A stretch of DNA of 64,000 nt. Origin: Candidatus Aenigmatarchaeota archaeon. Lineage in GTDB: Archaea; Aenigmatarchaeota; Aenigmatarchaeia; Aenigmatarchaeales; Aenigmatarchaeaceae. Shown in pieces: positions 1 to 64,000 of the stretch (position 1 is the first letter of the stretch; each line of letters begins with the position of its first letter). Both the position numbers and the translations under genes were made by a program. Location: the NCBI GenBank assembly GCA_043814985.1, contig JBDRJK010000019.1, positions 64,001 to 128,000 of the forward strand, given 5' to 3'. The notes beneath the pieces are model-generated. The model did not search any database. It was not told where the DNA came from and was given only the letters and a program-made list of their open reading frames with translations.

Positions 1-216
1 GTCAAGTGCGGTTATTGCGGGAGAATGGTTCCCAGATGGAAGACCTTTACAAAATTCAGGGGTTTTAGGATTTCAGACCCGATTTTGAGAAGACAGGTCC
101 CAAGTTATAGAATACACACGTTCCAGCAGAAGATGTATGTCTGCCCGAGCTGTGCCAGGAGAAGAAAAATTGTTAAACCAGGCAAAAGCGTCAGGAAAAA
201 ACATCTCAAGGTTTAA
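1..216 (+). CDS. rps26e: 30S ribosomal protein S26e (5' end outside the window)
   Basis: Frame is open from base 1: VKCGYCGRMVPRWK...MYVCPSCARRRKIV. This is the two-CxxC pattern of eS26, and the protein is very basic. Confidence 0.8.
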   Translation, partial: VKCGYCGRMVPRWKTFTKFRGFRISDPILRRQVPSYRIHTFQQKMYVCPSCARRRKIVKPGKSVRKKHLKV

Positions 217-248
217 AAGCTTCAATTTCTATATAATAAAGTGATTTT

Positions 249-578
249 ATGAACGTAATTGAATCAAAGCCAGTGGGAATGCCAGAAGCAAAGGAAATTA
301 TGACTAGTCAGGAGAAGGACAAGGAAATGACATACGAGCAGAAGCTGGCAATGGAACATCTAAAGAAGTTTACCAAACTAAAAGCTGCTGAGGCCAAGAA
401 AATGTTGGAAGAGCTATCAGCAGTTCTGAGAATGTCTGAGGAGACCAAAATCCAAATTATAAATCTCTTGCCAAAGAAGCCAGAGGAGCTGAGAATGATA
501 TTCACAAGAGAGAACTTCAGCTTGAAGGACGATGAAATCAAGAAAATACTAGAGATAGTTAAAAAATACCATAAGTGA
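249..578 (+). CDS. rpo4: RNA polymerase subunit Rpo4 (F)
   Basis: EMTYEQKLAMEHLKKF...IINLLPKKPEELRMIF; directly upstream of DUF655 as in most archaea. Confidence 0.9.
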   Translation: MNVIESKPVGMPEAKEIMTSQEKDKEMTYEQKLAMEHLKKFTKLKAAEAKKMLEELSAVLRMSEETKIQIINLLPKKPEELRMIFTRENFSLKDDEIKKILEIVKKYHK

Positions 579-1144
579 TGCTTATGCCTTTTCTAAGAGA
601 CGAAAATGTGATAGTATTAGATTTCCTTCCAAGGGGCCATGCAGCTGGAAGACAGGAGTCTTTGGCACAGGTAATAGGCAACAAATACTTCTCATTGTTG
701 GAGGTTGTTGTGAGAAAGGATGTTTCCTTTAAGTCAGGAGACATTGCCTACATAGGCGAATCGAAAAGGGACCAGATAGATCACATCAAAAGAAGGATAA
801 CCATCAGGGACCTGACAACCTTTGCCAAGTCCGAACTGCCCTTTGTTGTTGAAAAACTGGTTAAAGAGAACGAGGAGAAGTTTGTCAACTTCTTTAACAC
901 TTCTAGACCAATCTCGACCAGATTGAATCAGTTAGAGCTCTTGCCGGGAGTCGGGAAAAAGCACATGTGGGACATAATCAAGGAGAGGAAGAAGGGAGAG
1001 TTCAAGAGCTTCAAGGACCTTTCAGAGAGGATAAAGCTCATGCCAGATCCTGCCAACATAGTCATCAAGAGAATAATGGAAGAGCTGGAAAATGACAATG
1101 TCAGATACAGGCTGTTTGTAGCAGGTCCTGTCAGGAGATATTGA
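578..1144 (+). CDS. DUF655 family RNA-binding protein
   Basis: VLDFLPRGH...QVIGNKYFSLLE, and helix-hairpin-helix LELLPGVGKKHMWDIIKER. Confidence 0.9.
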   Translation: MLMPFLRDENVIVLDFLPRGHAAGRQESLAQVIGNKYFSLLEVVVRKDVSFKSGDIAYIGESKRDQIDHIKRRITIRDLTTFAKSELPFVVEKLVKENEEKFVNFFNTSRPISTRLNQLELLPGVGKKHMWDIIKERKKGEFKSFKDLSERIKLMPDPANIVIKRIMEELENDNVRYRLFVAGPVRRY

Positions 1145-1437
1145 TGGATGTAATGGGAAAATTGCAGCAACTTCTTCTAAAAATTCCCAGAGGCAAAGTA
1201 ACAACTTACAAGGAAATAGCTAGAGCGCTTGGTATCCATTCTAGGGCTGCCGGAAGATTGCTTGGAAGTAATCCTGACAGCAAGAAATACCCATGTTATA
1301 AGGTTGTTTATGCTGATGGAAGATTGGGAGGATACACTAGTTCTACAGGTTTAAAGGAAAAGGTAAAAAGACTTAAAAAAGATGGGATAGAAGTAAAGAA
1401 TGGAAGGATTGCCAAAAAGTCGTTCTTTTATTTTTAA
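1144..1437 (+). CDS. MGMT family (O6-methylguanine-DNA methyltransferase C-terminal domain) protein
   Basis: IPRGKVTTYKEIA...RAAG...NP...PCYKVV, a variant of PCHRV with the Cys retained. Confidence 0.85.
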   Translation: MDVMGKLQQLLLKIPRGKVTTYKEIARALGIHSRAAGRLLGSNPDSKKYPCYKVVYADGRLGGYTSSTGLKEKVKRLKKDGIEVKNGRIAKKSFFYF

Positions 1438-1517
1438 GCTGTTTTTACTACTGGATGATAGTTTTATATATCACCTGAGCTTAATTATTATTACGGTTAA
1501 GTGATAAAGGTGTATAT

Positions 1518-1715
1518 GTGTTTCAATTTCCAAAAGGTGACTTTGTGTTTAGAAAACTCAAACCAAAAAGACCCGTTGTGATAAGGAACTGCAATACTGT
1601 AAAAGTTTGCTATTATCATAAGGGAACTAAGACATGCTTGGGTCCTTTGTGCTACTGGCTCAGGATTGGCAGATGTCCTATTCATGATAGGATAATAATC
1701 AAAAGAGGCAAGTAA
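1518..1715 (+). CDS. small basic Cys-containing hypothetical protein
   Basis: 65-aa ORF filling the intergenic space, with 5 Cys; no family recognised. Confidence 0.4.
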   Translation: MFQFPKGDFVFRKLKPKRPVVIRNCNTVKVCYYHKGTKTCLGPLCYWLRIGRCPIHDRIIIKRGK

Positions 1716-1725
1716 TAAGGGTTTT

Positions 1726-2835
1726 TTAAGAAGAAATCAGAATCTTCAATGTTTTGAAATCAGCATCAGTCTTTATGGCAGTTGGACAGAAATGAGTTCT
1801 TGACACCTTGAAGCCTTTTTTCTCAAGTTTTTTGAATAAATAATCCATTCTAGGTATCTTTGTTTTAAGGACCTTTGCCAGATAATGTAAATCATAGTAA
1901 AAGGCAGACATGTCAGCCTCATCTATTAATAGATTCAGGAGTTTCTCCTCTTGTTTCTCCAAATTGAAGTCCCTTTTTCTCAAGTCAGCAAGCACCTTCT
2001 TGCAGAACTTCCCATCTAGGATGCTTCCCAAGTATAAAGGACCAACTATCTTGAATTTTTCACCGCAAAAACACTTTTCCTTCAATTCTCCTTGCTCCCT
2101 ATTGCCGCAGGAGCAGTCCATGACATAACCGAATTCCTTGAGTATGTCTTTCATTTTGCCCAGATGCTCTATTTTTCCATAAACTCTGAAATAGTGCTTT
2201 GTGGAGTGCATTAGTAATGGAACAAAGACCCTCTCTCTTTTTGACAGGGTCAGCATTATGTTGGTTATCAGTATCCTCATTCCCAGTTCTGGATAGTAAT
2301 CTGTCTTCAAGGAACGGATTCCGTACTTTCTAAGGCATGTTAGAGGATAGGTTCCACATAGGGGAGCCTGATCAGTTGCAGTTACACAGAGAAAGCCTCT
2401 GTGGTATATTGACCTTGCAGCAGAATCAAGATAAGGTACGGGAGTTCCAAAGGGATCCAAATCAATGACATTAAAGATGTTCTGATGAAAAAGAATATTC
2501 GCGTCTCCCTTGCTGGCCTTGCATTTCCTTGATAGCTTGTTCTCCTTTATGTTCTTTTTAATTAGTTTCACAGCAACAGGGTTCTTGTCATTCAGGAAAA
2601 CCTTTTCTATTCCCTTGATTTCCTTGGCATACCTTAACCCTCTTATACCAGTTCCTGCTAGGGCATCGCATATGGTTATCTTGTCCTCGAACTGCTCTTG
2701 GAAGGCATGTATTGCTGATATTGAGATGTCCCTCAGCAGCTCTGCCTCTGGGTTATAGAATACAGGCACATCGTAAATTCTCCCCTCAGGAACCCAGAAC
2801 TTTACTTTTCCTTCTTGGACTTTCTTCAGTTTCAT
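1726..2835 (-). CDS. trm1: tRNA (guanine26-N2)-dimethyltransferase Trm1
   Basis: PVFYNP...RDISI, DALAGTGIRGLRY, IDLDPFGTP, VTATD, SRTHFCPTAIKTDA. Confidence 0.95.
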   Translation of the reverse strand: MKLKKVQEGKVKFWVPEGRIYDVPVFYNPEAELLRDISISAIHAFQEQFEDKITICDALAGTGIRGLRYAKEIKGIEKVFLNDKNPVAVKLIKKNIKENKLSRKCKASKGDANILFHQNIFNVIDLDPFGTPVPYLDSAARSIYHRGFLCVTATDQAPLCGTYPLTCLRKYGIRSLKTDYYPELGMRILITNIMLTLSKRERVFVPLLMHSTKHYFRVYGKIEHLGKMKDILKEFGYVMDCSCGNREQGELKEKCFCGEKFKIVGPLYLGSILDGKFCKKVLADLRKRDFNLEKQEEKLLNLLIDEADMSAFYYDLHYLAKVLKTKIPRMDYLFKKLEKKGFKVSRTHFCPTAIKTDADFKTLKILISS

Positions 2836-2863
2836 AAAGAGAATTATGCCTTATCACTATTAA

Positions 2864-2882
2864 TTACCACTGCCAGTGGTAA
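2864..2882. promoter_or_regulatory. perfect inverted repeat TTACCACT-gcc-AGTGGTAA, possible operator
   Basis: 8-bp arms with a 3-nt spacer, in the divergent trm1/GGPP synthase intergenic region. Confidence 0.35.
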
Positions 2883-3007
2883 AGGCTGTATTTATCATTT
2901 TTGGCTAAAGCTTTGAATAGTAATTTCATGAATTGTCGAATGTGCAAAAAAGATTTATAAGCATTAATTGACTACTAAGAATAAGTTGATTATCGAGGAG
3001 CTAAAAA

Positions 3008-4084
3008 ATGCCTGAAATTGACATCAAAAAATTCTTGCTGGAGAAAAAGCCCACTATTGATAAAGTGGTTGAGAAGTGGATTCCCAAAAAATTTGACATG
3101 AATTTCATGGATTTTGTTTTTGGTAAAACAAGATACCAGTATAATGTTGATGTTGTTAACAAGACTATTACCGAGCCCATTTGGGAGTTTTTGGAAAGGG
3201 GAGGAAAGAGATGGAGACCATCTTTGTTCCTTCTAGTTGTGGAGGCTTTGGGTGGTGACAAGGAAAAGGTCTTTGACTTTGTTGTGATACCAGAAATAAT
3301 TCATAATGGGACTCTTTTTGTTGATGATATTGAGGACAGGAGCGAGTTGAGAAGAGGCAAGCCATGCATGCATTTGATGTACGGTATGGATGTGGCAATC
3401 AACACTGGCAACACTATGTATTATTTGCCTCTTTTGCCTCTGATCAAGCACAGAAAGGATTTTGATTCAAACATACTTCTTAATGTTTACGAGACTTATG
3501 TCCAGGAAATGATAAACCTGGGTCTTGGGCAGGCCATGGACATAGCTTGGCATAATGGCATATGCAATGCGGACAATCTCTCTGAGAAGGAATACTTACA
3601 GATGTGCGCTTTCAAGACAGGGACTTTGGCTAGGATGTCCGCCAAGATTGCTGCAATACTTTCAGGAGCTGATGACAAGCTTGTGGAAAATTTAGGCAAT
3701 TATGCTGAGACAATCGGTATAGCGTTCCAAATACAGGACGATGTACTGAACTTGGTTGAGGGAGAGTTCACGGAGAATAAGGGGCTTGGTGAAGATATAA
3801 CAGAGGGGAAGAGGAGCCTTTTGGTGATAAACACTTTAAACAAGGCAAGTCAAGAGGACAGGAAAAGACTTCTAGAGATTCTTGGCATGCATACTAATGT
3901 TCAGAAACTAAGGAATGAGGCAATATCCATAATCAAGAAATACGGTTCAATTGAGTATGCAAAGGAGAAGGCAAAAAAAATGATTATGGAGGCTTGGGAA
4001 GGCGTTGACAAACTTATTCCAGACTCGGATGCTAAGTTAAAGTTAAAGGCCTTTACTGATTACTTGGTTGATAGAAAAATATAA
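3008..4084 (+). CDS. idsA: polyprenyl (geranylgeranyl) diphosphate synthase
   Basis: GGKRWRP, first Asp-rich motif VDDIEDRSELRRG, KTG, second motif FQIQDD, EDITEGK. Confidence 0.93.
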   Translation: MPEIDIKKFLLEKKPTIDKVVEKWIPKKFDMNFMDFVFGKTRYQYNVDVVNKTITEPIWEFLERGGKRWRPSLFLLVVEALGGDKEKVFDFVVIPEIIHNGTLFVDDIEDRSELRRGKPCMHLMYGMDVAINTGNTMYYLPLLPLIKHRKDFDSNILLNVYETYVQEMINLGLGQAMDIAWHNGICNADNLSEKEYLQMCAFKTGTLARMSAKIAAILSGADDKLVENLGNYAETIGIAFQIQDDVLNLVEGEFTENKGLGEDITEGKRSLLVINTLNKASQEDRKRLLEILGMHTNVQKLRNEAISIIKKYGSIEYAKEKAKKMIMEAWEGVDKLIPDSDAKLKLKAFTDYLVDRKI

Positions 4085-4095
4085 GGAGGAATAAT

Positions 4096-4248
4096 ATGGA
4101 GAATGACAATCTAAAAATGGTTTTAATAGATGCATCTGATGGACAGTGGGTAACTGTACCTAAACCAATTTACGAGACAGTAATAGAGGATAAGGGTTTC
4201 CTTGAAGGAAGACTTTATCTGTTAAGAAAAGAACATCCTAGTTTATAA
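4096..4248 (+). CDS. 50-aa hypothetical protein (not in ORF track)
   Basis: MENDNLKMVLIDASDGQWVTVPKPIYE...EHPSL*, preceded by a strong RBS AAGGAGG. Confidence 0.5.
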   Translation: MENDNLKMVLIDASDGQWVTVPKPIYETVIEDKGFLEGRLYLLRKEHPSL

Positions 4249-4380
4249 TTAGCACCACCAAGGGTAGTAAATAAAATACATATTCCCTTAAATTGAATAC
4301 TACATGTTATGTTCCAAAAAATATCAGGAAACGTTTTAACTCCTGAAAAAATCAAAATTTTATTGAAGCTTAATAATATC

Positions 4381-4617
4381 ATGATAAAGTTTTCCCCCTT
4401 CGAGGACCATACAGAGTTCGGCAGAAAGATTGAGGGTGAATTGAAAAAGAGATTCGGTACACATGGTTTGGAGTATGATTCAGAAAGTAACAAGTTTAGA
4501 GTCGAGGAAGGGAAAATCAGATGCATAACTCACGACTGTGGGAGCACCTGTTGCAGCGGTCTAGGAGATATTTTTTATGTTAGTGGAGAAGAACTTCAAG
4601 AGATTGCGAAAAACTAA
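4381..4617 (+). CDS. hypothetical protein with C-x3-C-x3-CC cluster
   Basis: ORF overlaps the mevalonate kinase start; start is uncertain (4309 or 4381). Confidence 0.4.
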   Translation: MIKFSPFEDHTEFGRKIEGELKKRFGTHGLEYDSESNKFRVEEGKIRCITHDCGSTCCSGLGDIFYVSGEELQEIAKN

Positions 4618-5626
4618 GGCTTCTGCTCCAGGCAAGGTTATATTGTTCGGCGAACATGCTGTTGTCTATGATAAGCTAGGAATTGCCGCTTCTGTTGATT
4701 TGAATTGTCTTATTGAGGTTAGTACTAATAACGAGAATAAGGTTACCTATGAGATAAAGAAAATAGGAATGAAGAAGTCCATGACAAAGGAAGAGCTTTT
4801 CAATCTTTATGAAACTGTTGAAAGGCTCAAAAGAGAGGAAAGATTTGACGAAATAAAAGAACTTCAAAAAAATGAAAAGCTAAACGCAGCCCTTTTCCTA
4901 ATTTCTTCACTAATGAAGAAATACGGGTTTGTACCTATTGATGTGGTTGGTGATTCAGGCGTTACCAAGAACCTAGGTTCCAGTTCCTCAGCCTTTTCCG
5001 CGACTGCTATGGCAGTTTCAAAGTTTCTGGGAAAAGATATCTCTAAAGAGGATATTTGTGATATGGCTTACCAGGGAGATGTGGTTGCTCATGGTGGCAC
5101 GCCGTCGGGCATTGACAACTCCATTGTTACTTACGGTGGTTATATCCAATACAGGAAATCAAAGGGAATAAAACCTCTTGACATTAAGTTCAAGCTTCCT
5201 ATAATTTTTGTGGACAGCGGTCAACCGTCCAGAACAGGTGAGACTGTTCCTTACATCAGGGACCAGAGAAATAAGAACAAGGAATTCGTTGACCAAGTTT
5301 TGGATAAGCTAGACAAAATCTCTATCCAAGCCTTGGACGCTCTGAAAGAAAATAAATTGGAATTGATAGGCAAGTTAATGCTGGAATATTATTCGGAATT
5401 GAAAAAGCTCAACATATCAACAGAAAAACTGGATGAGATAGTTGAGATCGCTATCAAGAACGGAGCATTAGGAGCAAAACCAACAGGAGGATGGGGTGGA
5501 GGTTGCTGTCTGGTTCTTGCAAAGGATCAGGAACATGCAGATGAATTGGTAAAGATTTACGAAGAGAACGGTTTTAATTCTTTCCAGACCAAAATAGGCG
5601 TAGAGGGTGTCAGGGAGATAAAATGA
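4577..5626 (+). CDS. mvk: mevalonate kinase
   Basis: ASAPGKVILFGEHAVVY, GHMP motif LGSSSS, HGGTPSGID, AKPTGGWGGGC. Confidence 0.92.
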   Translation: MLVEKNFKRLRKTKASAPGKVILFGEHAVVYDKLGIAASVDLNCLIEVSTNNENKVTYEIKKIGMKKSMTKEELFNLYETVERLKREERFDEIKELQKNEKLNAALFLISSLMKKYGFVPIDVVGDSGVTKNLGSSSSAFSATAMAVSKFLGKDISKEDICDMAYQGDVVAHGGTPSGIDNSIVTYGGYIQYRKSKGIKPLDIKFKLPIIFVDSGQPSRTGETVPYIRDQRNKNKEFVDQVLDKLDKISIQALDALKENKLELIGKLMLEYYSELKKLNISTEKLDEIVEIAIKNGALGAKPTGGWGGGCCLVLAKDQEHADELVKIYEENGFNSFQTKIGVEGVREIK

Positions 5627-6153
5627 GAATAGCAGTTGCAATTACAGGTGCTTCTGGCAGTGTTGTTGGTTTGAGATTAATAGAAGAACTAAAGAAGAAA
5701 GTTGAAGTTACAACAATAATATCAGATGCAGGTGAGAAAGTACTGAAAGAAGAGACAGGAACTAAAATGAAAGCCGACTATGAGGAAGATGATATAGAGT
5801 CTCCCTTGGCGAGTAGCTCGAACATCGTAGATGCTTTCATAATATGTCCTTGCTCTGTGAAGACCCTGTCTGCAGTTGCCAATGGTTATACTAACAACCT
5901 TATTATCCGTTTGGCTGATATACAACTGAAGATGAGAAGGAAGTTGATATTGTGCATTAGGGAGACTCCCTTCAATCTCATGCACATAGAGAATATGAGA
6001 AAGGTTACCTTGGCCGGTGGAATCATAATGCCTTTGAACATCGCATATTATTCCAAGCCTAAAACCTTGGATGACGTTAATGATTTTTTTGTGGGCAAAG
6101 CTTTAGATTTAATTGGAATTGAAAACAAATTGTATAAGAGGTGGAAAGAATGA
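5623..6153 (+). CDS. ubiX: flavin prenyltransferase UbiX
   Basis: AITGASG, PCSVKTLSAVANGYTNNLIIR, RETP. Confidence 0.95.
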   Translation: MRIAVAITGASGSVVGLRLIEELKKKVEVTTIISDAGEKVLKEETGTKMKADYEEDDIESPLASSSNIVDAFIICPCSVKTLSAVANGYTNNLIIRLADIQLKMRRKLILCIRETPFNLMHIENMRKVTLAGGIIMPLNIAYYSKPKTLDDVNDFFVGKALDLIGIENKLYKRWKE

Positions 6154-7400
6154 GTTTTAGAGGATTCATAAAAAAACTTGAAAATAACAATATGATTAAA
6201 AAAATCGAAGATGAGATTGATTTGAACTTGGGTCTTACCGGTTTTTTGAAAAATAAAACCCAGAGTTATGTTTTTGAAAACATAAGAGACTTTCCTAATT
6301 TTAAGATAGCCGCAAACCTTGTGACAGACAGAAAACATTTGGGCTTATCCTTTGATTGTAGTGAACAGGAAGTTGTAAAGAAGGTAGCCGATGCTATTAG
6401 AAATCCCGGAAAGTTGAATGAGGTAGACGATGCGCCATTTTTTGAGGTTGAAGCAAAACTATCAGACCTACCAATACCTAGATATTTGCCTACAGATGGG
6501 GGTCCTTACTTATCGTCTGCTATTGTCTTTTCAAAAGATAAAGAACTTGGAGACAATGTTTCTTTCCATCGAATGATGGTAAAGGACGGAAGGATAATAA
6601 TAAGGCTTGTTAAAAGACATACTTGGGAATTCTATGAGAGGTCAAATAGAAATTTGGACATAGCGATATGCATAGGTCTTGACCCTGCTATTTTAGAGGC
6701 CGCTGCTGTATGCACAGATATAAGTGTATTTGAATTGCCAATAGCAAGCGCAATAATCGGAAAACCAATTGATGTTGTTAAATGTAGAACATGTGATTTG
6801 AAGGTTCCTGCTGAATCTGAGATAGTTATCGAGGCAACGATTACAGAGGAATGGGATGACGAGGGGCCCTTCTTGGATATTACACTTACTCCTGACATAG
6901 TCAGAAGCCAGCCAGTGGTAAAGGTCAAAAAGATATTCCATAGGAAAAATCCTATATTTCATGCTTTGCTTCCAGGCGGCTATGAACATGGAACAGTATG
7001 GAAAACGCCAACAGAGTCAGTCATGTTTAATGAAGTGAACAAAGTGTGTGCATGCAAGGATGTCTTTCTAAGCTTTGGGGGATGCTCCCGTTTGCATGGG
7101 ATGGTTCAGATAAAAAAGAAAAATAAGGAAGACGGACTAAGTGCTATAGAAGCTGCGTTCAAGGCGCATCCGAGCATGAAGCATGTGTTCATAGTTGATG
7201 AGGATATTGATATCTATGACATTAATGCAGTTGAATGGGCCCTTGCAACAAGATTCCAGGCAAAAACAGACTTGGTTATAAAACATGACTTAAAGGGTTC
7301 TACTCTGGATCCATCTTCTAGCAAGACGGGGAAGACATCCAAACTAGGGTTTGACTGTACAATAAAAGGTGACCCAAAGGAATTCAGAAAAGTATTTTGA
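6150..7400 (+). CDS. UbiD-family decarboxylase, probable anhydromevalonate-5-phosphate decarboxylase
   Basis: DGGPY, SFHRM, VPAESEIVIE, EGPFLDIT, VDEDIDI...VEWALATRFQ; lies in the mevalonate cluster. Confidence 0.9.
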   Translation: MSFRGFIKKLENNNMIKKIEDEIDLNLGLTGFLKNKTQSYVFENIRDFPNFKIAANLVTDRKHLGLSFDCSEQEVVKKVADAIRNPGKLNEVDDAPFFEVEAKLSDLPIPRYLPTDGGPYLSSAIVFSKDKELGDNVSFHRMMVKDGRIIIRLVKRHTWEFYERSNRNLDIAICIGLDPAILEAAAVCTDISVFELPIASAIIGKPIDVVKCRTCDLKVPAESEIVIEATITEEWDDEGPFLDITLTPDIVRSQPVVKVKKIFHRKNPIFHALLPGGYEHGTVWKTPTESVMFNEVNKVCACKDVFLSFGGCSRLHGMVQIKKKNKEDGLSAIEAAFKAHPSMKHVFIVDEDIDIYDINAVEWALATRFQAKTDLVIKHDLKGSTLDPSSSKTGKTSKLGFDCTIKGDPKEFRKVF

Positions 7401-7430
7401 TGAACTCCATATACAAAAATCGTCAATAAA

Positions 7431-7754
7431 ATGATTGTAATGATTGCTGGTAGGGGAAAATATAAAGTTTGGCTAGAAAAGAAAAAGGTTGGCAAGGAGA
7501 CAGTTTTATTTTTGTTTGGTGGAGAAAAACCGCATGTAGGCTGTGTTATAATAGTTGAACCAAAGAGGAAAACTAAATTGATAAAATTTGATAACCATAA
7601 AGACTATATTGTTGCAAGACCTATTGCTGAAAAGTTTTGTAAAAAAACAAAGAGAAGAGTTGTTTGTGTTGCAGGAATCCATGTGGACAATGCGACAAAA
7701 GAAGAGATTAAGATTTTAGTTGACAACTGCAAAAAAATTGAGGAAAGGATATAG
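7431..7754 (+). CDS. LpdD-like (prenylated-flavin chaperone) protein
   Basis: GGEKPHVG...HKD..VA..IA...VVCVAGIHVDNATKEEI matches the LpdD/PAC-like pattern; directly follows ubiX-ubiD. Confidence 0.7.
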   Translation: MIVMIAGRGKYKVWLEKKKVGKETVLFLFGGEKPHVGCVIIVEPKRKTKLIKFDNHKDYIVARPIAEKFCKKTKRRVVCVAGIHVDNATKEEIKILVDNCKKIEERI

Positions 7755-8951
7755 ATGGAACTGACAAAAGAAGAGAGGGAAATGTTTGTTGGTGAAAGGG
7801 GAGAAGGCATACAAAAGGCAATGGAAATAATTGTTGCTTTAGGAAAGATATACAGTGCTGAAAGGCTCATAAGGGTTACAAGCGTTCAGGTTGCTGGTGT
7901 TAGCTACAAGAACCTGGGCGATGCTGGCATTGAATTTCTAGAGGATTGGGCAAGAAAGGGAGCAAAGATTTCTGTCAGAACTACATTAAATCCTGCAGGC
8001 ATGGACTTGGAGAACTGGAAGAGATTAGGTTTCAAGGAAGAGTTTGCAAAAAAGCAGCTCAAAGTAATAGAGGCTTTCAAGAAGATAGGCATATCTCCTG
8101 TCTGCACATGCACACCCTACCTGATAGGCAACCTGCCAAAGTTCGGGGAGCATATTGCATGGAGCGAGTCGTCTGCTGTTTCCTTTGCCAATTCTGTAAT
8201 AGGAGCTAGGACCAACAGGGAAGGAGGTCCCTCTGCACTGGCAGCTGCAATAACAGGAAGGACAGCCTGCTATGGTTTTCATTTGAAGGAGAACCGCAAG
8301 GCAGACTTTGTCTTTGATGTGAAGTGCAAGGTTGATGGCTTCTCAGACTTAGGAGCTTTGGGGAACATTATTGGAAAATCTGTGAAAAACAAGGTACCAT
8401 ACATAATAGGTGTGAAAGAAGAGAATCAGGACAACCTGAAAGTTTTGGGAGCCTCAATGGCTGCTAGCGGTGCTGTAGCATTATACCATATTGATAATGT
8501 TACTCCTGAAGCTAAGATAAGGGACATGAGAAAGGAAGAATTCCAGACCATAGTCATTGAATCCTTGGAAGAGGGCTACAAGTCTTTGAACTCTAACGAG
8601 AATGAGATAGACTTTGTTAGTATAGGATGCCCTCATGCTTCAGTTGATGAGATTAAGAAGATATCAGAACTTGTCATAGGAAAGAAACTCAAGGCAGAAC
8701 TGTGGGTCACAACCTCAAAACATGTCAAAAAGCTGGCAGACAAATATGTTAGGACAATAGAGCAAAGCGGCGGCAAGGTCCTAAGTGATACGTGTATGAT
8801 TGTTGCACCAGTTGAGGATTTTGGTTTCAAGAATCTTGCCACAAACTCTGGCAAGGCTGCGTTCTATGCGCCTTCTTATTCTAAACTCAATGTCAGGTTC
8901 GGCTCGCTTGAACAATGTATTAATGCAGCATTAACAGGTAGATGGGAATGA
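7755..8951 (+). CDS. phosphomevalonate dehydratase large subunit (aconitase X catalytic domain, DUF521)
   Basis: GVSYKNLGDAG, TTLNPAG, CTCTPY, AWSESSAVSFANSVIGARTNREGG, GCPH, DTC, TNSGKAAFY. Confidence 0.93.
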   Translation: MELTKEEREMFVGERGEGIQKAMEIIVALGKIYSAERLIRVTSVQVAGVSYKNLGDAGIEFLEDWARKGAKISVRTTLNPAGMDLENWKRLGFKEEFAKKQLKVIEAFKKIGISPVCTCTPYLIGNLPKFGEHIAWSESSAVSFANSVIGARTNREGGPSALAAAITGRTACYGFHLKENRKADFVFDVKCKVDGFSDLGALGNIIGKSVKNKVPYIIGVKEENQDNLKVLGASMAASGAVALYHIDNVTPEAKIRDMRKEEFQTIVIESLEEGYKSLNSNENEIDFVSIGCPHASVDEIKKISELVIGKKLKAELWVTTSKHVKKLADKYVRTIEQSGGKVLSDTCMIVAPVEDFGFKNLATNSGKAAFYAPSYSKLNVRFGSLEQCINAALTGRWE

Positions 8952-9325
8952 AGGGAAGAATAATAAAATTTGGAGATGTGGAAGGAGAGGCTATTGTCTC
9001 AAAAGAACCAATAAGCTTTTTTGGCGGCGTTGACCCGGATACTGGAATAGTTATTGAGAAAGGCCATTCTCTGGAAGGCAAAAACATCAAAGGAAAAATA
9101 CTGGTCTTTCCCACAGGAAAGGGTTCCACTGTCGGTTCCTATGTCTTGTACAGGTTAAAGAAGAGCAATGTCGCTCCCTTGGGTATAATAAACGAGGAGT
9201 GCGAGCCCATAGTTGCTGTCGGTGCAATAATATCTGACATACCATGTGTTGACAAGATTGACATAGGTAAGATAAATGATGGTGATATGGTCGTTATTGA
9301 GGGAGAGAAGGTTACCATCAAATGA
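8942..9325 (+). CDS. phosphomevalonate dehydratase small subunit (AcnX swivel domain, DUF126)
   Basis: ISFFGGVDPDTG...GKILVFPTGKGSTVGSY. Confidence 0.93.
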   Translation: MGMKGRIIKFGDVEGEAIVSKEPISFFGGVDPDTGIVIEKGHSLEGKNIKGKILVFPTGKGSTVGSYVLYRLKKSNVAPLGIINEECEPIVAVGAIISDIPCVDKIDIGKINDGDMVVIEGEKVTIK

Positions 9326-9371
9326 CGATGCCATTAAAAAGGTATTAAAAGATTTGGACATAAAGTGTATT

Positions 9372-10172
9372 ATGACGGACAACCTAATTTTGATCAAGCT
9401 CGGCGGCAGTCTTATAACAGACAAGAACACGCCCTTTACACCAAGACACGATGTTATCAACAGACTGGCAAAGGAGATACACGAGGCCAGGCAGGAAAAG
9501 AAATTAAAGATTATTGTAGGACATGGTGGCGGTTCTTTCCCTCACAAGCCGGCAAAGGACTATAGGACTAATGAAGGCATAGTGAACGGAGACAGTTTCA
9601 AAGGAATCTCTCTTGTCCAGGACGCGGCTTCTAAGCTTAATCGAATAATTGTTGATGCTTTGATAGATGCTGGCGAGAACGCTATTTCTGTGCAACCTTC
9701 TGCTTCCCTTATATCAGAGAACGGCAGGATAAAGGAGTGGTATCTTAAGCCAGTAACTGAGATGCTAAAAAATGATTTGTTGCCAGTACCTTATGGTGAT
9801 GTTTCAATGGACACAAAAAAGGGCTGCTGCATAATATCCACTGAGGAGATTCTTAATTACATAGCAAAACATTCTTCTTTCAAGAAAATAATCCTTGCTG
9901 GTATAACCAATGGTGTGTATGAGAAAGACCCTACAATATACAAGGATGCCAAACTGATTCCTGAGATAAACTCGAAGAACTTCGAGGAAATCAAAAAATA
10001 CCTTGGTGGCAGTACTGGGATTGATGTCACTGGAGGCATGCTCCACAGGGTAACTAGGATATTTGAGCTGTCAAAGTTCGGTACTGAATCTATTGTGATG
10101 AGCGGGGAAATAGAGGGCAACCTGAAAAGGGCTTTGCTTGGAGAAAGAGTAGGAACGCTTATGAGATTGTGA
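9372..10172 (+). CDS. ipk: isopentenyl phosphate kinase
   Basis: IKLGGSLITDK, GHGGGSFPH, PVPYGDV, DVTGGM. Confidence 0.92.
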   Translation: MTDNLILIKLGGSLITDKNTPFTPRHDVINRLAKEIHEARQEKKLKIIVGHGGGSFPHKPAKDYRTNEGIVNGDSFKGISLVQDAASKLNRIIVDALIDAGENAISVQPSASLISENGRIKEWYLKPVTEMLKNDLLPVPYGDVSMDTKKGCCIISTEEILNYIAKHSSFKKIILAGITNGVYEKDPTIYKDAKLIPEINSKNFEEIKKYLGGSTGIDVTGGMLHRVTRIFELSKFGTESIVMSGEIEGNLKRALLGERVGTLMRL

Positions 10173-10174
10173 TT

Positions 10175-10699
10175 ATGGAAGAGATAATTTCTGTTGTAGA
10201 TGAGAAGGATATTTTACTGAGAGGAGAAGACAGGAAAAAAGTCCATGCTTCCACCTTTTGGCACAGAGGAATACATGTTTTTCTTTTCAATAAAAAAGGT
10301 GAGCTGTTAGTTCAATTGCGATCTCCAGACAAGGACAAATATCCCAATACTTTCGATTGTTCTGTCTCAGGTCATGTTGATTATGGAAATGGATATCTTG
10401 AGACCGCTAATAGGGAAATGAATGAGGAAGTTGGGCTGGATGGTTTAGATTTGGAACTGCTTGTGCATTTCAGGATGGTTTATGGTGATAGGGATTATAT
10501 GATAAGCAAGCTTTTCAGGTGCGAATATGGTGGTGAGATAAAACCGAATGAAGAAGTTTCAGAAATAAAATTCTTGAAGATGGATGAACTGAAAAAAGCA
10601 ATAATTGAGAAGCCTGATATGTTTACTCCTTGGTTTGTGGAAATGTTAAAATGGCATTTTAAGATGGAAAATAAGTTGCATATTCTTAAGGTTTATTGA
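10175..10699 (+). CDS. Nudix hydrolase with IDI-1-like fold (catalytic IDI Cys/Glu not evident)
   Basis: HRGIHVFLFN...GHV...ANREMNEEVG Nudix box, FTPWF. Confidence 0.8.
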   Translation: MEEIISVVDEKDILLRGEDRKKVHASTFWHRGIHVFLFNKKGELLVQLRSPDKDKYPNTFDCSVSGHVDYGNGYLETANREMNEEVGLDGLDLELLVHFRMVYGDRDYMISKLFRCEYGGEIKPNEEVSEIKFLKMDELKKAIIEKPDMFTPWFVEMLKWHFKMENKLHILKVY

Positions 10700-10706
10700 G
10701 AATTTT

Positions 10707-11732
10707 CTAAAGCTTTCTTTGATCAACCCAGTCCTTGACTTTTCCATCCAAAATGTATTTTGTATTTTTCAATTCTTCTATGTTCTTAGAGCCAGTCAAA
10801 AGCATTGTTGTCTTCAGCTCCTTTTCCAGTTTGTCAATATATTCTTCCACACCCTGTTTTCCTTTGGTTTTCAGAATCCTCAAGAAGGGTAAAGCTATGC
10901 CGCACATCTCCGCTCCAAGTGCAATTGATTTGGCAATGTCAACACCTGACCTAATCCCGCCCGTAGCAATTAGAGGCAGCCCTACTTTGGCTTCTATAAT
11001 CGAAACAGGAGTCGGGATTCCCCAATTCTTGAAATTCTGGAACTCCTTGCCAGATATCAAGCCGTCAATAACAATCCAGTTAGTTCCCCCAAAACCTCCC
11101 ACATCTATTGCCTTGACACCAGCTTCCTTAAGTTTCAAAGCAACATCTCTTGATATGCCAAAACCTACCTCCTTGCCAATAACAGGGTATTTCAAATCCT
11201 TGCATAAGTCCTTCAGAAAACATAGGCATTCACTGAAATTGGAGTCTCCGTTTTTCTGGAATATCTCTTGGGAGGGGTTTATGTGAACGCAAAGGGCATT
11301 TGCTCCAACATATTTCAAGGCTTCCTCGATTTTATCAATGCTGAATTTCTTCAATTGATATATGCCTACATTGCCGAAAAGCAGAACATTAGGAGCAACA
11401 TCTCTAACATAGTAAGTATCCTTCAATTTAGGGTCTTCTATCATGGCTCTCTGGGATCCCAAAGAAAATCCAATACCTTTCTTCTCTGCTATTTCTGCTA
11501 GGTCCTTGTTTATTTTAGTTGCCTCTTCTGTCCCACCTGTCATTGATGCTATTGTCAGGGGTAATCTGAGTTTTGTTCCAAGAAACTCCGTGGTAGTGTC
11601 TATTTTTGCCAAATCCAATTCAGGCAAAGAATTATGAACTAGGTTAACATCCTCAAAACATGCCTTATTGCTTTCAACATTCTCCTCTATGCATATCTTA
11701 AGATGGTCCTTTTTTCTTCTCTCCGTTGTCAT
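10707..11732 (-). CDS. fni: type 2 isopentenyl-diphosphate delta-isomerase
   Basis: RKKDHL, SMTGG, GSQR, HINPSQE, KEVGFG, GGFGGTNW, ATGGIRSGVDIAKSIALGA. Confidence 0.96.
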   Translation of the reverse strand: MTTERRKKDHLKICIEENVESNKACFEDVNLVHNSLPELDLAKIDTTTEFLGTKLRLPLTIASMTGGTEEATKINKDLAEIAEKKGIGFSLGSQRAMIEDPKLKDTYYVRDVAPNVLLFGNVGIYQLKKFSIDKIEEALKYVGANALCVHINPSQEIFQKNGDSNFSECLCFLKDLCKDLKYPVIGKEVGFGISRDVALKLKEAGVKAIDVGGFGGTNWIVIDGLISGKEFQNFKNWGIPTPVSIIEAKVGLPLIATGGIRSGVDIAKSIALGAEMCGIALPFLRILKTKGKQGVEEYIDKLEKELKTTMLLTGSKNIEELKNTKYILDGKVKDWVDQRKL

Positions 11733-11798
11733 AGTAATAGAATACAAAGGAAGAATATATAAAAGTGATAACCGGATACGATGAAAGACGAAGGCTTG

Positions 11799-12188
11799 TC
11801 AGAATTTGACTGTTTCTTTGGGAAATACCTTTCTAAATGATTCGTATACATTTTCATTTAATTGTTTTTTTGTTTCTTTATCCAACTCATGGAGATACAT
11901 ATCCCCCCCTGCATGAGCTCTATCTAAACCTCCAATATTATTCAAGAAATCCAAATTGTCTGTGTTCGTTTTCCTTGCTCCTTTATACTGTGGAATCAGT
12001 TTTTTAGAATCAATATCATGAATCACAGAAAGAAGAATATTTTGCTCTCCATATCTTAGCAAAAGAGTTTGTTCTATACCATTCTTTGTAAAGAAATCTT
12101 TTCTATCTAAAACATTAAGTCCTCTTTCCTTAAGTTCATCAATTACTCGTCCTATATTGCCTTTTTTAGTTTCTTGTACCATAGCCAT
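11799..12188 (-). CDS. hypothetical protein
   Basis: 129-aa ORF with an upstream GGTGA RBS; no family recognised. Confidence 0.55.
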   Translation of the reverse strand: MAMVQETKKGNIGRVIDELKERGLNVLDRKDFFTKNGIEQTLLLRYGEQNILLSVIHDIDSKKLIPQYKGARKTNTDNLDFLNNIGGLDRAHAGGDMYLHELDKETKKQLNENVYESFRKVFPKETVKF

Positions 12189-12204
12189 ATTTTCACCAAT
12201 TATA

Positions 12205-12579
12205 CTATTGGGATCCTATGCTGAGTTTCGGTATATCCAATCTCTTTTTCCCAATCCCTAATCTTCCAAACAACTTCCATCTTGTTGCCTTTACTACAAC
12301 TTCCTTTCCAACCCCACATTTTTTAATTTGTGTATGAATATATCTATTACAACTTGGTGAATGTGGTCTTTTGACTTCTTTATACTCCATTAGAGCATTT
12401 TTATTCATATATCCCTCTGGTAAAATATACACATCTTGATTGCATCCTGGACATGGTATACCCGTTTTTGCAACTCCACTACCCGGAACTTGTATAGGAA
12501 TATCTATGTTGTAATTTACCAACGGGATTTTTTTCAGATTTGGTTCACCGTTTTCGTATACAGTTTCTATTAATGACAT
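12205..12579 (-). CDS. hypothetical protein with CxxC...HxxxC putative zinc site
   Basis: CPGC...HSPSC; RBS GGAGG upstream. Confidence 0.6.
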   Translation of the reverse strand: MSLIETVYENGEPNLKKIPLVNYNIDIPIQVPGSGVAKTGIPCPGCNQDVYILPEGYMNKNALMEYKEVKRPHSPSCNRYIHTQIKKCGVGKEVVVKATRWKLFGRLGIGKKRLDIPKLSIGSQ

Positions 12580-12787
12580 ATTTACAACCTCCCTTTTAGG
12601 TTATCCTATTATAAAACTAAATCTTTATATACTTATCGGTAGTAAAAACAGCCTTATAAAATCTTCCCTGATTCTAATATCGTTGTTTGCTGAATTTCTC
12701 GTCAAATGACTGAAGTTTGTAAATTGTCGTGGTTAAGTATATATTCCGACGATGAGATATTTTCTATTCGAGTGGTGGTAATTTTTA

Positions 12788-13068
12788 TGACAGCTGATCC
12801 CATCTTAGGTCAAACAAAGTCATACAGGCATAAGGACATGCCAGATGCCGTGAGGAGGGCTGCTGAAAGTCTTCCTAAATTGGAAGGCAACCCACACCTG
12901 CCTGTATATGGTTCTCAGCATCTTGAAATACTAAGAAAGTCTTTGGAAAAGCAACTGAATGTTTCCATACCGCATATCCTTGTGAAAATCATTCCTGAGG
13001 AAAAACCATCAATTGATTATGAAACTGATTTGGTTTTTCATGCAGGTTATTCTGGTACCGAAGGTTAG
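12788..13068 (+). CDS. hypothetical protein
   Basis: ORF with a GGTGG RBS before the ATG near 12788; start is uncertain. Confidence 0.45.
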
Positions 13069-13129
13069 CAATTTTTTACACTAAAGATAAAATCTTTTAA
13101 GCTTCTAGATTTAACTATTTTTGATTGAT

Positions 13130-14848
13130 ATGATTAGGCAGCCCATTGTTGTGACTATTGGCCATGTGGACCATGGAAAAACCACTTTGCTAGACAAGAT
13201 TAGAAAAACAGCTGTCCAGTCAAAGGAAGCTGGCGGCATAACGCAGGCAATAGGCGCAACAGAGATACCTCTGGACATTGTCAAGAAAGTGTGCGGCGAC
13301 CTTCTGAAGAAAATGAAAATAGAAATCAAAATTCCAGGCTTGTTATTCATAGACACTCCTGGACACGAGGCTTTCACAGCTATCAGGAAGAGGGGATCAT
13401 CAATAGCTGACTTAGCGATTCTTGTTATTGACATAAATTCCGGCATACAGCCCCAGACAGACGAGTCAATTCAGATATTGAAAGAGTTCAAGACGCCCTT
13501 CCTTATCGCAGCAACCAAGATTGACAGGTTGGAGGGTTGGATAAGAAAAGAGGGCTCTTGCTTTTTAGAGAGCTTCGAGAAGCAGCCGGACTGGGTAAAG
13601 CAGAGGTTTGATGAGAAGTTCTACAGGCTCATTGGTCAGCTATCAGAGAGGGGTTTCAATTCAGAAAGATTTGACAGGGTTGAGGATTTCAAGAAGACCG
13701 TTTCAGTAGTGCCGTGCTCCGGATTGACTGGCGAAGGCATACCTGAACTTTTGATGATGCTTACTGGTCTTGCACAGAACTTCCTGAAAAATGAGTTGGA
13801 AGTATCCAAGGGCATTGGCAGGGGCTCCATACTTGAGGTTAAAAATGTGAGAGGTTTGGGCTCAACAATAGATGTGATTCTTTATGACGGAGAAATAAAG
13901 AAGGGGGACTGGTTGATAGTCGGTGGTAAAAAACCAATAGTGACAAAGATAAAGGCCCTGCTAAAACCTAGGCCGTTAAAAGAAATAAGAGTCGAGAAGC
14001 AGTTCGAAAATATCGATTATGTTTTTGCTGCTGCTGGAGTAAAGATTGCAGCGCCTGATTTGGAGGATGCCATTGCAGGAAGTCCCATAGCTACTGTCCA
14101 TGAGGGAGGCCAGATAGAGGAGATGAAGAAGGAACTGCAAACAGGTATAGAAGAGATTGAGTTTGAAAAGGCAATTGATGGGATAATACTGAAGGCAGAC
14201 AACCTCGGCAGTTTGGAAGCCTTGATTGGTATTTTCAAGGACAGGGTTCCCATACAGAAGGCAGGAACAGGGAATGTTCTGAGAAAGGACGTTATTGCGA
14301 TAGATGCTGGCAAGGATTCCCTGAAGAAAATTATTATAGCTTTCAATGTGGGCATTGATGATGTGGCTGCCCAATACGCAAAAGACAAGTCAATCAAGAT
14401 TCTACAGAACAACATAATATACAAACTGACAGAAGGTTATGACGAGTTTGTGAAAGAAGCTAAAGAGAAAATCAGATTGCAGAAGCTTGACACAATAACC
14501 ATGCCAGCCAAGATTAGGATAATACCAGGTCACACCTTCAGGGCTTCAAACCCTGCCATAGTTGGAGTAGAAGTTTTAGCAGGGACAATAAAGGCTGGCT
14601 ACAGGCTCCAGAAGGGAGGGAAGGAGATTGGGGAAATAAAGACAATACAGTCTGACAACAAGACTTTGGAGAGGGCTGAAACTGGAGACAAAGCCGCAGT
14701 TTCCATTGTTGGACCGACTGTTGGAAGGCACATAATGGAAGGGGATGAAATAACAACTCTTTTGACTGAAAAGGACTTGAAGGTTTTGGAAGATTTAGAA
14801 CTGAATGCGGAAATACAGCTTGCCAAGCAAATTCTAGGCATTGATTAG
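13130..14848 (+). CDS. infB: translation initiation factor aIF5B (IF-2)
   Basis: RQPIV...GHVDHGKTTLLD, GGITQAIGA, DTPGHEAF, KID. Confidence 0.97.
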   Translation: MIRQPIVVTIGHVDHGKTTLLDKIRKTAVQSKEAGGITQAIGATEIPLDIVKKVCGDLLKKMKIEIKIPGLLFIDTPGHEAFTAIRKRGSSIADLAILVIDINSGIQPQTDESIQILKEFKTPFLIAATKIDRLEGWIRKEGSCFLESFEKQPDWVKQRFDEKFYRLIGQLSERGFNSERFDRVEDFKKTVSVVPCSGLTGEGIPELLMMLTGLAQNFLKNELEVSKGIGRGSILEVKNVRGLGSTIDVILYDGEIKKGDWLIVGGKKPIVTKIKALLKPRPLKEIRVEKQFENIDYVFAAAGVKIAAPDLEDAIAGSPIATVHEGGQIEEMKKELQTGIEEIEFEKAIDGIILKADNLGSLEALIGIFKDRVPIQKAGTGNVLRKDVIAIDAGKDSLKKIIIAFNVGIDDVAAQYAKDKSIKILQNNIIYKLTEGYDEFVKEAKEKIRLQKLDTITMPAKIRIIPGHTFRASNPAIVGVEVLAGTIKAGYRLQKGGKEIGEIKTIQSDNKTLERAETGDKAAVSIVGPTVGRHIMEGDEITTLLTEKDLKVLEDLELNAEIQLAKQILGID

Positions 14849-15567
14849 AATACCGTGAAACCTAGCAACAACAAAATAATTATCAGCAGAGGCTGGTGCA
14901 CCAGATAAATGAACAGCGACTTTCTACCAAGAAATGATAAGAATCTTACAATGGAAGAGTTTGAAACATCTTTTATCTTGAAGCTTCTTTTGCCGTTCTT
15001 GTATAAAACGTTTCCAAAATAAATTCCCAACAGAGTTATCCCGAACCATGGAAGAATTGGAAAGTAGTCAAAGGTGTAAAAATGTTGTGGAGCAAAGCCC
15101 AGCCACAAAAGCCAAGGGAAATCAAAGCTGAAGTTTTGTAGATATAAACCAATAATAATTAACAACAATCCTAGCAACAAGTTCAGTTTTTTAAACTTCA
15201 AGAAGAACTGACCGAGTATTATTGAAACCCCTATGAAATGAAGGATTCCGAAAACTACAAAGGATTCAGGAAATGTTAGAAACGTGATAACACTTATTAG
15301 AAGACCATAACTAAAAACCTTCAAGCCCCTTGAAAAGTACTTCTTGTATGTTTCCTTTAATTTCTTGCCCCTGATTCTACTATAGCTTATTGTCAGGCTT
15401 AAACCAACTAGGAAAATGAAAATAGAGGCACCTAAACCTGGAAGAGCCATTCCCAAGCTGAAGGTGTATATTCCCAGATACATAAGGGTAAAGGACCAGT
15501 TGAAAATCACAATCCTGATTAATGCAATTCCACGCAGAGCATCTATTTCCCAAAACCTCTTCTTCAT
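14845..15567 (-). CDS. DUF1624 / heparan-alpha-glucosaminide N-acetyltransferase-like membrane protein
   Basis: RFWEIDALRGIA, FGILHFIG, DYFPILPWFG, LGRKSLFIYLVHQP. Confidence 0.88.
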   Translation of the reverse strand: MKKRFWEIDALRGIALIRIVIFNWSFTLMYLGIYTFSLGMALPGLGASIFIFLVGLSLTISYSRIRGKKLKETYKKYFSRGLKVFSYGLLISVITFLTFPESFVVFGILHFIGVSIILGQFFLKFKKLNLLLGLLLIIIGLYLQNFSFDFPWLLWLGFAPQHFYTFDYFPILPWFGITLLGIYFGNVLYKNGKRSFKIKDVSNSSIVRFLSFLGRKSLFIYLVHQPLLIIILLLLGFTVF

Positions 15568-15645
15568 AACTTTTAAATAGTTTCTTTTTAATTAATAAAC
15601 AACCCGGAAATGTGCCTAATAAGCTAAAACTGGGGGTGATATATT

Positions 15646-16227
15646 ATGGCATTTAAAATTGTAGTAAGCGAACCAAAAAGCAGAAAGGCTTGGCAGATAG
15701 AAAAAGAAGCGCCTTTGCTGGTTGGGAAGAAGATTGGGGAAAATTTCGACGGTTCTTTGATAGGCTTGTCCGGTTTCAAGTTGCAAGTTACTGGCGGTAG
15801 TGACAAGGACGGCTTTCCAATGAGACCGGATTTGGACGGGTCGCAAAGGAAAAAGGCTTTGCTGACAAAGGGCATCGGTTTCAAGGGAAGGAAAAAGATA
15901 AAGAAGAAAATCTTCAAGGTCAAGGGCCTTAGAAAGAGGAAGTTCATAAGAGGCAACATAGTTTCTGACGATATAATGCAGATAAACTGCAAGATTGTGG
16001 AAGGAGAAGGTGACATTCCAAAGATATTGGGAATACAGCCAAAGGTAAAAGAGGGTGAGGAAAAAGCAGCAGAACAGCCTAAAGAGGAAAAGCCACAAGA
16101 GAAACCAAAAGAGGCTCCCAAGGAAGAAGCAAAACCTGTAGAGAAGAAAGAGGAACCCAAGAAGGAAGAGCCCAAACCAGAACCAAATAAAGAAGAAAGC
16201 AAGCCTGAAGAGAAGAAGGGTGAGTAA
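15646..16227 (+). CDS. rps6e: 30S ribosomal protein S6e with Glu/Lys/Pro C-terminal tail
   Basis: FKIVVSEP...VTGGSDKDGFPMRPD...RKRKFIRGN...QINCKIV. Confidence 0.95.
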   Translation: MAFKIVVSEPKSRKAWQIEKEAPLLVGKKIGENFDGSLIGLSGFKLQVTGGSDKDGFPMRPDLDGSQRKKALLTKGIGFKGRKKIKKKIFKVKGLRKRKFIRGNIVSDDIMQINCKIVEGEGDIPKILGIQPKVKEGEEKAAEQPKEEKPQEKPKEAPKEEAKPVEKKEEPKKEEPKPEPNKEESKPEEKKGE

Positions 16228-16738
16228 ATTCAACAGGGAAATCGAGACCAAGTTCAGAGTGGATGAGAAACTCTCCTCCAAGCTAAAGAGTCTAAACCTT
16301 GTTCCACATGAAGAGATAGATGAATATTTCTTTACAAAGGAAAATGTTACTGGAAGCACATATCTCAGGTTCAGAAAGAAAAAGGGAAAGGTGTTTCTTA
16401 ATTTAAAGAACGTGATAATCGGTGGGACTGATGTTGACATCTATGAGTCAGAGGAAATTATGACCGAATTGACAGCAGAACAGTATGAAAAATTAAGAAA
16501 AATATTTGAAATACTATTTCCCATAAAATTACAGGTAAGAAAAATAAGAAAGACTGGAAAATACGGGCAATGTGAAATATGCCATGATTCTGTTGATGAC
16601 TTGGGCGAATTTTTTGAAATAGAAGGCAGCAGAGAAAATATAAAGAAAGTCTGCGAAGAATTAGATATTGATAATAGCTTGAGAGACAGAGAAAAGGGTT
16701 ATGTTGAAATGACTTTAAAGAAAATGGGATTGAAATGA
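16220..16738 (+). CDS. CYTH domain protein
   Basis: EIETKF (ExExK), DEYF, LRFR, DDLGEFFEIE. Confidence 0.85.
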   Translation: MSKFNREIETKFRVDEKLSSKLKSLNLVPHEEIDEYFFTKENVTGSTYLRFRKKKGKVFLNLKNVIIGGTDVDIYESEEIMTELTAEQYEKLRKIFEILFPIKLQVRKIRKTGKYGQCEICHDSVDDLGEFFEIEGSRENIKKVCEELDIDNSLRDREKGYVEMTLKKMGLK

Positions 16739-17934
16739 AAAAAATAGATGAGAGATTAATACCAGAAGTTAATATCGGCACTCTTGGTCATGTAGATCAT
16801 GGCAAGTCATCAGTTGTCCAGGCAATTTCAGGAAAGTGGCCGGCAACTCATTCTGAGGAACTCAAGAGAGGAATCACAATAAAATTAGGATATGCTGATG
16901 CAACTATATACAAGTGTGATAAATGCAATTTGTTTTGCTCAACAGAAAAATGCATCAAATGTTCTGGAAAGTGCGAGCCTGTGAGAACAGTCTCATTTGT
17001 TGACGCTCCTGGCCACGAGACCCTGATGGCGACTGTTTTGGCAGGGGCAAGCTTAATGGATGGAATATTGTTTATCATAGCTGCTAACGAGAAGTGTCCG
17101 CAGCCCCAGACAAGGGAGCACCTGATGGTTCTTAACATCGTTGGGATAAAGAACGTCATTATTGTCCAGTCCAAGGTAGATCTGGTTACCAGGGAAAAGG
17201 CAATGAATAGCTACAATCAAATAAAGGAGTTCGTCAAGGGGACAGTGGCTGAGAATGCTCCGATAATTCCTGTTTCTGCGCAGAAGAACCTTAACATGGA
17301 CCTTCTGTTGCAATTGATACAAGAGAGAATACCGACTCCGAAAAAGGACAATACCAAGCCTGCCAAGATGCTGGTTGTCAGGTCTTTTGATGTTAACAAG
17401 CCTGGAACAGAGATTGAGAAACTGAGAGGAGGAGTATTGGGAGGAGCCCTCATACAAGGAGAATTGAAGGTTGGGGACGAAGTCGAGATAAGGCCTGGCA
17501 TAAGGACAAAGGACAACTGGAATCCAATCAAGACAAAAGTATCTGGTTTGCAGAAAGCAGGCAAGGATTTGGAAAGAGCAGATGCGGGAGGTCTGCTGGG
17601 TGTTCTGACAGAGCTTGATCCATTCCTATCCAAGGCAGACTCGCTCACGGGCTCTCTGGTTGGAAATGAGCTGCCTCCTATATTAAACAACATATCCTTC
17701 AGGCCAAACCTTTTTGATAAGATAATTGAGAAAATAGAACCGTTGAGAATGGAGGAGCAGCTGATGGTCAATGTGGGGACTGCTAGAACATTGGGAATAA
17801 TCAAGAACCTTAAGGACGGTGTCTGCGATTTGGAGCTAAGGCTTCCCATATGCGCTGCCAAGGGTGACAGAATCGTCCTTTCAAGGAGAATTGCAGAAAG
17901 ATGGAGACTCATTGGGTGGGGTCTCATAGAATAA
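16735..17934 (+). CDS. eif2g: translation initiation factor aIF2 gamma subunit
   Basis: NIGTLGHVDHGKS, EELKRGITIKLGYA, zinc knuckle, DAPGHE, PQPQTREH, WRLIGWG. Confidence 0.97.
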   Translation: MKKIDERLIPEVNIGTLGHVDHGKSSVVQAISGKWPATHSEELKRGITIKLGYADATIYKCDKCNLFCSTEKCIKCSGKCEPVRTVSFVDAPGHETLMATVLAGASLMDGILFIIAANEKCPQPQTREHLMVLNIVGIKNVIIVQSKVDLVTREKAMNSYNQIKEFVKGTVAENAPIIPVSAQKNLNMDLLLQLIQERIPTPKKDNTKPAKMLVVRSFDVNKPGTEIEKLRGGVLGGALIQGELKVGDEVEIRPGIRTKDNWNPIKTKVSGLQKAGKDLERADAGGLLGVLTELDPFLSKADSLTGSLVGNELPPILNNISFRPNLFDKIIEKIEPLRMEEQLMVNVGTARTLGIIKNLKDGVCDLELRLPICAAKGDRIVLSRRIAERWRLIGWGLIE

Positions 17935-17969
17935 CAAAATATTTAAGCTTAAATGTATAATTGTTTCTT

Positions 17970-19370
17970 ATGAAAAAGCTGGTATTGTCATTTCTGGTCC
18001 TATCTATTATCTTGACACAAGTTGCATTTGCGCAAGATTTCAACATTGTTGTGGAACCTTCTGATTTATCACACTATGATTTTTTTGCCAGCCATACTGC
18101 TTACATAACAGTTACCATAAACAACCCAATGCCAGAGGACTGGTTCTCAATAATTGTGTTCGGATTTCCTAATGAATGGGTTGTTGCCAAGGAGTCCTTG
18201 GTAAAAATACCTTCTTACAGTAGCAAAACAGTACTTCTAGAGGTCAAACCAGCAAGAGATGCCATACCTCAAGAAAAGGAATACCTGCTTAAGATTACAA
18301 GGCCCAGCACAGGTTCTGTATTAGAGCAAGCCATGCGCATAAATATCAAGCAGGTCACATCAGCAATAATAAGGGACATTTCCCTGAGCTGCGAGACTTG
18401 CTCTGATGAAGTCATAGTTTCGGGTGATGCTCTTAATGTTGGCTCAAAATCGTTGACCAACTTGGCTGTCATAGTAAAGGTTGCCAACCAGCAAAAAACA
18501 TTTCCAATCAATAGGTTGGGTGTGCTAGAAAGCAAAGATTTTGCTCTCAGCTTCTCGTTAGATGGATTAAGTCCAGAAGAATATGATGTTGATTTTAACT
18601 TGGTCAATGATGTTGGCATGAGCTTTTACAAAGAAACAAAGACACTTAACATCCCTTCCTTTGAGAACGTCATCTATGATGAAGAGGTATCTACAACACC
18701 GTTCGGAAGCTCGGTGACTGTTACAGCAACCAACACCGGTAATGTTGTTGCAGAGGCTGACTTGCAGTCTGTTTCAACAGAGGGATGGCATTATTTCATA
18801 TCAGGCCCGACTCCAACAGGCATGATGCTCGGCAGTTATTTCTGGAAAGTAAGCTTGGCGCCTAACGAGTCCAGAAGCATAACCTACTCTGAAATCTACT
18901 GGCCAACTTATGTTCTGATAATTTCCGCTGTGATGATTGCAGTTTTCATATACTGGCAGTCAACAGCTTTGGTTTTCTCAAAAAGATTGATTAGGAAGTC
19001 TGGAAAAGAGGTCTCAGTCTCCCTTCACTTGAAGAGCAAGAAAAGGGGCGTTGGCAATGTTGTTGTCAAGGACAGTGTTCCTGCTGATTTCTCGATTGTC
19101 AGCAAGTTCGAAAGCGTTAAACCGCTCATAAGAAAGGTAGCAAGCGGGGTAGAGCTCCATTGGAAGTTGGGAAGTCTGAGTCCACATGAGGAAAGAGTTC
19201 TCCATTACACATTGAAGCCAGCAAGGGAATTGTTTAAAGATGTAAAGCTACCAAGCGCAAAGGCAAAGGGTGTTAGACGCAAAGCACCTATTTACAAACG
19301 TTCTAACAGGGTTTCTATTCATCCCAAGAAAAGGGCAAAAGGCTTTGTCACAGTATCAGTCAAGGAATGA
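17970..19370 (+). CDS. secreted, membrane-anchored protein with Ig-like beta domains
   Basis: N-terminal signal peptide, beta-rich repeats (NVG, NTGN), a TM helix in the C-terminal half, then a cytoplasmic domain. Confidence 0.65.
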   Translation: MKKLVLSFLVLSIILTQVAFAQDFNIVVEPSDLSHYDFFASHTAYITVTINNPMPEDWFSIIVFGFPNEWVVAKESLVKIPSYSSKTVLLEVKPARDAIPQEKEYLLKITRPSTGSVLEQAMRINIKQVTSAIIRDISLSCETCSDEVIVSGDALNVGSKSLTNLAVIVKVANQQKTFPINRLGVLESKDFALSFSLDGLSPEEYDVDFNLVNDVGMSFYKETKTLNIPSFENVIYDEEVSTTPFGSSVTVTATNTGNVVAEADLQSVSTEGWHYFISGPTPTGMMLGSYFWKVSLAPNESRSITYSEIYWPTYVLIISAVMIAVFIYWQSTALVFSKRLIRKSGKEVSVSLHLKSKKRGVGNVVVKDSVPADFSIVSKFESVKPLIRKVASGVELHWKLGSLSPHEERVLHYTLKPARELFKDVKLPSAKAKGVRRKAPIYKRSNRVSIHPKKRAKGFVTVSVKE

Positions 19371-19411
19371 TTCTGGAAAAGAATTTAAAGCTTACATAAC
19401 TAATGATTTTT

Positions 19412-19657
19412 ATGTCCAAACGTGATCGTTTTAGTATACCAGTAGAGATTTTGGAAACATCTATAAATGGAGCTACAATGAGACAGATTGAGCGTGAAAT
19501 GTGTCTAGCTGATACTCTTTTTAAAAAATATGAACCAATGCTTTTAGAAGAAGGAACATTAGAAAAGAAAGAAAAAATATATATAACAACAGAAAAAGGC
19601 AAAAATGCTATAACAACATATCAAGAAATGATGGCATTGATCGAATCCAAGGCTTGA
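19412..19657 (+). CDS. winged-helix DNA-binding protein
   Basis: KRDRFSI..EIL...L.E.G.LE....YITTEKG is typical of small archaeal wHTH proteins. Confidence 0.75.
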   Translation: MSKRDRFSIPVEILETSINGATMRQIEREMCLADTLFKKYEPMLLEEGTLEKKEKIYITTEKGKNAITTYQEMMALIESKA

Positions 19658-19706
19658 TGATACCAAATAAACTTATAAATACTTCTTTAATTAATTCTGA
19701 ATATAT

Positions 19707-19822
19707 CCCCGTCTGGCTCAATGGTAGAGCGGTCGGCTGTAGCTTTTTACTGTTGTATTAAGCATTTAGCAACCGTTCAAACAGAAACCGACAGGTTGGG
19801 AGTTCGACTCTCCCGGCGGGGA
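19707..19822 (+). tRNA. tRNA-Tyr(GTA) with 44-nt intron (19743-19786)
   Basis: Acceptor CCCCGTC/GGCGGGG, anticodon stem GTCGG/CCGAC, T-loop TTCGACT, BHB helix CTGT/ACAG. Confidence 0.93.
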
Positions 19823-19866
19823 CTCTTTTCCTTTTTAGAAAAGAATAAATCTATGTTATCCAAAAG

Positions 19867-20184
19867 ATGAATATGGTATTAAAGAGAATTAGAAACTTTT
19901 TAGAAATTCACACTGACTACTTCAAACTATCCCTCAGGAATAGGAAAAAGTCTGTCCTTTGTCCCATGTGCAGCAAAAACATATCTAAGATAAGTGCAAT
20001 AGTACTTTGTAAAAAATGCGATGAAAAATTCTCTAAGTATTCTGATAACTTGAAAAGAACAATCGTTGAGAGAATAAAGAAACGTCCGAACAAAACCAAA
20101 TGCTCTTTCTGTAATGAAGGCGGTCTGAAATTGGATAACAGACTGATTTACTGTGCTGATTGCGACGTCTCCTTCCATCTCTAG
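19867..20184 (+). CDS. hypothetical zinc-finger protein
   Basis: Four CxxC motifs (CPMC, CKKC, CSFC, CADC). Confidence 0.65.
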   Translation: MNMVLKRIRNFLEIHTDYFKLSLRNRKKSVLCPMCSKNISKISAIVLCKKCDEKFSKYSDNLKRTIVERIKKRPNKTKCSFCNEGGLKLDNRLIYCADCDVSFHL

Positions 20185-20220
20185 AATAACCTTTAAATAC
20201 TTTTCAATTGAAATAAGGTT

Positions 20221-20339
20221 TGGTTGCCGATCAAAGAGTGTAGGCAAGACCCGTTCCCATTTCGAACACGGTAGTGAATCTACATTTCGATTTCGGTTGT
20301 ACTGTCGAAAAGATGGGAACCCGAAGTAGTTGGCGACCA
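20221..20339 (+). rRNA. rrf: 5S rRNA (unlinked from 16S/23S)
   Basis: Terminal helix TGGTTGCCGA/TTGGCGACCA, conserved core CCCGTTCCCATTTCGAACACGGTAGTGAA, GTACTG...GGGAA loop E region, ~119 nt, TATA box TTTAAATA at 20192. Confidence 0.88.
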
Positions 20340-20406
20340 CTACTTTTCTAAATATTCACAAACTAGAAAACTATTTAAATATCTTACGAAATAAAACAAT
20401 AGATAT

Positions 20407-20478
20407 GCCTCGATAGTATAGTGGTTAGTATACGGGCCTGTCGAGTCCGTGACCTGGGTTCAAATCCCAGTCGGGGCG
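20407..20478 (+). tRNA. tRNA-Asp(GTC)
   Basis: GCCTCGA/TCGGGGC acceptor, anticodon loop CTGTCGA, GGTTCAAATCC. Confidence 0.95.
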
Positions 20479-20489
20479 CAATTATATTC

Positions 20490-20747
20490 ATGGTCGTCAT
20501 ACTGAAGCTGAACAAAGGAACAGCAGAGAAGCTTTTGGAATTCACTTACATCAAGCCAGAGCAGTCTAGGAATCTCTCAGGCAAGGGACTGACATTGGAA
20601 ATTGATGATAAGGACTTTTTGATAGAAATACACGAAAGGGAAAAGATGATAGAGATAGCGGACTATAATGGAAGCTTCGGGATATGGTTCAAGCTTACAA
20701 AGGAGAAAGTCAAGAAATTGAAGGAAATAGCAAAAATGGGCCCATAA
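20490..20747 (+). CDS. hypothetical protein (stop codon lies inside tRNA-Lys)
   Basis: 85-aa ORF between tRNA-Asp and tRNA-Lys with genome-like codon usage. Confidence 0.6.
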   Translation: MVVILKLNKGTAEKLLEFTYIKPEQSRNLSGKGLTLEIDDKDFLIEIHEREKMIEIADYNGSFGIWFKLTKEKVKKLKEIAKMGP

Positions 20748-20859
20748 CTCAGTTGGTAGAGTGCCAGGCTTTTATCTGTTAGATAAAAGCATGTGTAACG
20801 CGAAAGCGTGATGACAGGAAGAAACCTGGAAGTCGTGGGTTCGACCCCCACTGGGCCCA
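20738..20859 (+). tRNA. tRNA-Lys(TTT) with 49-nt intron (20775-20823)
   Basis: GGGCCCA/TGGGCCC acceptor, CCAGG-CT-TTT-A...A-CCTGG anticodon arm, GTTCGACC. Confidence 0.92.
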
Positions 20860-20865
20860 CTTTAT

Positions 20866-20975
20866 GCCGAGATAGCTCAGCCTGGTGGAGCGCCGGTCTC
20901 ATAAAATCATTATGAGATTTGATCCCAAGATGATATGGAATCCGGAGGTCGAGGGTTCAAATCCCTCTCTCGGCA
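20866..20975 (+). tRNA. elongator tRNA-Met(CAT) with 36-nt intron (~20904-20939)
   Basis: GCCGAGA/TCTCGGC acceptor; U31.U39 opposition typical of elongator Met; GGTTCAAATCC; splice position 37/38 versus 38/39 is ambiguous. Confidence 0.92.
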
Positions 20976-20998
20976 TAATTCATTGTTAAAGTGATTGA

Positions 20999-21355
20999 AT
21001 GCACTGGAAAGAGAACTTCAAGGAAGGCAAAGAAATAATTCTTTCTACATGCTCCAATTCAGGGGAGCCCAATGCCAACATAGTCATTTCCTTGGGGTTT
21101 GCTGATGAGAAGCTGCTTGTAGCGGACTGCTAGATGACAACCACAATAAAGAACCTGAGGGAAAACAAGAATATCTGCGTGGTCGGTGGCTATTTCAGAA
21201 TAAAGGGAACAGTTGAAATATACGATTCTGGAAAGTACTTTGACGTTTGTTCTGAAATTCTTCGTGGGCAAGATGAAACACTTGAAATGAGGAATGCAAT
21301 CATTATTACTGTTAAAGAAGTTTTTGACTTGGAAAATAATAAGAAAATAATTTAA
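20999..21355 (+). pseudogene. pyridoxamine 5'-phosphate oxidase-like (split-barrel FMN-binding) protein interrupted by in-frame TAG at 21131
   Basis: MHWKENFKEGKEIILSTCSNSGEPNANIV...LLVADC*MTTTIKNLRENKNICV...FRIKG reads through in one frame. Confidence 0.75.
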
Positions 21356-22024
21356 TTACCAATACATTTTCTGCTCCTTTCCTATCTTCAGTCTGAAGTA
21401 GTTCAATAGGTAATACTTGAAGGCTGTCCTGTGGAAGCCTTTCTTGAAGCGCCTTGCAGAAATGAGCATGTACAATTCTTTACAACACTTGACCTTCCCC
21501 ACCTTTCTCAACCTGTTGCCCAGGTCAAAGTCCTCCAAAAAATTTAATCTGAAAGGATGCTTCTTCAGAATATCTCTTTTGAAGGCAGCGTTCGATGCGC
21601 ATATGCAAGGGTAATCCATTTTTGAGACTATCCTCAAAAACAAATCTCCCCATACTTTCAAACCGATCCTGGCCTCGGTTTTTGCATCATATGGGATTAT
21701 TGGCCCGAATATGCATACATTGTCTTTCATTAATTTAGATATTTTTTCAATCCAGTCATCGGGGGGACGGCAGTCAGCATCGCAATATGCTACTATTTCT
21801 CCTTTAGCAGTCTTCCATCCAAGGTTCCTTGCACTGGCAATTCCATTTTTTTTGTCCCTGACAACTTTGTCAGCGTATTTCTTGGCTATATTATATGTGT
21901 CGTCAATTGAATGTCCGTCCACGACAATTATTTCAGGTTTCAGAGTCTGCCTCTTCAAACACTGCAGACATTTCTTTATGTACTTTTCCTCGTTCTTGGC
22001 GCAGACCACCACAGATATTGTCAT
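21356..22024 (-). CDS. glycosyltransferase family 2
   Basis: ISVVVCAKNEE, VVDGHSID, ARNLG, DADC, ED. Confidence 0.92.
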   Translation of the reverse strand: MTISVVVCAKNEEKYIKKCLQCLKRQTLKPEIIVVDGHSIDDTYNIAKKYADKVVRDKKNGIASARNLGWKTAKGEIVAYCDADCRPPDDWIEKISKLMKDNVCIFGPIIPYDAKTEARIGLKVWGDLFLRIVSKMDYPCICASNAAFKRDILKKHPFRLNFLEDFDLGNRLRKVGKVKCCKELYMLISARRFKKGFHRTAFKYYLLNYFRLKIGKEQKMYW

Positions 22025-22069
22025 AAGAGAAATATGAAAAAACAAAATATATAATGCTTGTGCAAGAGT

Positions 22070-24700
22070 TTACTTCTTTGTCTTGAGTGCTGCCTGCGCA
22101 GCAGAAAGAATGGCTATTGGAACCCTGTAGGGAGAAGCGCTGACATTGGTAAGTCCTATGCTGTGGAAATACTTGACGCTTTCAGGGTCTCCACCATGCT
22201 CCCCGCAAACACCTATCTCAATACCCTTCTTCACCTTGTTGGCCTTCTTGATTGTTATCTCCATCAGCTGTCCCACCCCGACCTTGTCTATGGTCTGGAA
22301 CGGGTCCTTCTCTAATATGCCACTGTCTAGATAACATGAAATGAACTTGCCTGCGTCGTCCCTTGAGAAACCAAGGGTTGTCTGCGTTAGGTCGTTCGTG
22401 CCGAAGCTTATGAAGTCAGACTCCTTTGCAATCGCATCAGCTGTCAACGAAGCTCTCGGAAACTCTATCATGGTTCCTATCTGGTATTTTATCTTGCCTT
22501 GGGCTCCTGTCTCCTTGGCAGCCTTCAATATTATCTCCTTGATTTTTCTGAACTCTTGGATATCAATAATATTAGGAACCTCGATCATGGGTTTGGGATT
22601 TTTGCCCGCTTTTTTGGCTTTCAATGCTGCCTTGAAGATGGCCTTGGCCTGCATCTCACTTATTTCAGGATAGACAACACCTATTCTGCATCCCCTGAAG
22701 CCGAGCATAGGATTGAACTCATGTAATTTGGAAATCCTCTCCCTTATTGTCTTTTCAGGAGTCTTTGATGTTCTGGACAATGTCTTTATGCCGCCCTCTG
22801 TTTTGGGCAGGAACTCGTGCAATGGTGGGTCAAGCAGTCTTATTATCACAGGTTTATTGTTCATGACCTTGAATATTGCTACAAAATCACTTACCTGGTG
22901 TGGCAAGAGCTTGTCAAGTGCAATCCTCCTCTCCTTTTCATTGTCTGCTATGATCATTTCTCTCATTGAGTTTATCCTGTCCTCCTCGAAGAACATGTGC
23001 TCAGTGCGGCACAATCCAATTCCCTCGGCGCCAAAGTCTAGTGCCACCTTGGCGTCATGTGGGTTGTCTGCATTGGTCATTATCTCCATCTTCTTGACCT
23101 TCTTTGCCCATTCCATCAACACTCCAAACTCGTCAGATATGATAGGATCAATAACTGGAAGCTCACCCAAATAGAATTCGCCTGTTGTTCCGTCAAGCGT
23201 GATGTAGTCCCCTTCCTTGATTTTTATGAAGCCTACTGTCATCATGTTGTTTTCCTCGTCAATCGATATTTTCCCGCAGCCCGCAATGCAGCACTTGCCC
23301 ATTCCCCTTGCGACAACAGCAGCGTGCGAGGTCATGCCGCCTCTTGCTGTCAGTATGCCCTCTGCGACATGCATTCCCTCAATGTCCTCTGGTGATGTCT
23401 CGTTCCTAACAAGTATTACTTTCTCATCCCTGTCGCTTGACCATACAAGAGCATCCTCTGCTGTGAACACAACCCTTCCAACAGATGCTCCTGGCGATGC
23501 TGGCAGGCCCTTGCCCAGCGGCTTCTTCTTTTCCTTGGGGTCTATTCTTTTATGTAGGAGCTGCTCCAGTTTGCTCGGCGCTACTCTCATAATTGCCTCC
23601 TCTTTTTTTATGAGGCCTTCCTTGACCATGTCAACAGCAATTTTAACAGCTGCCGGTCCTGTCCTTTTCCCGTTTCTTGTTTGTAAAATGAAAAGCTTGC
23701 CCTTCTGGACTGTGAATTCTAAATCCTGCATGTCCTTGTAATGCTTCTCAAGCTTGTTCCTTATCTGATACAGCTGCTTGTAAATGACTGGCATCTCCTT
23801 CTTTAGCTTGTCTATGCTTTTGGGCGTTCTTATTCCTGCAACCACATCCTCTCCTTGAGCATTGATTAGGTATTCGCCGTAGAACTTGTTCTCTCCCGTG
23901 CTTGGGTTTCTTGTGAAAGCAACACCAGTACATGAGTCTTCTCCCATGTTGCCAAAAATCATGGTCTGTACATTCACGGCAGTTCCAATCAGACCCTTTA
24001 TGTCGTTTATTTTCCTGTACTTTATTGCTCTAGAGTTGTTCCATGAACTGAAGACAGCGTCAATTGCCATTTTCAGCTGCTTCTTGATATCATTTGGAAA
24101 GTCCTTTTTTGTTTCCTTTTTGATGACTGCCTTGAAGTCCTTTACCAATTTCTTGAGGTCATCAACCCCAAGTTCGTAATCATAATGTATATCCTTTCTC
24201 TTCTTTGCCTTGGTTATTATTCCTTCAAAGTGCTTGTGCTCCACATCCATGACAACATTCCCGAACATCTGTACGAACCTTCTGTAGGAATCCCATGCAA
24301 ATCTTTCGTTGCCAGTGTTTTCTTTTAATCCTTTCAACGTCTTTTCATTTAGACCTAGGTTCAATACTGTGTCCATCATGCCAGGCATGCTGACAGCAGC
24401 GCCGCTCCTTATTGATAATAGCAGAGGCCTCTTCACATTTCCCAGGCAGAAGCCCATCTTGTCCTCCAGCTTCTTTATGTTTTTATCAATCTGCTCCTGC
24501 AGTCCAGAAGGATATGAATTTTTGTTCTTGTAAAAGTAATCGCATGTTTCTGTTGTTATGGTGAACCCAGGTGGCACTGGCAGGCCCATTTTTGTCATCT
24601 CTCCCAGGTTTGCTCCTTTGCCTCCTAGAAGGAGTTTGTCCTTTGTATTGCCCTCTCCGAAGAAATACACGAATTTTTTTGATTTGGTGTTTGTTTTCAT
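22070..24700 (-). CDS. ppdK: pyruvate, phosphate dikinase
   Basis: GGKGANL, RSGAAVSMPGMMDTVLNLG, GGMTSHAAVVARG, GIGLCRTEHMF, SFGTNDLTQ, GVCGEHGG. Confidence 0.98.
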   Translation of the reverse strand: MKTNTKSKKFVYFFGEGNTKDKLLLGGKGANLGEMTKMGLPVPPGFTITTETCDYFYKNKNSYPSGLQEQIDKNIKKLEDKMGFCLGNVKRPLLLSIRSGAAVSMPGMMDTVLNLGLNEKTLKGLKENTGNERFAWDSYRRFVQMFGNVVMDVEHKHFEGIITKAKKRKDIHYDYELGVDDLKKLVKDFKAVIKKETKKDFPNDIKKQLKMAIDAVFSSWNNSRAIKYRKINDIKGLIGTAVNVQTMIFGNMGEDSCTGVAFTRNPSTGENKFYGEYLINAQGEDVVAGIRTPKSIDKLKKEMPVIYKQLYQIRNKLEKHYKDMQDLEFTVQKGKLFILQTRNGKRTGPAAVKIAVDMVKEGLIKKEEAIMRVAPSKLEQLLHKRIDPKEKKKPLGKGLPASPGASVGRVVFTAEDALVWSSDRDEKVILVRNETSPEDIEGMHVAEGILTARGGMTSHAAVVARGMGKCCIAGCGKISIDEENNMMTVGFIKIKEGDYITLDGTTGEFYLGELPVIDPIISDEFGVLMEWAKKVKKMEIMTNADNPHDAKVALDFGAEGIGLCRTEHMFFEEDRINSMREMIIADNEKERRIALDKLLPHQVSDFVAIFKVMNNKPVIIRLLDPPLHEFLPKTEGGIKTLSRTSKTPEKTIRERISKLHEFNPMLGFRGCRIGVVYPEISEMQAKAIFKAALKAKKAGKNPKPMIEVPNIIDIQEFRKIKEIILKAAKETGAQGKIKYQIGTMIEFPRASLTADAIAKESDFISFGTNDLTQTTLGFSRDDAGKFISCYLDSGILEKDPFQTIDKVGVGQLMEITIKKANKVKKGIEIGVCGEHGGDPESVKYFHSIGLTNVSASPYRVPIAILSAAQAALKTKK

Positions 24701-24848
24701 TAAATCTTTTACTCCTCTCAATGAGTAAATATTGATTTTTTAATATATTTAAAATTTACACAATAACCAACATTTATTTTGATGTTCAATAAAAGATTAA
24801 AGAGTTGTTATATAAATAAAATATCCAAGAAACATATATATTGAAAAT

Positions 24849-24922
24849 GCCTCGATAACTCAGTTCGGTAGAGTGCCTCACTTGTAATGAGGATGTCGGG
24901 GGTTCAAATCCCTCTCGAGGCT
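24849..24922 (+). tRNA. tRNA-Thr(TGT)
   Basis: GCCTCGA/TCGAGGC acceptor, CCTCA-CTTGTAA-TGAGG. Confidence 0.95.
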
Positions 24923-25067
24923 TCAGTTTTTTTCAGATATGGAAAATCCAGAATTTAAATTAAGGTCTTAAAACACTTTCAACGAGCATTCTCAAGACTT
25001 TTTAAAGCTTTCATTAGTTTATAAGATTCCGTATAATTTTATAAATGAGTTTTTCTCTATTCTTAAT

Positions 25068-26099
25068 ATGCTTCCTACGGTGAGTTTGATTGTTCCAGCG
25101 AGGAACGAGGAGAAGGTTATAGGCAAATGCGTAAGAAGTTTGTTAAATTTGGACTATCCCAGAGACAAGCTAGAGTTAATAGTTGCAATAGACGGCTCCA
25201 AGGACAGAACCTTAGAGATATGCAAGAGCTTTGGTAGGAGAGTGAGGGTCATAAAATCCTGTCCAAAGACATGCAAGGGAGACGCCTTGAACAATGTGAT
25301 ACCCAAGGCAAAAGGCGAGATAATAGGTATCTATGATGCTGACTGTATTGTTGATAAAAACTGCCTGAAACATGCTGTCAAGCACTTTTCTGATAAAAAA
25401 ATAGCAGGAGTTTGCGGCAATCTCAAGTCCCACAACAAGGAGCAGGGCATGATTGCAAGGTCACTGGCCCTAGAAACCAGCTTCATATCTTTCATAGAGT
25501 ACTTCCTTAACAGTCTCGGAGCCAACACACATTTCTTTGGAAAGAACATGTTCATAAGAAAGAATGTTTTGATGGATGTGGGCTGTTTTGACACTGAGAC
25601 TTTTGTGGAAGACGTGGAGATGTCAATAAAGCTGAAAAAATACGGTTACAAGACGGTTTTCGAGCCCAATGCAATTGCATGGAACGAGGAGCCGCCTTCC
25701 TTCAGAGCATTCTTCAAGCAGCGTATAAGATGGGCCAGAGGAGCTGCAAAGCTGCTTAAGTACAAAAGAAGGCATGGAAAGGAATTCTTGTCAGATGCAA
25801 TGCACGGCATATACTTCTACGTTCCACCTTTCGGTCTTATAACAGCAACTGTCCTTGCAATTGTTATGCAGTTCGGCTTGCCCTTTTTCTTGATACTTCC
25901 CTTTATTGTCCTTTTTATGTTCAACATGGTTCTGCTGGTTTATTCGAGGATAAAGTTCAAGGAGCCTATGGGAGATTTGCTTTATCTGCCGGTGTGGTTT
26001 GTTTTGAGCAATGTTCACTTGGTCTTGTTGCTCAAAGGCCTTCTAGATGAGAAAATGGAAAAGAGTGTTTCTTGGAATTCTGTCAGGGCATTTTCTTAA
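25068..26099 (+). CDS. GT2 processive glycosyltransferase (cellulose-synthase-like)
   Basis: DGS, DAD, ED and QRIRW (QxxRW) motifs; C-terminal TM helices. Confidence 0.9.
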   Translation: MLPTVSLIVPARNEEKVIGKCVRSLLNLDYPRDKLELIVAIDGSKDRTLEICKSFGRRVRVIKSCPKTCKGDALNNVIPKAKGEIIGIYDADCIVDKNCLKHAVKHFSDKKIAGVCGNLKSHNKEQGMIARSLALETSFISFIEYFLNSLGANTHFFGKNMFIRKNVLMDVGCFDTETFVEDVEMSIKLKKYGYKTVFEPNAIAWNEEPPSFRAFFKQRIRWARGAAKLLKYKRRHGKEFLSDAMHGIYFYVPPFGLITATVLAIVMQFGLPFFLILPFIVLFMFNMVLLVYSRIKFKEPMGDLLYLPVWFVLSNVHLVLLLKGLLDEKMEKSVSWNSVRAFS

Positions 26100-26141
26100 A
26101 TGTAAATATATAAAAACACTTGCATATTATTCTCTTAAACA

Positions 26142-26250
26142 GGGGTCATAGTCCAACCAGGCCAAGACGGCTGGCTCCAGTCATGGAGCTTTGATTCCGA
26201 AGATGAAAGGAAGAAACCAGCTGATGGGGGTTCAAATCCCTCTGACCCCA
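26142..26250 (+). tRNA. tRNA-Trp(CCA) with 35-nt intron (26181-26215)
   Basis: GGGGTCA/TGACCCC acceptor, GCTGG-CT-CCA-G...A-CCAGC. Confidence 0.92.
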
Positions 26251-26265
26251 CTTCATTGTGATTGT

Positions 26266-26664
26266 ATGGATTGTGTCTTTTGCAAGATTGTGAAGGGGGA
26301 GATACCCTGCCACAGGGTTTATGAGGACGATGAGTTCTTTGCATTTTTTGATATAAATCCTCTGAACCCAGGACATACTCTCCTTATTCCCAAGAAGCAT
26401 GTCCAGTGGGTTAATGATTATGAGCCATTTTGCAGTTACTGGCAAACAGCAAGGAAAGTAGCTAATGTGATACAGAAGGTTCTTGACCCTTTGGTTGTCT
26501 CCTATGTTGTATATGGTTTGGGTGTTCCCCACGCGCACATACATCTGATACCAAAGTTCGAGAACGACGAGCATCCATTGGGACCCAACCCTGAGAAGGT
26601 GCAGAAGATACCAGAAGAGGAAATGAAAAAAATCGCTGAGAAAATAAGAAAGTCTTTTAAATAA
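26266..26664 (+). CDS. HIT family hydrolase
   Basis: MDCVFCKIVKGEIP, PGHTLLIPK, VPHAHIHLIP. Confidence 0.95.
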   Translation: MDCVFCKIVKGEIPCHRVYEDDEFFAFFDINPLNPGHTLLIPKKHVQWVNDYEPFCSYWQTARKVANVIQKVLDPLVVSYVVYGLGVPHAHIHLIPKFENDEHPLGPNPEKVQKIPEEEMKKIAEKIRKSFK

Positions 26665-26687
26665 TTACAATTAAAATCTATTCTAGA

Positions 26688-26759
26688 GCGCCGATAGTCT
26701 AATGGTTAGGACTTCAGCCTTCCAAGCTGATAATCCGGGTTCGAATCCCGGTCGGCGCA
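26688..26759 (+). tRNA. tRNA-Gly(TCC)
   Basis: GCGCCGA/TCGGCGC acceptor, TCAGC-CTTCCAA-GCTGA. Confidence 0.95.
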
Positions 26760-26775
26760 CATTTTTGTGATTAAC

Positions 26776-28194
26776 ATGAGGATAGTCTTATGCACACCAC
26801 CATTCAGGACGACTGATTATTGCTGGCCACCTCTGGGTCTATTGTATATGGCTTCCTATCTCAAGACAAAAAGCAGCCATGTTGTGAAGGTCATTGACGC
26901 TTATTACAGCATGAATGAGAAGCAGTTTCTGGATCAAATGAAGAAGGAGAAGCCTGACGTGATAGGCTTCAGCTGTACAACTTACACATTCTTGAAATCA
27001 ATGGAACTGCTTAAGAAAATAAAAAATGCCCTTCCCAACACCACAATTGTTCTGGGCGGCATCCATGCGACATTCTTTGCTGACAAGATATTGAAGAACT
27101 ACAAGTTCATAGACTTTGTGGTCAGAGGAGAAGGTGAGATTGCCTTTACGGAACTGGTCAATAATCTGGGGAACAGGAAGAAACTGATAAATATCAATGG
27201 ACTGGCCCTTCGCGATAAAGGCAAGATAATAAGCAACGAGCCAAGCTTTATCTCTGATTTGGACTCCTTACCTTTGCCAGACAGAAGGCTTTTGGGGAAC
27301 AATGACTATTCACAGTACTGGTTTGGTCTGAAGCTTAACTTTGGAAAGTTCACCACGCTCCTGACATCAAGGGGGTGTCCGCACAATTGCAATTTCTGCT
27401 GTTGTTCCGCCCTGTTCAAGAGAAGATGGAGAACAAAGTCTGTAAAAAACATCCTTGATGAGTTGGAGGAGATGTACTTGCAGGGTTACGGGACCTGCAT
27501 TATTGTTGATGACAACTTTACCTTGAATCCCAAAAGAGTTGTTCAGATATGTAGGGGCATAAGAAAGAGAAAAATAAAGATGAATTTCCATTGCGAGGGA
27601 AGGGTCGACAGGACAGACCCCAAAATATTGAAGGAAATGAGAAAGGCAGGCTTTTCAACCATATACTTTGGGATGGAAAGCGGGGTCCAGAAGGCTCTTG
27701 ATTATTACAAGAAGGGGATTAAGGTTGAGCAAATCAAGAATGCTGTCAGGAATGTTAAAAAGGCTAGGATGAATGCTATAGGATCCTTCATAATAGGTTC
27801 CCCGGTAGAGACCAAGGAGGATGTAATGAAGACACTTGAATTCGCTTCTGGGTTGAAAATAGGTCTTCAGATAAACATACTAGAGCTTGTTCCAGGATCA
27901 GAGATATGGATGGATAATATTAAGAAGATGGGAAAGGACGACTGGAAGAAGGCGCATTTCATAACAGAATTCTATGACAACTTCACAAGAAAGGAGATGC
28001 TTTATTTTAGGGACTTGGGCTATAAGATGCTGTCTGAAAAGTGGATGAAAGTAAGTTCTGTGAAGGAACTGCCCAGCCTGTTGACAAGCTATAACGTAAA
28101 GGTTATAGTATCAAACATTTCCAAAGACCCATACTTATTCGTAAAACAGTTGAGCAAAATTCACAAAAAGGGTCTGTACCCTTTCAAGGTATGA
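26776..28194 (+). CDS. B12-binding radical SAM protein
   Basis: PPLGL, GGIHAT, GEGE, TSRGCPHNCNFC, GMESG. Confidence 0.93.
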   Translation: MRIVLCTPPFRTTDYCWPPLGLLYMASYLKTKSSHVVKVIDAYYSMNEKQFLDQMKKEKPDVIGFSCTTYTFLKSMELLKKIKNALPNTTIVLGGIHATFFADKILKNYKFIDFVVRGEGEIAFTELVNNLGNRKKLININGLALRDKGKIISNEPSFISDLDSLPLPDRRLLGNNDYSQYWFGLKLNFGKFTTLLTSRGCPHNCNFCCCSALFKRRWRTKSVKNILDELEEMYLQGYGTCIIVDDNFTLNPKRVVQICRGIRKRKIKMNFHCEGRVDRTDPKILKEMRKAGFSTIYFGMESGVQKALDYYKKGIKVEQIKNAVRNVKKARMNAIGSFIIGSPVETKEDVMKTLEFASGLKIGLQINILELVPGSEIWMDNIKKMGKDDWKKAHFITEFYDNFTRKEMLYFRDLGYKMLSEKWMKVSSVKELPSLLTSYNVKVIVSNISKDPYLFVKQLSKIHKKGLYPFKV

Positions 28195-28742
28195 GTATGG
28201 ATAAAACACAAAATGAAATAATCAAGACTGCTGCAGAAATTATTAGGAAAGGTCAAATAGTCGTGTATCCGACAGACACTGTCTATGGTATTGGTGGTGA
28301 TGCTACTTCTGAGGAGGTTGTTAGGAAAGTATACGAAATAAAGAGGAGACCTATGAATATGCCGATTTCAGTTCTTGTTTCAGACTTTGAAATGCTTGAG
28401 AAATATGCTGAAATAAACGAAGAGCAAATGGCTATCTTAAAGAAATTTTTACCAGGACCCTTCACCTTCATTCTAAAGCCAAAAATAAGGCTTTTTGTTT
28501 CTCGGGGTACAGTTGGGTTCAGAATACCAAATCACTGGTGCACCCTGATAGTTAAGGAATTTGGAAAGCCAATAACAACCACATCAGCCAACATACACCA
28601 ACAGACTACTCCTGATAACATAGAAAAAATAAGAGATAATTTTAAGGAATCTGTTTCTCTATACATAGATGAAGGAACTCTAGAAGGAAAGCCTTCAAAG
28701 GTTGTAGACTTGATAGATAGATTAAAAGTGATTAGAGAATGA
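28191..28742 (+). CDS. tsaC: L-threonylcarbamoyladenylate synthase (TsaC/Sua5 YrdC domain)
   Basis: VVYPTDTVYGIG, KRR, PGPFT, TTTSAN. Confidence 0.93.
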   Translation: MSMDKTQNEIIKTAAEIIRKGQIVVYPTDTVYGIGGDATSEEVVRKVYEIKRRPMNMPISVLVSDFEMLEKYAEINEEQMAILKKFLPGPFTFILKPKIRLFVSRGTVGFRIPNHWCTLIVKEFGKPITTTSANIHQQTTPDNIEKIRDNFKESVSLYIDEGTLEGKPSKVVDLIDRLKVIRE

Positions 28743-28900
28743 AATACAAAAGGTTCAAACAATTCAAGGACCAGAGAAGGAAGATAGCAGAAGAGAGGAT
28801 AGAAATACTTGAAGGCATGGTAAAGAAGAAGCCTGAGTTCGAAAAGAGGTATAAAGAACTAATAAAAAGGATAGCTAAGAAATATAGATTAAACATTTAA
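28739..28900 (+). CDS. 53-aa Rpp21 (RNase P protein 4)-like protein, N-terminal helices only (not in ORF track)
   Basis: KIAEERIEIL...PEFEKRYKELIKRIAKKYRLNI* resembles the Rpp21 N-terminus; occupies the usual rnp4 position just upstream of rps19e. Confidence 0.6.
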   Translation: MKYKRFKQFKDQRRKIAEERIEILEGMVKKKPEFEKRYKELIKRIAKKYRLNI

Positions 28901-28924
28901 ATATTAAAGACGTAAAGTGAGTTT

Positions 28925-29329
28925 ATGAAACAAGTGCCACCACAGAAGATTGTAGAGAGAGTTTCAGAGAGACTGAAGAAGGACGAGAACATCAAGCCTC
29001 CACAGTGGTCTAAGTTCGTGAAGACAGGTATGTCAAGCGAAAGGCCCCCTATAAAAGAGGACTGGTGGTTTTCCAGGTCCGCAGCCATTCTGAGAAGGAT
29101 TTATGTTCATGGGCCTGTTGGCACGCAGAGACTTAGGACGTCTTTGGGAGGCAGGAGAAGAAGAGGACACAAGCCTGCTCACCGTGCCAGTGCTGGAGGA
29201 AAGATAATAAGGACAATTCTTCAGCAGTTGGAAAAGGCTGGTTATGTTAAAATAGTTGAGAATCCAAAAAAGGGAAGAGTAATAACGCCCAAGGGCCAGA
29301 AACTTTTGGAAAAGGCTGCAGGTGGATAA
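28925..29329 (+). CDS. rps19e: 30S ribosomal protein S19e
   Basis: PPQWSKFVKTG...ERPP...DWWFSRSAAILRRIY..GPVG...ILQQLE. Confidence 0.97.
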   Translation: MKQVPPQKIVERVSERLKKDENIKPPQWSKFVKTGMSSERPPIKEDWWFSRSAAILRRIYVHGPVGTQRLRTSLGGRRRRGHKPAHRASAGGKIIRTILQQLEKAGYVKIVENPKKGRVITPKGQKLLEKAAGG

Positions 29330-29330
29330 G

Positions 29331-29585
29331 ATGAAGAGCGATGATGTCAAGCAGTTCGAGGATTTGAAGAACCAGACTCTCAGGAAGGTCCTGTCCAAAA
29401 ACGCCCTTGAAAGGCTTGGTAGAGTTAAGCTGGCAAACCCTGTGCTTGCGACCCAGTTGGAGATGTACTTGCTTCAGGCTTTCCAGACTGGCCAGTTGAA
29501 GGGAAACGTTGATGATAAAAAGCTGAAACAGATTCTCAATATCCTAGTTCCAAAAAAGAGGAAGACGAGTATCAAGAGAAAGTGA
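29331..29585 (+). CDS. PDCD5-like dsDNA-binding protein
   Basis: LRKVLSKNALERLGRVKLANP...DDKKLKQIL; conserved position after rps19e. Confidence 0.88.
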   Translation: MKSDDVKQFEDLKNQTLRKVLSKNALERLGRVKLANPVLATQLEMYLLQAFQTGQLKGNVDDKKLKQILNILVPKKRKTSIKRK

Positions 29586-29589
29586 TTAT

Positions 29590-29757
29590 ATGCCCAAGGC
29601 AAACCCATTAGCAAAAAAACTGAGACTGATAGCCGCTGGCAAGAAGAAGCCAGCTCCTAGATGGGCTGATCTGAAAAAGCATGGGAAGAGAGCTAGGACC
29701 AGAAGAATTGCTGTTCATGTTACAAAGCACTGGAGAAGAGGAAGACTAAAGAAATAA
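29590..29757 (+). CDS. rpl39e: 50S ribosomal protein L39e (not in ORF track)
   Basis: MPKANPLAKKLRL...PAPRWA...KHWRRGRLKK*. Confidence 0.88.
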   Translation: MPKANPLAKKLRLIAAGKKKPAPRWADLKKHGKRARTRRIAVHVTKHWRRGRLKK

Positions 29758-29768
29758 TACTCTGACTA

Positions 29769-30452
29769 TTATTTTATATTCATTCCAAGCAATTTTAAAA
29801 CATTTCTTACAAGAGGATGATTCATTATCCTGTCCAGACCATCCAGTTTTTCTATTGTGGCCAATATACCCAGAGTGTAGAGACCGTATAACAGTGGTAT
29901 GAGAAGGGAAAACCCATTGGGATAACCGTAGCTACCGCTTCCAATAACTGTTATTTCAACTATAATATCAACAACAGCGATAACCATGGCCAATATCAGG
30001 GCACTCTCCCTGTTTTTCTTTGGAATGTTCGCTATGCCCCACAAGCCTACCACTATTGCCAGTGGCATCATGTCAGGTAGTGGCTCCAGATAGAGGTCCC
30101 TGATATAAAGTACGAGCGCAGAGAAAATCAGAGCATAGAAAATGGCGTTTGCCCCTATTAGGAATTTTACTTTTTTAAAATTCAGGAATAAGAACCTGAC
30201 AATGACTCCAAGTGAGAAAAATAAAAACACCAACTCTACGGGTACCAGCCCAAAGACAAAGAAGAGGGATTCATTGTATGTCCAGTGTCCGTTCAGCGTG
30301 CCAAAGTATTCAAAAATGAAATCTGCAAGTGCTACAATAAGGCCTATTCTCCAGTACTTTTCAATTTCCTTTAATTCCTTCCTCTTGAGAATTATAATCA
30401 GCACCGAGAGTGCTGTTGCGAAAAGCGATAGTAATGTCAAGTAGCCTAGCAT
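29769..30452 (-). CDS. multi-pass membrane protein with two internal repeats
   Basis: ~8 TM segments; repeated D-x-x-x-E...G.W/Y.Y pattern. Confidence 0.65.
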   Translation of the reverse strand: MLGYLTLLSLFATALSVLIIILKRKELKEIEKYWRIGLIVALADFIFEYFGTLNGHWTYNESLFFVFGLVPVELVFLFFSLGVIVRFLFLNFKKVKFLIGANAIFYALIFSALVLYIRDLYLEPLPDMMPLAIVVGLWGIANIPKKNRESALILAMVIAVVDIIVEITVIGSGSYGYPNGFSLLIPLLYGLYTLGILATIEKLDGLDRIMNHPLVRNVLKLLGMNIK

Positions 30453-30507
30453 GGTCGATACCTTATTACTCAATGATGTTTTTTCTACCTCAAATATCTT
30501 TCACTCT

Positions 30508-31353
30508 CTATGTTAATAGTTTCAATTCTTCCATTCTCTTCTTAGCATCTATCGAGCTTCTGAAAAGGTGCCAAAATATCTTTTGCAACCATTCAACCCA
30601 TTGCTCATCATAAATATAGTAAAGAATGTACATCTTTTCTTTCATCTCGTCCTTTGAGTAGTCCTTGGGATCCAATGATTCCCTTAGGATAGCTACCTTG
30701 TTGTCTATTATGTTGCCTCTTATGGGATGGAAGCAGTGTCTTACCTCAACAACATCTCTTCCTGTCTTCTGGTTTATTGAGAGAACATTCTGTATATTGT
30801 CTATGCCTGCCAATTCCACCCTGTTCAAGAACTTCAGTGAAATTTTATCTTTGCCCATAACCTCCAAAACATTAAAGATTCTCTTCTTTTGGTCTGTTAG
30901 GTTGACAAATGATAGATTCCCTGATAAAAATAATATTTGCTTCTCTGCTTGCCTGAGCTCGTTCACAAATTCTTTGAAATGCGAGGATGAACTATATTCT
31001 TTTTTATTGATCATCTTCATTTCTTTCTTGTCATTGTCAATGAACTGGAATATTTCTGAAGGGCTGAAGTCTTTGTGGTACCTGCCAAAAATTATTTGTT
31101 TGAAAAGTCTTTCTTGAATATTAGATGCATGGAATTTCTCCATATTATTCCAGAAAACAACCTTTAGCGAGCCTCTGGTACCTCCCCTGAAGACCCTTGA
31201 GGAGATGGTTCCCTGTTCCTTTTCTATTTTTTCCACATAATTGTTGGCTGTTCTCCAGTTAATATTAATGTACTTCGCTATCTCATTGATGCTTCTAGGC
31301 TTCTGATAGACGAATTCATTGATTTTCTTTGTTATTTCCTTGGTTAGAACCAT
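30508..31353 (-). CDS. HTH transcriptional regulator with C-terminal TrmB/PLD-like domain
   Basis: KPRSINEIAKYININWRTANNYVEKI helix-turn-helix; C-terminal IIDNK...IYD...L..IF..LF. Confidence 0.6.
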   Translation of the reverse strand: MVLTKEITKKINEFVYQKPRSINEIAKYININWRTANNYVEKIEKEQGTISSRVFRGGTRGSLKVVFWNNMEKFHASNIQERLFKQIIFGRYHKDFSPSEIFQFIDNDKKEMKMINKKEYSSSSHFKEFVNELRQAEKQILFLSGNLSFVNLTDQKKRIFNVLEVMGKDKISLKFLNRVELAGIDNIQNVLSINQKTGRDVVEVRHCFHPIRGNIIDNKVAILRESLDPKDYSKDEMKEKMYILYYIYDEQWVEWLQKIFWHLFRSSIDAKKRMEELKLLT

Positions 31354-31361
31354 GCTAATAA

Positions 31362-31416
31362 TATACAACTATGTGTATAAAAAAGTGTATGTAATATACA
31401 TATTTTGTACAACTAT
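31362..31416. promoter_or_regulatory. clustered TATACA/TGTATA inverted and TACAACTAT direct repeats, probable operator
   Basis: TATACA-N6-TGTATA (31362-31379), TGTAT-N5-ATACA (31386-31400), TACAACTAT twice (31364, 31408), between divergent genes. Confidence 0.45.
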
Positions 31417-31427
31417 AAACTAATTAT

Positions 31428-31727
31428 ATGAAAAGAAATGTGAATTGGAAAAAATTCAAGAAACTGCTTGATAAGAATGAAGCAGGGTATGGTGCCATCA
31501 AGTATAGAGAAACCGTTGATAAACTACTCGAGGACGAAATATTCAGCTTTAAGCCAGAAGGCAATTACCAGATAGTGGGGTGTAACGTGGTTCTTAATCC
31601 CCACTCACATATATTGACTCTCTATTTCACAAGAAAGTCTGACGCTGTCAAATATGCAAATAAAAATTATGGCAATGCTTTATACGAGGTAATGGTTGAC
31701 AAGATAGAAACTCTTGTTCGGAGTTGA
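31428..31727 (+). CDS. hypothetical protein
   Basis: 99-aa ORF divergent from the regulator. Confidence 0.55.
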   Translation: MKRNVNWKKFKKLLDKNEAGYGAIKYRETVDKLLEDEIFSFKPEGNYQIVGCNVVLNPHSHILTLYFTRKSDAVKYANKNYGNALYEVMVDKIETLVRS

Positions 31728-31731
31728 TTAA

Positions 31732-32042
31732 ATGTCTATGCATCCTGATATAATTAAACTGACACATGAATTGTTTCCTGTAATAGCTGAATTTATAATC
31801 CAAAAAGAAAAGGAAAAGGAAAGGAAGGGGTTTCAGAGCCGCAAATACATCAATACTTTCATAAGTTGAGCCAGGAGGGAGGTGTAGATGGTTTGACATT
31901 CAGATATGAGACATTGGAAAGGCCATGGAGTACACAATTAGAACAAGTCATAACAAACAATACTAGAAGTGGACGAATCGAACAAATTGGGAACTCTTTA
32001 AACCTCACCGTATACGGCAGAAGTTTAATGGACAAAAAATAG
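31732..32042 (+). pseudogene. possible frameshifted winged-helix protein remnant
   Basis: MSMHPDII...KYINTF continues in another frame as HKLSQEGG...RPWSTQLEQVI...GRIEQIGNSLNLTVYGRSLMDKK*. Confidence 0.35.
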
Positions 32043-32142
32043 AAATTTAGTCAAGTTCTTTAGACCAAATGGAAGAGCCCCTAGAAGAGATTCATTATCA
32101 GTAATATTAAACCTTTAAATATTTCTCCTTCATTTTATTGTT

Positions 32143-32616
32143 ATGGCTGAAGAGAAAATATTCACAATTCCCTTGAGAGATATATTTTCAAAGGAAAGAG
32201 TCAGAAGGGCTCAAAACGCATCTAGGCTAGTTAGGAAATTCTTGATCAAGCACATGAAGTCTGAGAACGTTAAAGTAGGGAACTCTATTAATGAGAACAT
32301 TTGGAAAAGGGGAATGCAGAAGCCTCCAAGAAAGGTCAGGATTCATGCTGTCAAAGAGGAAGATATTGTTTATGCTGAATTATTGGGTGTCGAGATAAAG
32401 ACACCTTCCAAAGAAGAGTTGAAGAAGAAGGACGAGAAGAAGAAGCAAAAGAAGGAAAAGATAAAGGAAGAGAGGAAGGAGAGGAAGAAGATGTCAATAC
32501 AAGAGGAAATAGCCGAGGAAGTTAAAGGAAAGCCAAAGGAAATACCAGAAATCAAAGAAGAGGTTCCGAAAGAAGAACCAAAAAAGGAAGAACCTAAGAA
32601 AGAAGACAAGAAATAG
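32143..32616 (+). CDS. rpl31e: 50S ribosomal protein L31e with charged C-terminal extension
   Basis: EKIFTIPLR...RRA...FLIKHMK...NENIWKRGMQKPPRKVRI. Confidence 0.95.
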   Translation: MAEEKIFTIPLRDIFSKERVRRAQNASRLVRKFLIKHMKSENVKVGNSINENIWKRGMQKPPRKVRIHAVKEEDIVYAELLGVEIKTPSKEELKKKDEKKKQKKEKIKEERKERKKMSIQEEIAEEVKGKPKEIPEIKEEVPKEEPKKEEPKKEDKK

Positions 32617-32646
32617 TTTAAATACTTCTGTTTCTAATTTCAAGAC

Positions 32647-33315
32647 ATGCCTTTCAAATTTTCAAAGATAGAATTTAACGGGGACCCAAACATAGGTCTG
32701 TACGGCTTTGCCACGAATGATTATTGTGTTCTGGGAATCGATCCGCGGAAAAAAATTCTTGAGCAGATAAAGAAAACTTTAAAGGCTGACATCAAGGTAT
32801 CAACAATAACCGGGACACAGCTAATAGGTCTTTTTGCCTCGGGAAATTCTAACGGGATAGTCCTGACAAAGATAATTGAAAATTATGAATTGAACAAGCT
32901 GAAGAAGCTGTTTGGTATAAACTTGGAAGTCATAAAGCCAAGGGAAACCGCCTTAGGGAATCTTATACTTTGCAATGACAATGGTTGTATAATATCCAAG
33001 AGTCTTTTCAAATACAAGAAGGCCATATCTGATGCTCTAGGATGCGAGGTTGTTGTTGGGAAGGTTGCGAATGTTGACATAGTCGGTTCAGTAGCAATCG
33101 CATCCAATGTAGGTTGTCTATGCCACAGGGAGGCAACAAAGCAGGAAATGGAGAAGATTGAAAAACTCTTAAAGGTTAAAGTTGATGTAGGAACTGTGGG
33201 CTATGGCAGTCCTTTTATAAAATCAGGATTAATTGTTAATAGTAAGGGAGCCCTATATTCAGAAGGAACAACAGGAGCTGAATTAGGAAGGATATCAGAA
33301 GTATTTGGTGAGTGA
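32647..33315 (+). CDS. eif6: translation initiation factor aIF6
   Basis: GDPNIGLY, ALGNLILCND, VGS, GTVGYGSPFIKSG, TTGAEL. Confidence 0.95.
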   Translation: MPFKFSKIEFNGDPNIGLYGFATNDYCVLGIDPRKKILEQIKKTLKADIKVSTITGTQLIGLFASGNSNGIVLTKIIENYELNKLKKLFGINLEVIKPRETALGNLILCNDNGCIISKSLFKYKKAISDALGCEVVVGKVANVDIVGSVAIASNVGCLCHREATKQEMEKIEKLLKVKVDVGTVGYGSPFIKSGLIVNSKGALYSEGTTGAELGRISEVFGE

Positions 33316-33316
33316 A

Positions 33317-33724
33317 ATGACAAAAAAGCAAGAAGATATACAGAAGAAGGCAGTGCAATTCCAGATTTTGGAATCTAATTTGAAAATGCTTCAGGAAAGA
33401 GCAGGGGAAATCAACCAGAGGTTGAACGAATTCCTGCAGACCAAGTCAGCAATAGAGGAGCTGAAGACAACCAAGCCAGAAAAAGCCATGATACCCTTGG
33501 GAAGCGGGAACTTTATTTTCGGTACTGTTGAAAACAGCGATGACATAATTGTCGGCGTTGGAAGCGGTATTGCAGTAAAGAAAAAGAGGGAAGAGGCCTT
33601 GAAAATTCTTGATGCCAAGATAACAGAATCGCAGAATGCAATGAACGATATCACAAAAAAATCCCAGGGTTTGATACAGAGCTTGGAAAGAATACAGCTT
33701 GAGATACAAGAGTTGCAGAGGTGA
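33317..33724 (+). CDS. pfdA: prefoldin subunit alpha
   Basis: Coiled coils flanking MIPLGSGNF...IIVGVGSGIAVKK. Confidence 0.93.
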   Translation: MTKKQEDIQKKAVQFQILESNLKMLQERAGEINQRLNEFLQTKSAIEELKTTKPEKAMIPLGSGNFIFGTVENSDDIIVGVGSGIAVKKKREEALKILDAKITESQNAMNDITKKSQGLIQSLERIQLEIQELQR

Positions 33725-33728
33725 TAGC

Positions 33729-35300
33729 ATGTTCGGTTTTCTAAAAAAGAAGTTGAAAGAAGGAATAGATAAAATTTCTAAGAAAGTAAAGAAAAGGGAA
33801 GAGGAGATAATAGAGGAAGCTGTTGAGGAAATAAAAAAAGAGGAACAGATAGAAGAACCTAAAGAGGAATTGGTAAAGGAAGTCGAGGAAGAATTGGAGG
33901 AAGTTGTAGAAGAAGAGCCAGAAGTTGTTGAAGAACCTAAAGTTGAGGAAATCAAACCTGAAATTGAAGAAGTAGTTGAAGAAATCAAAGAAGAGATACC
34001 TGAAGTTATTGAAGAACCTGAGATTGAGAAAGAAACAATAGAAGAGGAAACCACTGTTGAGCCTGAGGTTAAAGAACCCACTGTTCTTGAAGAAGTTAAA
34101 GAAGAATTAAAGAAAGAGGAAATCAAACCGGAGATAGAGGAAGCCAAACCTGAAGTCAAAATAAAGGAAAAGCCTAAAAAGGAGAAGGGTTTTCTTGAGA
34201 AATTTAAGGAAAAGGTATCACATGTTGTTAAAGAAGAACCAGTTGAGCCTGAAATAAAGGAAGAACCCGAAAAGGAAATCAAGCCGGAAGTGAAGGAAGA
34301 GATTAAGCCTGAAATCAAAATAAAGAAAAAACCTAAAAAGAAAGTAAAGGAAATTCCAAAGGAAAAGCATGTCATTGAAAAACCGACGGAAGTAAAGCCT
34401 GTTGAAGAACTGAAAGAGGAAAAGAAGGCAGGCATTCTCAAGAGAATAAGGAGAAAGGTTACTGAGAAGAAGATAAGCGAGGAAGATGTAAAGGAAATGC
34501 TTGAGGACTTCAGGAAGGGTTTGATTGAGTCTGATGTTGCTGTTGATGTTTCTGAAAAAATTGTAAATGATTTGAAGGGAAATCTTGTGGGCAAGTTCCT
34601 AAAGAGAAGCGAAGTCGAAAAAATTATCAAGGAATCTTTCAGGAAATCTATTTTAGAGGTTTTGGATGTTGATGGCATTGACCTGATAGAAAAAGTGAAA
34701 TCCAAAAAGCCGTTTATAATTATTTTCCTTGGTTTCAATGGTTCTGGCAAGACAACAACCATTGCAAGGATAGGTCACTTGTTAAAACAGAAGGGTTTCA
34801 CTTGTGTCCTTGCTGCTGCGGACTCTTGGAGGGCAGCTGCCATTGAGCAACTGGAGGTTCATGGCAAGAATCTCGGCCTCACTGTTATCAAGCACAAGTA
34901 CGGTGCAGACCCGGCTGCTGTTATTTTTGATGCAGTCAAGCACGCAAAGGCCAAGGACATTGATGTTGTCCTTGCTGACACTGCTGGCAGGAGCCATGCC
35001 AATACCAATCTTGTTGACGAGTTGAAGAAAATAGTAAGAGTGAATAAGCCTGACATGAAGGTTCTTGTTCTGGACGCATTGACAGGAAACGACATCTACG
35101 ACCAGTGCAAAATTTTCAATGATGCTGTTGGTGTTGATGCCTTGGTTATAACAAAGGCAGACGTTTACGAGAAAGGCGGTGCAGCACTTTCAGCTTCCCA
35201 CACCATAAACAAGCCAATATTATATCTCGGAGTGGGTCAGAACTACGAGGACCTGGAGAAGTTTGACCCGGAAAAGATTGTAGAGAAACTTTTAGAGTAA
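33729..35300 (+). CDS. ftsY: SRP receptor FtsY with long Glu/Lys/Pro-rich N-terminal region
   Basis: MFGFLKKKLK, ESDV, GFNGSGKTTT, DSWRAAAIEQL, DTAGR, TKAD, GVGQNYEDL. Confidence 0.96.
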   Translation: MFGFLKKKLKEGIDKISKKVKKREEEIIEEAVEEIKKEEQIEEPKEELVKEVEEELEEVVEEEPEVVEEPKVEEIKPEIEEVVEEIKEEIPEVIEEPEIEKETIEEETTVEPEVKEPTVLEEVKEELKKEEIKPEIEEAKPEVKIKEKPKKEKGFLEKFKEKVSHVVKEEPVEPEIKEEPEKEIKPEVKEEIKPEIKIKKKPKKKVKEIPKEKHVIEKPTEVKPVEELKEEKKAGILKRIRRKVTEKKISEEDVKEMLEDFRKGLIESDVAVDVSEKIVNDLKGNLVGKFLKRSEVEKIIKESFRKSILEVLDVDGIDLIEKVKSKKPFIIIFLGFNGSGKTTTIARIGHLLKQKGFTCVLAAADSWRAAAIEQLEVHGKNLGLTVIKHKYGADPAAVIFDAVKHAKAKDIDVVLADTAGRSHANTNLVDELKKIVRVNKPDMKVLVLDALTGNDIYDQCKIFNDAVGVDALVITKADVYEKGGAALSASHTINKPILYLGVGQNYEDLEKFDPEKIVEKLLE

Positions 35301-35777
35301 TTATCTTGGTATTATAATTCCACTCAAATCCTCATAATTTCCTTCTAGATAGGCTTTTGCGGTTAAAGCGCACAGTAAAGCATCATACTCGTCCTTGTTC
35401 TTTCTAGGTTCCTTGCTTAATCCAAGAACCTTTTCTGATGCTTTAGAGAATACTTCTATCACCCTGTATTTTCTTTCAATCAGAATCTTGACAAGCTTGA
35501 TTGCCCTTATCACAAGTATCCTCATTGTTGGAAATAGAGGCGAAACAGGTTGGAATCCCCGCTTCATTAGTTTTTCGTCAGCAGGCCTCCATGCTCCGGA
35601 TTTGGGCATCCAGAAGGGAGCATCTATTGCTATGCAATCTGGCTTGATTAAGTCAATCTCATTGATGATATCAAGATCGCTGTAGAGTAATTTCGTCTCT
35701 GAGCCCTTCTCTGTTAATAGACAAAAACCAGTAGGGTTTTTAGACATTCCTGCAAGGTCTAGACCCACTACTTTCAT
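35301..35777 (-). CDS. DUF429 (RNase H-like) protein
   Basis: VVGLDLAG...TG...IAIDAP...IEVF...DALLCAL. Confidence 0.85.
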   Translation of the reverse strand: MKVVGLDLAGMSKNPTGFCLLTEKGSETKLLYSDLDIINEIDLIKPDCIAIDAPFWMPKSGAWRPADEKLMKRGFQPVSPLFPTMRILVIRAIKLVKILIERKYRVIEVFSKASEKVLGLSKEPRKNKDEYDALLCALTAKAYLEGNYEDLSGIIIPR

Positions 35778-35815
35778 ATTAATATTTAAGAACATCAAAA
35801 ATTAAACTGTTAGGT

Positions 35816-37138
35816 ATGCTTGAAAAACTAAGCCAAGGATTAAAGAACGCCATAGACAGGATAACCAAGTCAGGATATGTAAACAAGGAGCTTGTCGATG
35901 ATTTGGCCAAAGACATCAATAAGACTCTCTTGGCAGGAGACGTCAATGTAAAACTTGCGGATTCTTTGACTAAAAGGATAAAAGACAGATCATTGAACGA
36001 GAAGCCACCAAAAGGTTTGACAGCAAAGGAGCACTTGGTAAAGATTGTTTATGATGAGCTGGTTAAATTCGTTGGTGATAAGCCGGAAATAATGATGAAG
36101 CCTGGCAAGATAATGTTTGTCGGTCTTTTCGCTGCTGGAAAAACAACATCAATAGGAAAGCTTGCCAACTTCTACAGGAAAAAAGGACTTAGACCAGCAT
36201 TGATTGGTTGTGACATCCACAGGCCAGCTGCTATGGACCAGTTGTCACAGTTGGCTGAACAAAACCATGTTCCTGTTTATGCTCCCAAGGATGTGAAGGA
36301 CCCTGTTGAGATTGCAAAAACAGGCCTTCAGAAATTCAAGAAATATGATATCATAATTATTGATGCTTCAGGTAGAAGCTCTTTGGATAATGAGTTGGCT
36401 GATGAGTTGAAGAAGCTGGGAGATTTTATAAAGCCTGACGAAGTCCTGTTGACAATACCAGCAGACTTGGGACAGGCAGCAGGGGAGCAGGCTGAAGGTT
36501 TCAAGAAACTGGTTGGAATAACAGGAATATTCCTTACAAAAATGGATGGAACAGCAAGAGGCGGCGGAGCTTTGACATCTTGTGCAATAACAGGGGCTCC
36601 GATAAAATTTATTGGAATAGGGGAGAAGCTGGATGCAATGGAAATTTTCGATCCTGAGAGGTTTGTCTCAAGGTTGATTGGTTTCGGTGACATGCAGGGC
36701 TTGTTGGAAAAGGCAAAGGAAGCAGAGTTCAAACCAGAAACAGCTGAAAAAATAATATCTGGCAAGTTCAGCATGGACGAGTTCTTTGAGCAGTTGCAGT
36801 CAATGCAGAAAATGGGTTCAATGAAATCTGTTCTTGGCTCTATTCCAGGAATGGCTTCAATGAAGATGCCAAAGGACATGGATGTTAATAAACAGGAGCA
36901 GAAAATGAAGAAGTGGGGCTTTATGATTCAGTCAATGTCAAAAAAAGAAAGGGCAGACCCGACAACAATTAATCCCTCTAGAGTGAAAAGAATCGCCAAG
37001 GGTTCTGGGACACAAGAATCCGAGGTCAGGGAATTATTGAAAACCTACCAGCAGATGAAGAAGATGATGAAGATGTTTTCAAGCAAGAGAGGAGTTATGG
37101 GAAAAATGATGAAGAGATTCAAAGGCTTCAAATTATGA
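35816..37138 (+). CDS. srp54: signal recognition particle protein Srp54
   Basis: GKTT, DIHRPAA, DASGR, TKMDGTARGGGAL, Met-rich M domain, SRVKRIAKGSG. Confidence 0.97.
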   Translation: MLEKLSQGLKNAIDRITKSGYVNKELVDDLAKDINKTLLAGDVNVKLADSLTKRIKDRSLNEKPPKGLTAKEHLVKIVYDELVKFVGDKPEIMMKPGKIMFVGLFAAGKTTSIGKLANFYRKKGLRPALIGCDIHRPAAMDQLSQLAEQNHVPVYAPKDVKDPVEIAKTGLQKFKKYDIIIIDASGRSSLDNELADELKKLGDFIKPDEVLLTIPADLGQAAGEQAEGFKKLVGITGIFLTKMDGTARGGGALTSCAITGAPIKFIGIGEKLDAMEIFDPERFVSRLIGFGDMQGLLEKAKEAEFKPETAEKIISGKFSMDEFFEQLQSMQKMGSMKSVLGSIPGMASMKMPKDMDVNKQEQKMKKWGFMIQSMSKKERADPTTINPSRVKRIAKGSGTQESEVRELLKTYQQMKKMMKMFSSKRGVMGKMMKRFKGFKL

Positions 37139-37716
37139 GGACCTTCATTCTTTACTCAAGAAAAGCCAGAACAGACAACAAATTCAGCATAGATGACCTG
37201 TTAGATTCTGGTGGGAGGATGGATGTTGTCTGCAGTTGTATAACTTCTGCTTTGTGGTTATCACACAAGTCACGGGATGACACCAACTTTATTCTGGTTA
37301 TGAACGGTCCGCCAAACCCTCCAGTATCAATCTGGTTTGACGGCTCAAAGTTATTGAAGGTCTATGTTGACGAGAAGACCAATGCGATGTGGATAAAGAA
37401 GCTCCTGTCATTCAAGTTCGATAAGGAATGGAAGGAAATCAGCGGGACCAAGATTTCCAGAAAAAGTTTTCAGGAAGTATTAAAGGAATTAAATGGAAAG
37501 GTTTATGTCTTGCATGAGAAGGGGACTCCCATCAAGGATGTGGAAATAGAGGAGAACCCCATCTTCGTGTGCGGTGACAACATCGGCATACCCCATGCTG
37601 AGGAGAAGTTTTTGATTAACAGAGGAGCGGAAAAAGTTTCGTTGGGCAAGAAGGTTTATCTTGCTACATCATGCATATCAACTTTAAACTGGATATGCGA
37701 CCAAAGAGGTATTTGA
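37135..37716 (+). CDS. trmY: tRNA (pseudouridine54-N1)-methyltransferase
   Basis: GGRMDVVC, LWLSH, GPP, DE, LHEKG, GD..G, SLG; adjacent to pus10. Confidence 0.92.
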   Translation: MRTFILYSRKARTDNKFSIDDLLDSGGRMDVVCSCITSALWLSHKSRDDTNFILVMNGPPNPPVSIWFDGSKLLKVYVDEKTNAMWIKKLLSFKFDKEWKEISGTKISRKSFQEVLKELNGKVYVLHEKGTPIKDVEIEENPIFVCGDNIGIPHAEEKFLINRGAEKVSLGKKVYLATSCISTLNWICDQRGI

Positions 37717-38943
37717 ATGATTGAAAACATTTCAAAGGTTTTAGAAAAAAATCTATGTGACCATTGTCTGGGAAGATTGTATTCTAGATTGTTGACAGGC
37801 ATGACAAACGAGGAAAGGGGAAAGGCCATCAGGAAATTTGCAGCCATGATGATTGATGCCAAAGTAATTGACAATCCCGATATAGACTTTAATAACTTCC
37901 ACGGTTTCAAATTCCGGAACAATGAGAGAGAAATAAAAAAGGGAAAGTGTTCTTTATGTTCCAACCTTTTTGACAAGCTTGACAGCTTTGCTGAAAAGGC
38001 TTATAAGAAAACAAATAGGCTTGAGTTTGAAAGCTTTCTTGTTGGTTCAAAAATCAGTGATGATATTTTCAAGAAAGAGGAAAAGCTGTGGGAAGTAACT
38101 GGGATAGAGCTTGTCGAGTCAATTAAGTCCGAGATAAATAGGGAATTGGGAAAAAAGATATGGGATTTGAACAAGAAGCCTGTCAATTTCAAGAAGCCTG
38201 ACATACTCATAGTTGCGAATTTTGTGAATAACAAAATCGAAATAAAGATAAACTCGCTCTATGTTCTAGGCTATTACAATAAATTGAAAAGAGGCATTCC
38301 TCAATCCAAGTGGGGGACTCCCGGCAAGTACAAGACATCTGTTCAGGAGATAATTGCCAAGCCTTTCATGAAAGCCACAAAGGGAAAGAGCAATTCATTT
38401 CATGGTTCTGGAAGAGAGGATATTGATGCTACATGTCTTGGTTGGAGACCTTTTGTTTTTGAAGTTATAGAACCTCTAAAGAGAAAAATAAATCTTAAGG
38501 AAATCGAGAAGCAGATAAACAAGAGCAAGAAGGTCAAGGTCAAAATTATTAAATTCTGTGATAAGGATACAGTCATAAAAGTCAAGGAAGGGAGAGGTGA
38601 CAAGACCTACAGAGCCCTTGTCAAACTGTCAAAACCAGTGGGGAAGAAAGAATTGGGAAAGCTCAAAGAGCTGAAAGTGTCAATATCACAGAGAACTCCT
38701 ATCAGAGTTTCACACAGAAGAGCTGATTTGATAAGAAGGAGAAAAGTAAAGGAAATAAGCTACAAGCAAATCAACAGCAAGACCTTGGAAATCAAGGTAA
38801 AGGGCGCTGCTGGTCTGTATATCAAGGAGCTGGTCACTGGAGACAAGGGAAGGACCAAGCCTTCTGTTGCTGAGAAGCTCGGCTGCGAGGCGGTTGTGAA
38901 GGAGCTCGATGTCATTAAAATCGAGAGACCAAAAAACTTATAA
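37717..38943 (+). CDS. pus10: tRNA pseudouridine(54/55) synthase Pus10
   Basis: LCDHCLGR, RGIPQSKW, FHGSGREDID, QRTPIRVSHRRAD, GLYIKELVTGD.GRT. Confidence 0.96.
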   Translation: MIENISKVLEKNLCDHCLGRLYSRLLTGMTNEERGKAIRKFAAMMIDAKVIDNPDIDFNNFHGFKFRNNEREIKKGKCSLCSNLFDKLDSFAEKAYKKTNRLEFESFLVGSKISDDIFKKEEKLWEVTGIELVESIKSEINRELGKKIWDLNKKPVNFKKPDILIVANFVNNKIEIKINSLYVLGYYNKLKRGIPQSKWGTPGKYKTSVQEIIAKPFMKATKGKSNSFHGSGREDIDATCLGWRPFVFEVIEPLKRKINLKEIEKQINKSKKVKVKIIKFCDKDTVIKVKEGRGDKTYRALVKLSKPVGKKELGKLKELKVSISQRTPIRVSHRRADLIRRRKVKEISYKQINSKTLEIKVKGAAGLYIKELVTGDKGRTKPSVAEKLGCEAVVKELDVIKIERPKNL

Positions 38944-38966
38944 AATTTCGGTTCCTATTGATTCAA

Positions 38967-39536
38967 ATGGAAGACGACCTGTTTCTGAAAAGCAAAATAG
39001 ACAAGCTGAAGGGCAAAGAGCCTGTCGTGAGGATCCGAGCCAAAGAAACCAAGGAAGAGTACAAGAGGCCTTCCTGGGACGAGTACTTCATGAGCATAGC
39101 CAAATTGGTCGGGACCAGAGGCACATGTGACAGGGGAAGAAGCGGGGCAATAATAGTAAAGGACAAGAGGATTATTACCACTGGCTACGCAGGCTCTCCA
39201 ATGGGACTGCCCCACTGCGATGAAGTCGGCCATTTGATGAGCGATGTCATGAATCCTGATGGTTCAGTGTCAAAACATTGCGTGAGGACTGTTCACGGTG
39301 AGCAGAATGCCATTGTCCAGGCTGCTCTACACGGGGTTTCCACCAAGGGAGCTACTATCTATACCAAGTTTGAGCCCTGCTTCATTTGCGCCAAGATGAT
39401 AATAAATGCGGGAATAAAGAGGGTTGTCTGCCAGAGGAAGTACCACGCGGCAGAATTCACCAGGAAGTTCTTCAAGGAAGCCGGCGTTGGACTGATTGTC
39501 CTGAGTGACGAAGTTGAGGAATACCCTAACCAGTGA
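38967..39536 (+). CDS. dCMP deaminase (ComEB-like)
   Basis: RPSWDEYFM, TCDR, HGEQNA, PCFIC. Confidence 0.92.
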   Translation: MEDDLFLKSKIDKLKGKEPVVRIRAKETKEEYKRPSWDEYFMSIAKLVGTRGTCDRGRSGAIIVKDKRIITTGYAGSPMGLPHCDEVGHLMSDVMNPDGSVSKHCVRTVHGEQNAIVQAALHGVSTKGATIYTKFEPCFICAKMIINAGIKRVVCQRKYHAAEFTRKFFKEAGVGLIVLSDEVEEYPNQ

Positions 39537-40101
39537 TTTTTGATAAGACTTCTTCTACCTTTTTTTGTAAATCCCCTAGAGTTCCAGTGTTTTTTATTGT
39601 AAAATCAGCCATTGCTACTGGCCCTGCTTTATGAAGGTTCCCTATCTCAGAATAGTCCCTGCTTTGTGCCTGTTCTTGTGTGAATGGCCTGTGTCTCATT
39701 TCTTTATCATTCTTTGGATCGTATTTTCTAATTTCTAATCTCTTGTAGCGTGTTTCTGGCGAAGCATAAACAGCTATACAGATAAATGATTCACCGTACC
39801 TTTTCTTTAATTCCAGATACTCTTCCCAGCTGTACAAGCCATCAGCAATAACATCACCCTTTTCCAGTAATTTGTCGATTTTCGGTATGTTCAAAATTGC
39901 ATATGCGGCCATGCCATGCTCCTTTCTTATTTTCTCCCTTATTGGCCTTTCATTCTCTTCTGTTGGCTCAAGACCTCTTTCTTTCACAATATCCAGTGTT
40001 ATCTGCCCAAAACGTATGAATTGAAAGCCTTTCTTTACAAGCATGTCAGCTACTGTGCTCTTTCCAGAACCTGTCATTCCTACTAGTGCGATTACCTTCA
40101 T
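39526..40101 (-). CDS. dephospho-CoA kinase-like P-loop nucleoside kinase
   Basis: ALVGMTGSGKST, DG, ASPETRYKRL, RD..E, ADFTI.N. Confidence 0.82.
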   Translation of the reverse strand: MKVIALVGMTGSGKSTVADMLVKKGFQFIRFGQITLDIVKERGLEPTEENERPIREKIRKEHGMAAYAILNIPKIDKLLEKGDVIADGLYSWEEYLELKKRYGESFICIAVYASPETRYKRLEIRKYDPKNDKEMRHRPFTQEQAQSRDYSEIGNLHKAGPVAMADFTIKNTGTLGDLQKKVEEVLSKITG

Positions 40102-40163
40102 CTAACCACTTAATATATAAACTTTTAATTAATAACTATTATAAATATTTTAGGTTGGTTTTA

Positions 40164-40442
40164 ATGGTTTCAAAATCGCACGGTCCAAGAAGGGGAACAA
40201 GGAAGAGGTTTAAGAATGAGAGGAAGGCCACTGTCAACCAGTTCATGAGGAAGTTTGAGCTGGGAGACAAGATAGTGATTGACATAGAGTCCTCTTCGTC
40301 CAAAGGCATGCCTTTCAGAAGGTTCCAGGGACGTACTGGCAAGGTTGTTGGACAGAGGGGAAGGGCCTACTTGATTGAGATAAAGGACGGCAACATGGTC
40401 AAGAAGATAGCTACGAACCCGGAGCATATTAAAACCATATAG
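40164..40442 (+). CDS. rpl21e: 50S ribosomal protein L21e
   Basis: SHGPRRGTR, GMPFRRFQGRTG, PEHI. Confidence 0.96.
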   Translation: MVSKSHGPRRGTRKRFKNERKATVNQFMRKFELGDKIVIDIESSSSKGMPFRRFQGRTGKVVGQRGRAYLIEIKDGNMVKKIATNPEHIKTI

Positions 40443-40479
40443 TTATTTTAATAATTTCTTGGTAACTTATTCTATATAC

Positions 40480-40565
40480 GCGGAGGTCCGATAGTCTGGT
40501 CAATTCGGTAGGCTTGAGGAGCCTATGGGTTAGTCCCTTCGCAGGTTCAAATCCTGCCCTCCGCA
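40480..40565 (+). tRNA. tRNA-Leu(GAG)
   Basis: GCGGAGG/CCTCCGC acceptor, TAGGC-TTGAGGA-GCCTA, long variable arm, GCAGG-TTCAAAT-CCTGC. Confidence 0.93.
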
Positions 40566-40624
40566 CAACATATTTTCTCATGAAGGGCGGCACATTAATA
40601 AGCAAAATTTCATAAATTGTTAGT

Positions 40625-41107
40625 ATGAAGAAAAGATATTTTTTGATTATTGCAGTTTTGATTTCAATTATAGTATCATTATACTTCTATATATCATATT
40701 TTTACATCGCGGAAGTACCAAATGAGTATATAGCTTGTGGTTGTGGTTGCTGTGGTGGTATGGAACCTCAAGAAGAATGTATCTACCATTCAAAAGGTGA
40801 TGATATGAGGTCAATTATTATAAACGATAGGTTAATGTCCAGAGACCCTATATGCCCTACGGTTGGGTGTAGTTTTCCTATAAAATATGTCTATTGTGAC
40901 TGCACTCAAGACAATTCCGGTTCATGTGATAGAACTTGCGAGTCTGATGATGATTGTCAATTATCATGTGGTTGTGACTGTATCTCTAAAAACGAAGTTT
41001 GTAGATTTGCAGGTACTTTTTGCGAAGAACCGGAAGAAAATCCAAGCCTTTATCAGAAATGCATATGTATCAATAACAGATGTGAACTTAAATGGGAAGA
41101 GGGTTAA
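40625..41107 (+). CDS. Cys-rich secreted or membrane-anchored protein
   Basis: N-terminal hydrophobic helix; 20 Cys in 160 aa (CGCGCCG, CGCDC). Confidence 0.75.
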   Translation: MKKRYFLIIAVLISIIVSLYFYISYFYIAEVPNEYIACGCGCCGGMEPQEECIYHSKGDDMRSIIINDRLMSRDPICPTVGCSFPIKYVYCDCTQDNSGSCDRTCESDDDCQLSCGCDCISKNEVCRFAGTFCEEPEENPSLYQKCICINNRCELKWEEG

Positions 41108-41130
41108 GGGAGAAACGTAGTTTCTCCTTA

Positions 41131-41156
41131 GGAGGTTCAAATCCTGCTCTCCGCAC
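41131..41156 (+). repeat. copy 2 of tRNA-Leu 3' end (att-like)
   Basis: GGAGGTTCAAATCCTGCTCTCCGCAC versus tRNA GCAGGTTCAAATCCTGCCCTCCGCAC: 2 mismatches in 26. Confidence 0.9.
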
Positions 41157-41206
41157 ATCTCATGTTCTTCACCGCTTGATGTGAGGGCAGCAATAAGAAT
41201 AAATTT

Positions 41207-42406
41207 CTAAATTTTTGTTGGAGAAGCTTCTCTCAAATAATTTTTATTGATTTTTATTCTGGTTCCATTGTGGTAGTATTTTTTCTTTGATAATCTCTCC
41301 CATCTTACCTCTTTCCCGAGTATGCTTAAAGTTCTTGCTACAACCAAACAAACAAGGGACAGCGCCGAGTCAAAAGTCAAATAAAGAGGGATGAACGGAA
41401 TAAGACGCCCCTCTTTCATTTTAAACAAACCTATGGAGATAGCTAAGAACGAGATTAGAAACGGAATAATAGAAAAAATACGCAATTGCAGGCTGCTCGC
41501 AAAAATAAAGGCTATTAAAGAAAACAAACTTATGGTCTGTATAGCCACTGGATTGAGGGATATCACCGTTGAGGTAATTTTTTTCTTTCTAAATACGAAT
41601 CTCGTGGGCATGCTGTACCATCTCAACCTCTGTATAAAAAAGTGATAGACACTCTCGACCTCCTCTTGCCATACACTTGCACCAGTAACGGCCATCTTCC
41701 AGCCCCTGTTTTTCAGATTGCTGGCCATTTCTTCATCTTCTGCGAGCGTCTTTCCATGACCACCCACATCTTTCCACGCTTTCCTCTTGAACGAATAATT
41801 AGCGCCGCAAATGTACTGTTCAACGCCCATCCTCGCTCTTCCCCAATACGCAACATTTAACATCCACACGTCCTCTATGGCCCTCATCCTGGTCAGCAAG
41901 TTCTTGTACCAGTTACCGCAGAATACCAATCCCAAGGATGCGCCAATCCTTTTGTCACTCATCAGAGTGCGGACGTGTTTCATCAGCCAGTCTCTTTCAC
42001 ATATTCCGTCAGGATCTGTGAGGGCGATGATGTCCCCCTTTGCCACATCTCTTATGGCATCGTCAAGGACCTGGCCCTTTCGGTTGTATCCCTTTTTGCT
42101 TCTATAATGTTTTATCAGCCCCAATTTCTCGTAGTGCTTGCATATTTTCAGAGTCTTGCCAGTAGACCCGTTGTCATAAACTATTATCTCGTACTTGTCC
42201 TTTGGATAGTTCAATTTAAGGAAGTTTTCGATCTTTCTTTTTATTACATTTCCTGCCCAGTCGTCCCTGTATGCATATGTCATGACGCTGACCTTTGGCA
42301 AGACCTTTGGTTCCTTTGGCTGATAAGGTCTTTTCGCAATAAAGGCATAAAGAAGGTTGAGTAAGGATGACAGTATGAACAAAGATGATAGTATTTCTGT
42401 AAGCAT
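41207..42406 (-). CDS. GT2 processive glycosyltransferase
   Basis: DNGS, DPD, AED, QRLRW; N- and C-terminal TM helices. Confidence 0.9.
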   Translation of the reverse strand: MLTEILSSLFILSSLLNLLYAFIAKRPYQPKEPKVLPKVSVMTYAYRDDWAGNVIKRKIENFLKLNYPKDKYEIIVYDNGSTGKTLKICKHYEKLGLIKHYRSKKGYNRKGQVLDDAIRDVAKGDIIALTDPDGICERDWLMKHVRTLMSDKRIGASLGLVFCGNWYKNLLTRMRAIEDVWMLNVAYWGRARMGVEQYICGANYSFKRKAWKDVGGHGKTLAEDEEMASNLKNRGWKMAVTGASVWQEEVESVYHFFIQRLRWYSMPTRFVFRKKKITSTVISLNPVAIQTISLFSLIAFIFASSLQLRIFSIIPFLISFLAISIGLFKMKEGRLIPFIPLYLTFDSALSLVCLVVARTLSILGKEVRWERLSKKKYYHNGTRIKINKNYLREASPTKI

Positions 42407-42456
42407 ACTTTATTATTGGTGGCGTTTAAATAAGCTTTTTTATAAATTCTGATCTA

Positions 42457-42480
42457 GTTCAAATCCGGCCCTCCGCACCA
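42457..42480 (+). repeat. copy 3 of tRNA-Leu 3' end, ending in CCA
   Basis: GTTCAAATCCGGCCCTCCGCAC: 1 mismatch in 22 versus the tRNA; the copy ends ...GCACCA. Confidence 0.88.
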
Positions 42481-42512
42481 TTCTTATTAATCAAGAATTC
42501 TAAATTGATAAT

Positions 42513-43352
42513 ATGAAACTAATAATCTTAGGTTCTGGTGGAGCATGGTCTTGTCCCATACCCACTTGCTTTTGCGAAAAATGTAGAGAAGCAAGAGACA
42601 AGGGAGTGCCTTATTCCAGAGGAGGGCCTTCCTTATTCATAGAAGAGGAGAGCATACTGTTTGATACCCCGGAGGAAATTACTCAGCAATTAAACAGGGA
42701 GAAAGTAAAGAGATTGAGGCACGTATTCTACACTCACTGGCATCCGGACCACACCCAAGGCATGAGGATATTTGAGAATATTGCAAGACGTTTGAAGCAC
42801 CCGCAAGAATTACCGTTTGATGCGGAAATGATTGATGTCTATATACCAGTTGAGGTCTATGATGATTTCAAAAAGTATTTGTCGAATTTTTTCTATTATG
42901 AAGAAAATGGATGGATAAGGGTTCATAAGATAGAAGACAGGAAAGAAATAAAGATAGGAAGGTTGTCCATAATTCCTCTAAGCTTTAGGGTTCCGGGAAA
43001 ATCCCGTTATGGGTATCTAATAAAGGAAAGTAAAAAGAAGGTATTCTACGGGCCTTGTAGCATATGGAGCATGACAACTGACGAGAGCTTTGACAGTACT
43101 GATTTAATGCTTATAGAATTTGGTTGGTTAGGGAACACAGAAGAGAAAAGAAAGAATGATCCCAAGACTTCATCTATTCACTATCACATAAGCTTTGAAG
43201 AGGATATAGAACTTATCAGAAAACTGAAACCTAAACGGACTATACTTACACATATCGACTATACGGATTTTGAAAATGCTGAGAGGTTGGTAAAACCATT
43301 CAAAAAATTGAATATAGATATAGCATATGATGGCATGAAAATAGAGGTTTGA
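42513..43352 (+). CDS. MBL-fold metallohydrolase (PhnP-like)
   Basis: ILGSGG, CFCEKC, THWHPDH, THI, AYDGM. Confidence 0.9.
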   Translation: MKLIILGSGGAWSCPIPTCFCEKCREARDKGVPYSRGGPSLFIEEESILFDTPEEITQQLNREKVKRLRHVFYTHWHPDHTQGMRIFENIARRLKHPQELPFDAEMIDVYIPVEVYDDFKKYLSNFFYYEENGWIRVHKIEDRKEIKIGRLSIIPLSFRVPGKSRYGYLIKESKKKVFYGPCSIWSMTTDESFDSTDLMLIEFGWLGNTEEKRKNDPKTSSIHYHISFEEDIELIRKLKPKRTILTHIDYTDFENAERLVKPFKKLNIDIAYDGMKIEV

Positions 43353-43356
43353 TTAG

Positions 43357-43372
43357 AGTTCCAACATCCGCA
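43357..43372 (+). repeat. possible highly decayed copy 4 of tRNA-Leu 3' end
   Basis: AGTTCCAACATCCGCA retains GTTC...TCCGCA right after the MBL stop codon. Confidence 0.35.
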
Positions 43373-43401
43373 TTTTTATTCTAAAAATTCCAACTAACCA
43401 T

Positions 43402-44082
43402 ATGGTAGACTGGTTCGGTTCGTTTCCCGTGGCTCCACTGCTTTTCGCGTTTCTGATTCCAATAGTTTACTCCTTGGTTAAAAGAAAGGAACTCAAATCA
43501 ATCCTATTAATGACAGCATGCTCAGTAGGGGTCGTTGCCTTCTATCCAATTACTAACTTTCTGAGCAGCTCCATCCCGTTGTTTGGTTATTTAATAGGAA
43601 AAGTCATTCTTTTTGTCTTGTTCCCAATAGGGACAATATTCTTCATAGAGCGCTGGAGCATCAAAGACATCTTCACGAACTTGGGTGTCAGAAAGGAGAA
43701 CCTAAAGAAAAGCATTCTCTATGGTTTATTAGCTGCAGTGGTTACAATAGCCATCACCACCTTGATTATTACTAGTAGCCAGATTGATTCTGTCTATAGC
43801 ACGGTCATGTTTTTCGAGTCCTTCACAGAGGAGTTCTTCTTCAGGGGCTTTTTATTGCTGTATTTAATGAAAAAGACCAGTCCCAAGGTAGCATATGCAA
43901 CATCCATACTCGGCTTCATCCTAATACACCCCCAGAACTTTGACAATCTATTTATAATCTCAACAATGGTGCAGGGAGTTCTGATGACTGTCATTGCCGA
44001 CAAGACCAAAAACATAGTGGGTCCTTGGGTTGGTCACGGCCTTAATAGGGTTGTTCCCAGTCTTCTGAGAATCCTTTTCTAG
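43402..44082 (+). CDS. CPBP (Abi/CAAX) family intramembrane metalloprotease
   Basis: EEFFFRG, F..IH, H..N motifs; multi-TM. Confidence 0.9.
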   Translation: MVDWFGSFPVAPLLFAFLIPIVYSLVKRKELKSILLMTACSVGVVAFYPITNFLSSSIPLFGYLIGKVILFVLFPIGTIFFIERWSIKDIFTNLGVRKENLKKSILYGLLAAVVTIAITTLIITSSQIDSVYSTVMFFESFTEEFFFRGFLLLYLMKKTSPKVAYATSILGFILIHPQNFDNLFIISTMVQGVLMTVIADKTKNIVGPWVGHGLNRVVPSLLRILF

Positions 44083-44129
44083 ATAATCTATATTTAAAGA
44101 TTTCTTCCTTACTTTAATCTAGTGATAAG

Positions 44130-44396
44130 ATGGGAACTCCAAACTTTGAAATTAAAAGGGAAGAACATAAAAAGTGGTTAGAAGAACAAGGGATACCATT
44201 TGGAAGATGTGACTATGCTCCTAAAGAGGGGAATCTGGGTACTAACAAGTGTAGCATATACTCTCATGTTGATCCTGAATTCCAAGTTTTCACATGCCTT
44301 TCTGCATGTGGTAATGAAGTTAATGGTTTTGAGAACAACCTGAAAGTAACGCCATGTGAACATAAAAGATTGAAAGACCAATATGAAAAGAAATAA
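44130..44396 (+). CDS. hypothetical Cys-containing protein
   Basis: 88-aa ORF with 5 Cys; TATA box upstream. Confidence 0.55.
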   Translation: MGTPNFEIKREEHKKWLEEQGIPFGRCDYAPKEGNLGTNKCSIYSHVDPEFQVFTCLSACGNEVNGFENNLKVTPCEHKRLKDQYEKK

Positions 44397-44399
44397 TAA

Positions 44400-44819
44400 T
44401 CAGAATGATTTCATATATTCTCTTATCTTATTAACCGAAATCTTGACTTCTTCAATTATTTTGTCATTCTTCATGTTCTCTTTGGCATAATTCATGATAG
44501 GTCTTACTGACTCTATCTTCCTGCCGAATCTCTCCATCCATCCGTGCCTAGGAAATATCCAGAGGTGAAATTTATGCTCGGAATCCTCGTTCTGAAAGAG
44601 GTAGACATCCTTTATTTTTAGTACTTCCTTCATTCCCCTTCTGAGATTTATTAGCAGTTTTATGAATTCCTTTGACTCTTCTTCATTGAGGTCAGCAACA
44701 GAATTTATCTTCCTTTTGGATGATATTATGAAGAACCCTGGTATGGGAATCTCCCAGTCTTGGCCAACTTCGAAATGGTTAGTGGTTATTATTGTCTCAT
44801 CAGGGAATAATTTTTCCAT
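44400..44819 (-). CDS. HIT-like protein
   Basis: PIPGFFIISSKR...HKFHLWIFPR, a variant HIT motif. Confidence 0.8.
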   Translation of the reverse strand: MEKLFPDETIITTNHFEVGQDWEIPIPGFFIISSKRKINSVADLNEEESKEFIKLLINLRRGMKEVLKIKDVYLFQNEDSEHKFHLWIFPRHGWMERFGRKIESVRPIMNYAKENMKNDKIIEEVKISVNKIREYMKSF

Positions 44820-44892
44820 ATTAAGAAATTATGAAAATTGGTATTTATTAGAATATTATAATTTTTTAAACCAGCATTTCTAAATCTATTAT

Positions 44893-45408
44893 ATGAAAAA
44901 GACAAAGACTTACGAGAACTTTCCTTTATGGATAGTCGCCTTAACTAACCTTTTCTCCCTATCAATCTATCTGATAGGATTATATATTTTCTCAAGATTT
45001 GGAATACTATTCGCTGTATTCTTCGCTCTTTACATTATCTGGACTGAATTCCGCTTGGTTACAAAATCCTGCAGGAATTGTTATTATTATGGTAAATTCT
45101 GTGCATTCGGAAGGGGCAAGTGCTGTTCTCTGTTATTCAAGAAAGGCAGCCCCAAGAGGTTTGTGAAAAGAAAGGTAACAATGAAAGACCTAATCCCAGA
45201 TTTCCTATTAACTATACTTCCAATGATAGCAGGAGCCATACTTCTAATATACGACTTTTCATGGTGCATTCTTGCATTAATAGCCTTTTTGATTGTTTTC
45301 GGATTCTTTGGAAATGCAGTGATCAGGAGCTCTTTCGCCTGTAAATATTGCAAGCAAAGGAAAATAGGATGCCCTGCAGAAAAGTTATTCAAGAAAAAGA
45401 ACAAATAA
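44893..45408 (+). CDS. 4-TM membrane protein with Cys clusters
   Basis: CRNCYYYGKFCAFG and CKYCKQRKIGCP motifs. Confidence 0.7.
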   Translation: MKKTKTYENFPLWIVALTNLFSLSIYLIGLYIFSRFGILFAVFFALYIIWTEFRLVTKSCRNCYYYGKFCAFGRGKCCSLLFKKGSPKRFVKRKVTMKDLIPDFLLTILPMIAGAILLIYDFSWCILALIAFLIVFGFFGNAVIRSSFACKYCKQRKIGCPAEKLFKKKNK

Positions 45409-45441
45409 GCTTTTTAACCTTGAATTACAATTAAAATCAAT

Positions 45442-46146
45442 ATGAAAGGCATGATTGTACCTGACCATCTGGGCGTTATTCTTGACGGCAATAGGAGATG
45501 GGCTATCGAAAATAAACTGAAGCCTTGGAAAGGCCACGCTTTCGGGGCTGAGAAATTTGAAAAATTTTTGGAATGGTGTGTGGAATTTGAAATACCTCAA
45601 ATTTCCGCATATGTCCTATCAACAGAGAACCTTAACAGGTCAAAAAGAGAAGTTGATGCTCTGCTAGATTTATTCCAAAATGAGCTGGAAAGAGTCGAGA
45701 ATAATAAGATAAGCCTTCTGGACAAGTATGAGATAAGAATGAAATTTATAGGAGATTTGACCAGACTGCCTTTGGGACTCCGTAGAGTAATGGGAAGAAT
45801 AATGGACAAGACAGAAAAATATAACCAAAGAGTCTTCAACATTATGGTTGCTTATGGTGGGAAGTTCGAGCTGACAAACGCTGTCAAGAAAATAGCTAAA
45901 AAGGCCTTGGAAACAGGCATAGTAACTGTGACCGAGAAGACAATAAAGGACAACCTTATGGTAAAAGATGATATTGACCTTCTTATTAGGACTGGTGGGG
46001 AGAAGAGGCTTTCCAACTTTATGCCAATCCAGGCCGCCTATGCAGAGATGATAGTTCTAAGAAAATTGTGGCCAGACATCAGGAAAAGCGATCTGAAAAG
46101 ATGTATTATGGAATACTCTAGAAGGCAGAGAAGATTCGGCCACTAG
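45442..46146 (+). CDS. uppS: cis-prenyltransferase (undecaprenyl-diphosphate synthase family)
   Basis: ILDGNRRWA, STENLNR, AYGG, IRTGGEKRLSNF, RRFG. Confidence 0.96.
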   Translation: MKGMIVPDHLGVILDGNRRWAIENKLKPWKGHAFGAEKFEKFLEWCVEFEIPQISAYVLSTENLNRSKREVDALLDLFQNELERVENNKISLLDKYEIRMKFIGDLTRLPLGLRRVMGRIMDKTEKYNQRVFNIMVAYGGKFELTNAVKKIAKKALETGIVTVTEKTIKDNLMVKDDIDLLIRTGGEKRLSNFMPIQAAYAEMIVLRKLWPDIRKSDLKRCIMEYSRRQRRFGH

Positions 46147-47771
46147 ACCTTTTCTAGTATCTTTCTTACTCTTTCTCTTCCTATTATCAGAATGAACGGA
46201 GCTAGTCTGGGACCCCAAGACTTTCCTAGCAAAGACAGATATATTGCCTTGAAGAAATCCTTTGAATCGATTCCTACTTCCTTTTTTATCTCGAAGAACC
46301 TTCCATACAATTCCTTTTCTGTTAATTCTTTTTTCAAGTCATTAGCCAAAATTTTTAATGCTTGCCTTTGTTTATCATCCAACTTTTCCTTTGGGGGATT
46401 TTCCAAAATCTTTATCTTGTAGCTTTCGCCTCCGTATCTTTCTGCCCAGTTCTTGGCCATCACGAGCATTTCCTTTATCTTGTTCTCGTCCTCTACTTTC
46501 TCCAGATGTCCTGTTGACTTGAACAGCTCGATTGCCTTCTCAAGCATCTTCTCCTTTGGAACCAATTGCGAAACTAAAGCAGCATAATCAAAAGGAATCT
46601 GGGCCGGCATCTTGTCGGGAACCTCGACCTCGCTCATAACATATAGCCTCTTTGAGAACTCCTCTTTGTCGTCCTCTTCCATGCCAAAGTAAATTCTCTG
46701 CAGCTTGTAGAACTCGTCAACATACTTCGGGATGTACTCATAAGAAAAATCTCTGACTCTGTTCGGTCTCTTCATGAATAGCAGTCTCAGTATTTGCGGC
46801 GGAGCAAACAAGGGCCACTCCCATGTTGCCACCACATTACCCACGGATGCCGACATCTTCTTGCCAGATACAGTCAGGTACTCATAAGGTTGAATGTAGT
46901 TCTTTCCAGGATAAGGCTCTGCCCAACCAAATATTTTTTCACATATCTCACCAGCGCTCCAGAAGGAACCCCCTGGCATGAAGTGCTCCTTGCCGCCAGC
47001 CTCGAAAATGACCTTCCAGTGTGCCCATAACATTCCCCACTCTACTCTCCACAACAATTTTCCGTTCTTCATGTTGCTTTCTCCCTTGAAGCCGCAGCCT
47101 TTCAGCTTTGTGTAAGCATCCACACCGAAAGGTTTGAACTGGTAGTCCTCGCAGGAATATTTCACAACACCCCCATCCATACTAGTCACCTTTGTTGTCA
47201 TTAGTTTTCTACAGTTCTCGCATACAGGCTTCCATGGAGTCCAGTCTTTGGCTAATGGGACCCTTCTCTTCTTGTTGAGAATCTCTTTGATTTCATCAAG
47301 GTTTTCAAACACAAGCTTGATCCACTTGGAGAAAGTTCCTGCTCTATATTCCTTGGATGTTGAGAAGTATTCAGGGCTTGTCCCGAATTTCTTCAGGCTT
47401 TCCACAAATTTCGTGCAGAAATGCTCGCTGTAAGTCTTGTGGCAACCCTCAGGGCATGGTATGTCAGCAACAGGCATTCCCAGATACTTGTCAAAGCTTT
47501 TGGGTATCCCTGCAGGAACCTTTCTCAAGGCGTCCATGTCCTCCCCTATCCACAGGAACCTGGGTTCACGACCCTTTTCCTTCAGTGACCTTACAACAGC
47601 ATCGTTCCTTATGACGTCGGACGCGTTGCCTATGTGAGGAACTCCGGAAATTGAAGTAGAACTTTTTACAGCAAAATTTTTGGGCAGCTCGTATTTCTTT
47701 TTTATGTAATTGTAACCTTTCCTGTTCAAAATCATGTCTGCTATCTCATCTGACCAAAATATTTCTCCCAT
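46143..47771 (-). CDS. lysS: lysine--tRNA ligase, class I
   Basis: SGVPHIGN, DALRKVP, GKLLWRVEW, KMSASVGN, GPRL. Confidence 0.96.
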   Translation of the reverse strand: MGEIFWSDEIADMILNRKGYNYIKKKYELPKNFAVKSSTSISGVPHIGNASDVIRNDAVVRSLKEKGREPRFLWIGEDMDALRKVPAGIPKSFDKYLGMPVADIPCPEGCHKTYSEHFCTKFVESLKKFGTSPEYFSTSKEYRAGTFSKWIKLVFENLDEIKEILNKKRRVPLAKDWTPWKPVCENCRKLMTTKVTSMDGGVVKYSCEDYQFKPFGVDAYTKLKGCGFKGESNMKNGKLLWRVEWGMLWAHWKVIFEAGGKEHFMPGGSFWSAGEICEKIFGWAEPYPGKNYIQPYEYLTVSGKKMSASVGNVVATWEWPLFAPPQILRLLFMKRPNRVRDFSYEYIPKYVDEFYKLQRIYFGMEEDDKEEFSKRLYVMSEVEVPDKMPAQIPFDYAALVSQLVPKEKMLEKAIELFKSTGHLEKVEDENKIKEMLVMAKNWAERYGGESYKIKILENPPKEKLDDKQRQALKILANDLKKELTEKELYGRFFEIKKEVGIDSKDFFKAIYLSLLGKSWGPRLAPFILIIGRERVRKILEKV

Positions 47772-47822
47772 AATAATCTCCAATAATTAAATTATTTATA
47801 TTAGTTTACATAAAAAGAGGGT

Positions 47823-49019
47823 ATGATAGACCCGTACACAGTATCTGTTTTGTTATTCTTCGCACTTCTCGGAATCATAATATACAGGGACAGGAAGAAC
47901 ATTGACTTCAAGTATATCCTCCTGATGAGGAGAACCAAGAGGTTCAGTAAGATATTGGACACTATAGCTAAGAAGTCAGTTACTTTCTGGAAAGTCACAG
48001 GAACAATAGCCTTTGTGCTTTGCTTCCTTGTCATGATATACGGCACCTATACTATGATTAACATTGCCTATCTGATTCAGACTGGTGTGATAGACCAGCC
48101 AGCGCTATCTTTTGCGCTTCCTGTTCCATCGGACCAGATGATTGTCTCGCCCGGTTTCATAGGAATACCCTTCTGGATCTGGATAATAGTTATTACAATA
48201 ATTTTGATACCTCATGAGGCTTTCCACGGCATAATAGCAAGGGCTGAGAAGATAAAACTGAAGGATGTCGGTCTCATGCTTTTGGCGATTTTCCCAGGCG
48301 CGTTCGTTGAGCCTGACGAAAAACAATTAAAGAAATCAAAGCTGATGACAAAACTGAGAATTTTCTCTGCTGGAAGCTTCATCAACATTGTCATAGGAAT
48401 GCTTGTGATAGTTCTGGTTCAGAGTCTTCTCTGGTCCCCGAATGTGGGCGGCATACTCATAACAAACGTGAACGAGACATCACCTGCTTATGATATAGGC
48501 CTAGAAGAGGGAATGGTTATTGAGAGCATTGATGGAAAAGAACTAACCATGAATTTCGATGAGTATTCCTTTTTGATACTTATGGTGTCAGGCTCAAACT
48601 CGGGAGACATCACGCAATACATATCCCAGCTGATTCTTTTCAGGGAGCTCAGTGCTTACAGCCCTGGAGACACTGTTAGTTTGAGAATTAGTGGAAACGA
48701 TTATGATTTAACATTGGCTGAACACCCGGAGATAGAGGTGGAAGGCGGGTTCCCCTACATAGGAGTAAACTCCAAGTTCAACGTAGCAGATGTCAACATG
48801 TTCTTTGTCCTGTTCCCGCTTTTGGGATTGATAGCAACCCTCAGCATGCTGGTCGGCGCCTTCAACATACTCCCTATATATCCTCTGGACGGTGGCTTGA
48901 TAGTCCAGTCATTGGCTGAAAGGTTTGCAAAGAAAATATCAAAACAGATTGTTATTGGCGTAACAGCAGTAATGGTTGTTATAATAATATTCAGCTTTGT
49001 AGGTCCTCTGTTTCTATAG
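47823..49019 (+). CDS. site-2 protease (M50) with PDZ domain
   Basis: HEAFHG, GAFVEPDE, SPA, NILPIYPLDGG. Confidence 0.93.
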   Translation: MIDPYTVSVLLFFALLGIIIYRDRKNIDFKYILLMRRTKRFSKILDTIAKKSVTFWKVTGTIAFVLCFLVMIYGTYTMINIAYLIQTGVIDQPALSFALPVPSDQMIVSPGFIGIPFWIWIIVITIILIPHEAFHGIIARAEKIKLKDVGLMLLAIFPGAFVEPDEKQLKKSKLMTKLRIFSAGSFINIVIGMLVIVLVQSLLWSPNVGGILITNVNETSPAYDIGLEEGMVIESIDGKELTMNFDEYSFLILMVSGSNSGDITQYISQLILFRELSAYSPGDTVSLRISGNDYDLTLAEHPEIEVEGGFPYIGVNSKFNVADVNMFFVLFPLLGLIATLSMLVGAFNILPIYPLDGGLIVQSLAERFAKKISKQIVIGVTAVMVVIIIFSFVGPLFL

Positions 49020-49408
49020 AACTTTCAGTTCCTTTATGTCGCTGTTCCTTTCCAAGAACTTTCTTATGACCTTTATGTTGCATCCGCCCTTGCCGATTAT
49101 GGAGCCTCGGTTTTCAGAATTCAAAACAACAGTTGCCTTGCCGTCCTTTATCTCGATTTTCTTGGCCTTGGGTATCATGTTCTTTATGAATTCCTCGTCG
49201 TTCTCGTCCCACTCAAACACCTTTATTGGCTTTCTGAGCATCTTCTCTGCGCTCTTGATGTTGTAGCCGTTCTTGCCTATTGTCCTGGCCATCTTCCCGG
49301 GATTAACGAGAAAATAAAGAGTGTCAGAAAAAACACAGTCCCTAATTTCAGTTCCTGTTATGTTCTCGAATGTTGCCATCAGTTTTATTGTGTCGTTGTC
49401 AAATTCTC

Positions 49409-49412
<4 letters not shown>
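49014..49412 (-). CDS. nusA: archaeal NusA (KH) transcription factor
   Basis: FENITG, IGKNG, IIGKGGCNI; located in the rpo operon. Confidence 0.92.
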
Positions 49413-56541
<7,129 letters not shown>

Positions 56542-56545
56542 GGAA

Positions 56546-56791
56546 TCACTTCTTTTTGACAACTATCCTGTAGTATGTAGTTGATCCTGCAACTGGGGAC
56601 TTTCTAAGAATCTTTAAAATATCTCCCTCTTCTGCTTCCAATTCCTTTACAGCAGGGTCGTTGGCAAGTATTTTGGGCAGTTGATTGGGTTTTATCTTCA
56701 GACTTTCAAGCAGTTCCTTTTTTTCACTATCATCAAGAATAATGTGCTCTGGAACTAATTCATGTTTTAGAACGCTAAATTCTTTTCCCAA
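56546..56791 (-). CDS. rpo5: RNA polymerase subunit Rpo5 (H)
   Basis: HELVPEHII, QLPKI...DP, RKSPVAG...YYRIVV; likely TTG start after GGTGA. Confidence 0.95.
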   Translation of the reverse strand: MGKEFSVLKHELVPEHIILDDSEKKELLESLKIKPNQLPKILANDPAVKELEAEEGDILKILRKSPVAGSTTYYRIVVKKK

Positions 56792-56889
56792 CCCATCACC
56801 ATATAGATTACTCTGACTGCAGAGTAAAACCAAGATGTATTTTCTATATAGATTTTTAAGGCTTATAAAGCTTACTATTTTAAGGCTTT

Positions 56890-57168
56890 TTACCTTCTTT
56901 TCCTAGTCTTGGTTTTTTTGACAGTTCTTTTAGCCTTCCTAACAGGCTTTCTTCTTGGTTTTGGCTTTACTCTTCTCTCTACAACCCTTAGTTCAACTGG
57001 TCTTGATGGAGTAGCTGGAAAATATATCTGTATAGCCACGCTTAAGATTGACACTGCAACCAAAAACATGCCAAAAGAAATTGCTACTGGACTTAATGGG
57101 TTTAAAAATACTATTACTATCCCTATTGCGAAGAGTATTATAGTCAAAATCAATGTCCCTATATTCAT
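56890..57168 (-). CDS. small 2-TM protein with basic C-terminal tail
   Basis: Two hydrophobic helices followed by a K/R-rich tail. Confidence 0.6.
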   Translation of the reverse strand: MNIGTLILTIILFAIGIVIVFLNPLSPVAISFGMFLVAVSILSVAIQIYFPATPSRPVELRVVERRVKPKPRRKPVRKAKRTVKKTKTRKRR

Positions 57169-57192
57169 AAGTCTATATTTGGAAAAACGTGC

Positions 57193-57656
57193 TTAAAAGG
57201 TTTTCTCTCTTGCCTTTAACGACTTGAATAGTTCTAAGGCCTTAAGCGATTCGTTTCTAACATCAAGGGGTATTTTCTCTTGGTTCAGCTCTTCTGATGA
57301 AAACCATGCAAAATCCTTTAATTCTGTTGTATTGGTAGATATGCTCTCTGGATTTTTCGGGACGCATAAATAGAAAAGGCAACAGTGGTTGTGATCTCCT
57401 ACATTATGAACATTGACATAGAAAGGTACGGCAAGCTGTTCTACTATATTGCCTTCAATAGGAAGGTCATTCCTGTTTAATATCTCTATCTCAAGCCCCA
57501 GTTCTTCCTTGAGCTCCCTTTTACAGCGTCGTCCGGAGTCTCGTTTTCTTCCATGTGTCCTCCGGGAGGCAGCCACTTGTCCAGTTTTTTGTGATGAATC
57601 AAAAGAACTTTGTTTTCATTTATTACGTAAGCTGCGATGACCAAATCATTTTTCAT
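57193..57656 (-). pseudogene. Nudix hydrolase with 1-nt frameshift in the Nudix box
   Basis: MKNDLVIAAYVINENKVLLIHHKKLDKWLPPGGHMEENETPDDAVK / RELKEELG; shift at the A-run 57519-57522. Confidence 0.8.
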
Positions 57657-57692
57657 ATAATCAAAATTAGCATTAATAGCTTAAAATCATTG

Positions 57693-57765
57693 TGGGCCCA
57701 GAGGGATTCGAACCCTCGACCTATCGGTTAAGAGCCGATCGCTCTACCAACTGAGCTATGGGCCC
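57693..57765 (-). tRNA. tRNA-Lys(CTT)
   Basis: Reverse complement GGGCCCATAGCTCAGTTGGTAGAGCGATCGGCTCTTAACCGATAGGTCGAGGGTTCGAATCCCTCTGGGCCCA. Confidence 0.96.
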
Positions 57766-57799
57766 GTTAAATAAGAAATAAGAATTACATTTTATAAAA

Positions 57800-57985
57800 T
57801 TACTTCTTTCTGTTCTTCTTCAAAATGCTCTTCCATGCCCAATTGAAAATCCTCAATTTAGAAGAAGGATAGCCGCAGTGAGAACATTTCTTCTTTCTTA
57901 TATGGTAGGTGTGCTTCCCGCATCTCCTGCAACGACTATGAGTAACTTTATTATGCTTACCAAAAGAAGGAGTTCCCTTTGCCAT
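57800..57985 (-). CDS. rpl37e: 50S ribosomal protein L37e
   Basis: KGTPSFGK...CRRCG...CSHCGY. Confidence 0.96.
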   Translation of the reverse strand: MAKGTPSFGKHNKVTHSRCRRCGKHTYHIRKKKCSHCGYPSSKLRIFNWAWKSILKKNRKK

Positions 57986-57998
57986 ATAAACACCCCTA

Positions 57999-58214
57999 TT
58001 ACTCTGGTGAAACGAAGATTATTGTGTCTCCCCTAACAAGAATCGAACCAAGCTTGACTTTCTTGTCGTCCTTTGTCTCTTCCGCGTCTTCCAGCCAAAG
58101 GTTCAAGTGCAAATCAAACGCTTGCAGAACTCCTGTCATCTCTGCTCCGTTCTTCAACCTGATAATTACTCTCTTTTCTTTTGCTTTATCCAAAACGTCT
58201 AATGGTCTTGTCAT
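57999..58214 (-). CDS. Sm-like archaeal protein (LSm)
   Basis: RPLDVL, G.L.AFDLHLNL.L, RGD; adjacent to rpl37e. Confidence 0.95.
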   Translation of the reverse strand: MTRPLDVLDKAKEKRVIIRLKNGAEMTGVLQAFDLHLNLWLEDAEETKDDKKVKLGSILVRGDTIIFVSPE

Positions 58215-58296
58215 AAAATCAACAAATTTAAACTCTATAAGAGATATTATGTCAACATATTTAAATATATCTGCGTACAATTTTGATAGTGATTAA

Positions 58297-58683
58297 ATGG
58301 CAATAACCCAAGTTAAAAGCAAGAGAAAACTTACTGGTGGGAAATACAAAAAACTTAGGAAGAAAAAGAAGAGGGATTTCGGTAGGGATTTCTTTCCCAT
58401 AAGGATCGAGGAAGATTCAAGGAAGACTCTGGTATGTCTGGGCAATACAGAAAAGCAGAGGATATTCCAGGCAGATAAGGCTAATGTTTTCGATGCTTCA
58501 GGAAAGGCCAAGGTAGTTGAAATTCTTAATGTTGAAAAGAATCCAGCCAACCCTCACTTTGTCAGGATGGGTATCATAACCAAGGGAGCTGTTGTCAAGA
58601 CTGAGTTGGGTCTGGCAAAGATTGTTTCTCGCCCTGGACAGCACGGGGTTGTTAATGCTGTTTTGGTCAAAGAGAAGAAGTAA
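58297..58683 (+). CDS. rps8e: 30S ribosomal protein S8e
   Basis: RKLTGGK, NPANPHFVRMGIITKGAVV, SRPGQHGVVNAVL. Confidence 0.96.
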   Translation: MAITQVKSKRKLTGGKYKKLRKKKKRDFGRDFFPIRIEEDSRKTLVCLGNTEKQRIFQADKANVFDASGKAKVVEILNVEKNPANPHFVRMGIITKGAVVKTELGLAKIVSRPGQHGVVNAVLVKEKK

Positions 58684-58764
58684 GAGCTTAAGTAAAAAAT
58701 ATTGATTAAGAAAATTTTATAAGTCCAATTCTTAAAATATAACTTGAATATTAAGTGATTTATA

Positions 58765-60585
58765 ATGTTTGAAATAAGTCTGTACTCCCTTTTACCATTA
58801 ATAGCTTTTTTATCAAATATAATTCTAGGATTATTTATTCTCTTTAGAAATCCAAAAAATAAACTGAATATACTATATAGTCTAGTTACCTTTTCATGGG
58901 CTTTATGGGCTTTAGGAGATTTTTTGGTTTTCACAGCTTCTTCTCCAATAGAAGCTTTAAATCTAAGCAAGATAGCAACGATTGGTGCTTCACTTAATGC
59001 TATTTTAGTAATCCATTTCTTTCTAGTTTTCACGAAATCTAAAATGTTGTCAAATAAAAAATTCTATTCTTTATATTTAGTTTCTTTGTACTTCATATTT
59101 TTCACTCTTTCAACAAATCTAATATCAGAAGGTGCAATAAGCTCTTGGTGGGGATATCACATAATACGTGGAATTCTATACTTACCTTTCACATCTTATA
59201 TCTCAGGATATGTAATTTTTAGTATTTTTTTTGCTTATAAGTATTTTAAGGGAACTAAATCGGAAAAAGAAAAAAAATTGATAAAGATACTAATCATTGC
59301 TACAATAATACCTCTTACTGGTGGGATTCTATCTCAGGTTATTCCTCAAATTCTAGGTTTTGAGTTCATCCGTTTAACAACTACATTAACAACTATATCA
59401 GCAGTATTTATTGCATATTCAGTTTTAAAACATAGGTTGTTGTCTATCACGCCAAATATAGCAGCAAAAAAAGTATTAGATATTATGGAAGATTATTTAA
59501 TTCTTGTTGATGAAAATAAGAAAATATGTTATATTAATAATTTAGTTATAAAACTTCTTGGATATAAAAAAGTAGAATTGGTTGGGAAACCTCTTAGTAT
59601 TATTATTTCTGATAATAAAAAAAATATAGAATTTGTGATTTATAAAAATATTAAAGAGAAGAGCTATATGAGGAATTATGAAACAATAATTTTAACAAAA
59701 ACTAAAAGAAAAATACCAGTATCTATAAATGGTTCTGTATTGAAAGACAATATGGGAAATATTATTGGTTATATTCTAATCATGAGAGATATGATTGAGA
59801 CTAATAAACTTATTTTTAATCTGAGAGAAAAGACATTAGAACTAGAAAAGTCTGAAAAAAGATTGAAAAAGAGTCTAAATGAACTTAAGAAGACAGATAC
59901 AGAGAAAAATGAATTTATATCAATAGCAGCTCATGAGTTGAAGACGCCTATGGCAGCAATTCATGGCTTTTCTCAGCTCCTAAAGAATAAAAGTATTTGT
60001 GAAGATTCTAAGAGAAGAGAAAAATATTTAAAAATTATAGAAAGTGAGACTAATCGTCTAAGTAAGATGGTTACAGACATATTGGATCTTTCAAGAGTCG
60101 ATCTTGGAACTTTGAAACTAGCTTTGGATGATGTTAATATAAATGATGTAATAGAAGAAGTAAAAAATGAGTTATATTCAGAAATAAATAAAAGGGGACT
60201 TAAATTAGTTGTAAAAAAAGATCCAAAAATACCAGTAATAAAAACGGACGAAGAAAAAGTAAAAAGAGTATTAATAAACCTGATAGGTAATTCAATAAAA
60301 TATACTGAAAAAGGTAGTATTGAAGTTATGAGTGTAAAGGATAGAAATAGAATCATAGTTACCATATCTGACACTGGAATAGGTATTCCTAAAAAGGATT
60401 TCAAAAACATTTTCAAGAGATTTTTCCAGGTTGAATCCACATACACAAGAAAAATCAAGGGGACTGGTCTCGGTCTGTCTATATCTAAAGAACTAGTGGA
60501 AACAATGGGAGGCAAGATGTGGTTTGAAAGTAAAAACGGGAAGGGTAGCGCTTTTCATTTCATGTTACCGATAAAAAGAAAGTAA
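58765..60585 (+). CDS. 7TM-PAS sensor histidine kinase
   Basis: ~7 N-terminal TM helices, PAS domain, H-box AHELKTP, N-box NLIGNSIKY, G1 DTGIGI, G2 GTGLGL; very AT-rich. Confidence 0.95.
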   Translation: MFEISLYSLLPLIAFLSNIILGLFILFRNPKNKLNILYSLVTFSWALWALGDFLVFTASSPIEALNLSKIATIGASLNAILVIHFFLVFTKSKMLSNKKFYSLYLVSLYFIFFTLSTNLISEGAISSWWGYHIIRGILYLPFTSYISGYVIFSIFFAYKYFKGTKSEKEKKLIKILIIATIIPLTGGILSQVIPQILGFEFIRLTTTLTTISAVFIAYSVLKHRLLSITPNIAAKKVLDIMEDYLILVDENKKICYINNLVIKLLGYKKVELVGKPLSIIISDNKKNIEFVIYKNIKEKSYMRNYETIILTKTKRKIPVSINGSVLKDNMGNIIGYILIMRDMIETNKLIFNLREKTLELEKSEKRLKKSLNELKKTDTEKNEFISIAAHELKTPMAAIHGFSQLLKNKSICEDSKRREKYLKIIESETNRLSKMVTDILDLSRVDLGTLKLALDDVNINDVIEEVKNELYSEINKRGLKLVVKKDPKIPVIKTDEEKVKRVLINLIGNSIKYTEKGSIEVMSVKDRNRIIVTISDTGIGIPKKDFKNIFKRFFQVESTYTRKIKGTGLGLSISKELVETMGGKMWFESKNGKGSAFHFMLPIKRK

Positions 60586-60672
60586 TAAATAGTAAAAAAG
60601 TCGCTAAAATGATGATATAAACAAATATGTGAATCATCTTAATCAAAGAAGTGTAAAGTTCTGGAATAACAG

Positions 60673-60894
60673 CTAATTGTGTAGTTTAATATTATATTTC
60701 CTATAGAGAGGCTTCAGTTTTCTTCTTGTCACGTCTTCACCTATTATTTTTGCTAAAAAATATTCACATTCTTCCATGAAGTCTTCTGGATATTTTTCTG
60801 GATCATCAAAACTATCAAGTTGTCTAGCCACTTCTCTTCCGAATAGGTCTAAAATAATTTTTTTTGCATCATCTTTTAATGCCATTTTCTCCAT
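60673..60894 (-). CDS. small helical hypothetical protein
   Basis: 73-aa last ORF of a four-gene operon. Confidence 0.6.
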   Translation of the reverse strand: MEKMALKDDAKKIILDLFGREVARQLDSFDDPEKYPEDFMEECEYFLAKIIGEDVTRRKLKPLYRKYNIKLHN

Positions 60895-60898
60895 CTAA

Positions 60899-61237
60899 TC
60901 AGCTTTTTATATACTTTGAATACTCCCTCTCGAACATGAAACAACCAATGAAAAATATAATGGAACCTATTGAACACAAAAGTATTATGTGAATAGAGCC
61001 ATAGATTGTTTCTGGGAAGCCTCCATGTATTCCAGACAGGCAGACAACTTCCCCCATTTCATGAAGTACTGCGAACAGGAACATCCCAGCACCTACCATA
61101 AACGCGTATTTTTTGAATCTTTTTCCGCCAAAAATTTTTAGAAACCCTATTAGCATAACGGTTCCGATTGTCAAGAAGAAAACGCTATATATTTCAGCAC
61201 CAAGCATTTCGAAATGCGCAAGAGTTTCAATTACCAT
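60899..61237 (-). CDS. 3-TM membrane protein with HE-x-x-E and second His
   Basis: Paralog of the adjacent ORF (FFLT.G...FG.K..K.Y...HE..E...IH). Confidence 0.7.
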   Translation of the reverse strand: MVIETLAHFEMLGAEIYSVFFLTIGTVMLIGFLKIFGGKRFKKYAFMVGAGMFLFAVLHEMGEVVCLSGIHGGFPETIYGSIHIILLCSIGSIIFFIGCFMFEREYSKYIKS

Positions 61238-61559
61238 TTTCTTTTCTCCTTAAGGACATAAGACTCCCAATCTCTTTTTTTAGAAGAATGGCTGCGGCAA
61301 AATACGATGTAACCAACAAGATTGAAATAATCAAGAAATGTATTTCGAAATTTTGTAAATCATACAATCCATGTATCATTTCCAGACCTTCATGAAAAAT
61401 AGCAAAAGCGATTATAACAACGCACATGAAAACCGAATAAATTTTGGATTTTTTCGAGCCGAATTTTAAGAAGAATTTTATAAGAAAAATCGCTCCGAGA
61501 GTAAGAAAAAACATGCTTATCGCATCTGCTAAAACCAGCTCCAAAGGAACATATGTCAT
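61227..61559 (-). CDS. 3-TM membrane protein with HE-x-x-E and second His
   Basis: Paralog of 60899-61237. Confidence 0.7.
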   Translation of the reverse strand: MTYVPLELVLADAISMFFLTLGAIFLIKFFLKFGSKKSKIYSVFMCVVIIAFAIFHEGLEMIHGLYDLQNFEIHFLIISILLVTSYFAAAILLKKEIGSLMSLRRKENGN

Positions 61560-62020
61560 TTATACATCTCCGTTAACGCGCCAGCAATGGCATAGCTCAG
61601 CACCGAGTACAGTATGAGCGACTCTCCGATGCCCACAAAAGGCATTACAGAGCCTGTCATGCTTGGATTAAGGCCTGCTAAAGAAAATCCTCCCGTAGTG
61701 AGGAAATGGCCTGATAGTCCTATTCCGATTATTATCTCACCAAGACCCCATTTTATGTTAAGCTTCTCTACTCTGTCTTTTATCCTCAAATCATAGAGCA
61801 AAAAAAGCAGGAGAAAGGATATGCAAAGAGTATGAACATGTGCTACTTTTAAAAATGAAGGTATCTCCTCTCCGGCAGACAGCATCTCAGCCATTTTAAA
61901 TCCTATCCAGAGAGCATAAACTATAATAAAATATATTGTGTACAGATACACCTTTCTAACTGAACTTTTCCAGCCATCGTTGGAATCGGAAATTATCGAT
62001 TTTTTAATACTCTCTTTCAT
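61556..62020 (-). CDS. 4-TM membrane protein with AHVH motif
   Basis: KVAHVHTLC in TM2, a further His in TM3. Confidence 0.7.
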   Translation of the reverse strand: MKESIKKSIISDSNDGWKSSVRKVYLYTIYFIIVYALWIGFKMAEMLSAGEEIPSFLKVAHVHTLCISFLLLFLLYDLRIKDRVEKLNIKWGLGEIIIGIGLSGHFLTTGGFSLAGLNPSMTGSVMPFVGIGESLILYSVLSYAIAGALTEMYK

Positions 62021-62106
62021 AATGATAATTATTAATTCCGTATTTAAAAGTTATCTTTTTAAGTAATTGATTTTAATTTATTATATCATAATAAGCAAGT
62101 GTTGAA

Positions 62107-62478
62107 ATGCCTAAGAAAATAATGGTTGTAGACGATGAGGAAAATCTTCTAGAGCTTGTTAAGGTCATATTTGAAGAAGAAAATTTTGAAGTTGTTACAG
62201 CTGTCAGTGGGCAAGATTGTTTAAAAAAACTAGAGAGTTCTAAACCAGACCTAATCTTGTTAGATATGATGATGCCCAAGATGACAGGAAAAGAGACTGT
62301 TAAAAAAATCAGGGAGAATCCAAAAACAAAAGACATCAAAATAATATTTCTTACAGTTGCAAGATTGTCAGAAGTTGGGTTGGAAGATCTCAAGAAACTG
62401 GATATCCTAGATTATATAACTAAACCCTTTGACAATGATGATTTGGTTAGAAGGGTAAAGAAGGCACTGGGAGCATAA
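62107..62478 (+). CDS. stand-alone response regulator receiver
   Basis: VVDDE, LLDMMMPKMTG, FLT, YITKPF. Confidence 0.95.
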   Translation: MPKKIMVVDDEENLLELVKVIFEEENFEVVTAVSGQDCLKKLESSKPDLILLDMMMPKMTGKETVKKIRENPKTKDIKIIFLTVARLSEVGLEDLKKLDILDYITKPFDNDDLVRRVKKALGA

Positions 62479-62546
62479 GATGTTATCTGTTTTGAAACAG
62501 AGAACAGATGAATGTATTAGGTCTTGTAGTGTTTACGTAATTTATA

Positions 62547-63167
62547 GTGAATAGAATGCTGCCCAAGTATAAAACCCAGATATTGAATACTTTCTGGAAC
62601 TCTTGCGTTGATAATGCTTTAGGTGCTCTGTCTGAGATGATTAAAAAAGAAGTTAAAATAACTAAATCTTCAATAAACATTGAGCCCTTAAATAGGGTAC
62701 CTGAATTAATGGATCATATAGAAACATCCAACTTGATTCTGTATACAAAGGTGGCTGGCAATCCCAAATACGTAATACTCTTGTGTTCACCTCTGAAGCA
62801 TTATCTAAGGCTTATAGACATGTTATTACACATGAAAATAGACTACTACGAAGCCTTGAACGAGGAAAACGAGGCTGTGGTTCTTGAGCTTGGGAACATC
62901 ATAAACGGATACATCATATCATCATTGAATCATTTGTTCGACACTAAATTCAATTTTGACAAAACCGAGATATCCACCAATCCGTTCAGGGTTGTTGAGG
63001 ATTTCGGGTTTGGTAATATATACAAAGAAAAAATCAATGTTCTAGCATTTAATTCTGTTTTTAAAGTGAATTCTGAGAGTATTGAAGGAAAGTTGATTTT
63101 GTTAACAGAAAGAGACAAAGTTGATATTATTCTTGATAGAATAAGCAATAAACTGAAAGTAGTTTAG
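62547..63167 (+). CDS. CheC-like phosphatase
   Basis: NALGALSEMI.KEV.IT and ELGNIING (ExxN); the first CheC motif is degenerate. Confidence 0.8.
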   Translation: MNRMLPKYKTQILNTFWNSCVDNALGALSEMIKKEVKITKSSINIEPLNRVPELMDHIETSNLILYTKVAGNPKYVILLCSPLKHYLRLIDMLLHMKIDYYEALNEENEAVVLELGNIINGYIISSLNHLFDTKFNFDKTEISTNPFRVVEDFGFGNIYKEKINVLAFNSVFKVNSESIEGKLILLTERDKVDIILDRISNKLKVV

Positions 63168-63211
63168 ACAATAATAAGTATATTTAAATTTAATGGCTAA
63201 ATATATAAACT

Positions 63212-63460
63212 ATGGCTGATATTCAATCAATAGACATGAAAAATGGTAAAATTCTTGTAAATCTGAGATTAACCAAAGAAGAATACAACCTGTTGGGACA
63301 ATTAACAGAGCAATTACTACTCTTACCAGCAGGCCCCAATATCTCAAATGTTTTCTTATCTAATCAACATTCTCATAATTTTCTGGATTCCAAGAAGGAT
63401 TACAAGAAAATACGAGGTCCAATTTACCCTCGAAAAAATATTTTTGATTGGGTTGAATAA
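63212..63460 (+). CDS. hypothetical protein, probably 3'-truncated
   Basis: Has a TATA box and start, but the last ~100 nt overlap the convergent cupin gene. Confidence 0.35.
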   Translation: MADIQSIDMKNGKILVNLRLTKEEYNLLGQLTEQLLLLPAGPNISNVFLSNQHSHNFLDSKKDYKKIRGPIYPRKNIFDWVE

Positions 63461-63698
63461 TAATAGCATCACCTTCATTTAAATCAAAATATTCTCCATC
63501 GATTTCTATTTTGCCATTGCCTTTAGAAATGAATATCATTTCTTTCGATACTTTGCTTACGACCCTTCCCCTTTCTGGATACCTTCCTCTTATCTCTATG
63601 AAGGCAACGTCAATATCCTTATCCTTATGCCCATATTCATAAGCTATGCAACTAGGAGTGTTAGCATGTTTTTTTCTTTCTGATTTTTTTACTATCAT
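63360..63698 (-). CDS. cupin domain protein
   Basis: E.IFISKGNG.I.IDG....L..GD.I.I.P..K. Confidence 0.85.
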   Translation of the reverse strand: MIVKKSERKKHANTPSCIAYEYGHKDKDIDVAFIEIRGRYPERGRVVSKVSKEMIFISKGNGKIEIDGEYFDLNEGDAIIIQPNQKYFFEGKLDLVFSCNPSWNPENYENVD

Positions 63699-64000
63699 TT
63701 AATCACCAATGATATTCTTAGGTTCCTTCCCTTATCAAAATGAGCTGTTTGGAGCAAATATCTTACTTTTTTATCAATCATAAATCTAGAACCCTTTGAT
63801 ACAGCTAACCTAATGTCTTTGTTTTTGAAAGTGTATTTTGGGAATTTACCGAAGTAATCATTTCTAGTCTGTTGAGCAATGTTTACATCTACAGGAACCC
63901 ACCAACCCCTTTGATAGAATTCTGCCCAAACATGCATATCAAACCAGTTACTATGAAGTTTTGAATTCTTCAACCAAGACCAACCATCTCTCATAAAATA
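63695..64000 (-). CDS. transglutaminase-like domain protein, C-terminal part (extends beyond the window)
   Basis: HVWAEFY..GWWVPVD motif. Confidence 0.8.
   Translation of the reverse strand, partial: YFMRDGWSWLKNSKLHSNWFDMHVWAEFYQRGWWVPVDVNIAQQTRNDYFGKFPKYTFKNKDIRLAVSKGSRFMIDKKVRYLLQTAHFDKGRNLRISLVIK

Follow-up and report, generated by a model that had tools for sequence, protein, structure and literature searches.

Repeats behind an archaeal tRNA-Leu gene are joints of small one-gene cassettes with standard ends

Why does the 3' end of a tRNA gene recur downstream of that gene, at short intervals and with roughly one gene between successive copies? The question arises from a 64,000-nucleotide stretch of DNA, hereafter the window, from a host whose relatives are labelled Ca. 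Aenigmatarchaeota. Here three units are delimited by two copies of the 3' tail of tRNA-Leu(GAG) and a decayed third, behind a tRNA gene that keeps the same place, upstream of uppS, in 12 relatives. A first-pass annotation of the sequence had proposed an integron-like array, in which a trans-acting recombinase inserts single-gene circles serially at the tRNA. Our comparison with related genomes confirms that the repeats are joints of small one-gene cassettes with standard ends, which stack, change site and vary among these ultra-small archaea. The features of the locus are as follows.

40480..40566, + strand: tRNA-Leu(GAG), array anchor; tail positions 1-21 are 40545-40565.
40567..40624, + strand: unit 1 left end, with a shortened anti-tail inverted repeat (40583-40591) and a putative promoter, TATA-like box at -30.
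40625..41107, + strand: passenger 1, Cys-rich 160-aa protein of no family, hydrophobic N-terminus.
41096..41134, + strand: unit 1 right end, class A, hairpin 41106-41129; common to cassettes with unrelated genes.
41135..41156, + strand: tail copy 2 (tail match, shuffle test).
41157..41215, + strand: full-length left end with three T(C/G)A(C/T) motifs, an anti-tail repeat at 41183-41191 and text like a promoter; it lacks a forward gene of its own.
41220..41234, + strand: probable right-end stub, similar to the class B palindrome and joined to the 3' end of GT2 (from comparison with G001 and G017).
41207..42406, - strand: passenger 2, GT2 glycosyltransferase (Pfam), older unit.
42457..42479, + strand: tail copy 3, carrying the allele of another tRNA-Leu, one with an intron, at G000:C15 (exact 23-nt match to its 3' end).
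42480..42512, + strand: unit 3 left end, TATA-like box at -29; similar to left ends at other tRNA-Leu loci.
42513..43352, + strand: passenger 3, MBL-fold (PhnP-like) hydrolase (Pfam).
43358..43383, + strand: decayed tail copy 4 and the flank seen behind GT2 in G001, a displaced old site.
43402..44082, + strand: CPBP protease (Pfam), beyond the last recognisable tail.
44130..45408, strand not assigned: three further genes (88 aa, HIT-like, 171 aa), tails gone; no match in the fetched loci.
45442..46146, + strand: uppS, conserved downstream anchor.

The repeats themselves are as first described: copy 2 (41131-41156) differs from the tail at 2 of 26 positions and copy 3 (42457-42478) at 1 of 22, with spacings of 590 and 1322 and then about 900 to copy 4. 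Tail matches with at most four mismatches number three in the window and zero in each of 200 shuffles. The possible fourth copy proved to be a real, decayed tail, since 43365-43383 (19 nt) is identical to the tail and flank behind GT2 in G001. Pfam upheld the GT2 (minus strand), MBL hydrolase and CPBP protease assignments. Passenger 1 is a Cys-rich ORF, as proposed, and belongs to no family; the sole sign of its supposed secretion is the hydrophobic N-terminus. Independent contigs rebuilt unit 1 (40538-41188, 0 differences, runs X1 and X2) and the stretch 42298-46772 (run X1), in a comparison in which one run may be the source sample. An assembly artefact, a worry raised from the start, is therefore hardly credible and largely refuted already: although the genome was assembled from a metagenome and L141, one of the fetched loci, is probably chimeric, the units are reproduced, the copies differ in sequence and the same architecture is present in many relatives.

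Two points of the first-pass annotation need correction. The conserved stretch had been described as shortening with distance from the tRNA, but copy 3 exactly matches another tRNA-Leu and is therefore not simply more decayed. Nor do the data support a general rule that the newest unit adjoins the tRNA: the MBL unit lies about 1.9 kb away, within the post-GT2 tail, and is present in G000 and not in G001, although one pair of relatives (L159 vs L009) does show addition at the tRNA. GT2 homologues lie at the same tRNA in two relatives, G001 and G003, while four further loci have them at a serS-topA site; those of passenger 1 are distant and partial only, and the MBL hydrolase as query gave no match in 20 relatives. 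The CPBP protease has a 33% match, at another place, in 1 of 20 relatives, and the genes of 44130..45408 probably belong to an earlier layer of the variable region. By comparison with G001 and G017, unit 2 is a composite, in which a promoter-bearing left end is followed by what remains of a palindromic right end and then by the GT2 gene. One gene per unit holds for most cassettes; unit 2 is a fused remnant.

The wider family makes the construction of a cassette legible. Among relatives we collected 41 tail-to-tail units, leaving out L141 (probable chimera of two species) and L019 (two tRNAs). Compact single-gene cassettes make up 25 of them and 16 have other forms. The gene starts 57-101 nt past the tail in 23 of the 25 compact units, and every stop lies 1-88 nt before the next tail. 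Unrelated genes have in common a left end consisting of the tail, an inverted anti-tail repeat and a putative promoter of the cassette's own; the similar AT-rich text noticed earlier after the copies belongs to this left end. Its promoter activity is inferred: the TATA-like boxes of units 1 and 3 (-30/-29) fall at the genome-wide peak position, and an AATT..AAATT motif occurs in only these two of 442 upstream regions. The right end belongs to one of three palindromic classes, A, B and D. Left and right ends come as matched pairs, G(G/A)TTCA left ends being found in 7 of 9 class D units vs 2 of 21 class A/B units (units that are not independent). The class B palindrome has 8 bp arms around a 7-nt spacer, with compensatory changes in 4 of 8 pairs and a score reached by 0 of 500 shuffles. 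The class A motif is found away from tails too, including in other families and within an apparent tRNA-Lys intron, and therefore may be a separate dispersed repeat.

These units show the traits of several known elements: arrays of short co-oriented single-gene cassettes (25 of 41 units), as in integrons and CALINs; a direct tRNA 3'-end repeat on both sides with the tRNA restored, as in tyrosine-integrase elements; and attL and attR kept without integration or transfer genes, as in CIMEs. CIMEs are defined, in the accounts consulted, as decayed ICEs or IMEs (PMC5704250, PMC8371274, PMC6563490). The units might be remnants of larger integrase-bearing elements that kept attL and attR, accumulated in tandem and no longer move themselves. 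This would fit the three-step route outlined in PMC5704250, the fused remnant in unit 2, the 16 units outside the compact form and, in G008, an element of 1.9 kb that follows tRNA-Thr, encodes a truncated integrase and has a far arm resembling class D in a post hoc comparison. We nevertheless consider it unlikely. The geometry is uniform around intact genes, the 51 passengers (36 without a Pfam match) include no integrase fragment, the class B palindrome carries compensatory changes, and the same passenger is found at different sites in different genomes, for example in pairs 93%, 84% and 79% identical. That the ends are common to unrelated genes is itself evidence against random remnants. No unit carries a recombinase, as the description of small, integrase-less units had it.

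Movement can be read from comparisons that the first-pass annotation had suggested. Content differs between relatives behind a constant tRNA, and filled sites have empty counterparts: behind the tRNA-Leu that precedes rpl18e, G000 has no unit and G002 has one of 870 bp, whose right end is the same as that of unit 1 in the window and whose passenger is a methyltransferase gene, while tRNA-Lys has an insert in G013 and directly adjoins the following gene in G020. Cassettes take their tails with them. Copy 3 is a foreign allele, tRNA-Glu is followed by a Gly tail whose repeat is likewise Gly-matched, and at a site where others have the GAG type a tail of Leu(TAG) type is present. Passengers recur at several sites, arrays also lie at non-tRNA hotspots, and the unoccupied hotspots in G000 yielded no clear target motif. 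Genomes G005, G007, G025 and G035 also vary behind tRNA-Leu(GAG), with no recognised tails; variable content alone is therefore weak evidence. No circle junction was present in contigs of four runs, contigs being assemblies that drop rare variants. A joint of 40566 to 42493, found in three runs, was considered as an empty allele and rejected as evidence on this array, as both its 13 inserted letters and its 26-letter side match the G000:C21 left end, which lies at the far end of an unassembled tRNA-Leu(TAG) array. Two other read joints probably come from co-occurring relatives.

Our preferred reading, which we regard as probable, is that the units are non-autonomous att-flanked cassettes moved by a putative tyrosine integrase acting in trans. 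Each would be built of a tRNA tail, a left end with inverted tail copy and promoter, usually one gene, and a palindromic right end. Recombination between two tails would release the cassette as a circle, which could re-enter at any matching tail, be it in a tRNA gene, within an array or an orphan elsewhere; the incoming tail would restore the tRNA and displace the old tail to the far side. Crossover would fall somewhere in tail positions 1-11. A crossover always at position 11 was rejected, being true only of class D; in class A/B copies, agreement with the local tRNA begins at the T-loop. The enzyme would most likely be supplied by a transient tRNA-targeting element or virus. That tyrosine integrases use the same tRNA att site repeatedly, in tandem, is an established finding (PMC8371274, PMC6563490).

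Could the exchange instead be the work of the host? Homologous recombination between short repeats (tails, 40-50-nt right ends) might shuffle units after rare integrations, with no dedicated enzyme. Some carriers of cassettes lack integrases, and the deletion separating L145 from L141 ends within identical 43-bp class A repeats and not at the tail, but L141 looks like a chimera of two species, which makes the pair unreliable. Repeats of at most 21 nt are poor substrates for homologous recombination, and this explanation, in our estimate very improbable, leaves the precise tRNA-restoring insertion and the matched ends unaccounted for.

The pattern extends beyond Leu, as the first-pass annotation had thought worth checking, with arrays behind tRNA-Lys, -Gly and -His, Thr-tail arrays and non-tRNA sites. 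The left-end inverted repeat matches whichever tail precedes it, with specific complements for Gly (G019, G013), His (G020), Lys (G013) and each Leu allele. At the CCGG-type sites L029, L043 and L177:9764 it fits its own allele better, and at the weak-repeat sites L184 and L177:8999 the standard allele fits better. Such target-following could point to another enzyme, either casposase-like and target-duplicating or guided by pairing, with the anti-tail repeat guiding or folding a single-stranded donor, which would explain the many tRNA targets. An own-tail repeat follows 11 of 204 tRNA genes, 6 of them in loci selected for the repeat, whereas control pairings gave 16 in 4170. In a set selected for the repeat, the Leu repeat shows 98% pairing and variation that keeps G-T wobble pairs, but no two-sided covariation. 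Folding is possible for all three right-end classes, and Methanosarcina casposons likewise insert in tandem, both between genes and at the 3' end of tRNA-Leu; as described in PMC4779613, they possess Cas1 and PolB together with terminal inverted repeats and target duplications. Our 41 units have no terminal inverted repeats (on average 4.4-4.8 of 20 terminal bases complementary), and near-side tail alleles are foreign, which argues against target duplication. Five genomes gave no Cas1 casposase, IS110 or resolvase, one Y1 match below cut-off, and an RT in G000 only. This alternative also seems to us rather improbable.

We also searched for the tyrosine integrase that we favour. As the first-pass annotation noted, the window holds no tyrosine recombinase, all PF00589 matches of the genome being outside it. 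G000 has four integrases, and those of their att sites that could be read are not Leu. Cassette-bearing G001, G002, G003 and G013 (81-90% complete) had no PF00589 match, and no integrase was found in or beside Leu-type units or in loci around Leu-type tails. The family does have integrase-bearing elements directly behind other tRNAs, among them one at tRNA-Thr in G017 and one at tRNA-Ser in G006. Their far-side repeat, readable in 3 of 6 examined, is about 13 bp from tail position 9-11, like class D junctions; profiles of cassette ends had no match at integrase-bearing loci. These integrases, whose best NCBIfam match is NF040815 below its cut-off, may be SNJ2-like, going by their C-terminal zinc ribbon and position behind a tRNA. 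In viral contigs three tail/junction patterns had 0 matches, the class A pattern had 20, none followed by a tail, and one family integrase as query found no relative. The tail-plus-repeat pattern had 4 matches in genome_contigs (two genomes) and 33 in metagenomes, with no integrase within 5 kb. A parent element with these cassette ends was not found, L104 being one weak lead, and next to the units we saw no functional element that might mobilise them in cis. The pdif modules of Acinetobacter plasmids carry small passengers, encode no recombinase and end in XerC/D sites on which host Xer acts; the cassettes are also recombinase-less and site-bounded, here by tRNA tails and with several carriers lacking a tyrosine recombinase match.

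Of the proposed likeness to integrons, the short co-oriented single-gene arrays stand; an attC pattern and IntI were not found. IntI (TIGR02249) exceeded its cut-off in 0 of 5 genomes. By a simple rule, with no IntegronFinder model, GTTRRRY occurred at 0 of 84 junctions, and RYYYAAC preceded 3 of them, with 6 occurrences in control stretches. The integrons and CALINs described in PMC9668308, archaeal examples among them, are similar in their short, mostly co-oriented single-gene cassettes of largely unknown function, structured sites and an enzyme possibly in trans; here, in contrast, there is no attC, IntI or attI, the site is a tRNA tail and the cassettes apparently have their own promoters. 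Tandem accretion and CIMEs (as presented in PMC5704250, PMC8371274 and PMC6563490) resemble our arrays in tRNA 3'-end direct repeats around integrase-less DNA, site reuse and secondary sites, whereas our units are mostly 0.3-1 kb with one intact gene and matched ends common to unrelated genes, and recur at several tRNAs and orphan sites. SNJ2-type elements have a short core at the tRNA 3' end (14 bp, against about 13 bp in three family elements) and conserved P and P' arms, class D junctions starting at the same place; unlike the cassettes, they carry their own integrase, and each subgroup keeps one core, as do the archaeal integrases described in the same source (PMC5861418). One recombinase serving Leu, Lys, Gly, His and Thr tails would therefore be atypical of the archaeal integrases described there. 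We found no description of a tRNA-tail cassette system in a literature search largely confined to open papers, main texts only.

It is tempting, though still doubtful, to speculate that this is a second, independently evolved gene-cassette system, in which tRNA tails would serve as universal att sites, standard ends would surround captured genes, the anti-tail repeat would specify or license the target, and one trans-acting recombinase would load many tRNAs and seed non-tRNA arrays. If so, it would be an integron analogue missed by integrase-requiring island finders and attC scanners, and a recombinase retargetable to different tRNAs would be a useful tool. Because the ends are defined, comprising a palindrome that covaries and an inverted repeat matched to the target, the mechanism is open to direct tests. 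For DPANN archaea, whose genomes are reduced, few ways of gaining new genes are known, and cassettes with their own promoters and reusable tRNA-tail sites would, if the reading is true, explain much of their lineage-specific gene content.

The first-pass annotation had described copies of the tRNA 3' end (hereafter, the tail) behind tRNA-Leu(GAG), and these were borne out in full. In our numbering, tail position 1 is the G of the T-loop GTTC and position 21 is the discriminator. The doubtful fourth copy is real: 19 nt of it also stand in G001, a relative, where a tail and its flank follow the GT2 gene. The array was also checked as a possible assembly artefact: contigs from public runs reproduce unit 1 and positions 42298-46772 with 0 differences. 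The host genome (G000) is archaeal, 808 kb in size and 91% complete, and copies 2 and 3 are the sole clear occurrences of the tail away from its tRNA genes (at most 4 mismatches in 21). A weaker match on contig C11 belongs to a second small array (C11:35783-36310), in which short Leu cores with a spacing of 517 bp enclose, as a pair, a gene for a 134-aa protein; this site near thiI is occupied in G017 as well. Tail copies were not found behind the genes of the window tRNA cluster at 19707-26760 (seven genes, four with introns). Elsewhere in the window (50806-56562), RNA polymerase subunits B and A' are fused in a single 1918-aa ORF; they are separate ORFs in G025.

When the locus was compared in the 13 genomes with both tRNA-Leu(GAG) and the downstream anchor uppS, gene content proved variable behind a constant tRNA, as the annotation had anticipated. 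The interval is shortest in G006, at 90 bp, and reaches 7.5 kb, and the only genes in common are GT2 (three genomes of the genus) and a gene for a 72-76-aa protein (two). Among 20 relatives, the window MBL hydrolase query had no match and the CPBP protease gene had one, at 33%. The exact Leu tail is present in 13 of the 20 relatives in the family; among 350 other genomes from the phylum, 3 have it, with one copy each.

Tail-to-tail spans of up to 3.5 kb numbered 44 (distinct; median 675 bp). Removal of loci L019 and L141 left 41 units, of which 25 are compact and single-gene; these 25 have a median coding fraction of 0.79. Left ends carry an inverted tail copy, an AT-rich promoter-like stretch and three motifs of the form T(C/G)A(C/T). 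Right ends of class A, as in window unit 1, take the form of a hairpin whose loop is 3 nt long; those of class B are palindromes of 8 bp around a 7-nt spacer, with compensatory changes at four of the eight pairs. Class D retains tail positions 11-21 only and bears an inverted T-loop motif. It goes with its own left-end type (7/9 units, versus 2/21 for A/B). Inverted-repeat left ends occur in 15/21 class A/B units versus 1/9 of class D, a difference inflated by the selection of metagenome loci. At one class B end (L146:5648-5689) the spacer is largely inverted, as would be expected if the palindrome were itself a recombination site. A Pfam match was obtained for 15 of 51 passengers (GT2, TspO, TauE, methyltransferases, nucleotidyltransferase, HEPN and others) and not for the other 36; no recombinase was found among the 51. 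Host contig C21 (770-1125) is the far junction of an unassembled tRNA-Leu(TAG) array, with a gene for 60 aa and a truncated class A end immediately before tRNA-His; in relatives, Leu(TAG) lies upstream of tRNA-His.

The same pattern, which the annotation had proposed to seek behind other tRNAs, was found behind tRNA-Gly (G019, G013), tRNA-His (G020) and tRNA-Lys (G013). In each case the left-end repeat complements the tail of its own tRNA (judged by eye for tRNA-Lys). This own-tail test was passed by 3 of 144 non-Leu tRNA genes, where about 0.5 were predicted from a control rate of 0.38%. Of all the features seen, this target-matched repeat is the most unusual. A search with right ends alone recovered class A ends followed by Lys, Thr or other Leu tails, and class B followed by a His tail. 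G019 also has a Gly tail and matching repeat 700 bp behind its tRNA-Glu. A finding that counts against a simple picture is that three other families, in five genomes, have the class A motif too, several times with no tail following; the motif may be a dispersed repeat in its own right. In other families (loci L241 in G203, L242 and L247 in G052, L240 and L246 in G202) it is placed within an apparent tRNA-Lys intron or directly before start codons. Class A ends that lack a tRNA tail were also seen in the host (C14:1710-1757, minus strand) and at L221 (G002); two of those in G002 precede non-tRNA sequences that have direct-repeat copies upstream.

Intergenic tails were found in G001, G008, G013, G017 and G020 at places reused across genera: after serS, the trxR operon, the H+-PPase gene, kae1 and rtcB, beside GAPN, and beside thiI and an SSB-like gene (names inferred from protein sequences). 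The host hotspots checked lack tails, but the host has the 517-bp unit near thiI. Arrays with up to seven tails were added by 33 metagenome loci, chosen by their tail-plus-repeat pattern. At L217 (G019, contig C62), about four tRNA-Thr tail copies form an array; the 9 kb retrieved around it contain no gene for tRNA-Thr.

We infer from sequence comparison that the cassettes are mobile. Three filled and empty site pairs were found: tRNA-Leu before rpl18e (G002/G000), tRNA-Lys (G013/G020) and the MBL unit (G000/G001). Related passengers occupy differing sites, for example a 123-aa protein (93%; serS and trxR) and a 240-aa protein (84%; kae1 and serS), and a 154-aa protein was found in six loci. 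The proposal that the newest unit lies next to the tRNA was not supported as a rule. L159 differs from its close relative L009 by one extra unit adjoining the tRNA, so addition there occurs. The window MBL unit sits within the tail that follows GT2: copy 3 is a foreign allele, and the old allele, together with its flank, has been pushed out to copy 4; therefore, addition inside the array occurs too.

A PF00589 match was obtained in 14 of 21 family genomes, and a match to an alignment of 14 family integrases in 15 of 21. Several of these integrases immediately follow tRNA-Thr, -Ser, -Glu or -Arg; in the 30 loci inspected, no integrase followed a Leu tail. The search for a tyrosine recombinase elsewhere in the host returned four elements:

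Tyrosine-integrase elements of the host genome
C15:7213-8454, tyrosine-integrase element
C15:44764-end, tyrosine-integrase element
C19:53630-54796, tyrosine-integrase element
C19:152227-end, tyrosine-integrase element

Their readable att sites are sequences other than the Leu tail. In one element, 7 kb long, a 14-bp repeat falls at the beginning of an archease-like gene, and one element lies behind a tRNA-Glu-like tail without a tRNA. For tRNA-linked integrase elements, a far repeat was found in three of six, about 13 bp long, starting at position 9-11 and resembling class D; one element has a D-like arm motif. These far repeats might point to a possible enzyme, as a lead only. Cas1, IS110, resolvase, Y1 and IntI received no support as the mover in five genomes searched. 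A reverse transcriptase of 572 aa is encoded at host C9:12767-14485, next to terminase- and portal-like genes; this may be a diversity-generating retroelement within a provirus. The 279-aa integrase encoded at L064 (G009) is XerA/IntI-like (NF040815, over cut-off), and two direct repeats lie upstream of it; this may be a genuine integron-like locus that has nothing to do with the tail cassettes.

Earlier work already describes the reuse of tRNA att sites in tandem, CIMEs that lack an integrase, and secondary sites (PMC5704250, PMC6563490, PMC5861418, PMC4779613, PMC9668308, PMC6813254 and PMC8371274). In the literature searched, we found no description of single-gene cassettes shorter than 1 kb that combine standard ends with target-matched repeats. 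The tail cassettes are a real, family-wide cassette system, whose arrays function like the integron array that the annotation had likened them to, yet are not integrons. We file the system as a variant of tRNA-att accretion, and take the variant itself to be new.
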